A DNA stretch of 39,967 bases from an uncultured Rhodospirillaceae bacterium (GTDB taxonomy: Bacteria > Pseudomonadota > Alphaproteobacteria > MPNO01). Where the stretch lies: contig CAZPMO010000002.1 in assembly GCA_964587515.1 (NCBI GenBank), forward strand, positions 28,151 to 68,117. The letters are read 5' to 3'. Both the position numbers and the translations under genes were made by a program. Of this stretch, positions 1 to 39,967 are shown in pieces. The notes beneath the pieces are model-generated. The model had not been told where the DNA came from and made no database searches. It saw nothing but the letters and a program-made list of their open reading frames with translations. Every line of letters begins with the position of its first letter. The first letter of the stretch is position 1.

Positions 1-741
1 CCGACGGGGCGCGCTCCGCTGGCCGAGGTAGTTCGCCTACTGTTCGCGGCCGGCGGCTCGGTAATCGATACCTCGCCCATGTACGGCAACGCCGAGAAGA
101 TCATCGGCGAGATTCTGCGCGATCTCGATGCGCGCAACCGCGCCTTCATCGCCACCAAGGTGTGGACCGAGGGGCGCGCCCGCGGCATGGATCAAATGCG
201 CGCTTCCATGCGTCTGTTGCGCGCCGAACGCGTTGAGCTGATGCAGGTGCATAATCTGGTCGACTGGCGGGTGCAGCTCAGGACGCTGCGCGAATGGAAG
301 GAGGCCGGCGCCATCCGACATATCGGCATCACCCACTGGACGCGAAACTCGGTGGACACCCTGGCCGGGATCGTCGCGGCGGAGCCGCTGGATTTCGTGC
401 AGCTCCCCTATTCGCTGGGCATGCGGGAAGCGGAAAAGAGACTCCTGCCGCTGTGCGCCGACAAAGGCGTCGCGGTGCTGGTCAACCGGCCGTTTATTCG
501 GGGCGCCATGTTCCGCGAGGCGCGCGGCCGCCTGCTGCCGCCCTGGGTCAAGGCCGAGCTTGGCGTGCGAAGCTGGGCCCAGTATTTCCTGAAATATCTG
601 CTCGGCCACCCGGCGGTAACCTGCGTGATCCCCGGCACCGCGAAGCCACGCCACATGCGCGACAATCTCGCCGCCGGGCTCGGCGCACTCCCCGACGCGG
701 CCCAGCACCGCAAAATGCTGACCGACTGGCGGCGCGGCTGA
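1..741 (+). CDS. Aldo/keto reductase, 5'-truncated by the window edge
   Basis: Frame 1 is open from base 1 (PTGRAPLAEV...VIDTSPMYGNAE). AKR motifs DTSPMYG, ATKVW, LMQVHNL, IPGT. Confidence 0.92.
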   Translation, partial: PTGRAPLAEVVRLLFAAGGSVIDTSPMYGNAEKIIGEILRDLDARNRAFIATKVWTEGRARGMDQMRASMRLLRAERVELMQVHNLVDWRVQLRTLREWKEAGAIRHIGITHWTRNSVDTLAGIVAAEPLDFVQLPYSLGMREAEKRLLPLCADKGVAVLVNRPFIRGAMFREARGRLLPPWVKAELGVRSWAQYFLKYLLGHPAVTCVIPGTAKPRHMRDNLAAGLGALPDAAQHRKMLTDWRRG

Positions 742-822
742 GCGAAGGGATCGTCGGCGGAATCATCCCGGACAAGCGGGGTCGGATGGATTAATCTGAT
801 GCGATACCAGGGAGTCACGATC

Positions 823-1836
823 ATGGCAAAACAGACCGCCGCGACACCGACCGAAGAGCGTTGCGTGACGTCGTATCCGGCGCGGCGCGGCTATACGCCG
901 GGAGCGGCATTCCCGCCCACGGTGACCAATGTCGATGACGTGATCGATATTCATTGCCACGCCCATGCCGGCCAGCAGGATGCGCTGGCGCTGGCCAAGT
1001 TCGCCTCGCAATCGGGCATGGGCGGTATTCTCTATAAGACCATCACCGGGCCCGGCGACCCGGCCGGCGTGGTGCGCGGCGTGCAGGAAGACCTAAACCG
1101 CTGGGCCGACGCCGAGGACGTGACGCCGATCACCTGTTGGGCCGGGGCGCTGATGGCGTTCGACGGCGAGACTCCGGACGCGGCGTGGGTGACACGCCAG
1201 ATCGATTCCGGCGTGATCGCGATCTGGTTTCCCGTGTTCAACCACGCGAACACGCTGTCCAAGGTCGGCGGCAAGCCGATCTGGTGGGACAAGACCGCCA
1301 GCCCCACCGATCACACCGCGCCGCTGCCGTGGGACGAGGCGCTGGCGATCGGTCATTACCTGCTCGACGAGGGCGGCGGGCTGCGCGCGGAAGTGAAGGA
1401 AATCCTGCGCGTGATCGCGGATCGCGATGTCGCGGTCTGCTTCGGTCACGCGACCCACGCCGAGATTTATCTGATGGCCGAGGAGGTCCAGAAGCTCGGC
1501 ATCACGCGGGCCTTTATCGATCACCCGTTCAGCCCGTTCGTCGATCTCGAGATCGCGCAGATGACGGAGCTTGGCCAGGCCGGGCTGACGCTGAACTTCA
1601 CCTATGACGAGCTGTCGCCGCTGCTGGGCATCGATCCGGCGAAAATGTACGAAGCAATCCGGGCGATCGGGCTCGACCACGTAACGCTGTCCAGCGACGC
1701 GGGCGAGCCGCTGTTCCCCAACTCGGTGGAATGCATGCGCCTGATCCGCGCCTACATGGAAGCCTTCGGGCTGAACGCCGGGGAACTGCGCACGGTCTCG
1801 GTGGACAACCCCGCCCGCATCGTCGGGCTGCACTGA
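823..1836 (+). CDS. Amidohydrolase-fold metalloprotein (DUF6282-like)
   Basis: DIHCHAH (HxH), GHAT, DHP and LSSDAG motifs. GGGAG upstream of ATG 823. Confidence 0.7.
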   Translation: MAKQTAATPTEERCVTSYPARRGYTPGAAFPPTVTNVDDVIDIHCHAHAGQQDALALAKFASQSGMGGILYKTITGPGDPAGVVRGVQEDLNRWADAEDVTPITCWAGALMAFDGETPDAAWVTRQIDSGVIAIWFPVFNHANTLSKVGGKPIWWDKTASPTDHTAPLPWDEALAIGHYLLDEGGGLRAEVKEILRVIADRDVAVCFGHATHAEIYLMAEEVQKLGITRAFIDHPFSPFVDLEIAQMTELGQAGLTLNFTYDELSPLLGIDPAKMYEAIRAIGLDHVTLSSDAGEPLFPNSVECMRLIRAYMEAFGLNAGELRTVSVDNPARIVGLH

Positions 1837-1868
1837 CTTACGAACCACGAACCCAGAGGAAGACCACG

Positions 1869-2834
1869 ATGATCGTCGATTTTCAGCATCACTTCACCCC
1901 AAGGGTCCTGATCAAGGAAGACCCGGGTGACGGCAAGATCACGCGCTATGACGAGCAGGGCGTGCCCAGCTATTCGATCCACTCGATGCTGTGGGACCTC
2001 GACGAGCATATCCGTATGATGGATATCGCGGGCATCGACGTCACGGTGTTGAGCTGCGCCGAGGGCATGTCGGCGCCGCTGGACAGGTCGATCATCTGCA
2101 ACGACGAGGCCAAGAAGGCCGAAACGGACTATCCCGGCCGTTTCAAGGGCATCGCGCACGCCCACCCGCTGGGCGGCGACGACGCCATGCGCGAGTTGAA
2201 CCGTTGCGCCAATGAGCTCGGCTTCGCGGGCGTGGTGACGACCTCGGAAATGGACGGGGTCTATCTCGATTCACCGGAGCTCAACCCGTTCTGGGCGGAG
2301 TGCGAAAAGCTCGGGCTCTATGTATTCATCCACCCGGCGCTGAAGCTTTCCCATTCCGAGCAGTTCGACGCCTTCGACCTGGCGCGCGCCGTCGGTCGTG
2401 AGTTCTCGCTGGTGATGGCCACCATCCGGCTGATCAACGGCGGCGTGCTCGACCGTTTCCCCGGCCTGAAGGTGCAGATGGCACATCTTTCGGGCGGCAT
2501 CGCCTCGGTGCTGGGACGCGTGCGCAGCTATCAGGACCGCGATTTCTGGGGCACCGCCGGTAACGAACGGCACGGCTGCCTGCCCGAACACGATTTCGAC
2601 TATTACCTGAAGGAACGGCTGGTCTTCGACACCGCCGGGTTCTGCGGCGCGACCAGCTCGGTCGAGACCTCGGTGGTCGAGCTTGATCCGGACCGCATCG
2701 TGTTCGCGTCCGATTATCCGCAGGAAATCCGCGAGCCCGAAGCGGTAAAGGCCTTCGTTGACGGCATAAAGGCGATGGGCGCCGACGGCGAGAAAATCCT
2801 GTCGGGCAACGTCAACCTTCTGCTGCCGGGATAG
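1869..2834 (+). CDS. Amidohydrolase_2 family protein (ACMSD/decarboxylase-hydratase-like)
   Basis: IVDFQHHF, FIHP, AHLSGG, FDTAG, VFASDYP. AGAGGA upstream of ATG 1869. Confidence 0.88.
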   Translation: MIVDFQHHFTPRVLIKEDPGDGKITRYDEQGVPSYSIHSMLWDLDEHIRMMDIAGIDVTVLSCAEGMSAPLDRSIICNDEAKKAETDYPGRFKGIAHAHPLGGDDAMRELNRCANELGFAGVVTTSEMDGVYLDSPELNPFWAECEKLGLYVFIHPALKLSHSEQFDAFDLARAVGREFSLVMATIRLINGGVLDRFPGLKVQMAHLSGGIASVLGRVRSYQDRDFWGTAGNERHGCLPEHDFDYYLKERLVFDTAGFCGATSSVETSVVELDPDRIVFASDYPQEIREPEAVKAFVDGIKAMGADGEKILSGNVNLLLPG

Positions 2835-2846
2835 GCCGGACCGACC

Positions 2847-3734
2847 ATGGCCCTGACCGCCACGCCCCTGCATCCGCTTTTCGCGGCCGAGATTTCGGGG
2901 ATCGACCTCGGCGGCCGGATCGATGACGGGACGTTCGGGGACCTTAAACAGGCGATGGACGAATTCGGCGTCTGCGTGGTTCACCACGCGACGCCGCTAT
3001 CGGACGAACAACACATCGCGGTCAGCGAACGGTTCGGTCCTATCGAACGCGGCGAAATTCTGAAGGTCGCCGGCAAGTCTGGGCTGCGCATTCGCCATCA
3101 TGAGATCATCGACCAGAGCAATATGGACGAGAACGGCGACATCTTCGTCGAGGACGACCGCCGTCTGATGTTCAAGCGCGCCAACCGGCTGTGGCACACA
3201 GATTTGTCATTCCATCCCATCCGCGCGACGATTTCGCTGCTGTCGGGACATATCGTGCCGCCGGGCGGGGCCGATACCGAGTTCGCCGATATGCGCGCGG
3301 CCTATGACGCATTGCCCGGGACGCTTAAATCGGAAATCGAAGGGCTGGAGGCGGAGCATTCCTATTGGCATTCGCGGGTTCTCGGCGGCGGTCCGGAACC
3401 GACCGAAGACGAGCGACGCTCGCGCCCGCCCGCCGTGCACAAGCTTGTGCACATCCATGAAGGCTCCAACCGCAAGGCGCTCTATATCGCCTCGCACGTA
3501 AGCCGGATCGTCGGCCGGCCGGTGGAGGAAGGGCGCGCGTTGATACAGGAATTAATGGCGTTCGCGACGCGGCCGGAATTCATATACCGCCACAAGTGGC
3601 GCGTCGGCGACGTGGTGATCTGGGACAATCTGTGCACGCTTCACCGCGCCACGGCATTCGAGGACACCACCCACCGCCGCGACATGCGCCGCACCACCTG
3701 CCGCGAAGCCGAGGTGCCGAGGACAGCCGGATAG
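2847..3734 (+). CDS. TauD/TfdA family Fe(II)/2-oxoglutarate dioxygenase
   Basis: NRLWHTDLSF (HxD), GGADTEFADMRAAYDAL, WDNLCTLHRA, RRDMRRTT. Confidence 0.93.
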   Translation: MALTATPLHPLFAAEISGIDLGGRIDDGTFGDLKQAMDEFGVCVVHHATPLSDEQHIAVSERFGPIERGEILKVAGKSGLRIRHHEIIDQSNMDENGDIFVEDDRRLMFKRANRLWHTDLSFHPIRATISLLSGHIVPPGGADTEFADMRAAYDALPGTLKSEIEGLEAEHSYWHSRVLGGGPEPTEDERRSRPPAVHKLVHIHEGSNRKALYIASHVSRIVGRPVEEGRALIQELMAFATRPEFIYRHKWRVGDVVIWDNLCTLHRATAFEDTTHRRDMRRTTCREAEVPRTAG

Positions 3735-3765
3735 AGAATTTTCGGCTGCGCTACGCCACCAATTT

Positions 3766-3923
3766 TCACCCCGGACTTGATCCGGGGTCCAGCGGTGGCA
3801 GCACGATTTAATCCATTTTGAAAGGAATTCCCCTGGGTTTTCTATTATTGGGGGGAAGCTTTGATCATACGACTCGTCTTTCGCTGAAAGGATCGCTGGG
3901 CCCCGGATCAAGTTCCGGGGTGA
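3766..3923. repeat. Inverted pair of REP-like palindromic repeats around a ~100-bp AT-richer spacer
   Basis: tcaccccggacttgatccggggtccagcg (3766-3794) and cgctgggccccggatcaagttccggggtga (3894-3923) are reverse complements with 1 mismatch and 1 indel. Each is itself a hairpin. Confidence 0.85.
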
Positions 3924-3974
3924 CAGGAGGAAGTATCCCGCTACCAACGAAATCCCGTTGTCGACCCCGGAAAT

Positions 3975-5576
3975 CTAGGCGCGCGCGGTTGGGAAGGGGC
4001 TGCGATCGACATAGTCGATCTGCTTGCGGGCGAGGATTTCCATCAGCTCGGCGCGGGTCGCGAGGTGGCCCGGATCGTCCCACAGATTGTCCATCTCGTG
4101 CGGGTCGTTCTCGAGGTCGTAGATCTCGCCCCATTCAATGTCCTGGTAGACGCTCATACGCCAGCGCCGCGTGACCAAGGTGCGCATCCGGGGCGGCTTG
4201 TCGAAGCCGAGATAGTTGCGCTGGTCGTCGGCCTCGATCAGCACCGCTTCGGTGTCGTCGTCCTTGCCGGCGATGGCGGGCAGCAGGCTGTGTCCCTGGA
4301 TGCCGTTATAGGGAACCAGTCGCGCGCGATCGAGGATGGTGGATGCGATATCGAGCGTGCCCGACATGGCGTCGCTGGCGCCGACGCTGGCGCGGTCGGG
4401 CGTGTCGGCCCAGATGAACGGCACCCGGATCAGCCCCTGATAATGGGCCGGGCCCTTCAGCATCATCTGGTGATCGCCCAGGAAATCGCCATGATCCGTG
4501 GTGAATACGACCACCGTGTTGTCGGCCATGCCGTGCTCGGCGAGGCGCGCTAGGATCGCGCCCACCGCGTCGTCGATCATCGCAATCATGTCGCAGGTCA
4601 GCGCCATGGCCTCGCGCGCCTCGCGCTCAGTCACCGCGAAGGCGTTCTGCTGGGACCGCAACGCCGTGCCCGCGTCACGCTGCTGATGGCTCCATGCGAC
4701 ATGGGGCTGCAGCGGCTTGTTGCCGTGATCGAACGATGGCGGCAGCGTCATTTCGTCCGGGCTGTACATGCCCCAATACTTGCCGGGCGGCGTGAAGGGA
4801 TGGTGCGGATCGGGAAACGAGACCATGGCGAAGAACGGCTTGTCGTCTTCGTCCCCGGCGCGGGCGTCGAGATATTCGAGCGACTTCTCCTCGATATAGG
4901 CTGTCGGGTAAAGCTCGGCCGGCACCGCCGTGCGATAGGCCTGCGGGCAGACATAGTCGTGCGGCAGGCAGTTGTCGGGGCCGCGCAGCGAATCCGGATC
5001 GTCGTGGTGCTGATGCAGCCAGTGGTAATAATGCCCGCCGACCTTGTCGCCATGTTCGGTGCAGAGATCGACATGGTCGAAGCCATAGAACGGCAACGTC
5101 ATGGGCGCGAATTCGCCGTTCGGCCAGCGTTTGGGATTTTCCTGGTCGTAGGGGCGATCTTCGGCCGCGACCCGTCTCGCCTCATCCATTGCGGCGGGCG
5201 GCGCGGCGTAATCGGCCGGGTATTCCGGACGCGGCATCATGGGTGGGTTGGGCGTCATGTTCTGGAGGTGGCTCTTGCCGATCAAGGCGGTGCGCCAGCC
5301 GGCGGCGCTCAGCAGGTCGGTAAAGGTATTGGCCATCAGCGACAGCGGTATGCCGTTGTGGCGCGCGCCGTGGGCCGACGGCATGCGCCCGGTCATCAGG
5401 CTGGCGCGGTTGGGCATGCAGACCGGGCTCGCCACATGGAAACGGTCGAAGCGCCGCCCGCGCGCCGCGATGGAATCGATATGCGGCGTCTTCAGCACCG
5501 GATGCCCGGCGCAGCCGAGATAATCCGCCCGATGCTGGTCGGTGATGAAGAACAGAAAATTCGGCCGATCGCTCAT
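3975..5576 (-). CDS. Cys-type formylglycine-dependent sulfatase-like hydrolase, no signal peptide
   Basis: PNFLFFITDQHR, CMPNRASLMTGR (CxPxR), GKSHL, DPHHPF, TDHGD, YDLENDPHEMDNL. Confidence 0.93.
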   Translation of the reverse strand: MSDRPNFLFFITDQHRADYLGCAGHPVLKTPHIDSIAARGRRFDRFHVASPVCMPNRASLMTGRMPSAHGARHNGIPLSLMANTFTDLLSAAGWRTALIGKSHLQNMTPNPPMMPRPEYPADYAAPPAAMDEARRVAAEDRPYDQENPKRWPNGEFAPMTLPFYGFDHVDLCTEHGDKVGGHYYHWLHQHHDDPDSLRGPDNCLPHDYVCPQAYRTAVPAELYPTAYIEEKSLEYLDARAGDEDDKPFFAMVSFPDPHHPFTPPGKYWGMYSPDEMTLPPSFDHGNKPLQPHVAWSHQQRDAGTALRSQQNAFAVTEREAREAMALTCDMIAMIDDAVGAILARLAEHGMADNTVVVFTTDHGDFLGDHQMMLKGPAHYQGLIRVPFIWADTPDRASVGASDAMSGTLDIASTILDRARLVPYNGIQGHSLLPAIAGKDDDTEAVLIEADDQRNYLGFDKPPRMRTLVTRRWRMSVYQDIEWGEIYDLENDPHEMDNLWDDPGHLATRAELMEILARKQIDYVDRSPFPTARA

Positions 5577-5644
5577 GACAACGTCCCTGATAGCTGTTCG
5601 GGGAGTTTCGCCTTAGCGACCTGTCGACGCAACCGGGGCGCGCC

Positions 5645-5735
5645 CTAATTTGTGACACCATGAATCTAATTTGGGGACACCATTGGAGCAAGGTATCGAT
5701 TTTCAGATCAGAGGTAGAATGGTGTCCCCGAATTA
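5645..5735. repeat. Short inverted repeat element (GGGGACACCAT core) plus a degenerate tandem copy
   Basis: taatttggggacaccatt (5667-5684) vs aatggtgtccccgaatta (5718-5735) match 17/18 as reverse complements. Extra direct copy ctaatttgtgacaccat at 5645-5661. Confidence 0.75.
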
Positions 5736-5757
5736 AGGATCACCAGATTAGGCGGGC

Positions 5758-6828
5758 CTATGCCTTCAGCACGCCGCGCTTGATCTGATCGGCTTCGATG
5801 GAATCGAACAGGGCCTGGAAATTGCCTTCGCCGAAGCCTTCATTTCCCTTGCGCTCGATAAGCTCGAAGAAGATCGGCCCGATTACGTTCTCGGTGAAGA
5901 TCTGCAACAACAGCCCCTTGCCGTCCTGGGGCGCGCCGTCGATCAGGATCGCGTCATCGGCGAGCCGCGCGAGGTTCTCGCCGTGGCCCGGCACGCGCGC
6001 ATCCACCGCCTCGTAATAGGTTTCCGGCGTCTCGAGAAAGCGGACGCCGCGCCGGCGCAGCCCCTCGACCGCCTCATAGATGTCGGCGCAGCTGAGCGCC
6101 ACATGCTGGATGCCCTCGCCACGATAGGCGTCGAGATATTCGGCGATCTGCGACTTGTCGTCGGCGGATTCATTGATCGGGATGCGGATTTTGCCGCACG
6201 GGCTGGTCATCGCCTTGCTTTTCAAGCCGGTCTTCGCGCCCTTGATATCGAAAAAGCGGATTTCTCGGAACCCGAACAACCTCTCGTAAAACCCCGCCCA
6301 TTCGTCCATGCGGCCCTGGTGAACATTGTGGGTCAGATGATCGATACCGATCAGCCCCTCGCCCGACGGCACGTTGCCGGTGCCGGGAATGGGAACGAAA
6401 TCGACGTCATAGATCGTCGCCCCGTCATAACGGTCGACCAGATAGAGCAGGCTGCCGCCGATACCTTCGATGGCGGGGATGTTGAGCTCCATGGGTCCGA
6501 TACGCGCCTCGACCGGCTTGGCGCCAAGCTCGATCGCGCGCCGCTGCGCCACCGCCGCATCCGCGACACGGAATGCCATCGCACAGGCCGACGGCCCGTG
6601 CACCCTGGCGAACGCCTGGGCGAAGCTGTCGGGCTCGGAGTTCACGATGAAGTTGACCCCGCCCTGGCGATAAAGCAGCACGTCCTTGGAGCGGTGCCGG
6701 GCAACCGCCGTGAAACCCAGTCTTTCGAACAGGTCTTTCAGCAGTTGCGGATCGGGCGCGGTGTATTCGACGAATTCGAAACCGTCGGTGCCCATCGGGT
6801 TGTCGAGCGGTGTTACGTTTTCAGCCAC
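5758..6828 (-). CDS. hppD: 4-hydroxyphenylpyruvate dioxygenase
   Basis: NPMGTDGFEFVEY, IDHLTHNV, GEGIQHVAL, LLQIFT, FFELIERKGNEGFGEGNFQALF. GTG start with AGGAG. Confidence 0.97.
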   Translation of the reverse strand: MAENVTPLDNPMGTDGFEFVEYTAPDPQLLKDLFERLGFTAVARHRSKDVLLYRQGGVNFIVNSEPDSFAQAFARVHGPSACAMAFRVADAAVAQRRAIELGAKPVEARIGPMELNIPAIEGIGGSLLYLVDRYDGATIYDVDFVPIPGTGNVPSGEGLIGIDHLTHNVHQGRMDEWAGFYERLFGFREIRFFDIKGAKTGLKSKAMTSPCGKIRIPINESADDKSQIAEYLDAYRGEGIQHVALSCADIYEAVEGLRRRGVRFLETPETYYEAVDARVPGHGENLARLADDAILIDGAPQDGKGLLLQIFTENVIGPIFFELIERKGNEGFGEGNFQALFDSIEADQIKRGVLKA

Positions 6829-6939
6829 GGCGCGTCTCCTTTAACCGGATCGACGCTCCCCGCTGTTTTCAATTTATTGTGCGTTGGTATGTAAATGGTT
6901 GTTCGGATGGCGACTTTACACCCCCTTTAATGTGCTGAT

Positions 6940-7077
6940 AGCCTCGCGCCGGCCGGCACCACGCTTGGCCAGGTCGCCCGCGCCGCGGCGCCCTATCTTG
7001 TGTGCGACGCGATCCTGGTGGCGCTGCTGATTTTCTTCCCCCAGATCGCGCTTTATCTGCCGAGCTTCATGGAGTGA
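6940..7077 (+). pseudogene. C-terminal remnant of a TRAP large permease (DctM)
   Basis: Reads SLAPAGTTLGQVARAAAPYLVCDAILVALLIFFPQIALYLPSFME*, the typical DctM ending (FPxIALxLP). In-frame TAA at 6928-6930 and no ATG start upstream. Not in the ORF track. Confidence 0.8.
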
Positions 7078-7119
7078 TGTCGCCGATCCGATGACGCGTT
7101 ATCGGATCGGCGACATCAC
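7074..7119. terminator. 46-bp near-perfect palindrome, probable terminator or stabilising hairpin
   Basis: gtgatgtcgccgatccgatgacgcgttatcggatcggcgacatcac has 19-bp perfect arms and one G-T pair near the centre. It overlaps the dctM remnant stop and has no clear U-tract. Confidence 0.6.
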
Positions 7120-7264
7120 GAAATATTGTACTTTGCTCTAGCATTTATTGGACACATTTCCTAGTTGATCTATGTAAGTGCCGTTTCAGGCCCAATCCAG
7201 TTGATTGTACTGTCGAAATACCAAGTCCGGTTCGGCTCTGATTCATCATGGTGGGAAAAATAAA

Positions 7265-10200
7265 TTGAGGCGTTGTAAGTATTTTCTCCTATTAGTAGTC
7301 GGTCTGTTGGCAGCGCCCGTGGCTGTCGCGGGCACCACCGCCGACAGCGAGACGCTGCGTCTGGTGGGCGCGTCATCCAATAATTTTCCACCGGTCAATC
7401 TGCTGGAAGAGGGCGGCGAACTGACCGGATTCGGGCGCGATATGGCCCGAGCGGTGGTTGGCGCCGTGGGCGGGTCGATGACGCATATCCATTCGCCGAT
7501 CTGGACCAACGTGCTGAAGTGGCTCGCCGACGGCGAAGCGGATTTCATCCACGACACGGGCTATACGCCCGAGCGCACACAGAGCCTCGATTACAGCGAA
7601 CCGATTTTGAAGATGCCCGAGGAAATCTTCGTTCGCAGCCACCGGTTCGACATCCAGTCGCTCGACTCGCTCGCCGGTAAGCGCGTCGCATGCGTAAACC
7701 GGCACATCACGCACCTCTATTTAATGAAGTTCCCGAGAATCCAGTGCGTGGTGGTCAAGACGCCGCCCGACGCTGTCCGGGCGCTTTTCGACGGCACCGT
7801 GGACGCGGTGATCTATCCGCGTCAGATCGTCCTTTACTACGCCTATCAACTCGGGCTTGCGGACGGCATCAAAACGGTGGGCGAGCCGCTGCGCACCCTG
7901 ACCTGGCACATGGTGGTCAAACGGGGAAACGCCAGGGTCCTGTTGCTGCTCAACCAGGGCATCGCGAAGGTGAAGGCGAGCGGCGAATACGAACGTATTT
8001 ACGACAAATGGTTCGGCCGCGCCCTTCCCAAGGTTTATCCGGAAGAAAAGATTCTCTGGATCGTCGGCATCATTCTGGCGGTCATTGTTCTGTTGGCGAT
8101 AGCGGTGTTGGTCTGGTTGTCGGTGCTGCGCCGTGAGGTCCGGAGACGCACGACGGAGCTTCGTCAAAGCGAGGAGCGCTATCGCGGCGTCGTCGACTTC
8201 GCGCCCAACGCGATCGTCGTCCACGATGGCTCACACATCATCTTCGCCAACGAGGCCGCCGCCCGGCTGCATGGCGCGAGCACGCCGGACGATCTGGTCG
8301 ACCGCCACTGGCTGGACCTAATCCACCCGGATGAGCGCGAACGTGCAATCGAGCGCAACGAGAAATTCATGTCTGAATGGATTCCGGCGCCGCCCATTAT
8401 TCGTAACAGGCTTCGCCTGGACGGCTCGGAAATTCAGGTCGAGACAGCGGCGACGCCTATAATGTGGGACGGCAAACCGGCGATCCTGGGAATGTTCCGC
8501 GATATCAGCGAACAGGTGGCGGCGGAGAAAGCGCTGCGCTCGAGCGAGGAACGGTTCCGCGACGTCGCGGAGATCGCCACCGACTGGATATGGGAGACTG
8601 GGCCGGATTTGCGCTTCTCCTGGGTGTCGTCCCGGATATACGAGTTGCTGGGGAGGACGCCCGAGGAGTTTATCGGCAAAACCGCCCGGGACCTGGGCCC
8701 GCCCGACAATCATTCGGACGAATGGTCGAATGTCTTGGAGAGCTTTGAAGCCCATCGACCGTTTACCGGCATTACTTATTCGCGGACCTTTAATTCGGGC
8801 GAACAACGTCACATCACGGTCAGCGGCAAGCCGCTTTTCGACGCCGACGGCGGCTTCCTTGGCTATCGTGGCGTCGGTCGCGACATCACCGGAGAGGTCG
8901 AGGCCAAGGATCAGGCAACCCGTGTCCGCGAACAATTTTTGCGCGCCGTTGAAAATATTTCGGACAGCGTTGCGCTGTTCGATACCGAAGAGCGGCTGGT
9001 ATTTTCCAACCACGCCTTTCGCAAGGGGTTGGGCGACGCCGCCGACACCGTGGTCCCGGGCATGACGTACGAGCAAACCCTGCGTGAGAGGATAAAGTTC
9101 GACGAGGTGCCGGATGCGGGCAAGGGCCATGAAGAAGAATGGGTCACTGAACGCCTGGCCGATTTCCGCGCGGCGCGGGGGGCCACGACGTTCGAACGGG
9201 ACGGCCGGTGGGCGGAAATCCGCGCGGAACGTCTGCCCGACGGCGGCACGATCCTGCGGATATCCAATTTCACAGATCGCATGCGGGCGGAGAACGTCAA
9301 TCGCCGTCTTGCCGCGATCGTAGGAGCCTCCGCGGACGCCATTATCGGCACCACGATCGAAGGCATCCTCACGGAGTGGAACAAGGGCGCCGAAGAGCTG
9401 TACGGCTATACCGCCAGCGAGGCCATCGGGCAGCCGATCTATATCATCGCGCCCGACGATACGCTCGACGAAGCCCACAAAAACTCCCTGATCGTAAAGC
9501 AGGGCGGGCGCGTCGATAATATGGAGACCGTTCGCCGGCGACAGGACGGCACGCTGATCGATATCTCTCTGACGATTTCTCCCATCCGGGATGCAACCGG
9601 GCATATCGTCGGATTGTCGGATTGTCGGCCATCCACCGCGACATCACGGAGCGCAAGACGGCGGAAGCAAAGCTGAGATCGAGCGAAAGGCGTTTTCGCG
9701 ACTTCGCGGATTCGGGCTCGGATTGGTATTGGGAGACCGACGAAAATTTCCGGTTCACCTGGTTCTCGGTGGACCGCCAGCCGACCGACAGGTTGGCCAC
9801 AGCCGACCTGATCGGCAAGACGCCGTCGGAACTGCCGGGGATGGACCCGGAAAGCGCCGAGGCCTGGAATCGTCTGATCGAAGAACTCGGAAACGACCGC
9901 GGAACCTTCAGGGGCTTCCAATATTGTTCGTATTCGCCCGACAGCGAAATCCGCCACCTCAGCGCCAACGGTCTCCCGTTTGTCGATGAGGACGGCAACT
10001 TCAGCGGTTATCGGGGCAGCGCGACCGATATCACAGCGCAAGTCGAGGCCGAGCAACGACTCCGCCAGGCGCTGAAAATGGAGGCAGTAGGTCAGCTAAC
10101 CGGCGGAATCGCCCATGATTTCAATAATTTACTTACAATCATCCTGGGGAATCTTCAGCTCATGGAGCGCTCGCCTGCCAGGCGCGAATCCCATGTTGGA

Positions 10201-11220
10201 AATCTCGATCAGCACGCATTGAGGGACGACGCGATATCGGCCGCCGAGAAGGCCGCCCGATTGACCCATCGCCTGCTGGCGTTCGCCCGTGAACAGCCGC
10301 TACTTCCCCGACCCCTCGATGTCGGCGCCGTGGTTGAGGGCATGCGCGAGCTCATTTGCCGAACCGTGAGAGAAAATATCGCGGTCCGCTTCGAGCACAA
10401 CGATCGGGTGCACGCTTTCGCCGACCCTTCGCAACTCGAGAACGCGGTGCTCAACCTTGTGATCAACGCGCGCGACGCCATGCCGGACGGTGGACAATTG
10501 ACCATCGAAACCGGAGAGCGTTATTTCGGAAATGGCAACGCCCCGGACAACGACGCGGCCGCGCCTGGCCACTATGTCACGGTATCGGTAACCGACACCG
10601 GAACAGGGATACCGGCCGAAATGCAGTCACGCGTGTTCGAGCCGTTTTTCACCAGCAAGGACACGGGCCAGGGAAGTGGGCTCGGGCTGAGCATGGTGCA
10701 CGGCTTCGCCCGACAATCCGGCGGGCAGGTCGATATCGAGAGCGAGATGGGCCGCGGAACCACCGTCTGCATATCGCTGCCCAAGACCGGTGAGGCGGTG
10801 GTGGTCGAACAGGTCGGGCCAAATACGCTTTCGGAAGAGGATCTCAGTGGTGGCGGCAAGATCGTCCTGTTGGTGGAGGACGATCCCGCAGTCTGTGAGA
10901 GCACACAGGCGCTCGTCGAGTCATACGGTTACGTCGTTTATACAGCCTCGGACGGCCCGTCCGGGCTGAAAATTCTGCAACAGAACACGGAAATCGATCT
11001 CATGCTGACTGATTTGGTGATGCCCGGCGGCATGTCCGGGATCAGTCTGGGGAAACAGGCTAAAAAGGAAAATCCGGACCTCAAAATCCTTTACATGTCG
11101 GGACACGTCAATGAAAAGCTCGGCGTGGATAGCGAGGATCTGGAATCGGTCCGGTTTATTCGCAAGCCGTTCAAGATGGAGAACCTTGCGCGGGAACTCC
11201 ACTTGGCCCTGCTGGATTAA
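7265..11220 (+). pseudogene. Hybrid sensor histidine kinase (periplasmic family-3 binding domain, TM, several PAS, HisKA, HATPase, receiver) split by a frameshift near 9608-9628
   Basis: ORF 7205..9676 has a signal peptide (likely TTG start 7265), PBP domain, TM and PAS repeats. ORF 9622..11220 has PAS, GGIAHDFNNLL, NLVINARDAM, GSGLGL and TDLVMPGG. An 8-bp tandem duplication joins them. Confidence 0.9.
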
Positions 11221-11441
11221 TCCGCCTCATCGTTCTCGAACGGCTCGCGGGTCAGGCGGTCGCCTTTTCTCGAGGTCGCGATCATGGCGATCATCGCGCC
11301 CGCGGTCAGCGCCAGCAGGATGACCATGAACAGGTGGAAGTTGCGGGTCTGTAAAAGCGTCGCTCCCATATACCAGAGCGCCCCGAGGACGATTGCCAGC
11401 ACCAGCCAGTGAAACGGTTTGCCGAGAAAAATTTTCCGCAT
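11217..11441 (-). CDS. Small two-TM membrane protein (74 aa) coupled to the TRAP permease
   Basis: MRKIFLGKPFHWLVLAIVLGALW...TREPFENDEAD. ATG overlaps the permease TGA (TGATG) and has GGGA upstream. Confidence 0.78.
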   Translation of the reverse strand: MRKIFLGKPFHWLVLAIVLGALWYMGATLLQTRNFHLFMVILLALTAGAMIAMIATSRKGDRLTREPFENDEAD

Positions 11442-13441
11442 CACGCCAGTCCCGGCTCGGCCCGGCTGCGGCGAATTATGGTGAACACGATCACCGCACC
11501 GCCGACGGCGTTGAGAACGAAACCCGATATCCCGAGCGGCGTCAGCAGCGGCGGAAACATCGCGCCTATCCCGGACACACCGATGACGATGCGCGCGATC
11601 ATCGGCATAGGTCCGCGGTACCAGCCCTCGAGCGCCAGCGACAACGCCCAGACGCCGGCGAACGCGGCCACCGCGGAATAAGCCGTCAGCCACAGCGGCC
11701 CCTCGAACAGCAGGCTCGGGTTATAGACGAAGACGAAGGGCACGAGGTACTTGGCGATGCCGATGCGCGCGGACTCGAAGGCCGTCGCCATCGGCCGGCT
11801 GCCGGCGATCGCCGCCGCCGCGAACGACGCCAACGCCACTGGTGGCGTGATGGTGGAGACCACGCCGTAATAGAATGCGAACATGTGGGCCGCCATTGGC
11901 TTAACGCCAATTTCGATCAGGGCCGGCACGATCAGGGCCGCGACGGTAATATAGACCGCCGTCGTGGTGATCCCCATCCCCAGCAGGATCGCGGCGATGG
12001 CGGTCAGGACCAGCAGCAGGAACAGATAGCCCTGCGAAAGATCGATCACCGAATTGGTGAATTTGAGCCCGAGGCCGGAAACGAAGATCGAGCCGATAAT
12101 GATACCGGCGCAGGCGCAGGCGACGCTCACCGGGATCGTGCTGCGTACCCCCGATTCCATGGCCGAGAAAATATCGACCGGGCTCATCCGGGTACGCGGG
12201 TTTACGAAGGTCATGATGGTCAGGACGATGATCGCCCAGAACGCGGAAAGCGTTGCCGTGAACCCGTAAATCAGCAGCACCACCAGGATCGCCAGCGACA
12301 GCAAAAGGTGCCAGCCGTCCTTCAGCACGTCGAGGAGGCGCGGCAACTCATCGCGCGGCACGCGCTCGATGCCGAGTTTCTCGGCTTCCAGATGCACCAT
12401 GAAATAGACGGTCGCGAAATAGAGGAAAGTCGGCACAATCGCCGCCACGATCACCGACAGATATCGGACGCCCATGAATTCGGCGATGATGAAGGCTGCG
12501 GCGCCCATGATCGGCGGCGTAATCTGTCCACCCGAAGACGCGCAGGCCTCGACCGCGGCGGCGAATTTCGCGCCATAGCCGAGCCGTTTCATCATCGGGA
12601 TGGTGAACGACCCGGTGGTCACCACGTTGGCCGTCGCCGATCCCGAGACGGTGCCGAGGAAGGCGGACGCCACCACCGACGCCTTGGCCGGTCCGCCTAT
12701 GCGATGCCCGGTCAGCGAGACCGCGAGATCGATGAAGAACCGCCCGGCACCGGAACGGATCAAAATCCCGCCGAACACAATGAACAGCACGATATAGGTG
12801 GACGCGACAAGCAGCGGGATGCCGAACACGCCGATAAGCTGAATGAACTGGGCGTCGATGAAGGTGTCGACCGACACCGGTGGCCCATACAACATGCCGA
12901 AGAAGTAATCCGAGAAAAGCGTATGGACGATAAAGAACAGCGTGATGATCACCATCGTCCAGCCGACGGCGCGGCGCGTCATTTCGAGCACCAGGGCGAT
13001 CAGCATCCAGCCGAAATAGAAATCGGCCTCGACCGGCGCTCCTTCGCGCGCCTGCATCTCCTCGATATCGAACAGCATGTAGCTCTGCACCGCGATGACC
13101 GCGACGATCAGCGCAAGATCAATGGCGAAGCCCGCGATGCGCCGGCCATTCCCCGGATCGCCCGCGACCACCAGGGGATCGGAAATGGAGCTCCTGAACA
13201 TCGGATAGACCAGCGCGGCCAGCACCAGCATCACCGCCAGATGGGTGCTCCGGAACGAAAGCGATTCGGGTGTGCCGAAACCGGCAACGAAGAGATGAAA
13301 AAGCGCAAGCATGATCGCCAGCGCCGACGCCGCGAACATGACACATGTGGTGAACTCGATCCGACGGGCGCGCAACACCCTCTCGAACAGAGCGTATTCG
13401 CGTATTTCCTCGAAGTGCAGGCGGCGCTTCGTTTCGGACAT
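11441..13441 (-). CDS. TRAP transporter fused 4TM/12TM permease (TAXI type)
   Basis: GGPAKASVVAS, SGSATANVVTTG, ASSGGQITPPIMGAAAF, GMGITTTAVY, ITPPVALASFAAA. Confidence 0.95.
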   Translation of the reverse strand: MSETKRRLHFEEIREYALFERVLRARRIEFTTCVMFAASALAIMLALFHLFVAGFGTPESLSFRSTHLAVMLVLAALVYPMFRSSISDPLVVAGDPGNGRRIAGFAIDLALIVAVIAVQSYMLFDIEEMQAREGAPVEADFYFGWMLIALVLEMTRRAVGWTMVIITLFFIVHTLFSDYFFGMLYGPPVSVDTFIDAQFIQLIGVFGIPLLVASTYIVLFIVFGGILIRSGAGRFFIDLAVSLTGHRIGGPAKASVVASAFLGTVSGSATANVVTTGSFTIPMMKRLGYGAKFAAAVEACASSGGQITPPIMGAAAFIIAEFMGVRYLSVIVAAIVPTFLYFATVYFMVHLEAEKLGIERVPRDELPRLLDVLKDGWHLLLSLAILVVLLIYGFTATLSAFWAIIVLTIMTFVNPRTRMSPVDIFSAMESGVRSTIPVSVACACAGIIIGSIFVSGLGLKFTNSVIDLSQGYLFLLLVLTAIAAILLGMGITTTAVYITVAALIVPALIEIGVKPMAAHMFAFYYGVVSTITPPVALASFAAAAIAGSRPMATAFESARIGIAKYLVPFVFVYNPSLLFEGPLWLTAYSAVAAFAGVWALSLALEGWYRGPMPMIARIVIGVSGIGAMFPPLLTPLGISGFVLNAVGGAVIVFTIIRRSRAEPGLA

Positions 13442-13467
13442 AAGATGGGTTGCGGCCGATGGATGAT

Positions 13468-13500
13468 CAGGGGAGGTGCCGGGATGCGGCGTCTCCCCTG
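13468..13500 (-). other. Intercistronic stem-loop between the binding-protein and permease genes
   Basis: caggggag...gccg ggatg cggc...ctcccctg inverted repeat just downstream of the TAXI gene stop. Confidence 0.55.
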
Positions 13501-13518
13501 TATCCTAAACGGCGCCGA

Positions 13519-14478
13519 CTACTTTTTGACGCCCTTTTCGGCGTAGAACTTCATGGCGCCGGGATGAACCGGGATCGCCGCGGCCTTCAGGGCCGAGGCG
13601 AGGTTCACGTTCTTCCAGTTGCCGTGCACCTTGAGAATTTCGGCGTGCGCGGCCCAGAACGCCTTGGTCATCTTGTAGACCAGCGCGTCCGACACCGATT
13701 GGTTGATCACGATCACCGTGGCGGTGGCGATCGTCGGCACCGCGTTCGGCGTTCCCTTGTAGGTCCCGGCGTTGATGTTGGCCTTGAAGAAACCGGGATT
13801 CTGCTTGACGAACTTGGCGGCGATGCCGCTGTCGACAGGCAGGAAACGGACGCCGGGGCTGAAATCCAGCGCGATGAACGATGAGTTCGGCGCCGTGGTC
13901 AGTCCGACAAAGGCGTCGATGTGGCCGTCTTTCATCAGCGCCACCGAATCCTTGTAGCCGACGCGGTGGATGGTGCCGCCGTTGCTCTTGATCTGGCCGT
14001 AGGTGACGCCGTAGAGCGCCAGCAGCTTCTCCATCGTGACGTTGCCGGAGAAGGTCGCCTTGCCCGGGCTGATATTCTTGTTTTTGAGATCGGCGTAGGA
14101 CCGGATTTTGGATTTTGCCGGAACCGCCGTCTGAAGGATGCCGGGATAGAGCGTCGCGAAGAACCGCACGTCCTTGTGCGCCTTCTTGAACTTGCCCTTG
14201 CCGTTATAGCCGTTATAGGCGGTGAAGCCGAAGGTCCAGCCGAATTCGGCATTGCCCTTGCCGACATTGCGCACGTTGCCGACGCCGCCGCCGGGGCCGC
14301 TGGAGGTGCGGATGCCGGAGACGTCGCGCTGCAGGATCTCCATGATCTTGCCGCCGAACGGATACCAGCTGCCGCCGGCCGGGCCGGTCACCATGCGTAC
14401 GAACGTTTCCGCGTTCGCCGAACTTGCCAGCAGCGCCAGCGCGCCAGCGGTGATGATCGTCTTTGCGGGAACTCTCAT
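13519..14478 (-). CDS. TAXI family TRAP solute-binding protein
   Basis: Signal peptide, TGPAGGSWYP, GGGVGN, MKDGHIDA, IPVHPGAMKFY. Confidence 0.94.
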   Translation of the reverse strand: MRVPAKTIITAGALALLASSANAETFVRMVTGPAGGSWYPFGGKIMEILQRDVSGIRTSSGPGGGVGNVRNVGKGNAEFGWTFGFTAYNGYNGKGKFKKAHKDVRFFATLYPGILQTAVPAKSKIRSYADLKNKNISPGKATFSGNVTMEKLLALYGVTYGQIKSNGGTIHRVGYKDSVALMKDGHIDAFVGLTTAPNSSFIALDFSPGVRFLPVDSGIAAKFVKQNPGFFKANINAGTYKGTPNAVPTIATATVIVINQSVSDALVYKMTKAFWAAHAEILKVHGNWKNVNLASALKAAAIPVHPGAMKFYAEKGVKK

Positions 14479-14570
14479 TTCTCTCCCCTTCTGATGCCTG
14501 CTGTTTATGGTTTTGCTCTTCCCATGATGCTGCCCAAAGCGGGCGGGTTTTGCAAGGACGCGCGATGCGA

Positions 14571-15434
14571 CTATTTTTCGCCCCGGACCGGATTGCGCAA
14601 CGTGCCAATACCCTCGATCTCGATCTCGGCGGTATCGCCGGCCTTCATGAACACCGGCGGCTTGCGCACGAAACCGACGCCGGCCGGGGTGCCGGTGAAA
14701 ATGATGTCGCCCGGCTCCAGCGTCATGACGTTGCTGGCGGCGGCGATGATGGTCTGGGTGTCGAAAATCATATTCTTGGTATTCGACGATTGCAGCACCC
14801 GGCCATTGAGGCGGGCCTGGATGTCGAGCCCCTTGCCGCCCTTGGGCAATTCATCGGCGGTCACGATATCGGAGCCCCAGGAACCGGTCTTGTCGAAATT
14901 CTTGCCCAACGTCCACTGCGAGCCGCGCATCTGGTAGTCGCGAATTGAGCCTTCGTTGCCGACCGCGTAACCGGCGACGTAATCGAGCGCCTTCGATTTC
15001 GGAATGCTACGGCCTTTCTTGCCGATCACCGCGACCAGCTCGGCCTCGTAATCGAAATGCTTCGACGCCTTGGGCCGGATGATGGCCTGGCCGTGGCCGA
15101 CGATGGAGCTTTGCACGCGCAGGAACAGTATCGGATAGTCGGGCGCCTTCAGGCCGGCCTCGGCGGCGTGATCGCTGTAGTTGAGCCCGACACAGATAAT
15201 TTTTCCGGGACTGGCGATCGGCGCAAGCGTCGTCACCCTTCCCTTTACCAGGGCGCGTTTCGGCGCCTTCTTGGCCGCCGCGCTGGCCTTGCGCAACGCC
15301 CCTTTGCCGGCCGCGATCAGGCCGAGCATGTCCTTGGGCAGTGACTTGTCGGCGATCGACAGATCGACGATCCCGTCGTCGCGACGCACCCCGACCCGTA
15401 ATTCCTTACCCTTCTTGAATGTTACCAAACGCAT
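14571..15434 (-). CDS. Fumarylacetoacetate hydrolase family protein
   Basis: KIICVGLNYSDH, DYEAEL, WTLGKNFD, TLEPGDIIFTGTPAGVG. Confidence 0.94.
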   Translation of the reverse strand: MRLVTFKKGKELRVGVRRDDGIVDLSIADKSLPKDMLGLIAAGKGALRKASAAAKKAPKRALVKGRVTTLAPIASPGKIICVGLNYSDHAAEAGLKAPDYPILFLRVQSSIVGHGQAIIRPKASKHFDYEAELVAVIGKKGRSIPKSKALDYVAGYAVGNEGSIRDYQMRGSQWTLGKNFDKTGSWGSDIVTADELPKGGKGLDIQARLNGRVLQSSNTKNMIFDTQTIIAAASNVMTLEPGDIIFTGTPAGVGFVRKPPVFMKAGDTAEIEIEGIGTLRNPVRGEK

Positions 15435-15513
15435 TGAAGCCTCCCGGTTGGTGGGCCGGTCCGGACTGGAACGGCCGCGATGATAAAGACGATCCGCCGC
15501 GATGACGTCGCGG

Positions 15514-16371
15514 TCAGGTTTGGAATTGCGGAATGTCCGGCAGCGATCCCCACATGCATAGCGAATATTGGTCCCAGGGGAACTGTCGGGCGCGATGATC
15601 GGGGTTCTCGCTCAGCAGCTTCACCCCGAAGGAATTCTCGTAGACCATGCCGTTCGGTCCCTCGAAATAGAGGAACATCGCGGTCGACAGCGGATGGCGG
15701 CCCGGTCCGAAGACGATCTTCACCTGCCGGTCCCGCAGGAAATAATAGGACCGCATCACGTCGTCCAGACTGTCGACCTGGAAATTCACATGCTGCACGC
15801 CCGGCGTCTCGGACGGGAACAGGGCCATTCGGTGGTGGACGTCGTCAAAGGACAGCAATCCGCAGCCGGCGATCCAGTCGTTGCACTGAAAGTTGAAGCT
15901 GGTGCACCAGAAATCCTCGTCACGCGGCGGATTGGCCGAATTCAGCCCGATATGGCTGAATTCCTGGATACCCGCGTCGCGGCTCGGGAAATAGCGCACG
16001 CCGCTGTGGAACGGGCGCAGCACGATGTCGATCCCATTGCCGGACAGATCGGTGAACGAAATAAAATCCATGACGCGGCGCGAAACGGCCTCGTCCTCCG
16101 TGCCGCGATGGATCGCGAACCCCGCGGCGGCGAGGTCATTGGCGGCGGCGTCCAGCTCGGCCCGCGTCAGCACCTCGAACGCGACCGTATGATCGGTCGG
16201 ATCGCCTTGGAAATAGCAGACATTGTGGTCGCGGTCGTCGCCCCGAAGATAGGCCGATCCGTTCTCGCGCCCGACCAGTTCAAGCCCCATTGTCTCGGTG
16301 CAGAACTCGACCGCCGCATCGACGTCTTCGGTCCCGAAACGCACATAGCGGATATCGACAAGGTTTATCAT
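15514..16371 (-). CDS. Two-domain VOC extradiol dioxygenase, 2,3-dihydroxy-p-cumate/2,3-dihydroxybenzoate 3,4-dioxygenase (CmtC)-like
   Basis: FSHIGL, VHHRMAL, VQHVNFQV, FGPGRHPLS, FLYFEGPNGMVYE, CMWGS C-terminus. Subfamily assignment is from recall. Confidence 0.82.
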   Translation of the reverse strand: MINLVDIRYVRFGTEDVDAAVEFCTETMGLELVGRENGSAYLRGDDRDHNVCYFQGDPTDHTVAFEVLTRAELDAAANDLAAAGFAIHRGTEDEAVSRRVMDFISFTDLSGNGIDIVLRPFHSGVRYFPSRDAGIQEFSHIGLNSANPPRDEDFWCTSFNFQCNDWIAGCGLLSFDDVHHRMALFPSETPGVQHVNFQVDSLDDVMRSYYFLRDRQVKIVFGPGRHPLSTAMFLYFEGPNGMVYENSFGVKLLSENPDHRARQFPWDQYSLCMWGSLPDIPQFQT

Positions 16372-16510
16372 TCTTTACCTCCCGCGCGCGTTATCGACGC
16401 GCGTTATGGGTTTGCCCTATCCGAATGTATAATTCAACATCCGCGTCTTGATAAACGCAACTCTATTGGCTCAAAACGCATTTTCACGCACCAATCGGAC
16501 CCGAGGAACC

Positions 16511-17740
16511 ATGAGCGAAATACCCACCTTCGTGACCCATCTCGAATGCGGCCTGACCGGCAAACGCTACGAGGCGGATACGCTCCACGGCCTGTCCGAG
16601 GCGGGGCGACCGCTGCTGGTGCGGTATGATTTAGATGCGCTGGGCCGCGCCATCGACAAGGAGACGCTGGCCGCGCGCGAGCCGGAATTCTGGCGCTACC
16701 GCGAATTTCTGCCGATCCGCCGCGCCGAGAACGTGGTGCGCCTCGGCGAAATAATGACGCCGTTGATCCGCGCACCGGGACTGGAACGCGCGCTGGGCTC
16801 GGGCGAGGTGCTGATCAAGGACGAAGGCCGCCTGCCGACCGGCTCGTTCAAGGCGCGCGGGCTTGCGCTCGCGGTCTCCATGGCGAAGGAACTCGGCGTC
16901 ACGCGCATGGCCATGCCGACCAACGGCAATGCCGGCGCCGCGCTGGCCGCCTATTGCACGCGCGCCGGCATTAGCTGCGACGTATTCTGCCCCGACGACA
17001 CGCCCGAAATTAACATCGCCGAGATCGCCATCGCGGGCGCGCGCACCTGGAAGGTCAACGGGCTGATCGACGATTGCGGGCGCATCGTCGGCGAGGGCAA
17101 GGAGATCGTCGGCTGGTTCGACACCTCGACCCTGAAGGAGCCCTACCGCATCGAAGGCAAGAAGACCATGGGGCTGGAGCTCGCCGAACAGCTCGGCTGG
17201 GACGTGCCCGACGTGATCCTCTATCCCACCGGCGGCGGCACCGGGCTGATCGGCATGTGGAAGGCGTTCGCCGAGCTTGCCGCGATCGGCTGGCTCGGCG
17301 ACAAGCGCCCGCGCATGGTGGCGGTGCAGGCCGCCGGCTGCGCGCCCATCGTGAAAGCCTACGAGGACGGCGTCGAACACGCCGATCGTTGGGAAAACGC
17401 CCATACGGTGGCCGCCGGCATTCGCGTGCCGGCCGCGGTCGGCGATTTTCTGATTCTGCGCGGCGTGCGCGAGTCCGGCGGCTTCGCCACCGCCGTCGAG
17501 GACGACGCCATCGAGGCCGCGCGCGACCGGGTGGCGCGGTCGGATGGCATTCTGCTGTGTCCCGAGGGCGCGGCCACCGTCGCGGCGCTGGAGAAGGAAC
17601 TCGCCAGCGGGCGTATTTCCAAGGACGAACGCGTGGTGCTGTTCAACTGCGCCACCGGTCTCAAATATCCGCTCGCCGCCGACGTCGGCCGCATCGACCT
17701 CGGCCAGCCCATCGACTATGCCGCAATGGCGGCGCGATAG
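16511..17740 (+). CDS. thrC: Threonine synthase family PLP enzyme
   Basis: KDEGRLPTGSFKARG (PLP Lys), PTNGNAG, EPYRIEGKKTMG, PTGGGTG, CPEGAA, TGLKY. GAGG before ATG 16511. Confidence 0.85.
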   Translation: MSEIPTFVTHLECGLTGKRYEADTLHGLSEAGRPLLVRYDLDALGRAIDKETLAAREPEFWRYREFLPIRRAENVVRLGEIMTPLIRAPGLERALGSGEVLIKDEGRLPTGSFKARGLALAVSMAKELGVTRMAMPTNGNAGAALAAYCTRAGISCDVFCPDDTPEINIAEIAIAGARTWKVNGLIDDCGRIVGEGKEIVGWFDTSTLKEPYRIEGKKTMGLELAEQLGWDVPDVILYPTGGGTGLIGMWKAFAELAAIGWLGDKRPRMVAVQAAGCAPIVKAYEDGVEHADRWENAHTVAAGIRVPAAVGDFLILRGVRESGGFATAVEDDAIEAARDRVARSDGILLCPEGAATVAALEKELASGRISKDERVVLFNCATGLKYPLAADVGRIDLGQPIDYAAMAAR

Positions 17741-17801
17741 GTTCGCTTGCCCCGGGGGGTCGGGCGACACAATTGAACGGGGAACCAAGCGAAAGGAAAC
17801 G

Positions 17802-18359
17802 ATGATGTCTACTCTGCCGCCGGCCGCGCTCAGCCATTGCGTCATGTATGTGTACGATTTCGAGATGATGAAGGATTTCTATACCAACGTGATGGGCTTC
17901 CATCTGTCCGATATCGGCAGCGCGCGGGGCAACGACATCTGTTTCATGACGCTCGATCCGGAACTCGACCATCACCAACTCGCGCTGGCCGGCGGGCGCA
18001 AGGGCGACCGCGACGCGGGCAGCCTCAACCATCTCGCCTTCCGCCTGAAGTCCCTGCCCGATTTGCGCACCCGCTACGACGCGCTGATGGCGGCCGACAA
18101 TGTCAGCGACATCGATCCCATCACCCACGGATCGTGGCTTTCGGTCTATTACCGCGACCCGGAGAACAACCGCATGGAGTTCTTCGTCGACACCCCGTGG
18201 TACATGAAGCAGCCGATCGTCGAACCCCTCGACATGTCGTTGTCCGACGACGAGATGATGCGCCTGACCGAGCAGACCTATCGCGACTGGCCGGACTTCC
18301 GCCCCATGGAGGAATGGAAGGCCGAGACCCGCAAGAAACTAACGAGCGAGCACGCCTAA
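17802..18359 (+). CDS. Single-domain VOC/glyoxalase family protein
   Basis: LSHCVMYV, FYTNVMG, HHQLAL, LNHLAF, THGSWLSVYYRDPENNRMEF. AAGGA before ATG. Confidence 0.9.
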   Translation: MMSTLPPAALSHCVMYVYDFEMMKDFYTNVMGFHLSDIGSARGNDICFMTLDPELDHHQLALAGGRKGDRDAGSLNHLAFRLKSLPDLRTRYDALMAADNVSDIDPITHGSWLSVYYRDPENNRMEFFVDTPWYMKQPIVEPLDMSLSDDEMMRLTEQTYRDWPDFRPMEEWKAETRKKLTSEHA

Positions 18360-19057
18360 CCTGCTTCGGCCAGCGCGGTCCAGGCCCAGCCGATTTCGCG
18401 CATGGCGCGGCGCGCCTCGAACACGGTGTAGGGCTCGGCGGTCAGGAAATACTTGTCGATCAGATGCCGCACCCATTCCTGGGTCTCGGCGGCGCGCGCG
18501 GGTTCGCCCCTGAGAAAGACCAGCGCGTCCTCGGCGACCCCGTAATGGCCGGCGAGGCTGTCGGCCAGCGCGCCCATCAACCCCGGCATCTGACGTTCCA
18601 GCACCCAGGCCACGCCGGCCGCCTCGGCGGCGCTCGATTGTTCGCCGTGCAGCCGCACCATGTCGATCAGATCCTCCGCCTCGGCCGAGGGGTTCTCGAG
18701 CGCCTCGGTCAGCGCCGATGGAGACATGCCCAGCGCTTCCGTCATGAGCCGCCAGCCCTTATCGGCGTCGGAATCCGCCTCGTGGGTCGCGCGGTAGAGA
18801 CGATCGAACAGACGCGTGCCGTCGTCGCGGTCGATCACCGCGATTTTCGCGATGAAGGCGTAACGGCCGCGCCCGGCGACCACCGGCGTGAGACGGGTCA
18901 GCAGCGCCTGGAGATCGGAAACCGGCAGCGCGCCCGCCAGCGCGTCGCGCCATACGGGGTGATCGGCGAGGCGGAGATGCGGCGCGTTCTCGTCTTCGGC
19001 CAGCAACGCCGCCGCCTCGCCGCTTTCGACGATGCGCTCGACCTCGACGATTTTCAT
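18356..19057 (-). CDS. Degenerate heme-oxygenase-like (TenA/PqqC/CADD fold) protein lacking most diiron ligands
   Basis: Aligns by eye with 20150..20890 (ERQMP/EAQLP, HYGVAEDALVFL/FYGLDDDTIEYF, LIDKY/LLDKY, ARRA..WAW). ATGA overlap with the upstream ORF fixes the start at 19057. Confidence 0.78.
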   Translation of the reverse strand: MKIVEVERIVESGEAAALLAEDENAPHLRLADHPVWRDALAGALPVSDLQALLTRLTPVVAGRGRYAFIAKIAVIDRDDGTRLFDRLYRATHEADSDADKGWRLMTEALGMSPSALTEALENPSAEAEDLIDMVRLHGEQSSAAEAAGVAWVLERQMPGLMGALADSLAGHYGVAEDALVFLRGEPARAAETQEWVRHLIDKYFLTAEPYTVFEARRAMREIGWAWTALAEAG

Positions 19058-19311
19058 GACGAACCCTCCCCGGCCAGCCGTTCCGCGACGCCTTCGTCCT
19101 CCAGCGAGGTGTAGGGGCTTTTCTTCACCGACCAGAACTCGATCGCGCCGTCGAAGAAGCCGGTATAGCAAACCACATCGCGTTCCTCGAGTTCGAGCCG
19201 CGCCACCACCTGGTCCGGCACCTCGACGACCAGCTTGCCGTCGCCATCCTTGCGGACCAGCACCGGGGCCGACCATTCGATGCCCTCTTGGGAATTCTCG
19301 CTGGCTGTCAT
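19054..19311 (-). CDS. 85-aa acidic protein, AbrB/MazE/SpoVT swapped-hairpin-like
   Basis: GGAGAAGGA RBS before ATG 19311. VRKDGDGKLVVEVPDQVVARLELEERDVV resembles the GxxxIP...LxLxxGD pattern. Confidence 0.65.
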   Translation of the reverse strand: MTASENSQEGIEWSAPVLVRKDGDGKLVVEVPDQVVARLELEERDVVCYTGFFDGAIEFWSVKKSPYTSLEDEGVAERLAGEGSS

Positions 19312-19322
19312 TATCCTTCTCC

Positions 19323-20150
19323 CTAATTCAGATCTCGGCTGAAATCGGCGATTAGCGCCGCCGTGCGTTGGGGTTGCGTCTCCGGGACATAGTGATCGCT
19401 GTCCTCGACGATCACGGACGGCAGGTCGGGCCGCAACGCGCATGACCGCGCGAACGCCGCCGCCGTCACGAAACGGCTGACCGCGCCCCGCACCAGCAAT
19501 GTCGGCATGGAAAGCGCACCCACCACGTCTTCCAGATTCTCGCGCAAGCCCCTTGAAGTCGATCGCATCGCGTCGCCGTCGGCGAGCGGGCGCAGCGCGC
19601 CGTCCCGGTCGCGCCCGAAGCCCCATTGCGCGCGGCGCGACACCGCGTCGGCCGGCATCATTGGATAGCGGTCGTGCAGATAGGCCTCCATTTCTTCGCT
19701 GGAGGCGAAGGCGCGGTCGCCGCCGCCGACGCGGGCGTCCAGCGCATCGAAGATTTCGGTCTCGACGAAGGGCGTGAACTCGATGGCGATCACGGCGGAG
19801 ATTTTATCGGGATAGACCGCGCCGGCGACGATGGCGTTGCGCGCGCCCAGCGAATGGCCCACCAGCAAAGCAGGTCCAGCGTCGAGATCGTCCACCAGGG
19901 CGGCCACGTCGGCGGCGAAATCGGCGCCGCGGTAACAATCGCCGGCCGGCTTGGCGCTGCGCCCGTGGCCGCGCTGATCGATGGCGACGCAATGGAACCG
20001 GTCCGACAGCGCGGCCGTCACCGGGTCCCAGCCGCGCCCGTTGGCGGTGATGCCGTGCAGGAAGATGGCGGGGGAGCCCGCACCGGTCTCGAAGGCGCAA
20101 ATCTCGACCGTCGAGAGCGCGCGGCGGCGCTCGATGATGGCGCCGGACAT
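19323..20150 (-). CDS. Alpha/beta hydrolase, 2-(acetamidomethylene)succinate hydrolase-like
   Basis: HGITAN, DQRGHG, GHSLGARN, FTPFVETE, YLxxRYP, GALRPLA, RGLR, LRPDLP, DHYVPE. These match my recollection of the Mesorhizobium loti vitamin B6 pathway enzyme along its length. Confidence 0.85.
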   Translation of the reverse strand: MSGAIIERRRALSTVEICAFETGAGSPAIFLHGITANGRGWDPVTAALSDRFHCVAIDQRGHGRSAKPAGDCYRGADFAADVAALVDDLDAGPALLVGHSLGARNAIVAGAVYPDKISAVIAIEFTPFVETEIFDALDARVGGGDRAFASSEEMEAYLHDRYPMMPADAVSRRAQWGFGRDRDGALRPLADGDAMRSTSRGLRENLEDVVGALSMPTLLVRGAVSRFVTAAAFARSCALRPDLPSVIVEDSDHYVPETQPQRTAALIADFSRDLN

Positions 20151-20890
20151 CAGAAATCGTATTTGCGGCGCAGGATCCTCAATATGCCTTCATGCATTTC
20201 GCGCCACGCCCACAGGGTTACGGCCGAGGCGCGCCGCGCACGCGCTATTTCCAGGTCCGACAAAACATATTTGTCGAGCAGGCCCGAAGATGCGTCCGTG
20301 TGCTCGATATCGGCGCGCACATGTTCGAGGAAATATTCGATGGTGTCATCGTCGAGCCCGTAGAATTTCCGCAGCGCCAACGCCGTCGCGCCGTGGGATT
20401 CCGGCAGCTGCGCCTCGTCGGCGTACCAGGTCGCGAGCCCTTCGGACGCGTTGCGGCGGCAGAAATAGGTCAGAGTGCGCGAAAACCCGATGACCTCGGC
20501 GATGGGGAAGCGCGCCGCCTCGTCGAGTTCCTCCTCGGTCGCGCCCAAATTCTTCGCGAAACGCACCCACAGGCCGGGATGCTCGCCCTCATCCTCGGGC
20601 CGCATGATCTCGTCATAGGTGTTTTCCAGCAGATGCTGCACGTCATCGCCCTTGAGGAAAGCGGCGTGGCTCAGCATCATCTTGGGCTCGGCGTGCGCCT
20701 GGAAGGACCAGCGCATCAGCGCGAAATCCTTCAGCGCCTCCTTGGGCAGCCGCCCCGACGTGATCAGGGTCACGAGCGGCGTGCGCAGATAGCGGTGCTC
20801 GGGCCGGGTGATGTCCTCGTGGATATAATCCCGGATAGCCTTCGGCGCCGATGGCGCATCGGCTCTGGCAAGGGTCGCGGTGGCGGTCAT
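20150..20890 (-). CDS. Heme-oxygenase-like diiron protein (CADD/PqqC/TenA-like) with intact ligand set
   Basis: ENTYDE...GEHPGLW, YADEAQLP, YFLEHVRADIEH (HxxxDxxH). GGGGAG RBS. TGATG coupling to the hydrolase. Confidence 0.88.
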   Translation of the reverse strand: MTATATLARADAPSAPKAIRDYIHEDITRPEHRYLRTPLVTLITSGRLPKEALKDFALMRWSFQAHAEPKMMLSHAAFLKGDDVQHLLENTYDEIMRPEDEGEHPGLWVRFAKNLGATEEELDEAARFPIAEVIGFSRTLTYFCRRNASEGLATWYADEAQLPESHGATALALRKFYGLDDDTIEYFLEHVRADIEHTDASSGLLDKYVLSDLEIARARRASAVTLWAWREMHEGILRILRRKYDF

Positions 20891-20958
20891 CGCTCGGTCT
20901 CCCCAGTTGTTCTTGGAATGATTATGGGATTCATCCCGGGCCGCGTCACGCCAAATCC

Positions 20959-21492
20959 TCAGACCGCGGGTTCGAGATCGACCTCAAGCGCCTGCAACAG
21001 GCGCGAATGCGCGATATAAGCGGCGATCATCACGCCAAGCTCGACGATCCCGCGGTCGTCGAAATGATCGCGCAGCGGATCGAACGCCGCGTCCGGCACT
21101 TCGGGGGACACCGTCATGGCGTCGACAAAAGCCAGTGCGGCGCGCTCGCGCGCATCAAAAAAATCCGACGGGCTCCAATCTTCCAGCGCGTCGCATTCGG
21201 CGCGGCTTACCCCCTCGGCCTCGGCAAGTCTGGGCACGTGCTGACGCAAAACATATGCCGAGCCCACCAGATGCCCCATGCGGATGATCACCAGCTCGCG
21301 CAGCCTTCCGTCGAGGCCGGTGCCCCAGCGCACCTGGTTAATGTGATCGAACCAGCTTTCGGCCAGCGGCGGCGAATGCAGCAGCGTCCGATAGACATTG
21401 ATCACATTGCCGCGCCGTTTGCCACGAATGCGCCCGGCAAGCTCGGCAAGCTCGGGACGGTCGTCCGGATCGATCAAAGGTACGCGCGCCAT
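20959..21492 (-). CDS. Carboxymuconolactone decarboxylase/AhpD-like protein
   Basis: NVYRTLLHSP, LDGRLRELVI, YVLRQH, ERAALAFVDAMT, IVEL. No CxxC. AAGGAGG RBS. Confidence 0.88.
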   Translation of the reverse strand: MARVPLIDPDDRPELAELAGRIRGKRRGNVINVYRTLLHSPPLAESWFDHINQVRWGTGLDGRLRELVIIRMGHLVGSAYVLRQHVPRLAEAEGVSRAECDALEDWSPSDFFDARERAALAFVDAMTVSPEVPDAAFDPLRDHFDDRGIVELGVMIAAYIAHSRLLQALEVDLEPAV

Positions 21493-21548
21493 GGCAATCC
21501 CGCCTCCTTGGTATAAGTTGCCGAAAGCTAACCATATCGGGGCGATCC

Positions 21549-22625
21549 ATGGCCACCATCGTCGTTCAGGACGACAAGATCCTGCGTTTTCTCGAAGTCA
21601 TTCTCGATCCGCGCGTCGCGGCGGCCCGGGTGGCGGCGTTTCGCGATTATCTCGCCTTCGACGAGCCCGACCCCGACCGCTGGTTTGACGCCCAGCGCCG
21701 GCGCGCGGGCGCGATCCGCCCGTCCGAGGTGCGTATGGTCGAGGACGAGGCGGCCATGCGCGTCGCGCTGCCGGACGCGGACGCGGTGGTGAGCGAAAGC
21801 CTGCGCATCGGCGGTGATGAACTCAGACTCGCGCCGAATTTAAAGCTGGTGCAAAAATTCGGCGTCGATGCGCGTAACATCGATCTTGCCGCCTGCAAGG
21901 ACGCGGGCGTCGAGACACGCATCCTGCGCCGCCGGGTCAACGGCACGGTGGCCGAACATGCGATCCTGCTGATGATGGCGGTCGGCCGCAAGCTGGTCGA
22001 GACCGACGGCGCGCTGGATTTCGCAGGCCTGGAAGCGCTTGGCTATCGCCCGAAGAAATTCGATCCCGACCATGTGGCGGGCGCCAACTGGGCGCGCATT
22101 CCCGGCCTGAAGAGCCTGCAGGGCGCGACGCTGGGCGCGCTGGGCCTGGGCGAGGTTGGGCGCGAGGTCGCGATGCGCGCCCATGCCATGGGCATGGAGA
22201 CTCTCTATTATCAGCGCACCCGCCTGCCCGACGAAATCGAGCGCGGCTGCGACGCCCGCTACGTTCCCTTCGAGGAATTACTGGAGCGCGCCGATTTCCT
22301 CAGCATCCATCTGCCGCTGACCGAGGCGACGCGGGGCATGATCGACGACGACGCCTTCGCGCGCATGAAGCCGGGCGCGATCCTCGCCAACATCTCGCGC
22401 GCCCATATCGTCGATCGGGACGCCCTCATCGCGGTGCTGGAGTCGGGCCGCCTCGGCGGGGCGGGGCTCGACGTCCACTACGAAGAACCCGGCGCCCCCG
22501 ATGAAAAACTTGGAACATACGCCAACGTCATCCGCAGCCCCCACATCGCCGTCGCCGCCCGCCAACACAACATGGCCGACACCGCCGAACTGGTCGCCAA
22601 CCTCGCCGATGTGCTGGGACGGTGA
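21549..22625 (+). CDS. D-isomer-specific 2-hydroxyacid dehydrogenase
   Basis: VAEHA, GLGEVG, HLPLTEATRGMI, MKPGAILANISR, LDV..EEP, SPHIA. Confidence 0.92.
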   Translation: MATIVVQDDKILRFLEVILDPRVAAARVAAFRDYLAFDEPDPDRWFDAQRRRAGAIRPSEVRMVEDEAAMRVALPDADAVVSESLRIGGDELRLAPNLKLVQKFGVDARNIDLAACKDAGVETRILRRRVNGTVAEHAILLMMAVGRKLVETDGALDFAGLEALGYRPKKFDPDHVAGANWARIPGLKSLQGATLGALGLGEVGREVAMRAHAMGMETLYYQRTRLPDEIERGCDARYVPFEELLERADFLSIHLPLTEATRGMIDDDAFARMKPGAILANISRAHIVDRDALIAVLESGRLGGAGLDVHYEEPGAPDEKLGTYANVIRSPHIAVAARQHNMADTAELVANLADVLGR

Positions 22626-22665
22626 TCGAGGCTATCGCGGTGGCAAGCGTGACGCGAGAGAAGTG

Positions 22666-22694
22666 TTGACAATATATTTTTCGGAACCCAGCAT
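22666..22694 (+). promoter_or_regulatory. Putative sigma70 promoter of the ABC operon
   Basis: TTGACA (22666-22671), 17-bp spacer, CAGCAT (22689-22694). Confidence 0.5.
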
Positions 22695-22966
22695 GCCTCC
22701 CAAGTTCGAACGGGCAGGCGAATTAAACGAGATCCCTTGAATGCACGATGAAACGAATGGGGCGGGTGTATCGTCGATGGGTGCGATGGGATGTAATTCC
22801 GTGTCACCTCTCTTCAACCGTCACGAATTCGCGCTCGTCGTCCTATGCAGCCGGGGCGCTATCGTATCGATCGCCAAGCCCGTCACCTGCGGCAAACTAG
22901 TCGGAGCGGACCGGTGTCCGTAAGAGGCAAGAGCGGTCCGATCAACACAGGAAAAGGAGGAATAAA

Positions 22967-23953
22967 GTGAAAAAAGCAACAATGCTGGCATGTCTGGGTA
23001 TGTTTGTTTCCATCTTTGTCATCGCTCCCGCGACGGCTCAAAACCTTAAAAAAATCAAAATCGTAGTACCTCGAAACAGCGCCTTCGTCTTGAATTACTT
23101 CGGGGGCAGAGAGGCCGGGATTTACCGCAAGCATGGTATCGACCTCGAGATCGACGCGCGTCCGTTCAAGGGCTTCGCGGCAAGTCTTCCCGCCAAAGAG
23201 GCCATGGTCACGACCTATATGGGCACGGCCGCCGTGGCGCGCATTAACAAGGGGTTCGACTGGGTCATAATCGGCGGCGGGCTAACCGTCATGCAGGAGG
23301 TCTTTGTCCTCAAATCGTCCCCCTTCAAGACAATCAACGATTTGCGCGGCAAGAAATTCGCGAGCTGGTCCACGGGCGCCGGCGCCTTCAAGGCGACACG
23401 GGCGGTCATCATGGACGGTTTCGGGATCGACGTCCTGAAAGACACCGCGTTCGTGCAGGCCGCGGCACCTGCCTTGATCAAGCTGCTGGAACGGGGAAAT
23501 GTCGATTCCATGTTCAACATCAGCTCCCTGACGATCGCGGCGGCCGCGCAACCGAATAAATACCGCTCGATCTTTGCGCCCAATGATTACTGGAAGAAAA
23601 AAACCGGGCAGCCCATCGTATGGTCCGCGCCGATCGTCGCATGGAGAAGTTGGGTCGACGAAGACCGCGCCAGGGCCAAGGCCTTCGTGGCGGCGACCCA
23701 TGAATCGTTCAAATGGCTCCGCAAGCCGAAAAATCTGGATGCCGCCGTCAAACAGTTCGGGACCCTGGCCGCGGTTAAAAACCAGGCTCAAGCCAATGTT
23801 TATAAAAAATGGCTGGGTGAAAAACGCGTATTCTTGGCGGAGTGGAACCGCGAAACGCGCGATAACCAGTGGAAGTTCCTCGAAATGGCCGCGAAGCGCG
23901 GCGTACTGGGGAAAGTGCCCTCCAAGGAAAAACATGGGCTGATCCTCGAATAG
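22967..23953 (+). CDS. ABC substrate-binding protein, NitT/TauT/SsuA/THI5-like
   Basis: Signal peptide, YRKHGIDLEI, SPFKTINDLRGKK, LERGNVDS. AAGGAGG RBS before GTG. Confidence 0.88.
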   Translation: MKKATMLACLGMFVSIFVIAPATAQNLKKIKIVVPRNSAFVLNYFGGREAGIYRKHGIDLEIDARPFKGFAASLPAKEAMVTTYMGTAAVARINKGFDWVIIGGGLTVMQEVFVLKSSPFKTINDLRGKKFASWSTGAGAFKATRAVIMDGFGIDVLKDTAFVQAAAPALIKLLERGNVDSMFNISSLTIAAAAQPNKYRSIFAPNDYWKKKTGQPIVWSAPIVAWRSWVDEDRARAKAFVAATHESFKWLRKPKNLDAAVKQFGTLAAVKNQAQANVYKKWLGEKRVFLAEWNRETRDNQWKFLEMAAKRGVLGKVPSKEKHGLILE

Positions 23954-23987
23954 CGAACTGGCTCTCAACCTCGTAAAGTAGAACAAA

Positions 23988-24758
23988 GTGAAATCACTAT
24001 TTCTCAAGCCCGGCGTCTTGCCGGGGGGGGTAACGATTATCGTCTGCCTGGTTCTTTGGCACGCGATATCCCTCTTTTTCTTGGATGTCTTCCTGCCGGG
24101 TCCTCTAACGTTGCTCGACCGTATGATCACGGTCTATGGGGACCCGGCGTCCTTCCTTGTGGTCTGGGTGACCCTCGTCCGAATAATTGAGGGCGTTGTC
24201 ATTTGCATGGTTATCGGGACGGCGCTTGGCCTGTTAATGGGGCGCGAGCGGAACATTGAGGCCTTTTTCGACAGTTGGGTCATGGTTCTGCTGACGTTTC
24301 CGGCGGTTTGCTGGGCGTTTCTCGCGGTTTTATGGTTTGGGTTATCGGACATCGGCCCGATTCTCACCATCATCCTGATCGTATTTCCATTTGTCACCAT
24401 GAACATTTGGGAAGGCACCAAGGCGGTGGAAAAGGGATTGATCGATATGGCGACCGTATACAGGGCCAACCGATCCCTCATGATTCGCAAGGTGATTATT
24501 CCGCAGCTTATGCCATTTTTCTTTTCCGCTCTCAGGATCGCCCTGTCCTTGTCGTGGAAAATCGCCCTGGTCGGCGAGGCTTTCGGAGTCGGCAGCGGTG
24601 TCGGTCAAAAGCTGATCTACTGGTTCGAGGATACACGGGTCGATATGATGCTCGCCTGGGGCATCAGCTTCATGATCTTCATGGTGGCCATCGATCTCAT
24701 CGTGTTCCGCCTGTGGGAGAAACGCACCTTCGCCTGGAGACATAAAATTGCAAACTGA
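23988..24758 (+). CDS. ABC permease (NitT/TauT type)
   Basis: Hydrophobic helices, EAA-like loop LIDMATVYRA, IIPQLMP, WKIALVGE. Confidence 0.9.
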   Translation: MKSLFLKPGVLPGGVTIIVCLVLWHAISLFFLDVFLPGPLTLLDRMITVYGDPASFLVVWVTLVRIIEGVVICMVIGTALGLLMGRERNIEAFFDSWVMVLLTFPAVCWAFLAVLWFGLSDIGPILTIILIVFPFVTMNIWEGTKAVEKGLIDMATVYRANRSLMIRKVIIPQLMPFFFSALRIALSLSWKIALVGEAFGVGSGVGQKLIYWFEDTRVDMMLAWGISFMIFMVAIDLIVFRLWEKRTFAWRHKIAN

Positions 24759-25575
24759 GAATAGTCCCGTGAATGTGAAACCCGAGCATGCCGCTGGGGC
24801 GTCGACGGTTGTCGCGGTAAACAACCTGACGAAGAAATTCAATTCTCCAATGGACGGAGAGGAATTCGTTGTCCTGGATTCCGTAAGCCTGCATGTGGAC
24901 GAGGGCAAATTCGCCGCCATCGTCGGACCTTCGGGCTGCGGCAAATCCACATTGTTGAACATCATCGCCGGCATCGAGACCCATGATCCCGATGAAGGGG
25001 GCTCGGTCGAGGTTTTCCCGAGAGCAGGCCACTCGACGTTGCGGGTCGGCTATGTCTTCCAGAACGCCCGGCTGCTCAACTGGCTGACGGTCGAGGGCAA
25101 CATTCAATTTGCGCTGGAGGCGCAGGAAATCCCCAAGGAGAGATGGCGCGAACTGGTCACGACATATCTTGAGATGGTAGGGCTCGAGGGGCAGGAAAAG
25201 AACTTCCCCTTGAACCTGTCGGGCGGCATGCAGCAACGGGTCGCCATCGCCCGCGCGCTCGCCATCGAACCCGACATTCTGCTGATGGATGAGCCGTTCA
25301 GCCATCTCGACGAAATCACCGCCAGGAAGATGCGGTTCGATCTGATGGAGATCCTGAGCCACGCCAAGCCCACCATCCTGTTCGTGACCCATGATCTGGG
25401 CGAGGCGGTCTTTCTTTCCGATCATATTTACATGATGAGCACCAAGCCGGCTCGGATCTTCAAGCAGATCTCGATCGATGTCGAGCGGCCGCGAAAACCC
25501 GAAGACCCGGTGATTTTCGACCTGGAAAAAGAATTGGTCCGGGAATTTTTCAGCGTCCTGGACGAGCAGGATTAG
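24748..25575 (+). CDS. ABC ATP-binding protein (NitT/TauT type)
   Basis: GPSGCGKST, LSGGMQQR, LLMDEPF, FVTHD. TTG start after GGAGA (start uncertain). Confidence 0.95.
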   Translation: MQTENSPVNVKPEHAAGASTVVAVNNLTKKFNSPMDGEEFVVLDSVSLHVDEGKFAAIVGPSGCGKSTLLNIIAGIETHDPDEGGSVEVFPRAGHSTLRVGYVFQNARLLNWLTVEGNIQFALEAQEIPKERWRELVTTYLEMVGLEGQEKNFPLNLSGGMQQRVAIARALAIEPDILLMDEPFSHLDEITARKMRFDLMEILSHAKPTILFVTHDLGEAVFLSDHIYMMSTKPARIFKQISIDVERPRKPEDPVIFDLEKELVREFFSVLDEQD

Positions 25576-26358
25576 ATGTCTAACCGCGCCCGAGGCATAT
25601 GTCTGAGAGTAAGCTCGATCTTCGTCCTGCTGATCATCTGGTGGGTCGCCGCGATTTTGATGGATGATGTCGAGGTCCTGCCCGGGCCGGTGCTGATCTT
25701 TACGACCATTTGGTCGAATCTGATCGGTGTCGGGCCGGAAGGGAAATCGCCCTATTTCCACATGGGGGTCACGCTGGCCCGCACTTTCATCGCTTTCGGC
25801 GCGGCCATGCTGGCGGGAATAGGAATTGGCCTGACCATGGGCCTCCGCAAGACCTTCGAGCATTCGCTCATGGCCTTGATTCCACTGTTGCTCACCATGC
25901 CTACGATCCTCATGGTCTTTCTCGCCGTACTCTGGTTTGGTTTCACCGAAGTCGGCAGCCTGGTCGCCGTCGTCGGCGTGGTCACGCCCTTCGTGTCGGT
26001 AAATATGTTCGAAGGCACCAAGGCCATGGATAAATCACTGATCGACATGGCGAAGACCTTCCGCGCGGACAACCGCATGCTTGTCATGAAAGTCTATGTG
26101 CCGCAGTTGCTGCCGTACATTTTTTCCGCCTTCCGCTTCGGATTCGGCATCACGTGGAAGATCGTCGCCTTGGCGGAGACCTTCGGCATCAAGTTCGGCA
26201 TCGGGTACATGTTCTTCTTCTGGTTCGAACAGTTCAACATGGAACAGGTCCTTGCCTGGATCATCATGTTCGTCATCCTGATGCTCATTCTTGAACACGG
26301 CGTCTTCGCCCGGCTCGAACACAAGGCGTTCGCCTGGCGACCGTCGCATTCCCTGTAG
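25576..26358 (+). CDS. Second ABC permease (NitT/TauT type)
   Basis: Paralog of 23988..24758 (LAVLWFG, EGTKA, LIDMA, PQLLPY, WKIV, FAWR). Confidence 0.9.
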   Translation: MSNRARGICLRVSSIFVLLIIWWVAAILMDDVEVLPGPVLIFTTIWSNLIGVGPEGKSPYFHMGVTLARTFIAFGAAMLAGIGIGLTMGLRKTFEHSLMALIPLLLTMPTILMVFLAVLWFGFTEVGSLVAVVGVVTPFVSVNMFEGTKAMDKSLIDMAKTFRADNRMLVMKVYVPQLLPYIFSAFRFGFGITWKIVALAETFGIKFGIGYMFFFWFEQFNMEQVLAWIIMFVILMLILEHGVFARLEHKAFAWRPSHSL

Positions 26359-26416
26359 AGAACGCCTCGACTCTCCGACCGAGACTCGACGACGCGGAGT
26401 AGCAGGGTCGGATCGA

Positions 26417-26863
26417 CTAACGGTCGACGGTTTCCTTACCCTCGCCGCCGAACCTTGTGGCGAAATAGCCGATGACCAGGCCGATGATCGCGCCCTCGGC
26501 GACGAACCAGAAAGGCGACGTGAGAACGCCATCCGCGCCGAACGTGGCGTGCATGGCCGCCGTCATGGCGTCATAAGCGAAGAAGGTGAGGACGAAATTC
26601 ATCCATGCGCCGAGGAACGGCGCGCGCACCCACCAGGGCATCGGCAGCTTAAGAACCGGGTGCCACGTAAAGACCCCGAACACGCCGATGATCGCGCCCA
26701 CGGTGGTATACCAGAGCAAAATCCCCCAGCGCAGCAACCAGCCGGCCTCGGGCATGAAATACGGCAGGAAAACAAACCCGATAAGCCCGAAGACCAACCC
26801 GATCCCCTTACCGATCGCGATCCGCGTCACCAGCGACGGATTTCCGAAAATTTTCGACGGCAT
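26417..26863 (-). CDS. Hypothetical multi-TM membrane protein (148 aa)
   Basis: About four hydrophobic segments. GGGGAAAGGG upstream of ATG 26863. Confidence 0.75.
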   Translation of the reverse strand: MPSKIFGNPSLVTRIAIGKGIGLVFGLIGFVFLPYFMPEAGWLLRWGILLWYTTVGAIIGVFGVFTWHPVLKLPMPWWVRAPFLGAWMNFVLTFFAYDAMTAAMHATFGADGVLTSPFWFVAEGAIIGLVIGYFATRFGGEGKETVDR

Positions 26864-26900
26864 TGTTCTACCCTTTCCCCTTTCACCTCGATCTGCCAAA

Positions 26901-26918
26901 CCCCGGATCAAGTCGGGG
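26901..26918. repeat. Solitary copy of the REP-like hairpin seen at 3766-3923
   Basis: ccccggatcaagtcgggg vs ccccggatcaagttccgggg at 3901-3920. Confidence 0.65.
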
Positions 26919-26981
26919 AAAGCAACTTTTTTTGGCCAAGGTACGTCGCAAATCGGTCCCCGGGGGACTTGGCCGCCCTTC

Positions 26982-27674
26982 TCACATCAGCGCGTAGCCT
27001 TTTTCGTAGTGCAGGTAGATGCCGTCGAAATAGAACCAGCGGAGCGCGGCGCCCTCGCGGGCGTAGTGGATGCACATGTCCTGGCTTTCGCGGTCGGTGC
27101 AGTGGCGTTCCAGCACCTCGAAGGCGCGGTCGCCGTGCTCCACATCGACCTCGGCGTGGAGCCAGAAATGTTCGATCTCGTCATCCGGGAAATTGTAAGT
27201 CTCGCGCAGCGCCGGCAGCACCTTGGAATAGAGCCGGGGCGACTGGGTTTCGCTGGCGATGTTGCTGCACGCCACGCCGCAATACCAGGGTTGCTCCGTC
27301 GCCACCTGAACCTGCCAGTTGGCCCACAGCCGCGTGGTCGGCAGGCCGCGTCCGGCCTTGACCTTCGCCGGGTCGGCGCCGTTGGCGGCGGCGAATTTCA
27401 GGACGATTTCCATGTGCGGATTATCGGGGTCTTCCTCCTCGTTGAAATTCGCCAGCATGGCGTCAACCACGTCCGGCGGCGCCTTGGCGCAGATGTTGAA
27501 CACCGAGCGCTGGAGCAGCGTGGTGATCCAGTGCCAGTGCTCGACGCCCCAGCCCATCATGGCGTTGCGGCCAAGCTCGCCCTTTGCCCAGGCCTCGGTC
27601 ATCGGATGATCGGCGCAGTGACGCTCGTTCACCGCGTCCTCGAGCGCGCGTCGGAAGTTGCTCTTGCCGGCCAT
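26982..27674 (-). CDS. Heme-oxygenase-like diiron protein (PqqC/CADD/TenA-like), intact ligands
   Basis: DHPM..AWAKGEL, NFNEEEDPDNPH, SETQSP, FWLHAEVDVEH, RWFYFDGIY. AAGGAGG RBS before ATG 27674. Confidence 0.9.
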   Translation of the reverse strand: MAGKSNFRRALEDAVNERHCADHPMTEAWAKGELGRNAMMGWGVEHWHWITTLLQRSVFNICAKAPPDVVDAMLANFNEEEDPDNPHMEIVLKFAAANGADPAKVKAGRGLPTTRLWANWQVQVATEQPWYCGVACSNIASETQSPRLYSKVLPALRETYNFPDDEIEHFWLHAEVDVEHGDRAFEVLERHCTDRESQDMCIHYAREGAALRWFYFDGIYLHYEKGYALM

Positions 27675-27688
27675 GGATTCGCCTCCTT

Positions 27689-28453
27689 TTATGTGGTCGC
27701 GCTTCCGGGCCCTGGCTCGACCAGGGCGCGGAAGGCGATCGAGAGCGTCGTCACCGCGAGCGCGATGCCCAGCAGCGCGACGGTCTGTTGCAGTAACGCG
27801 TGGATGAAACTCGCCGTCAGCGCGCCGCCGCCGATGGCCCGCATCAACAGGCCGAACGCGACCTGGACGGGCGCCAGCGGCAACCCGACGATGACGGAGA
27901 TTGCCAGCAACCGCCAGCCATTGCCGGCGGTGCGTTCCCAGCAATCGCGCACCGTGAGCGCATGGTTGATGGCGGCGGCCGGGAACAGCAGCGACAGGCG
28001 GACGAACAGCAGCATGCCGCCGATGACCGCGATCACGATCACCGCGAACGACACAGCCGACTGCACATTGTTGGACGCACCGCTGGCCAGCAGGATAGGC
28101 GCGATGCTGCCCGCCGCGACCACGACCATGATGGTCGCGTAAAGCGCCAGCGTGACCAGCAGGAACCGGGTGTGGCGGCGGCGCCAGCTCAGCGCGGCGG
28201 CCACGGTATGAACTTCGCCCGGCAACAGAAATCGCCGGTGCCAGGCGACCGAGAACACCACCCAGACAATCGCCGCGACAATGGAAATGACGAGATCGAG
28301 CCCGCGCCCGCCGCGCGCGAACGACTGTATGGCGACGGTGACGATCGCGAGCGCGAGGATGGCGGGGAAGGCCAGCGCCAGAAAATCCCGCCGCGCCCGC
28401 CAGACGAAGCGATAGGCCGCGCCGGCGGTTGCGAAAATGGCGAGGCGCGGCAC
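27689..28453 (-). CDS. Hypothetical integral membrane protein
   Basis: About six TM segments, VAWHRRFL, RLSLLFPAAA, WERTAGNGWRL. Confidence 0.75.
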   Translation of the reverse strand: MPRLAIFATAGAAYRFVWRARRDFLALAFPAILALAIVTVAIQSFARGGRGLDLVISIVAAIVWVVFSVAWHRRFLLPGEVHTVAAALSWRRRHTRFLLVTLALYATIMVVVAAGSIAPILLASGASNNVQSAVSFAVIVIAVIGGMLLFVRLSLLFPAAAINHALTVRDCWERTAGNGWRLLAISVIVGLPLAPVQVAFGLLMRAIGGGALTASFIHALLQQTVALLGIALAVTTLSIAFRALVEPGPGSATT

Positions 28454-28465
28454 CGCGGTCCCGCC

Positions 28466-29536
28466 TTACGCGGCGCGCGGCGTGGTGGCGAAGCGCGGCA
28501 TCACTTTCTCGGAGAACAGACGCATGGACGCGGCCGCCTTTCCCACATCCAGCATCTTGGTGTTGACCTGGAACGAGGCGATGTCGAAGCCGCCGGTCTG
28601 GCGCGTGAAGTCGGCGATCATGTCGCAGATTTCTTCCGGCGATCCCACCCAGGCGGCGGATTTCTCGCGCTGGGTATGGACATCTTCCTTCATCAACGCG
28701 CCGATCATCTTGTTGTAGCCGGGATAATCCTTGGTGCTGGCGCCCTTTTCCCAGTCGGAGGCGGCGTCGGCCAGCGTCCGGAAATAGGATTTCACCTCGG
28801 GCGCGGCCTCATCGAGGGCTTCCTCGGTGGTGGGCGCGCAATACATCATGATCGCCAGGGCGACCTGCCCCCTGCCGGGATGGCCGGCGGATTTCCAGGC
28901 ATCGTGATAGACCCCCAACAGATCGGCCAGCGCCGCGCCGCCAATCGGGTTGGCCATGCAGTGATAGCCGTTGCGGCCGGCGAATTCGAAGGTCTCCGGC
29001 GAATTCAGCGCCGCCACCCAGAACGGCGGATGGGGAAGCTGGGTCGGGCGCGGCAGCGAGGTGACGTTGGCGAACGAATGAAAACGTCCCTCGCAGGTCA
29101 CGTTCTCCTCGCTCAACAGGCGGCGGATCTGCTCCACGCCCTCATCGTAGCGCGCGCGGCTCTCGTCGAGGTCGACGCCGAAGCGGGCGAATTCATGGGG
29201 CAGGAATGCGCGCGCGAATCCAACGTCGAGCCGGCCGTCCGAGATCGCGTCGACCATGGCGATCTCGCCGGCGAGTTTGAGCGGGTTGTTGAACGCCGGC
29301 AGCACCGCGCCGGTAACCAGCCGCGCCTTGCGCGAGCGCTGCGAGGCGGCGACCAGGAAGACCAGTGGGCTCGGGCTGTAACCGCCATAGGGATGGAAGT
29401 AGTGCTCGACCGTGCGCACGTGGGTGTAGCCCAACTCGTCGCAAATGCCGACCAGATCGAGCGCGTCGCTCCAGTATTCGGCGCCGGATTTCTCTTCCGG
29501 CCCGACATTGGGGAAAAAGGCGATGCCGAATTCCAT
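28466..29536 (-). CDS. LLM-class (luciferase-like) flavin-dependent oxidoreductase
   Basis: EHYF..YGGYSPSP, NPLKLAGEIAMVDAISDGRL, PRPTQLPHPP, SMRLFSEKVMP. Confidence 0.93.
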   Translation of the reverse strand: MEFGIAFFPNVGPEEKSGAEYWSDALDLVGICDELGYTHVRTVEHYFHPYGGYSPSPLVFLVAASQRSRKARLVTGAVLPAFNNPLKLAGEIAMVDAISDGRLDVGFARAFLPHEFARFGVDLDESRARYDEGVEQIRRLLSEENVTCEGRFHSFANVTSLPRPTQLPHPPFWVAALNSPETFEFAGRNGYHCMANPIGGAALADLLGVYHDAWKSAGHPGRGQVALAIMMYCAPTTEEALDEAAPEVKSYFRTLADAASDWEKGASTKDYPGYNKMIGALMKEDVHTQREKSAAWVGSPEEICDMIADFTRQTGGFDIASFQVNTKMLDVGKAAASMRLFSEKVMPRFATTPRAA

Positions 29537-29541
29537 CGTTC

Positions 29542-30558
29542 TCAGACCTCCGCCATTTCCGCCGACATAAGCTCGTCGAACATACGCCGCGCCAACATCA
29601 CGCCGCGATCGGCTTCGATATTCATCATCAGGGTTTCCGGCGGGTCCAATTTCACCGTCTCGTGCTGGATTTTCAGCACGTCGGCGTCTTCTTCGAAGGT
29701 GAATTCGATGGCGCCGTGGATACGCTTGGTCAGATCCTCATCATCCTGGGCGAAGTGGCGCGAGACGCCCCAGAAATAGTGGGTGGTGTCCTCGGTCGCG
29801 GGGGTCAGCGCGTTCATCACCTCCCATTGCAGACCGTTGCCGAAATCGTTGGTGCCGGTATCGACGGCGCGCGCGTCGATCCAAACGAAGCCTGGCGCCT
29901 CGAAACGGACCGACTGATAGCGGTCGATATTGCCCTTGAACGCGACCGCCTGGGAAAACAGCGGCGGCGGCGTGCAGTCGCGGATGACGCGGTCGACATG
30001 CACCGCGCCGTTCTCGCGCCGCGCCTCGATGATCGGCGCCTCGGCAAGCTCGGCATGGCCGATGGTCTTGGCGTGGACGAAGGTTTCATGAGTGAGGTCG
30101 AGCAGATTGTCGACCACGAGCTGGTAATGGCAGTCGAACTGGCGCATGTCCTCGTTGACCGTCCAGTCGGGCTTTTCCATCCAGTGGAAATCGGGGATCA
30201 GGGACTCGTCGGCCTTATCCGCGTCGCCCATCCAGGCCCATACCCAGCGATGTTTCTCGACCAATTTCAGGCTGCGATTGCAAATTTGCGGCGGGACTTT
30301 TTCCTGGCCGGGAATGCGGATGCAGGCGCCATCGGGGTTGAAGACCAGCCCGTGATAGTCGCAGCGCACGTCGTCGCCCAGCAGGGTGCCCTGCGACAGC
30401 GCATAGCGGCGGTGGGCGCAACGATCGTCGAGCGCCACCGGGCGTCCGTCCTCGGTGCGATACATGACGTAGGGCTCGTTCAGCAGCCAGCGCTGTTTGA
30501 GCTCGCGGCCCAGCTCCTCGCTTCGCGCCGCGACATACCAGTAATTGCGCAGATACAT
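29542..30558 (-). CDS. Rieske non-heme iron oxygenase, VanA/O-demethylase-like
   Basis: RNYWYVAA, CAHR...CDYHG Rieske motif, DNLLDLTHETFVH, FEED. Confidence 0.93.
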   Translation of the reverse strand: MYLRNYWYVAARSEELGRELKQRWLLNEPYVMYRTEDGRPVALDDRCAHRRYALSQGTLLGDDVRCDYHGLVFNPDGACIRIPGQEKVPPQICNRSLKLVEKHRWVWAWMGDADKADESLIPDFHWMEKPDWTVNEDMRQFDCHYQLVVDNLLDLTHETFVHAKTIGHAELAEAPIIEARRENGAVHVDRVIRDCTPPPLFSQAVAFKGNIDRYQSVRFEAPGFVWIDARAVDTGTNDFGNGLQWEVMNALTPATEDTTHYFWGVSRHFAQDDEDLTKRIHGAIEFTFEEDADVLKIQHETVKLDPPETLMMNIEADRGVMLARRMFDELMSAEMAEV

Positions 30559-30640
30559 CTCGATCCCTCCCGGTTTATGACGCGGGTTATTCGGACTTTA
30601 TTCACGCACAGCCACTGGCGTGGATCAACCGCTATCGGCC

Positions 30641-31027
30641 TTAATCTATTACGGCGATGCCCTGAATTTCGACCATCATGTCGGGATGGGCGAAGCCCGC
30701 GCAGGTAATCATGGCGCTGGCCGGGAAACCGTCGGGAAAATATTCCGACCGGATATCGATAAAGCGGTCGCCGTGGCGCGAATCGATGATGAACACGGTC
30801 ATGGTCACCATGTCCTGAAGTCGGGCGCCGGCGCGCGTCAGCGTCGCCTCCAGCAGACGAAAGGACTCGCGCGTCTGTGCCTCGAAATCCCCGGCCAGCG
30901 AGTTGTCGTCGCCATCGTGCGGCGCGCCGTGGCCGGCGGCCCAGACCATGCGCCCGCCCGCGGTGACCACCGCCGGTGAAAAGGCGCGGCCTTCCTGCCA
31001 GGTCCCCTTATGAAAAACCCGTTCCAT
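30641..31027 (-). CDS. Rid (YjgF/UK114) family protein
   Basis: FSPAV, GDFEAQT, FPASAMI, MVEIQGIA. GGAAGGA RBS. Confidence 0.9.
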   Translation of the reverse strand: MERVFHKGTWQEGRAFSPAVVTAGGRMVWAAGHGAPHDGDDNSLAGDFEAQTRESFRLLEATLTRAGARLQDMVTMTVFIIDSRHGDRFIDIRSEYFPDGFPASAMITCAGFAHPDMMVEIQGIAVID

Positions 31028-31097
31028 GCTTCTGGTCCTTCCCTTCTTTCATCATCTTTCCAGGCAAATTTCTCGAACAACCCATTGTAAAACGGAG

Positions 31098-31430
31098 CGA
31101 ATCACCCACAAGGGTGATTCGGTGGACGGGGCCGCCCGAAAAGTTTGCAAAGAATTAACCATGGTTAACACAATATTTAACCAATTCCACGCTGAATCAA
31201 CATTACCTTAGAACACCTGTCCGATATTAAAAAGTCATATAAAAATAGAATCGGAAGGAGTCAAAATGGAGGCCAATAGATTCGATGAATCCAGTCAATA
31301 CACGCCTGTTCATTAGAATATTTCGAGTGCACTTGCTCAACTATGCTGGGAATAGTCTTTGTTCGTTCGAATTTGAATATGTTTAATGTTGTTTCTTTTC
31401 AATCAGATAAATAGAATCCGGACGCGAATC
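31098..31430. promoter_or_regulatory. AT-rich divergent intergenic region with 9 GANTC sites, a TTAACCATGGTTAA palindrome and a 10-bp hairpin
   Basis: GANTC at 31099, 31116, 31194, 31248, 31258, 31279, 31287, 31414, 31426. Palindrome at 31155-31168. cgaatcaccc-acaa-gggtgattcg at 31098-31121. Confidence 0.65.
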
Positions 31431-31455
31431 AAGGTGCCGGGTCGTGTGAGGGTGT

Positions 31456-31935
31456 ATGAAGTCTGATAACCGGGTCGATCTGTCCGGGATCACTTTTGGC
31501 GACGTGTTCGCGGGCTACCTGGTCCAGGATTACGATTCGGGCGTGCTGGCCGATATCGCCGGTCTGACCTACGGTGCCAACCTGACCTGGAACGTGACGC
31601 GCCTGACCACCGGAAATTTGCTTGTTTTTCGCCGGGTGGAAGAGACCACCCAGGGGCTTGCCTCGGGCGTCGTGAAGACCGGGGCCAACGTTTCCGTCGA
31701 TCATGAATTGCAGCGCAACCTGATCGTCACGCTCGGCGGTTCTTTTTCAGCGGAAAAATTCAAGGGCGCCACGCGCGAGGACGACTATCGCATATTAGTC
31801 GCCTCCGCGACCTACATGCTGAATCGTCACTTTCACCTTGAATTCGATTACAAATATTTGAATCGCAATTCCAATGAGGATGGCGGCGATCTGGCGTCCA
31901 ATATCATTTCACTGAGGCTGGTTTCCCAGTTCTAA
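31456..31935 (+). pseudogene. C-terminal part of an outer-membrane beta-barrel protein (BBP2/polysaccharide-export-associated type), apparently 5'-truncated
   Basis: Alternating beta-strand pattern, WNVTRLTT, VDHELQRN, REDD, YMLNR and terminal Phe. Only 159 aa with no signal peptide. Confidence 0.7.
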
Positions 31936-31978
31936 TTTCGCGGGTAGTGTAACGGCTTCACCGCGCGCCGGGATCACC

Positions 31979-33043
31979 GTGACCGTTCCAGCCGAAACTC
32001 TCACTATCCGCCGACCCGACGACTGGCACGTGCATCTGCGCGATGGCGACATGCTGAAGGCCGTCGTCGGGTTCACCACCCGCCGCTTCGCCCGCGCCAT
32101 CGTGATGCCCAACCTGACGCCGCCGGTGACCACGGCGGCGCTGGCGGCGGACTATCGCGAGCGCATTATCGCTTCATTGCCGCCGAATACCGAATTCACG
32201 CCATTGATGACGTGTTACCTCACCGACGCCGCCGATCCGTCTGATCTTCAAGCGGGCCATCGCGACGGCGTCTTCACGGCGGCCAAGCTTTATCCCGCAA
32301 ACGCGACCACTAATTCCGCTTTCGGCGTCACCGATATTACGCGGATTCACGGCGCGCTGGAATGCATGGAGCGGATCGGCATGCCGCTGCTGGTCCATGG
32401 CGAGGTGGTCGATCGCGAGGTCGACGTGTTTGACCGCGAGGCGGTGTTTATCGAGCGCGTGCTGACGCCTCTGCTGCGTGATTTTCCGGCGCTGAAATTG
32501 GTGTTCGAACACATCACCACCGAGGACGCGGTCGCATTCGTTCGCGCCGGAGACGCCCGACTCGCGGCCACCATCACGCCGCACCATCTGATGATCAGCC
32601 GCAATGCGATGTTCGAGGGCGGCATGCGCCCGCATATGTACTGTCTGCCGGTGGCCAAGCGCGAACGCCATCGGCTTGCGCTTCGCAAGGCGGCGACGTC
32701 GGGCGAAACAAGTTTCTTCCTGGGCACCGATTCAGCGCCGCACGCGATCGCGGCCAAGGAAACCGCGTGCGGCTGCGCCGGAATTTTCAACGCCCCGGCG
32801 GCGCTGGAATGTTACGCCCAGGTGTTCGAGGAGGAAGGCGCGCTCGACCGGCTCGCCGGTTTCGCGTCTGAACATGGCGCACAATTTTATGGCCTGCCGC
32901 TCAACGACGGCGCCGTTACTCTGGTACGCCGAAAATCAGCGGTTCCCGACAGAATCACCGTTTCCGGACCGGACGGCGCGGTCATGCCGTTTGCCATCGA
33001 TGCTGCGCTTGACTGGGTTGTCGAGACGGGAGACGCCGCATGA
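31979..33043 (+). CDS. pyrC: Dihydroorotase (homodimeric type)
   Basis: RRPDDWHVHLRDG, VMPNL, KLYPANATTNS, HGEV, FEHITT, YCLPVAK, FLGTDSAPH. Confidence 0.97.
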   Translation: MTVPAETLTIRRPDDWHVHLRDGDMLKAVVGFTTRRFARAIVMPNLTPPVTTAALAADYRERIIASLPPNTEFTPLMTCYLTDAADPSDLQAGHRDGVFTAAKLYPANATTNSAFGVTDITRIHGALECMERIGMPLLVHGEVVDREVDVFDREAVFIERVLTPLLRDFPALKLVFEHITTEDAVAFVRAGDARLAATITPHHLMISRNAMFEGGMRPHMYCLPVAKRERHRLALRKAATSGETSFFLGTDSAPHAIAAKETACGCAGIFNAPAALECYAQVFEEEGALDRLAGFASEHGAQFYGLPLNDGAVTLVRRKSAVPDRITVSGPDGAVMPFAIDAALDWVVETGDAA

Positions 33044-34059
33044 GCGACACCGTCAATCGCCAAATCCTGCTCCAGTCGCGCCCCCGGGGAATGCCGAAGG
33101 AATCGGATTTCCGCCTGGTCGAGACGCTGGTTCCCGAGCCGGGCGAGGGAGAGTTTCTCATACGTACGCTTTATTTATCCCTCGACCCCTATATGCGTGG
33201 ACGTATGCGAGATGCCCCGTCCTATGCGCCGCCATTTCCGCTGGGCGAGCCCGTGGGTGGCGGCATCGTGGGCGAGATCGCCGCCTCGCGGCATCCGGGG
33301 TTCGCGGTGGGCGATATCGTCGAGGGCAGGCTCGGCTGGCAGGAATATGGTGTTTCCGACGGCGCCGGCATGACCCTCATCGATCCCTCGCTCGCGCCGA
33401 TTTCGACCGCGCTCGGCATTCTCGGCATGCCGGGCCTGACCGCCTATTTCGGACTGCGTGAGGTCGGCCGACCGGAGCCGGGCAATACGGTCGTGGTAAC
33501 CTCGGCGGCCGGTGCGGTGGGCGCCGTCGTCGGGCAGATCGCGAAGATCAACGGGTGTCGTGTAATCGGAATCGCCGGCGGCGCGAAGAAAATTAATTAC
33601 ATCACGGAGGAGCTCGGCTTCGACGAGGGGATCGACTATCAGGCCGGCATCGATCTCGACGATGCGCTGGCGATCGCCTGTCCGGACGGCGTCGACGTCT
33701 ATTTCGATAATGTCGGCGGCGCCATCTCGGACGCGGTAATGAACCATCTCGCGCGCGGCGCGCGCATCGCGATCTGCGGCACTATCTCGCAGACCAGCCT
33801 GGAGAGTCCGGAGCTCGGCCCTCGTGTCCAGGGCAAGCTGATGACCGCCTGGGCGTCGATGCAGGCCTTCAACGTATTCCAGTTCCGCAACCGTCACGAC
33901 GAGGGACGGGTCCAGCTCGCGCGCTGGCTGGCCGAGGGAAAGCTTCGCTATCGCGAGGATGTGATCGAGGGACTGGAGGCCGCGCCGCGCGCGTTCATCG
34001 GCCTGCTGCGAGGCGAGAATTTCGGCAAACTGGTGGTAAAGGTGGCCGATACAGGGTGA
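33040..34059 (+). CDS. NADP-dependent alkenal/double-bond reductase (CurA/prostaglandin reductase family)
   Basis: YLSLDPYMRGRM, LGMPGLTAYFG, AAGAVG, YFDNVGG, GENFGKLVV. ATGA overlap with pyrC. Confidence 0.93.
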   Translation: MSDTVNRQILLQSRPRGMPKESDFRLVETLVPEPGEGEFLIRTLYLSLDPYMRGRMRDAPSYAPPFPLGEPVGGGIVGEIAASRHPGFAVGDIVEGRLGWQEYGVSDGAGMTLIDPSLAPISTALGILGMPGLTAYFGLREVGRPEPGNTVVVTSAAGAVGAVVGQIAKINGCRVIGIAGGAKKINYITEELGFDEGIDYQAGIDLDDALAIACPDGVDVYFDNVGGAISDAVMNHLARGARIAICGTISQTSLESPELGPRVQGKLMTAWASMQAFNVFQFRNRHDEGRVQLARWLAEGKLRYREDVIEGLEAAPRAFIGLLRGENFGKLVVKVADTG

Positions 34060-34153
34060 GACAGAACGTCTCAGCATGAGACTTGCGGTTTCAGCGACTC
34101 GATTCTCTGGTATGTTGGTCGCACCTCCAAGCTGGGGAATAAAGAGTCACTTC

Positions 34154-34903
34154 ATGGTTTCACAACAGCAAATCGAGGCGTTTCGTCGGGAAGGCTATCT
34201 GGTCCTGCCCGGGGTGTTCGATTCCGCGCAAATGAAAGAAATCACCGGATGGGTCGAGGAATTGCATTCCTGGCCCGAAACGCCGGGCAAGCACATGATG
34301 TATTTCGAGGAAAGCAGCCGAGCGGACAAACGGCGCATCCTCAACCGCATTGAAAATTTCTATCCCTACCACGAGATGATGGCCGACCTGTTGGACGACG
34401 AGATGCGCGCCGGCTGCGGCGAACTGTTCGGCGAGCCGGCGGTGCTGTTCAAGGAAAAGGTAAACTTCAAAATGCCCGGCGGCGGGGGCTTCGAGGCCCA
34501 CCAGGACGTGCAGGCGGGCTGGGACGATTATGTCGGCCTCGCGGTGACCGCGATGGTCACCATCGACGAGACCACGACCGAGAACGGCTGCTTGGAGATC
34601 GGCCGCTGGCGTCACCGCCAGGAGATGATCGGCGAGTTGTGGCGGCCCTTACAGCCAGCGGAGCTTGTCGAGGTCGATTTCACGCCGTTGCCCTCGAAGC
34701 CGGGCGATCTGGTGTTCTTCGATTCCTATGTGCCGCATCAATCGGCGCCCAATCTGACCGATGCACCCCGCCGGGTGCTCTACGTGACCTATAACCGCGC
34801 CTCCGACGGTGATCATTGCGAGCGGTATTACGCCGACAAGCGCAAATCCTATCCGCCGGATTGCGAACGCGACGCCGACAAGGTCTACGAATACAAGGTT
34901 TGA
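34154..34903 (+). CDS. Phytanoyl-CoA dioxygenase family Fe/2OG enzyme, 2-aminoethylphosphonate dioxygenase (PhnY*)-like
   Basis: WPETPGKHMMYFE, RIENF, LFKEKVNFKMPGG, HQD, ENGCL, YVPHQS, YVTYN, DKRKSYPPD. Resembles PhnY* from recall. Confidence 0.8.
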   Translation: MVSQQQIEAFRREGYLVLPGVFDSAQMKEITGWVEELHSWPETPGKHMMYFEESSRADKRRILNRIENFYPYHEMMADLLDDEMRAGCGELFGEPAVLFKEKVNFKMPGGGGFEAHQDVQAGWDDYVGLAVTAMVTIDETTTENGCLEIGRWRHRQEMIGELWRPLQPAELVEVDFTPLPSKPGDLVFFDSYVPHQSAPNLTDAPRRVLYVTYNRASDGDHCERYYADKRKSYPPDCERDADKVYEYKV

Positions 34904-36126
34904 GCCCGTCGGCTGCGCAGCACCACCATGGCCATGATCGAAATATTGAGCAGGTTCCAGACGATCCCGTTGAGGAAGGCCGACTGGTAAGACCCGGTCT
35001 GGTCGTAAATCCAGCCCGACACCCATCCGCCGAACGCCATACCGACAATTGTCGCCATGATGACGATACCGACCCGTTGCCCCGCTTCGCGCGCCGGCAT
35101 GAACTCGCGCACGATGAGCGCATAGCACGGGACGATGCCGCCCTGCGACAGGCCGAACGCGAATGAGATCACGTAAAGGGAAGTCGGACCGTCGAATGGC
35201 AGGAACAGCAGCAGCGCCAGGCATTGCAGGACCGATCCCAGCAGCAGCGTGCGCACGGCGCCGATATGATCGGCGAGAAAGCCCGAGCCGAGGCGACTGA
35301 AAATGCCGCCGAAGAACATCAGCGACAGCATCTCCGCGCCCCGAGTCGTGCCGAATCCCAGGTCGACCGCGTAGGCGACGATGTGGACCTGCGGCATCGA
35401 CATCGCGACGCAACAGCCGATGCCGGCGACGGCCAGCAGGGTCTGGAGCGCCCGCGGCGTGAGATCGATCGCCAGCAACGGCGGCGGATCAGCCGCGCCG
35501 CCGCCGGCATGAACCGCATGGGTCGGACGACGGCGCAGCATCAGCGCCAGCGGGACCATGGTCACAACACAGAATATGCCAATGCCGAAATAGGTCGCCC
35601 GCCAGCCCTCCGACTGGACGAAGCCCTGCAGCACCAACGGCCAGACGGAACCGCCGATATAATTGCCGCCCGCCGTGGCGGCCACCGCAACGCCTCGGCG
35701 GCGTTCGAACCAGTGCGATATATCGGCGATCAGCGGTCCGAAACTCGCCGCCGTCCCAATTCCGATCAGCACGCCCTGGATCACGGAGAACTGCCAGATC
35801 TCGGTGGTGAAGGACGCCGAGATGAACCCAACACCGAGCGCCATCCCCGCGCCGATCACCGGGATCGTGATGCCCAGCCGGTCGACATAGCGCCCGATCA
35901 ATACATTGCCGAGCGCGAATCCCACCATGGTCATGGTATAGGGCAGCGACGCGGTGCCCCGGTCGACGTCGAATTCGGACTGGACGGCGGGCAGAATAAG
36001 AACCGAGACCCACATGCCGACGCTGCCGATCAGCCCCAGCGTCACAGAAATTCCGAGGCGAAACCACGCGTATGATCCGTCGACGGGGCTCGCGCCCGAA
36101 CCCGCCGGCTTTTGTTCCGATGTCAC
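34885..36126 (-). CDS. MFS transporter
   Basis: About 12 TM segments, GRYVDRLG, GFLADHIG, GWIYDQTGSY. Confidence 0.93.
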   Translation of the reverse strand: MTSEQKPAGSGASPVDGSYAWFRLGISVTLGLIGSVGMWVSVLILPAVQSEFDVDRGTASLPYTMTMVGFALGNVLIGRYVDRLGITIPVIGAGMALGVGFISASFTTEIWQFSVIQGVLIGIGTAASFGPLIADISHWFERRRGVAVAATAGGNYIGGSVWPLVLQGFVQSEGWRATYFGIGIFCVVTMVPLALMLRRRPTHAVHAGGGAADPPPLLAIDLTPRALQTLLAVAGIGCCVAMSMPQVHIVAYAVDLGFGTTRGAEMLSLMFFGGIFSRLGSGFLADHIGAVRTLLLGSVLQCLALLLFLPFDGPTSLYVISFAFGLSQGGIVPCYALIVREFMPAREAGQRVGIVIMATIVGMAFGGWVSGWIYDQTGSYQSAFLNGIVWNLLNISIMAMVVLRSRRAQTLYS

Positions 36127-36210
36127 GATGGTTTCCCTTGAACAGCGCCGGAGACCCTACCACCCGGGCAGGGAAATTGACTAGTCCGCCGGGCGATCTA
36201 TGATCCGGGC

Positions 36211-37386
36211 ATGGAACAATTTTTGACGGGATTGGCGGCGGTTTCGCTGGCGGCGTGGATCTGGCTGCTGTTTCTGCGGGGCGGATTCTGGAAGTGCTCG
36301 GAAATGCTCAACGGCGCCGGGCCCGAGCCCGCCGAATGGCCCACGGTGGTGGCGATCGTGCCGGCGCGCAACGAGGCCGAAGTGATCGGCCGCGCGATCG
36401 AAAGACTTTCCGCCCAGGATTATCCGGGGTCGTTCTCGATCATCGTGGTCGACGACGACAGCGACGACGGCACGGCGGACGCCGCGCGAGCGGCTGACGA
36501 TTACGCCGCGCGAGCGCTCGATCTGGTCACGGGCGAGACGCCACCCGCCGGCTGGACGGGCAAGATGTGGGCGCTGCACGCCGGTCTCGCGCGCGCCGAC
36601 AAGATCGCCGCCGACGCGACCCTGGTGTGGTTCACCGACGCCGATATCGAGCACGATCCCGATACCCTCCGCCGGCTTGTCGCGAAGGCCGAGGCCGGCG
36701 CCTTCGATCTGGTCTCCACCATGGTGCTGTTGCATTGCCGAAGCTTCTGGGAGCGACTGTTGATCCCGCCCTTCGTGTTCTTTTTCCAGAAGCTTTACCC
36801 ATTTCCCCGCGTCAACGATCCCGCCTCGCCGGTCGCGGCGGCGGCCGGCGGCTGCATGCTGGTCCGGCGCGGCGCGCTGATGCGCATCGGCGGCATCGCG
36901 GCGATCCGCAACGAGTTGATCGACGATTGCGCGCTGGCCCGCGCCATCAAGCGCCAAGGGCCCATCTGGCTTGGGTTGACGCGCGCCTCGCGCAGCATCC
37001 GTCCCTATAGCACGCTTGCGCCGATCTGGAGCATGGTCGCGCGCACCGCGTTTCACCAGCTCGGCTATTCAGCGTTGCTGTTGGCGGGCACGGTCGCGGG
37101 AATGGTGATGTTATACGGTGTCCCGCCACTCGCGGTGTTCGGCGCGCCGCTGTATGACGCATTTTGGACGCAATCTCTCGGCACCCTGACATATTTTACC
37201 ATGGGGGTGGTGTTTTGGCCGACGGCGCGGCTTTATGGACAATCCGCGATTGCGGTACTGCTTCTCCCGGTCGCTGCTTTGTTCTATGTCGCCATGTGCC
37301 TCGATTCGGCGCGGCGGCACTGGATCGGCAGGGGCGGCACATGGAAGGCGCGACACCACGCGCCGGAAACAAGTTCGGCGCGGTAG
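36211..37386 (+). CDS. hpnB: Hopene-associated family 2 glycosyltransferase HpnB
   Basis: VPARNEA, VDDDSDDGT, GWTGKMWA, FTDADI, FFFQKLYPF, AAAGGCML, LIDDCALA, MVARTA. Lies directly upstream of hpnC. Confidence 0.9.
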   Translation: MEQFLTGLAAVSLAAWIWLLFLRGGFWKCSEMLNGAGPEPAEWPTVVAIVPARNEAEVIGRAIERLSAQDYPGSFSIIVVDDDSDDGTADAARAADDYAARALDLVTGETPPAGWTGKMWALHAGLARADKIAADATLVWFTDADIEHDPDTLRRLVAKAEAGAFDLVSTMVLLHCRSFWERLLIPPFVFFFQKLYPFPRVNDPASPVAAAAGGCMLVRRGALMRIGGIAAIRNELIDDCALARAIKRQGPIWLGLTRASRSIRPYSTLAPIWSMVARTAFHQLGYSALLLAGTVAGMVMLYGVPPLAVFGAPLYDAFWTQSLGTLTYFTMGVVFWPTARLYGQSAIAVLLLPVAALFYVAMCLDSARRHWIGRGGTWKARHHAPETSSAR

Positions 37387-37397
37387 GAAAACGACGA

Positions 37398-38246
37398 ATG
37401 GCGACGGTATTGGAAGCCCCCTCCGGCAAGTGGTCGGGCGACGAGAATTTTCCCGTCGGCTCGTGGCTGCTGCCGGCCCGGTTGCGGCCCCATGTCGCCG
37501 ATTTCTATGCGTTGGCGCGCACCACCGACGACATCGCCGACAACCCCGACCTGTCCTCCGATGAAAAGCTCGAACGGCTCAACGCGTTCGATGCCGCGCT
37601 GCGGGGCGAATTTGCCGACGACCCGGCGCTCGAGAAAGGCATCCGCTGCCGTGAAAGTCTCGCCCGTTGCGGTGTCACGATCCGACATAGCAGCGACCTG
37701 ATCGCGGCCTTCAAGCAGGATGCGACCAAGCTGCGCTATGACGATTGGGACGATTTAATGGGGTATTGCAACCTGTCGGCTGCGCCGGTCGGTCGATTTC
37801 TGCTGGATCTTCACGGCGAGGACCCGGCCGGGTACGCGGCATCGGATCCGTTGTGCAACGCGCTCCAGGTGCTCAACCATCTGCAGGACTGCAAGGACGA
37901 TTACCTCAGCCTCGACCGGGTCTATCTGCCGGGCGACTGGATGGCCGAGAACGGCGTCACGGTCGAGGACCTCGCCGCCGCGCGCGCCGGGCCCGGCATG
38001 CGCGCGGTGCTGGACCGGGCGCTCGCCGGCGTCGAAGAATTGATGGCCGTTGCGCGCACCCTGCCCGGCCGCCTCACCAACCGGCGGCTCGCCATGGAAT
38101 CGGCGGTAATCGTACGCCTCGCGGACCGGTTGACGGCGCTCCTCAAGGCGGGTGATCCCATCGCCGGCCGGGTGGCGCTCGGCAAATCGGATTTCATCGG
38201 CTGCGGGCTGCGCGGCGTGGTTTCGGTGTGGGTGGGAGCGCGATGA
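37398..38246 (+). CDS. hpnC: Squalene synthase HpnC (hydroxysqualene synthase)
   Basis: SGK...DENFPVGS, FYALARTTDDIAD, AFKQD, YCNLSAAPVGR, ALQVLNHLQD, DRVYLP. Confidence 0.93.
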   Translation: MATVLEAPSGKWSGDENFPVGSWLLPARLRPHVADFYALARTTDDIADNPDLSSDEKLERLNAFDAALRGEFADDPALEKGIRCRESLARCGVTIRHSSDLIAAFKQDATKLRYDDWDDLMGYCNLSAAPVGRFLLDLHGEDPAGYAASDPLCNALQVLNHLQDCKDDYLSLDRVYLPGDWMAENGVTVEDLAAARAGPGMRAVLDRALAGVEELMAVARTLPGRLTNRRLAMESAVIVRLADRLTALLKAGDPIAGRVALGKSDFIGCGLRGVVSVWVGAR

Positions 38247-39409
38247 ACGACGACAGCGAACGCTATCTCCTGACCCCGGGACCGTTGACGACCGCGGCGG
38301 AGACGCGAAGCGCGATGCTGCGCGATTGGGGTTCGCGCGACGACGACTTCATCGCGCTCACACGGAGCATCCGTGAACGTCTGACCGCGCTGGCGGGCGC
38401 CAGCGCAAGCCATACGTGCGTGCCAATCCAGGGCAGCGGCACCTACGCCATCGAGGCGGCCGTGGGCACACTGGTGCCACCCGGCGGCAAGCTGCTGGTG
38501 CTGGTCAATGGCGCCTATGGACTGCGTATCCAAAAGATATGCGGGATCATCGGCCGGGACAGCGCCGCCTACGAGGTCGAGGAAAACGCGGTCCACGACC
38601 CCCAACGCATCGATGAAATGCTGACGTCGGACCCCTCCATCACCCATGTCGCGGCGATACATTGCGAGACGACCTCGGGCATCCTCAATCCGATCGCCGA
38701 GATCGCGGACGCGGTCGCGAGGCGCGGCCGACGGCTGCTGATCGACGCGATGAGTTCGTTCGGCGCGATCGATCTCGAAGTCGCGGAGGCGCCGTGCGAG
38801 GCGATCATTTCGTCGGCCAACAAATGCCTCGAAGGGGTGCCGGGGCTGGGGTTCGTGATCGCCGAAACCGCCGCGCTGGCGGAATGCGCCGGCAATGCGC
38901 CCAGCCTCAGCCTTGATCTGCACGGTCAGTGGGCGGGTTTCGAACGCAGCGGCGAATGGCGCTTCACACCGCCGACCCATGTCATTGCGGCGTTCGACCA
39001 GGCGCTGGCGCAACACGTGGCCGAAGGCGGCGTGGCGGGACGGGGCGCGCGCTACCGTGAAAATTGCGCCACTCTGGGTGCCGGCATGCGCGCGCTGGGT
39101 TTCGAGACCTTTCTGCCCAAGCGCCTCCAGGCGCCGATCATCGTGACTTTTTTAATGCCGTCCGACCCCGCGTTCGAATTCCGACGCTTCTATGACGAGA
39201 TGCACCGGCGCGGTTTTGTCCTCTATCCCGGCAAGCTGACTCGCATCGACAGCTTTCGCATCGGATGCATAGGGCATATCGGCAAGGACGTGATCGAAAG
39301 GGCCTTGGAAGCGGTGCGAGAAACATTGGCCGAAATGGGCGTCGCGAGCGGTGCGCCCCTCTTATCATCGGTCAACCCGGCTGCAGAAGGCGCTCCACCG
39401 TCTCGATGA
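38243..39409 (+). CDS. phnW: 2-aminoethylphosphonate-pyruvate transaminase
   Basis: LLTPGPLTT, DWGSRD, QGSGT, NGAYG, HCETTSG, DAMSSFG, SSANKCLEGVPG, WRFTPPTH, YPGKLT, FRIGCIG. Confidence 0.93.
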   Translation: MNDDSERYLLTPGPLTTAAETRSAMLRDWGSRDDDFIALTRSIRERLTALAGASASHTCVPIQGSGTYAIEAAVGTLVPPGGKLLVLVNGAYGLRIQKICGIIGRDSAAYEVEENAVHDPQRIDEMLTSDPSITHVAAIHCETTSGILNPIAEIADAVARRGRRLLIDAMSSFGAIDLEVAEAPCEAIISSANKCLEGVPGLGFVIAETAALAECAGNAPSLSLDLHGQWAGFERSGEWRFTPPTHVIAAFDQALAQHVAEGGVAGRGARYRENCATLGAGMRALGFETFLPKRLQAPIIVTFLMPSDPAFEFRRFYDEMHRRGFVLYPGKLTRIDSFRIGCIGHIGKDVIERALEAVRETLAEMGVASGAPLLSSVNPAAEGAPPSR

Positions 39410-39860
39410 ATTTCGGCACGGAAATCGGTTTGGCGAAAAAACCGTCGCAACCGCTGGCGCGGATGCGCATGCTGTCCTCGGGGCGGTGGATATCGGCAAC
39501 CGCGATGATCGGGATGTCGTTGTAAACCGGATTGTCCCGGATTTCGCGCGCAGCGGGAAGCCCCAGCCGCCCCGACAAATGCACGCCAATGAGGATCATG
39601 TCGGGACGCTGATCACGTAATATCCTGGCCGCGTTCCGATCTTCCCGGGCCTCAATTACAACGTGTCCACGTGCGCGCAATAGATCGCGGAACAGCTTCA
39701 TGTTCAGCGCATCCCATTCGACAACCAGAACCTGGCGCTCGAGCGGCGCGACGGGCTCGAACTCGGGCATCTGGATGCGCGAGGACAGGCGTCCCATCGG
39801 CTCGGCGGCGCCCTTCCGCACAATCAGTGCTTCCGGCGTCGGTGTCGGCACGTCTTTCAT
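39372..39860 (-). CDS. DivK-like receiver protein lacking the phosphoacceptor Asp, with N-terminal extension
   Basis: LNMKLFRDLL, IPIIAV and GCDGFFAKPISVPKFIETV are DivK-like. PDMILIGV replaces PDLILMDI. Confidence 0.8.
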   Translation of the reverse strand: MKDVPTPTPEALIVRKGAAEPMGRLSSRIQMPEFEPVAPLERQVLVVEWDALNMKLFRDLLRARGHVVIEAREDRNAARILRDQRPDMILIGVHLSGRLGLPAAREIRDNPVYNDIPIIAVADIHRPEDSMRIRASGCDGFFAKPISVPKFIETVERLLQPG

Positions 39861-39897
39861 GACCGCCTCACGGCATATTTCATAACCGCCTCACGGC
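39855..39897. repeat. 20-bp direct repeat (23-bp period) covering RBS and start codon
   Basis: tttcatgaccgcctcacggc (39855-39874) and tttcataaccgcctcacggc (39878-39897), 19/20 identical. Confidence 0.85.
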
Positions 39898-39967
39898 TCT
39901 ATCACGACGCAGTCGAGACGGCGGCGCTTGGCCTGGCGGCACAATTGGCGCGCCGCGTGTCTTGTTT

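Follow-up and report, generated by a model that had tools for sequence, protein, structure and literature searches.

[quoted passage not shown]

The window analyzed here, a stretch of 39,967 nucleotides from an uncultured Rhodospirillaceae bacterium, contains a gene cassette whose conserved unit encodes a predicted heme-oxygenase-like dimetal oxygenase (HDOa), a small partner protein (small85), and a ligand-poor paralog of the oxygenase (HDOb), in most cases together with an alpha/beta hydrolase. It is probable that this multi-protein HDO module works with the hydrolase, a putative (E)-2-(acetamidomethylene)succinate (E-2AMS) hydrolase, in the catabolism of a pyridine carboxylate or of vitamin B6. 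The more specific reading that we favor, in which HDOa, small85, and HDOb fill the slot of the flavoenzyme MHPCO and open the pyridine ring, has a probability of about 0.5. If true, both its architecture and its chemistry—pyridine opening without the usual flavin enzyme—would be new to the HDO family. The original prediction was aware of no earlier account of this arrangement, and a literature search likewise found no description of such a multi-protein HDO arrangement in print. The underlying observation is confirmed, and the interpretation placed upon it is partly supported.

Gene content, order, conservation, and key residues can be observed directly. An ORF reading of the window recovers five co-directional genes across exactly the span predicted (18356-21492) and in the predicted order (Table 1), with the TGATG and ATGA overlaps and the 11-bp gap also just as claimed. 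TGATG, a 1-nt overlap, joins HDOa to the hydrolase, ATGA joins small85 to HDOb, and the 11-bp spacer between the hydrolase and small85 contains GGAGAAGG. The promoter-like site upstream of HDOa has 9/12 consensus matches, in a region where a consensus scan finds 4 sites against 0.8 expected, and is a weak promoter candidate. The divergent plus-strand neighbors (21549-26358) may be associated with it.

Table 1. Features of the cassette and its surroundings in the window
Feature	Position	Strand	Length or description
CMD-family protein	20959-21492	-	177 aa
HDOa	20150-20890	-	246 aa
Alpha/beta hydrolase	19323-20150	-	275 aa
small85	19054-19311	-	85 aa
HDOb	18356-19057	-	233 aa
Promoter-like site (candidate)	20921-20949	-	GTGACG, 17 nt, CATAAT; within the 68-bp CMD-HDOa gap
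D-2-hydroxyacid dehydrogenase	21549-22625	+	Divergent neighbor; Pfam
ABC transporter with NMT1/THI5-like binding protein	22967-26358	+	Divergent neighbor; Pfam

The order HDOa-(hydrolase)-small85-HDOb recurs far beyond chance. It is found in 7/7 genome loci; among 80 metagenome loci, 58 show the hydrolase form and 11 lack the hydrolase, giving 69 classifiable loci, and the remaining 11 have either less than 300 bp downstream (seven) or something else (four). Wherever a locus is long enough to judge, HDOa, small85, and HDOb occur together and constitute the conserved unit: in metagenome loci of the hydrolase form, small85 is present in all 37 that extend 1150 bp or more downstream and HDOb in all 29 that extend 1500 bp or more, and HDOb is likewise present in all 7 hydrolase-less metagenome loci that extend 600 bp or more. 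Co-occurrence of four core genes had been proposed as a check; it holds for these three and is incomplete for the hydrolase, which is missing from the 11 hydrolase-less metagenome loci and from 2/7 genome loci (in those two genomes, only weak generic alpha/beta hydrolase matches were found) and is a member of most cassettes rather than a core gene. Inclusion of the CMD/AhpD-like gene in the operon was not borne out: by tblastn, no CMD gene lies beside the cassette in any of 87 other loci (0/7 genome, 0/80 metagenome), and the gene is a lineage-specific one outside the conserved cassette. Its product matches PF02627 (E 1.4e-11) and, in the PDB, most closely uncharacterized CMD proteins; its translation contains no CxxC motif.

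The hydrolase justifies the earlier name of "enamide hydrolase." It matches the Mesorhizobium E-2AMS hydrolase (PDB 3kxp; E 4.3e-73, 249 bits, residues 5-270) and, as hand-mapped from that alignment, keeps all ten active-site residues named for the enzyme (PMC3538738): I34 (Ile41), S100 (Ser106), L101 (Leu107), R140 (Arg146), R161 (Arg167), Y162 (Tyr168), R173 (Arg179), H253 (His258), Y254 (Tyr259), and E257 (Glu262). These positions, among them the Ser/His pair and the Arg and Tyr residues that bind carboxylate, are conserved in the 54-61 hydrolases covered per position, with the single exception of R173 (58/59). Judged by sequence, the protein is an E-2AMS hydrolase ortholog with an alpha/beta fold; the products of such an enzyme are central metabolites, and the HDO must therefore act before it.

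The same residues bear on whether the substrate could be some other pyridine-3-carboxylate, for example 5-hydroxynicotinate or a compound of the trigonelline type, rather than a B6 catabolite, with a hydrolase of the same kind cleaving the ring-opened (acylamino)methylene-succinate. The last step of the trigonelline pathway is a comparable hydrolase reaction, no ortholog of FHMPC dehydrogenase is present at E<=1e-40 in the genome from which the window comes, and the neighbors in the window are unlike those of soil-type clusters. However, the acetyl-pocket and carboxylate-binding residues are identical to those of the Mesorhizobium-type enzyme, and HDOa is 60-90% identical between loci with and without B6 neighbors, which favors one substrate; we regard a different substrate as distinctly unlikely. 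As the window also has no class II aldolase neighbor, the B6 context derives from relatives of this locus and not from the locus itself.

HDOa appears from its sequence to be a CADD-like HDO and the catalytic partner of the set. It matches PF14518 at 61.8 bits (cutoff 28.9) and TIGR04305 at 86 bits, under that model's cutoff of 200. Its nearest solved relatives are the CADD/NePabS p-aminobenzoate synthases (1rcw, 8va9, 9pj4; E 1.8e-15 for 9pj4 to 7.8e-10 for 1rcw), with which it shares the HO-like fold and the six-ligand E-H-E-H-D-H pattern; the ligands (E94, H104, E159, H190, D194, H197) are invariant in 32/32 aligned sequences and belong to 77 invariant columns in that alignment. HDOa differs from these synthases in having three additional residues between the first Glu and His, and in its catabolic context, its partner proteins, and its sub-cutoff score. 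Tyr27 and Lys152 are the self-sacrificing residues of CADD (PMC11965152); the aligned positions in HDOa are V40 and T169, and none of the 32 sequences has Tyr or Lys there. UndA, BesC, SznF, FlcD/FlcE, AetD, and SktA belong to the same Pfam family as HDOa. The available portions of the HDO literature describe a core-helix metal motif common to HDOs (PMC11363339) and present these enzymes as monomers or homodimers acting in biosynthesis; in those portions none of them is reported to open a heteroaromatic ring or to have both a ligand-poor paralog and a small partner.

HDOb had been called a ligand-less HDO paralog. It is a genuine, if distant, paralog of HDOa (24% identity, BLASTP E 4e-8); a Pfam search gave no match, TIGR04305 matches at E 3.8e-5, and the predicted structure (AF2 pLDDT 89.5) is HO-like, with Foldseek matches to PqqC (2.6e-5) and CADD (3.3e-5) at TM 0.75-0.82. 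Among the six ligands only E154 (HDOa E159) is retained and the E94, H104, D194, and H197 positions are lost; because E154 is still present, "ligand-poor" is the more exact term. The 4-bp overlap between small85 and HDOb, found in 31/35 loci, points to translational coupling. Soluble bacterial multicomponent diiron monooxygenases consist of a catalytic alpha subunit, a non-catalytic paralogous beta subunit, and a small subunit or effector, and the HDO module shares this logic: a catalytic subunit, a paralog whose metal site is lost, and a small protein whose predicted position is over the ligand helices. Unlike those systems, the module has an HO-like rather than ferritin-like fold and a putative HDOa-HDOb assembly, its small component is MazE/AbrB-like rather than MmoB-like, and no conserved reductase or ferredoxin gene accompanies the cassette.

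It is also possible, though somewhat unlikely, that HDOb does not act as a structural beta subunit but as an independent enzyme or binding protein of the PqqC/TenA kind, free of metal, for example one tautomerizing, isomerizing, or hydrating the first ring-opened product ahead of hydrolysis. Its fold matches best that of PqqC, a metal-free oxidase, and the HDOb alignment has 39 invariant columns (K71, D79, D99, D129, H137, E154, R155, Y172, R216, R217, and E221 included), a polar conservation beyond the need of a pure scaffold. In a complex model, moreover, HDOa is the sole partner for which small85 contacts were reported. Against this, the recurrent overlap with small85 and strict co-occurrence are also expected of the subunits of a complex.

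No curated family matched small85, its sole match being PrlF (E 0.13). The predicted structure (AF2, mean pLDDT 79.6) gives MazE, SpoVT, and AbrB as best Foldseek matches (E 0.04-0.3, probability about 1), and the Atlas lead is again MazE (0.87); the core is predicted to be a MazE/AbrB-like beta fold, though these matches, at E 0.04 or worse, are weak. Among 1.84 billion proteins, just 29 representatives of the family were found at E<=1e-3, and two of those are fused to the hydrolase; across 22 sequences, 14 columns are invariant, and so is the C-terminal K-K-x-P-Y-x-S-L tail. The predicted beta core and partner-binding tail recall the swapped-hairpin protein MazE, but small85 has no PF04014 match and no toxin neighbor, its predicted partner is an oxygenase, and it forms natural fusions with the hydrolase (proteins P0210 and P0216; locus L013, as one open frame; 3/41 metagenome loci).

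The complex prediction proposed earlier supports an association of small85 with HDOa. The model places small85 on the ligand-bearing HDOa helices with a score of 0.70 (best control, 0.02); the complex-score mark was reached by 58/80 solved complexes and 2/110 mismatched pairs, in a calibration set-up from which this job, with three chains and custom alignments, differs. The runs have at least 92% of contacts in common, with partner pLDDT of at least 79. In the model, invariant small85 residues contact HDOa residues 88-102, 167-171, and 188-196, segments adjoining ligands E94, H104, H190, D194, and H197, and Tyr67 is set against residues 93, 97, and 189, beside E94 and H190. Small85 is accordingly placed here as a predicted HDOa-binding protein. 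That it is no subunit at all, and instead a MazE/AbrB-type DNA-binding autoregulator or a protein substrate that is sacrificed, with consumption of its invariant Tyr67 and Lys63/64 by analogy with Tyr27 and Lys152 of CADD, is highly improbable. The fold resemblance, the self-sacrificing pABA synthases among the closest solved relatives of HDOa (yet HDOa itself has V40 and T169), and the invariance of Tyr67 and Lys64, with Tyr67 modeled beside the ligands, could be read that way. However, hydrolase fusion and conserved coupling to HDOb are unsuited to a repressor, IclR regulators adjoin several of the loci, a catabolic operon that has a transporter and a hydrolase is an implausible setting for a stoichiometric sacrificial substrate, and the toxin partner is missing and the fold matches weak.

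In canonical B6 clusters the E-2AMS hydrolase is paired with the flavin ring-opener MHPCO (3alj/3gmb), and in 3/3 genomes that have a hydrolase ortholog but lack HDOa, a FAD_binding_3 gene is clustered with the hydrolase; the L024 member is MHPCO proper (838 bits to 3alj). Neither a FAD_binding_3 gene nor MHPCO is found in any of 88 HDO loci. Like the Mesorhizobium cluster, HDO loci place an oxygenase gene beside the hydrolase, and their neighbors are of similar kinds: FHMPC-dehydrogenase-like 3HCDH genes, sharing 50-58% identity with the L024 enzyme, near 19/80 loci, and class II aldolase genes near 25/80 (just 26-34% identity to the Mesorhizobium-type HMPDC-decarboxylase homolog of L024), with one or both in 15/18 hydrolase-form loci having at least 3 kb of flank. 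Unlike MHPCO, a single FAD enzyme, the module comprises an HO-like dimetal protein and two extra proteins, and we infer its function from position. Replacement of the flavin oxygenase, as originally proposed, agrees with the gene content of the loci, but MHPCO-like flavoproteins (48-51% identity to L024 MHPCO) are encoded outside the cassette in 4/4 genomes checked that have the cassette with an intact hydrolase (G000, G020, G024, and G442), and replacement is therefore unproven. G071, with only a hydrolase remnant, has no MHPCO-like protein above 32% identity.

These flavoproteins raise the unlikely possibility that the module serves the same pathway at another step—4-pyridoxic acid 5'-hydroxymethyl oxidation, for instance, or a hydroxylation giving the 3-hydroxypyridine—while an MHPCO-like enzyme encoded elsewhere opens the ring. 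Both GMC oxidases, including the GMC-type 4-pyridoxic acid dehydrogenase, and GntR are also missing from all 88 loci, leaving more than a single slot formally unfilled, and oxidations at N and C are reactions typical of HDOs in the parts of the literature available. The other slot would be closed, however, by FHMPC dehydrogenase, which can also convert 4-pyridoxic acid and FHMPC into each other. The MHPCO-like gene of G000, which scores 365 bits to MHPCO and only 67 bits to NicC, stands in a different context, beside an MhpC-like hydrolase of its own and a molybdenum hydroxylase. HDOa is coupled directly to the cassette hydrolase, with an overlap or a gap of at most 30 bp at 27/34 junctions, and in hydrolase-less loci a decarboxylase-type gene lies directly upstream of HDOa, resembling 4,5-dihydroxyphthalate decarboxylase in 5/8 (9jp7, E 4e-79) and being a class II aldolase in others; together, these place the HDO between decarboxylation and hydrolysis.

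For the favored ring-opening role, we infer the substrate, reaction, role of HDOb, and electron source. The module would act immediately upstream of the co-encoded hydrolase, in the slot of MHPCO in the Mesorhizobium vitamin B6 pathway, most likely converting 3-hydroxy-2-methylpyridine-5-carboxylate (MHPC), or else a 3-hydroxypyridine carboxylate very similar to it, to a ring-opened N-acyl enamide. HDOa would activate O2 at its dimetal site, and the beta-hairpin and conserved C-terminal tail of small85 would clamp its ligand-bearing helices; because small85 is covalently fused to the hydrolase in some lineages, it may also tether that enzyme near the oxygenase. HDOb, its site lost and made in step with small85, would probably be a non-catalytic second protomer or an intermediate-binding partner, and the hydrolase would then release succinic semialdehyde, acetate, ammonia, and CO2. 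Conversion of MHPC to E-2AMS is a monooxygenation needing two electrons, and this demand, without a conserved reductase, counts against ring opening.

Two side observations concern the divergent neighbors. A 2-Hacid_dh gene also lies close to the cassette in locus L089, and an NMT1-type ABC transporter is also enclosed in L023, a canonical hydrolase/MHPCO cluster.

Five open reading frames lie where the original prediction had placed five co-directional genes, and the junctions it described are present as well. The frame for HDOa, the putative catalytic heme-oxygenase-like dimetal oxidase/oxygenase (HDO) protein of family PF14518, meets that for an alpha/beta hydrolase at TGATG; an 11-bp gap containing a Shine-Dalgarno-like GGAGAAGG separates the hydrolase from the 85-residue protein (small85); and small85 overlaps HDOb, the ligand-poor HDO paralog, at ATGA. 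A gap of 68 bp, in which there is weak evidence for a promoter-like site, separates the CMD-family gene (CMD) from HDOa. At the other end, the HDOb stop overlaps that of a convergent VOC/glyoxalase-family gene (17805-18359, plus strand) at window positions 18356-18359, leaving no space for a terminator between them. The cassette is neighbored in the window by a 2-hydroxyacid dehydrogenase and an NMT1-type ABC transporter.

Features of the cassette region in the window
Feature	Position in the window	Strand
CMD-family protein	20959-21492	minus
HDOa	20150-20890	minus
Alpha/beta hydrolase	19323-20150	minus
small85 (85-aa protein)	19054-19311	minus
HDOb	18356-19057	minus

Only three of the five genes form the conserved core of this arrangement. 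HDOa, small85, and HDOb occur together in 7/7 other genome loci compared, where the hydrolase is complete in four, reduced to a 57-residue remnant in one (L011), and absent from two (L014 and L015). A metagenome scan with the HDOa alignment as query recovered 80 loci (a single-sequence HDOb query on genome contigs recovered one locus only), with the hydrolase directly 3' of HDOa in 58, small85 directly 3' in 11, and 11 that could not be classified. Seven of the latter break off after less than 300 bp; the remaining four (L037, L041, L055, and L090), with 390-821 bp downstream, differ or look truncated: L037 and L090 have unrelated frames (downstream in L090), a truncated HDOa is followed by AT-rich sequence in L041, and L055 retains just the start of a hydrolase. 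Wherever enough downstream sequence was available in the metagenome loci, small85 was found (37/37), as was HDOb (29/29 hydrolase-form and 7/7 hydrolase-less loci), and small85 and HDOb share a 4-bp start-stop overlap in 31 of 35 loci. Metagenome locus L035 equals genome locus L012 in length and content; the two probably represent one contig, so that the genome and metagenome counts are partly dependent. The expected co-occurrence of the core genes across genomes stands for HDOa, small85, and HDOb everywhere it could be assessed, but not for the hydrolase, which is missing from 2/7 genome loci and 11 metagenome loci. CMD was rejected as a member of the module: it occurs in 0/87 other loci (0/7 genome loci), and an AhpD-type peroxidase role for it is unlikely given that its translation contains no CxxC motif.

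Many metagenome contigs carry cassette genes, as do MAGs with the labels Rhodospirillales, Burkholderiales, and Acidimicrobiales; in reference genomes they are rare: counting the window's own genome each time, HDOb-like genes were found in 6/78 genomes of the order and 2/401 of a class-wide sample, and HDOa in 1/401 genomes of a phylum-wide sample. Decayed hydrolases occur in otherwise intact cassettes; the remnant in L011 (genome G071, at about 6184-6333) is C-terminal, and L055 retains an N-terminal stub. A rhomboid-family gene adjoins HDOb in convergent orientation in three genome loci from two orders (L012:1799-2587, L013:7246-8136, and L016:9631-10254), while AA_synth (PF06684), a transglutaminase-like protein, and a class I fumarase recur downstream of the cassette in metagenome loci L048, L051, L052, L099, and L103.

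The two HDO proteins differ in their metal sites. HDOa matches PF14518 at 61.8 bits (gathering cutoff 28.9), and the solved structures nearest to it are those of the pABA synthases NePabS and CADD; as a member of this family it would bind Fe/Fe or Mn/Fe and activate O2. Dimetal HDOs are defined by E-H / E / H-D(E)-H ligands on three core helices (PMC11363339, section 10), and the six ligands E94, H104, E159, H190, D194, and H197 are invariant in 32/32 HDOa sequences, whose alignment contains 77 invariant columns. An invariant insertion containing R-P widens the spacing between the first Glu and His to 10 residues in HDOa, compared with 7 in CADD. A CADD-type role as a self-sacrificing pABA synthase was rejected, since the TIGR04305 score of HDOa (86.2 bits; 23.4 for HDOb) falls below the cutoff of 200 and both sacrificial residues are missing; the CADD residues Tyr27 and Lys152 (PMC11965152, in part) align to V40 and T169 of HDOa, in columns that hold V/I/L and T/L/S/A and that contain Tyr or Lys in none of the 32 sequences. 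HDOb, at 24% identity to HDOa (E 4e-8), is modelled with an HO-like helical fold (AF2 pLDDT 89.5) that matches PqqC and CADD (Foldseek, E about 3e-5, TM 0.72-0.82); a Pfam search with the HDOb of the window matched no family. The description of this paralog as ligand-less is nearly right: five of the six ligand positions are replaced (A90, K100, E185, A189, and T192), but E154, equivalent to E159 of HDOa, is retained. Even so, 39 columns of the HDOb alignment are invariant, and many of these hold polar residues. About 9% of HDO groups have no clear motif and are possibly metal-free, in a description that includes no heteromeric system (FlcD paper).

None of the curated families searched with small85 was matched, PF04014 included, although a distant relative (protein P0223) matches PF04014 at 7e-4. 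The AF2 model of small85 (pLDDT 79.6) has a beta core resembling MazE/AbrB/SpoVT, with weak Foldseek matches (E 0.04-0.3, none <=0.001); the Atlas lead for small85 was 0.87. Its alignment of 22 sequences has 14 invariant columns, grouped in the second hairpin and a C-terminal K-K-x-P-Y-x-S-L stretch, and a profile search of 1.84 billion representatives returned only 29 relatives at E<=1e-3. We modelled HDOa, HDOb, and small85 as a three-chain complex with our own alignments, scoring small85 as the partner. It scored 0.70, while the best of three controls reached 0.02 and swapping out HDOa brought the score to 0.00; the score mark is reached by 58/80 solved complexes and 2/110 mismatched pairs, a calibration that is only rough for three chains and our own alignments. 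Runs agree on at least 92% of contacts, with partner pLDDT of at least 79. All of the confident small85 contacts are predicted on HDOa, at residues 88-102, 167-171, and 188-196, on helices that bear E94, H104, H190, D194, and H197 and include the family-specific insertion. The multimer prediction of both HDO proteins with the 85-residue protein thus came out in favor of a contact between small85 and HDOa, and the model supports, without showing, that small85 binds HDOa.

Gene fusions bear on the same question. In two of the 29 small85 relatives (P0210 and P0216), small85 is joined to the C-terminal end of the hydrolase, and hydrolase and small85 form a single open frame in genome locus L013 (8850-9941, genome G024) and in 3/41 metagenome loci. 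These fusions suggest that hydrolase, small85, and oxygenase are physically linked, and the retention of small85 where the hydrolase is missing indicates that its primary partner is the HDO. By prediction, small85 clamps the catalytic HDO, and in some cases it is fused to the hydrolase. Linker lengths differ among the in-frame fusions (L013, L012/L035, L040, L043, P0210, and P0216).

Among solved proteins, the hydrolase has one strong match, at E 4.3e-73 and 249 bits over query residues 5-270: the Mesorhizobium alpha-(N-acetylaminomethylene)succinic acid hydrolase (3kxp). The PDB entry ranked second is at E 1.7e-15. The Mesorhizobium enzyme converts (E)-2-(acetamidomethylene)succinate (E-2AMS) to succinic semialdehyde, acetate, NH3, and CO2. 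Its catalytic pair is Ser106 and His258, its oxyanion hole is formed by Ile41 and Leu107, and Arg146, Arg167, Tyr168, Arg179, and Tyr259 with Glu262 bind the two carboxylates (PMC3538738, in part). All ten residues are retained in the window (I34, S100, L101, R140, R161, Y162, R173, H253, Y254, and E257), with equivalences mapped by hand from the 3kxp alignment, in which chain number is native number plus 36. Across 61 sequences (54 metagenome cassettes, four genome cassettes, and three canonical clusters), these positions are kept in every hydrolase that covers them, except for R173 (58/59), L101 (60/61), and I34, which is I, V, or L. Such conservation makes E-2AMS, or an analogue very similar to it, the most likely substrate of the cassette hydrolase. 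The enamide hydrolase of the original prediction can accordingly be named more exactly, as an E-2AMS hydrolase ortholog.

The genomic context of this hydrolase outside the cassette provides a point of comparison. Three genomes of the phylum-wide sample encode a hydrolase ortholog without HDOa, and all three of their hydrolase clusters (L023, L024, and L025) include a FAD_binding_3 gene. L024 and L025 share the order GMC oxidase, GntR, hydrolase, FAD protein, class II aldolase, GMC oxidase, 3HCDH, which we take to be the canonical Mesorhizobium B6 cluster; the FAD protein of L024 is MHPCO itself, the flavin oxygenase of 3-hydroxy-2-methylpyridine-5-carboxylate (MHPC), at 838 bits to 3alj. When the canonical proteins were searched in 88 HDO loci (80 metagenome, seven genome, and the window), 62 contained the hydrolase, 19 an FHMPC-dehydrogenase-like 3HCDH (50-58% identity), and 25 a class II aldolase (26-34% identity to the canonical protein); none of the 88 contained MHPCO, either GMC oxidase, or GntR. 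Of the 18 hydrolase-form loci whose flanks extend for 3 kb or more, 15 have the 3HCDH, the aldolase, or both, typically on one strand in the order aldolase, 3HCDH, DctQ, DctM, DctP, HDOa, hydrolase, small85, HDOb. Hydrolase-less loci have a decarboxylase-like gene directly 5' of HDOa, which in five of eight with long flanks resembles 4,5-dihydroxyphthalate decarboxylase (9jp7, E 4e-79) and in others is a class II aldolase. Flanked by decarboxylase and enamide hydrolase genes, the cassette HDO occupies the position of MHPCO in the known pathway, and these neighborhoods point to lower vitamin B6 catabolism as its pathway context. As a specific marker, the 4,5-dihydroxyphthalate-decarboxylase-like neighbor is weakened by about 20 paralogs in a single 4.9-Mb genome, G000 (for example, C131:1587-2561 and C2:12997-13800); the query protein, from L014, has no Pfam hit.

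Whether the HDO replaces the flavin oxygenase, as the original prediction held, is less straightforward. The absence of MHPCO from all of the HDO loci favors replacement, but four genomes that carry the cassette with an intact hydrolase (G000, G020, G024, and G442) have, on a different contig, a gene for an MHPCO-like protein (48-51% identity), which counts against it; G071, with its hydrolase remnant, has no MHPCO-like protein above 32%. The G000 protein belongs to the MHPCO family (365 bits to MHPCO vs. 67 to NicC), and its position beside its own MhpC-like hydrolase, VOC, and molybdenum hydroxylase genes suggests that it serves a separate pathway. In G020, G024, and G442, no clear B6 link emerged from the surroundings of the MHPCO-like gene. 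Conversion of MHPC to E-2AMS requires two electrons, and no dedicated reductase or ferredoxin was found in the conserved core or recurrently in the scanned flanks; this, too, weighs against replacement. So does the window's genome, in which a search for an FHMPC-dehydrogenase ortholog found none and the cassette has different neighbors; the cassette there may take up the ring-opening substrate directly. An NMT1-type ABC transporter is also enclosed in one canonical cluster, L023. The G000 neighborhood (contig C92; L026:3628-10863) is a second N-heterocycle-type cluster, with a VOC dioxygenase, an MhpC-like hydrolase, the MHPCO-family flavoprotein (49% identity), and a molybdenum hydroxylase with its FAD subunit. 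In G020, another PF14518 protein (contig C31; L027:6651-7388), at 25% identity to HDOa, lies 1.6 kb from the MHPCO-like gene.

Taken together, the interpretation is partly supported and can be sharpened to a three-gene core, an E-2AMS hydrolase ortholog, a lower B6 context, and a predicted small85 clamp. We assign a probability of roughly 0.8 to a conserved multi-protein HDO module that works with an E-2AMS hydrolase in pyridine-carboxylate or B6 catabolism; that this module is itself an MHPC-type ring opener we hold at even odds. More tentatively, and with the balance somewhat against all of its parts holding jointly, the module would be the first multi-subunit HDO. Its parts would be a catalytic protomer, a paralog that has lost the metal site, and a clamp resembling MazE, which would order the helices bearing the ligands and tether the enzyme that acts next. 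Such a complex would cleave a 3-hydroxypyridine ring with no need for flavin and would constitute the lower vitamin B6 (4-pyridoxic acid/MHPC) catabolic route in the uncultured bacteria represented by the metagenome contigs, passing the labile enamide straight to the hydrolase.

Known systems resemble this proposal only in part. In multicomponent diiron monooxygenases (alpha/beta/gamma plus reductase), the alpha subunit is ferritin-like and dedicated reductase or ferredoxin genes are present, whereas HDOa is HO-like and the cassette core has no such genes. The trigonelline pathway offers an analogous comparison. Ring openers of the hom and TgnAB type are flavin-dependent two-component oxygenases, while the cassette lacks any flavin domain. 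The homarine (hom) operon was rejected as a match, its HomA/HomB being of the flavin type and its products different (PMC13236597, in part). Characterised HDOs are single proteins or homodimers of natural-product or cofactor biosynthesis with unstable dimetal cofactors, as far as the excerpted HDO literature describes them. In keeping with the claim that the arrangement had no prior description, we found neither a heteromeric HDO nor an HDO in hydroxypyridine or B6 catabolism in the literature searched, which was mostly open-access and without supplements. If the proposal is true, it would provide a new HDO quaternary architecture with a candidate cofactor-stabilising partner, a catabolic HDO that extends the chemistry of the family to heteroaromatic ring opening, and a non-orthologous replacement of MHPCO in vitamin B6 breakdown. 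Enzymes that consume B6 catabolites are also of ecological interest, as such catabolites are described as exchanged signals in marine microbiomes (part of a 2026 preprint, 10.64898/2026.01.20.700305).

Elsewhere in the window, two long open reading frames have no Pfam family at E<=1e-5 (26586-28142, plus strand, 518 aa; 36181-37056, minus strand, 291 aa), and the remaining sequence is rich in catabolic genes, among them TauD, a sulfatase, HPPD, a VanA-like Rieske oxygenase, and a luciferase-like monooxygenase.

Follow-up and report, generated by a model that had tools for sequence, protein, structure and literature searches.

A ligand-less paralog of a heme-oxygenase-like diiron enzyme, conserved with a SpoVT/AbrB-like protein, as a candidate non-catalytic oxygenase subunit

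Why would a bacterium keep a relative of a diiron enzyme that lacks nearly all of its metal ligands? The question is raised by an open reading frame, HDOlike233, in a 39,967-nucleotide stretch of DNA from an uncultured Rhodospirillaceae bacterium, the whole of which we refer to as the window. We examined the relationship of its product to the diiron enzyme encoded nearby, the selection acting on the gene, and the company that it keeps in other genomes.

Homology, fold and metal ligands of HDOlike233

HDOlike233 (18356..19057, minus strand) translates without a stop into 233 aa, in agreement with the full-length frame assigned to it in the first-pass annotation, and its ortholog clusters are mostly 233 aa long too, beginning MKIVE. 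A second protein of the window, HDO246 (20150..20890, minus strand), is a CADD-like heme-oxygenase-like diiron enzyme (HDO), putatively catalytic, with the full 3-His/3-carboxylate set; it matches PF14518 (E 9.4e-17), and its best solved relative is the 4-aminobenzoate synthase 9pj4 (E 1.8e-15). BLASTP aligned the two proteins at 24% identity (52/217, E 4e-8), and comparison of their profiles with hhalign gave a probability of 99.5% and an E of 2e-22 over 222 columns. All the motif pairs from which homology had first been proposed lie inside these alignments. When the HDOlike233 profile was run against the window's own genome, which holds 11 PF14518 matches in all, HDO246 was recovered at E 1.4e-25 and the next-best PF14518 relative at 2e-4; the likeness therefore goes far beyond chance. 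Reciprocally, HDO246 and HDOlike233 are each other's closest paralogs within the genome.

The AF2 model of HDOlike233 (pLDDT 86.9, pTM 0.85) fits the seven-helix heme-oxygenase-like fold. Its Foldseek matches were led by PqqC, CADD, TenA and UndA. By VIA the closest structure was CADD (1rcw; Z 23.0, rmsd 2.3 A, 209 residues), with PqqC (Z 18.7) and a TenA homolog (Z 18.6) both among the top structural matches. CADD 1rcw was also matched by the family profile (E 4.7e-5, residues 27-216). Family databases hardly recognize the protein. The window sequence matched no Pfam family at E <= 0.1 and did not reach the PF14518 gathering score, and for TIGR04305 (the CADD family) it scored 23.4 bits, below the cut-off of 200. 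A precomputed PF14518 annotation is present on some orthologs, and among atlas neighbours 32-55% of members carry PF14518. The family is small and unannotated: a collection of 1.84 billion representatives contains 45 clusters of it. In one source, orthologs carry the label 'PQQ biosynthesis protein C'.

HDOlike233 has its fold and the absence of a dimetal site in common with PqqC and TenA, but neither the window nor the flanks that were scanned contain pqq or thiamin salvage genes. TenA has a catalytic Cys, whereas there is no Cys among the conserved columns of the HDOlike233 family; with no PF03070 match either, the protein does not classify as a TenA/thiaminase II.

The first-pass annotation had stated that only the central Glu of the metal site is kept, and the hhalign mapping bears this out. 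E94 of HDO246 corresponds to A90, H104 falls in a two-residue deletion, H190, D194 and H197 correspond to E185, A189 and T192, and E159 alone is retained, as E154, so that HDOlike233 lacks the 3-His/3-(or 4-)carboxylate dimetal set. The loss is uniform: five of the six ligand positions are lost in 52/52 orthologs, and the central carboxylate, E/D154, is kept in every one of them. In HDO246 orthologs, each of E94, H104, E159, H190, D194 and H197 is kept in 96/96.

Could HDOlike233 still bind a metal through other residues, such as D97, D99, E/D154 and H137, and remain a redox enzyme? In favour of this, conserved carboxylates occupy former ligand positions or adjoin them (D97 in 48/52, D99 in 52/52, and E/D154), and H137 is found in 50/52 orthologs. 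But none of the three former His positions carries a His in any of the 52. Arg replaces E185 in 13/52 with a compensating swap at position 188 (31 orthologs have E185/R188 and 12 have R185/E188), which fits a salt bridge better than a metal ligand. Furthermore, the equivalents of D97 and D99 in the true HDO, E101 and E/D103, are conserved, yet lie outside the six ligands. We consider an alternative metal site very unlikely.

CADD-type HDOs (Chlamydia CT610/CADD and the 4-aminobenzoate synthases 8va9 and 9pj4) share the fold of HDOlike233, and HDO246 is their closer relative. We take CADD Tyr27 to be the sacrificial Tyr and Lys152 the donor Lys. These align with Trp36 and Leu164 of HDOlike233, which has in addition lost the five ligands, and HDO246 has Val and Thr in their place. 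Neither protein is therefore a self-sacrificing pABA synthase.

Purifying selection and conserved gene linkage

HDOlike233 evolves faster than HDO246 (mean pairwise distance 0.456 versus 0.276) and has a long stem branch in a quick tree, as might be seen in a decaying duplicate whose frame is open by chance. This explanation is refuted, and we leave it practically no probability. Alpha- and Betaproteobacteria, Gemmatimonadota and Actinomycetota all contain intact orthologs, the frame being open in every complete one, and an alignment of 52 sequences has 53 columns with conservation of 90% or more. Over pairs with dS of 0.13-0.42, omega (dN/dS) was 0.22-0.43 for HDOlike233, well under 1, compared with 0.04-0.15 for HDO246 and 0.32-0.46 for the hydrolase described below. 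The earlier judgement that the gene is not decaying thus stands on intact frames, identical ligand loss and omega, together with the conserved gene order and overlap to which we now turn.

Two further genes on the minus strand separate HDO246 from HDOlike233. The first encodes an alpha/beta hydrolase (19323..20150; Abhydrolase_1 E 5e-23), with a start codon that shares 1 nt with the HDO246 stop. It is a homolog of (E)-2-(acetamidomethylene)succinate (E-2AMS) hydrolase: in the PDB it matched that enzyme, 3kxp, at E 4.3e-73 and the next entry at 1.7e-15. The second, small85 (19054..19311), is single copy in the genome and encodes an 85-aa SpoVT/AbrB/MazE-like protein. The ATGA overlap attributed to HDOlike233 in the first-pass annotation is indeed present, at 19054..19057, but the partner in it is the stop codon of small85, not the hydrolase or the HDO. 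Just upstream of HDO246 lies a weak sigma-70-like promoter match (20921..20949, minus strand; 9/12 consensus positions); two such sites were found against 0.5 expected from shuffles, which is weak evidence.

The whole cassette was present in 18 of the 19 genome loci seeded with HDOlike233 and also in genome G367. Gene order is conserved, and the 4-nt overlap between small85 and HDOlike233 is found in most genome loci. Among 80 metagenome loci seeded with the HDO, 54 contained the small85 gene, and HDOlike233 followed it in all 46 that extended at least 150 nt beyond it. The hydrolase gene stood between HDO246 and small85 in 45 of these 54 loci and was absent from the other 9; HDO246, small85 and HDOlike233 therefore form the core unit. 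That the unit is this trio of a diiron HDO, an 85-aa SpoVT/AbrB-like protein and a ligand-less paralog is new to the present analysis. In three loci (L037, L055 and L094) the 512-821 nt downstream of the HDO held no recognisable hydrolase or small85 gene, and L019 has a 69-residue HDOlike233 fragment alone, without other cassette genes. A search for longer proteins returned no fused forms of the cassette proteins, which is weak evidence; the candidates P0069, P0070 and P0073 were rejected as mosaics of neighbouring genes that look like frameshift artefacts. In a plasmid collection, neither the hydrolase nor HDOlike233 found a match.

PF04014 was detected in 7/17 small85 orthologs (best E 5.9e-6), and Foldseek matches of the AF2 model (pLDDT 76.8) were led, with weak E-values, by MazE, SpoVT and AbrB; no PDB sequence matched small85 below E 0.2. 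The possibility of a RiPP precursor was rejected in view of this folded, conserved SpoVT/AbrB-like core. Domains of this class are classic DNA binders and antitoxins, several TenA-family structures have been deposited as 'transcriptional regulator', and the small85 and HDOlike233 genes overlap. This would suit a ligand-sensing regulatory pair in which HDOlike233 binds a pyridine substrate or product and small85 binds DNA and so controls the operon. However, AbrB uses arginines in its N-terminal hairpin region, whereas the only invariant basic residue of small85, K64, lies outside that region, and the pI of small85 is 4.05-4.7 in 12/17 orthologs. The two genes also sit inside the operon, downstream of enzymes, and many clusters are already flanked by IclR-type regulators. 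A regulatory pair appears very unlikely to us.

Vitamin B6 catabolic genes around the cassette

The small85 gene, the identity of the hydrolase and a vitamin B6 catabolic context had all been missed in the first reading. All 10 Actinomycetota loci carry, beside the cassette, homologs of four vitamin B6 catabolic enzymes. Three of these matched 4-pyridoxolactonase (3aj3, 7.8e-91), FHMPC dehydrogenase (4om8, 2.2e-100) and pyridoxal 4-dehydrogenase (3ndr, 1.3e-90); the fourth, a neighbour with a class II aldolase fold, is weakly alike to Mlr6791, which came fourth among its matches (7.9e-15). A class V aminotransferase gene lies beside the cassette in L013, the one locus scanned for it. The Actinomycetota loci thus have the makings of a B6 degradation pathway I cluster, but the lactonase and FHMPC dehydrogenase do not hold up in the window's own genome, which has no lactonase homolog at E <= 1e-10 and, as its best FHMPC dehydrogenase match, a protein of 33% identity that is not close. 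In that genome the substrate may therefore be no B6 catabolite. The idea that HDOlike233 fills a missing 4-pyridoxate dehydrogenase step was rejected, since the trio can also stand alone, with neither an FHMPC dehydrogenase nor a decarboxylase homolog, as in the window's genome, L001, L002, L004, L008 and G367 (the last queried only with the window's own neighbour genes).

The slot that the trio would occupy is that of MHPC oxygenase in B6 degradation pathway I of Mesorhizobium loti, which acts immediately ahead of the E-2AMS hydrolase and follows two enzymes with homologs beside the cassette, the decarboxylase and FHMPC dehydrogenase. MHPC oxygenase is flavin-dependent, and the trio, whose activity is predicted, differs from it in both protein family and cofactor. 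No class-A flavin monooxygenase (PF01494) was found near the cassette, either among 75 flank ORFs from 9 loci or among 97 from 18 loci. Elsewhere in the five carrier genomes searched there are 11-31 PF01494 matches each, so that absence of an MHPC oxygenase ortholog cannot be claimed; to the extent that contig coordinates show, none of these matches adjoins the cassette. Our literature search found no paper that ties HDO, PqqC-like or 'iron-containing redox enzyme' proteins to MHPC oxygenase or B6 degradation.

A candidate three-component oxygenase

The role of structural or regulatory subunit proposed for HDOlike233 in the first-pass annotation seems plausible to us, and we prefer this reading. 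A paralog of the catalytic subunit without a metal site is what the non-catalytic subunit of a multicomponent diiron oxygenase would be, and HDOlike233 is such a paralog. By analogy with PaaA/PaaC/PaaB, we suspect that the trio opens hydroxypyridine rings as a flavin-independent oxygenase of three components, in which HDOlike233 is a non-catalytic subunit, a proposal for which we see the chances as about even. Duplication of an HDO gene would have given rise to HDOlike233, which would then have lost five of the six metal ligands. HDO246, three genes upstream, would be catalytic, HDOlike233 the iron-free, beta-like member and small85 the third. The retention of HDOlike233 may reflect a dependence of the catalytic subunit on it: HDOlike233 might, for instance, stabilise that subunit, shape or gate the substrate site, or provide a docking point for a reductase. 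The fold of small85 is a dimeric one, and small85 may link HDO246 to HDOlike233 as PaaB links PaaA to PaaC. The complex would most likely open a 3-hydroxypyridine ring. In B6 catabolism it would turn 2-methyl-3-hydroxypyridine-5-carboxylate into (E)-2-(acetamidomethylene)succinate, which the co-encoded hydrolase would next cleave, and would thereby substitute for the flavoprotein MHPC oxygenase.

In the Paa system, as parts of PMC4498308 describe it, catalysis belongs to PaaA, its paralog PaaC (same fold, 17% identity) is structural, and PaaB is a bridging dimer; HDO246 and HDOlike233 are 24% identical. The proposed likeness, which extends to the alpha and beta subunits of bacterial multicomponent monooxygenases (BMMs), lies in the plan of a catalytic diiron subunit, a structural paralog of it that lacks the metal site, and a small dimer that joins the two. 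Paa proteins have a ferritin-like four-helix bundle, whereas the trio belongs to the heme-oxygenase-like fold, and any resemblance would be convergent. Moreover, association of the Paa subunits has been demonstrated, whereas that of the trio is suggested by gene linkage, and a PaaE-like reductase is not encoded near it. Monooxygenase-type turnover needs electrons, yet the scanned flank ORFs show no recurring reductase or ferredoxin gene, which counts against the three-component proposal.

The main rival, which we hold to be possible but doubtful, takes HDOlike233 for an independent enzyme that works without metal and performs a separate step beside the HDO, be it water-dependent ring opening of an intermediate hydroxylated by the HDO or supply of the E isomer to the hydrolase. 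The first-pass annotation had called the protein an HDO pseudoenzyme. The ligand loss stands; pseudoenzyme status is not established, as W36, D97 and E/D154 leave room for metal-free activity. These cavity-equivalent positions are conserved, and in the alignment with CADD, W36 (50/52) and D97 fall opposite the active-site residues Tyr27 and His88. A retained pocket would explain them equally well, together with D99, R135 (52/52), K71, R216, R217 (51/52 each) and H137. The close structural matches PqqC and the TenA homolog are metal-independent members of the fold, and HDOlike233 has an omega like that of the hydrolase, which is a true enzyme; this speaks against a non-catalytic role. Many conserved residues are, however, common to HDO246 (D79/D83, Y172/Y177, Y203/Y208, RR and WAW; D79 and Y203 in 52/52 and Y172 in 50/52 HDOlike233 orthologs) and so may be structural. 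Nor is a second catalyst required, since one flavoprotein, MHPC oxygenase, performs both half-reactions, and a complex would better account for the conserved translational coupling with small85, a small protein that is not an enzyme. As for supply of the E isomer, parts of PMC3538738 describe the E-2AMS hydrolase as acting on that isomer only, which would suit the rival.

Returning to the three-component reading, its broadest form is that the trio is the first multi-component HDO, with a diiron alpha, a ligand-less beta and a dimeric SpoVT/AbrB-fold gamma subunit, and that it replaces MHPC oxygenase in B6 catabolism; we advance this tentatively, at somewhat less than an even chance. A literature search found no description of a heterodimeric HDO. 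The proposed assembly would resemble PaaABC and the multicomponent monooxygenases in the heme-oxygenase fold, and it would operate in soil and sea members of the Actinomycetota, Proteobacteria and Gemmatimonadota. If true, it would be the first dependence on protein partners in the HDO superfamily and a convergent repeat of the PaaA/PaaC/PaaB design, and it would give a function to a small unannotated family and a non-flavin route to the ring-opening step of B6 catabolism. No RNA source was listed for the operon, and the listed sources of its DNA were marine and seawater metagenomes.

The ligand-less paralog and its relation to the HDO

The ligand-less protein (HDOlike233, P0001; hereafter the paralog) is encoded by a stop-free ORF of 233 codons at 18356..19057 on the reverse strand. 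Directly upstream on that strand lies an 85-residue ORF (small85, 19054..19311), preceded by an alpha/beta hydrolase gene (19323..20150) and by the gene for the 246-residue diiron heme-oxygenase-like protein (HDO246, P0002; hereafter the HDO; 20150..20890; PF14518, E 9.4e-17). The HDO stop and the hydrolase start overlap by 1 nt, and 11 nt separate the hydrolase gene from small85, which has a GGAGAAGG ribosome site. The first-pass annotation had described a full-length ORF with an ATGA overlap; both stand, and the partner in the overlap is now identified as small85, whose stop codon shares the ATGA with the paralog ATG.

BLASTP aligned P0001 and P0002 at 24% identity over 217 columns (E 4e-8), and profiles of the two ortholog sets aligned over 222 columns (probability 99.5%, E 2e-22). 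Every motif pair previously quoted as linking the two proteins was recovered in these alignments. At E <= 0.1, P0001 itself had no match in Pfam. With 23 orthologs as input, AlphaFold2 gave an all-helical model (mean pLDDT 86.9, pTM 0.85), with PqqC, CADD, TenA homologs and UndA in the top Foldseek ranks. VIA-align placed CADD first (1rcw; Z 23.0, rmsd 2.3 A, 209 residues), followed by FlcD (Z 20), PqqC (18.7), a TenA homolog (18.6) and UndA (18.2); against the curated CADD model the paralog scored 23.4 bits, failing the cut-off of 200.

The window's genome, a marine metagenome-assembled genome (completeness 95.4%, 292 contigs), holds 11 PF14518 matches in all. Within it the paralog profile found the HDO at E 1.4e-25 and the next relative at 2e-4, and the best non-self match of the HDO profile was, narrowly, the paralog (9.8e-12 vs 2.7e-11 for the next relative). 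A quick tree recovered the paralog and HDO families as one group each (support 99 and 92) and united them against seven other genome paralogs, with weak support (75) and long-branch warnings. The profiles built here revealed no small85-like or ligand-less partner for any of the remaining PF14518 genes of this genome. At 26982..27944 on the reverse strand, the window has a second PF14518 (Haem_oxygenas_2) gene, which is the genome's best match (E 9e-22).

Metal ligands were counted in 96 HDO and 52 paralog sequences from all loci, at a coverage of at least 85%, lower-coverage rows being left out. Each of the six ligands was kept in 96/96 HDO sequences. In the profile alignment, HDO residues E94, E159, H190, D194 and H197 correspond to paralog A90, E154, E185, A189 and T192, and H104 to a two-residue deletion. 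None of the 52 paralog sequences has an acidic residue at position 90 (A 36, S 10, V 3, R 1, T 1, G 1) or a His at position 185 (E 31, R 13, Q 4, Y 3, L 1) or 192; position 189 is A in 48, G in 3 and L in 1, and position 154 is E in 39 and D in 13. The ligand loss first read from the window's copy therefore extends to the orthologs, none of which retains the ligands. A metal site re-formed in the paralog from alternative residues is unlikely. In 12 sequences E185/R188 is replaced by R185/E188, a charge swap as would be expected of a salt bridge rather than a metal ligand. The paralog has the HDO fold without the defining ligand set, and so counts as an HDO homolog rather than as a dimetal HDO.

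The paralog family is small and tight. A word-indexed search returned 58 relatives at E <= 0.001, the full-length ones 49-99% identical and mostly of 233 residues, besides some shorter partial matches; of 1.84 billion representative clusters, only 45 came up in an exhaustive search. At least 90% conservation was seen at 53 columns (52 sequences). Because dS was saturated in distant pairs, dN/dS is quoted only for close Actinomycetota pairs; the values are 0.22-0.43 (paralog, with dS 0.16-0.41), 0.04-0.15 (HDO), 0.12-0.35 (small gene) and 0.32-0.46 (hydrolase). The paralog's rate of evolution is about 1.65-fold that of the HDO (mean p-distance 0.456 vs 0.276). In agreement with the initial view, the gene is not decaying: dN/dS is below 1 and many columns are conserved.

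Conserved linkage of the trio

A search seeded with the paralog recovered 19 genome loci in Alpha- and Betaproteobacteria, Gemmatimonadota and Actinomycetota. All but L019 (18 of 19) carry the genes in the order HDO, hydrolase, small gene, paralog, the hydrolase match of L002 being partial. Among 400 other genomes of the window's class, a hydrolase match at E <= 1e-40 was present in one (G367), together with the whole cassette, that is, the trio of HDO, small gene and paralog plus the hydrolase. Seeding with the HDO gave 80 metagenome loci, 54 of them with the small gene downstream; the hydrolase lay between the two in 45 of these and was absent there in 9. The paralog directly followed the small gene in all 46 loci extending at least 150 nt beyond it, weak partial matches having been checked. 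A further 15 of the 80 loci end within or after the hydrolase, and 11 have neither hydrolase nor small gene, 8 of these with <400 nt downstream; L037, L055 and L094, with 512-821 nt downstream of the HDO, had no recognisable match to either. The core unit is the trio, usually with the hydrolase, and the metagenomes in which the operon's DNA occurs are marine or from seawater.

The trio genes are strictly co-inherited and translationally coupled, the 4-nt overlap of small gene and paralog recurring in most genome loci. Pairwise distances of the three proteins correlate (r about 0.9, 52 loci), as expected of linked genes, and do not count as separate evidence that the proteins bind. Apparent frameshifts, seen as split or shifted tblastn matches, affect several Actinomycetota loci, and the first ortholog alignment left out the truncated rows L007, L018 and L019. 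Three database proteins of 322-420 residues (P0069, P0070, P0073) are put together from parts of the hydrolase, small gene, paralog or an aldolase-fold neighbour; they look like frameshift read-throughs and were rejected as true fusions.

On a Stellaceae contig (L019), the match is confined to the C-terminal 69 residues of a paralog homolog (54% identity), with no other cassette genes in the 6 kb upstream; this fragment may be a remnant. In the window, 68 nt upstream of the HDO and like it on the reverse strand, is a carboxymuconolactone-decarboxylase/AhpD-like gene (20959..21492); comparison of the genome and metagenome loci showed no conservation of this gene next to the cassette. Two VOC/extradiol-dioxygenase-fold genes (15514..16371 and 17796..18359) and an FAA-hydrolase-family gene surround a forward-strand gene for a threonine-synthase-type PLP enzyme (16448..17740; NF006050, E 6e-193), an odd setting for a biosynthetic threonine synthase.

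Candidate roles of the paralog and small85

The trio would comprise a catalytic diiron protein, a paralog without a metal site and a small protein, in the pattern of PaaA, PaaC and PaaB. Folds of the small85 type are built as dimers. In one account of the Paa system, PaaC is described as a structural subunit with the fold of PaaA at 17% identity, PaaA alone as insoluble, and the PaaB dimer as bridging two heterodimers (PMC4498308). This match of patterns favours a non-catalytic subunit role for the paralog, to which we would give about an even chance. Its main rival, held more tentatively, is that the paralog is a metal-free enzyme of its own, as are PqqC and TenA in the heme-oxygenase-like fold; several cavity-equivalent and polar residues are conserved in it (W36, D97, D99, K71, R135, H137, R216, R217). 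A regulatory pair of paralog and small85 is less likely.

Four strands and one short helix make up the small85 model (pLDDT 76.8, pTM 0.49), for which MazE, SpoVT and AbrB are the best Foldseek matches, at weak E-values (0.03-0.5). PF04014 (MazE/SpoVT-AbrB) was found in 7 of 17 orthologs (best E 5.9e-6); the window's copy matched no Pfam family at E <= 0.1 and no NCBIfam at E <= 0.01, and at an E limit of 10 only PF15937 (E 0.13). K64 is the sole invariant basic residue. Of the 17 orthologs, 12 have a pI of 4.05-4.7, one of 5.67 and four of 9.7-10.5. The window's genome holds no second copy.

According to a 2026 review, none of the HDOs examined so far requires a protein effector, in contrast to the ferritin-like diiron oxygenases; the sole partner it mentions is a redox one, MboB, for MboA (PMC13108848). 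A literature search covering sources other than subscription journals and supplements returned no heterodimeric or multi-subunit HDO, and nothing that places an HDO or a PqqC-like protein in vitamin B6 degradation. At the level of genes the facts are solid, and we regard the mechanism of the trio as a well-framed hypothesis.

Vitamin B6 gene neighbourhoods

The best PDB match of the cassette hydrolase was (E)-2-(acetamidomethylene)succinate hydrolase (3kxp; E 4.3e-73), followed only at 1.7e-15 by another; in one account, vitamin B6 degradation pathway I ends with this enzyme (PMC3538738). In 10/10 Actinomycetota loci (L009-L018), genes on the cassette's flanks encode homologs of B6 pathway enzymes: 4-pyridoxolactonase (3aj3, E 7.8e-91), FHMPC 5-dehydrogenase (4om8, E 2.2e-100), pyridoxal 4-dehydrogenase (3ndr, E 1.3e-90) and a class II aldolase-fold protein, for which Mlr6791 (2z7b) was the fourth PDB match (E 7.9e-15). 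Genes for a class V aminotransferase and for an IclR regulator are present as well in L013, the one locus scanned for these. Betaproteobacterial and Gemmatimonadota loci, too, have aldolase-fold and FHMPC dehydrogenase homologs on their flanks, and so do 28 and 20, respectively, of the 80 metagenome loci, many on short contigs.

We take two pathway steps to be without a candidate gene in these clusters, 4-pyridoxate dehydrogenase and 2-methyl-3-hydroxypyridine-5-carboxylate (MHPC) oxygenase, the ring-opening flavoprotein. Two scans of the flanks, one of 75 ORFs from 9 loci (E <= 1e-6) and one of 97 ORFs from 18 loci (E <= 1e-8), returned no PF01494 flavin monooxygenase, and no 4-pyridoxate dehydrogenase candidate was evident in the L009-L018 flanks scanned. 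A GFO/IDH/MocA oxidoreductase gene lies upstream in L011. The trio stands between homologs of the steps before and after MHPC oxygenase, and it occurs without any upstream-step genes in the window's genome, L001, L002, L004 and L008, as well as in G367, where the queries were limited to genes neighbouring the cassette in the window. From this placement we infer that the trio may carry out the ring-opening step of B6 catabolism. Chemically, ring opening combines oxygenation with a water-dependent cleavage, which could be split between two proteins, a point on the side of the paralog as a metal-free enzyme rather than the favoured non-catalytic subunit.

The nine hydrolase-less trio loci are all metagenomic (L044, L048, L049, L032, L034, L045, L053, L092, L101). 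In the three scanned, EamA transporter genes lie beside the trio (L044, L048, L049), with a luciferase-like monooxygenase gene nearby in L048 and L049 and an isocitrate/isopropylmalate dehydrogenase-like gene in L044 and L048. These neighbours point to a second substrate context, and the trio may thus serve further substrates.

A PF06684 gene ('Amino acid synthesis', function unknown) adjoins the cassette or B6 cluster in eight genome loci (L003, L005, L009, L011, L012, L014, L015 and L018; e.g. L011:8315-8899), and a 55%-identical copy lies on another contig of the window's genome. Seen in none of the other loci scanned, a flavin-reductase-like gene (PF01613; L030:12083-12757, reverse strand) lies ~650 nt downstream of the cassette in G367 and is a possible electron source.
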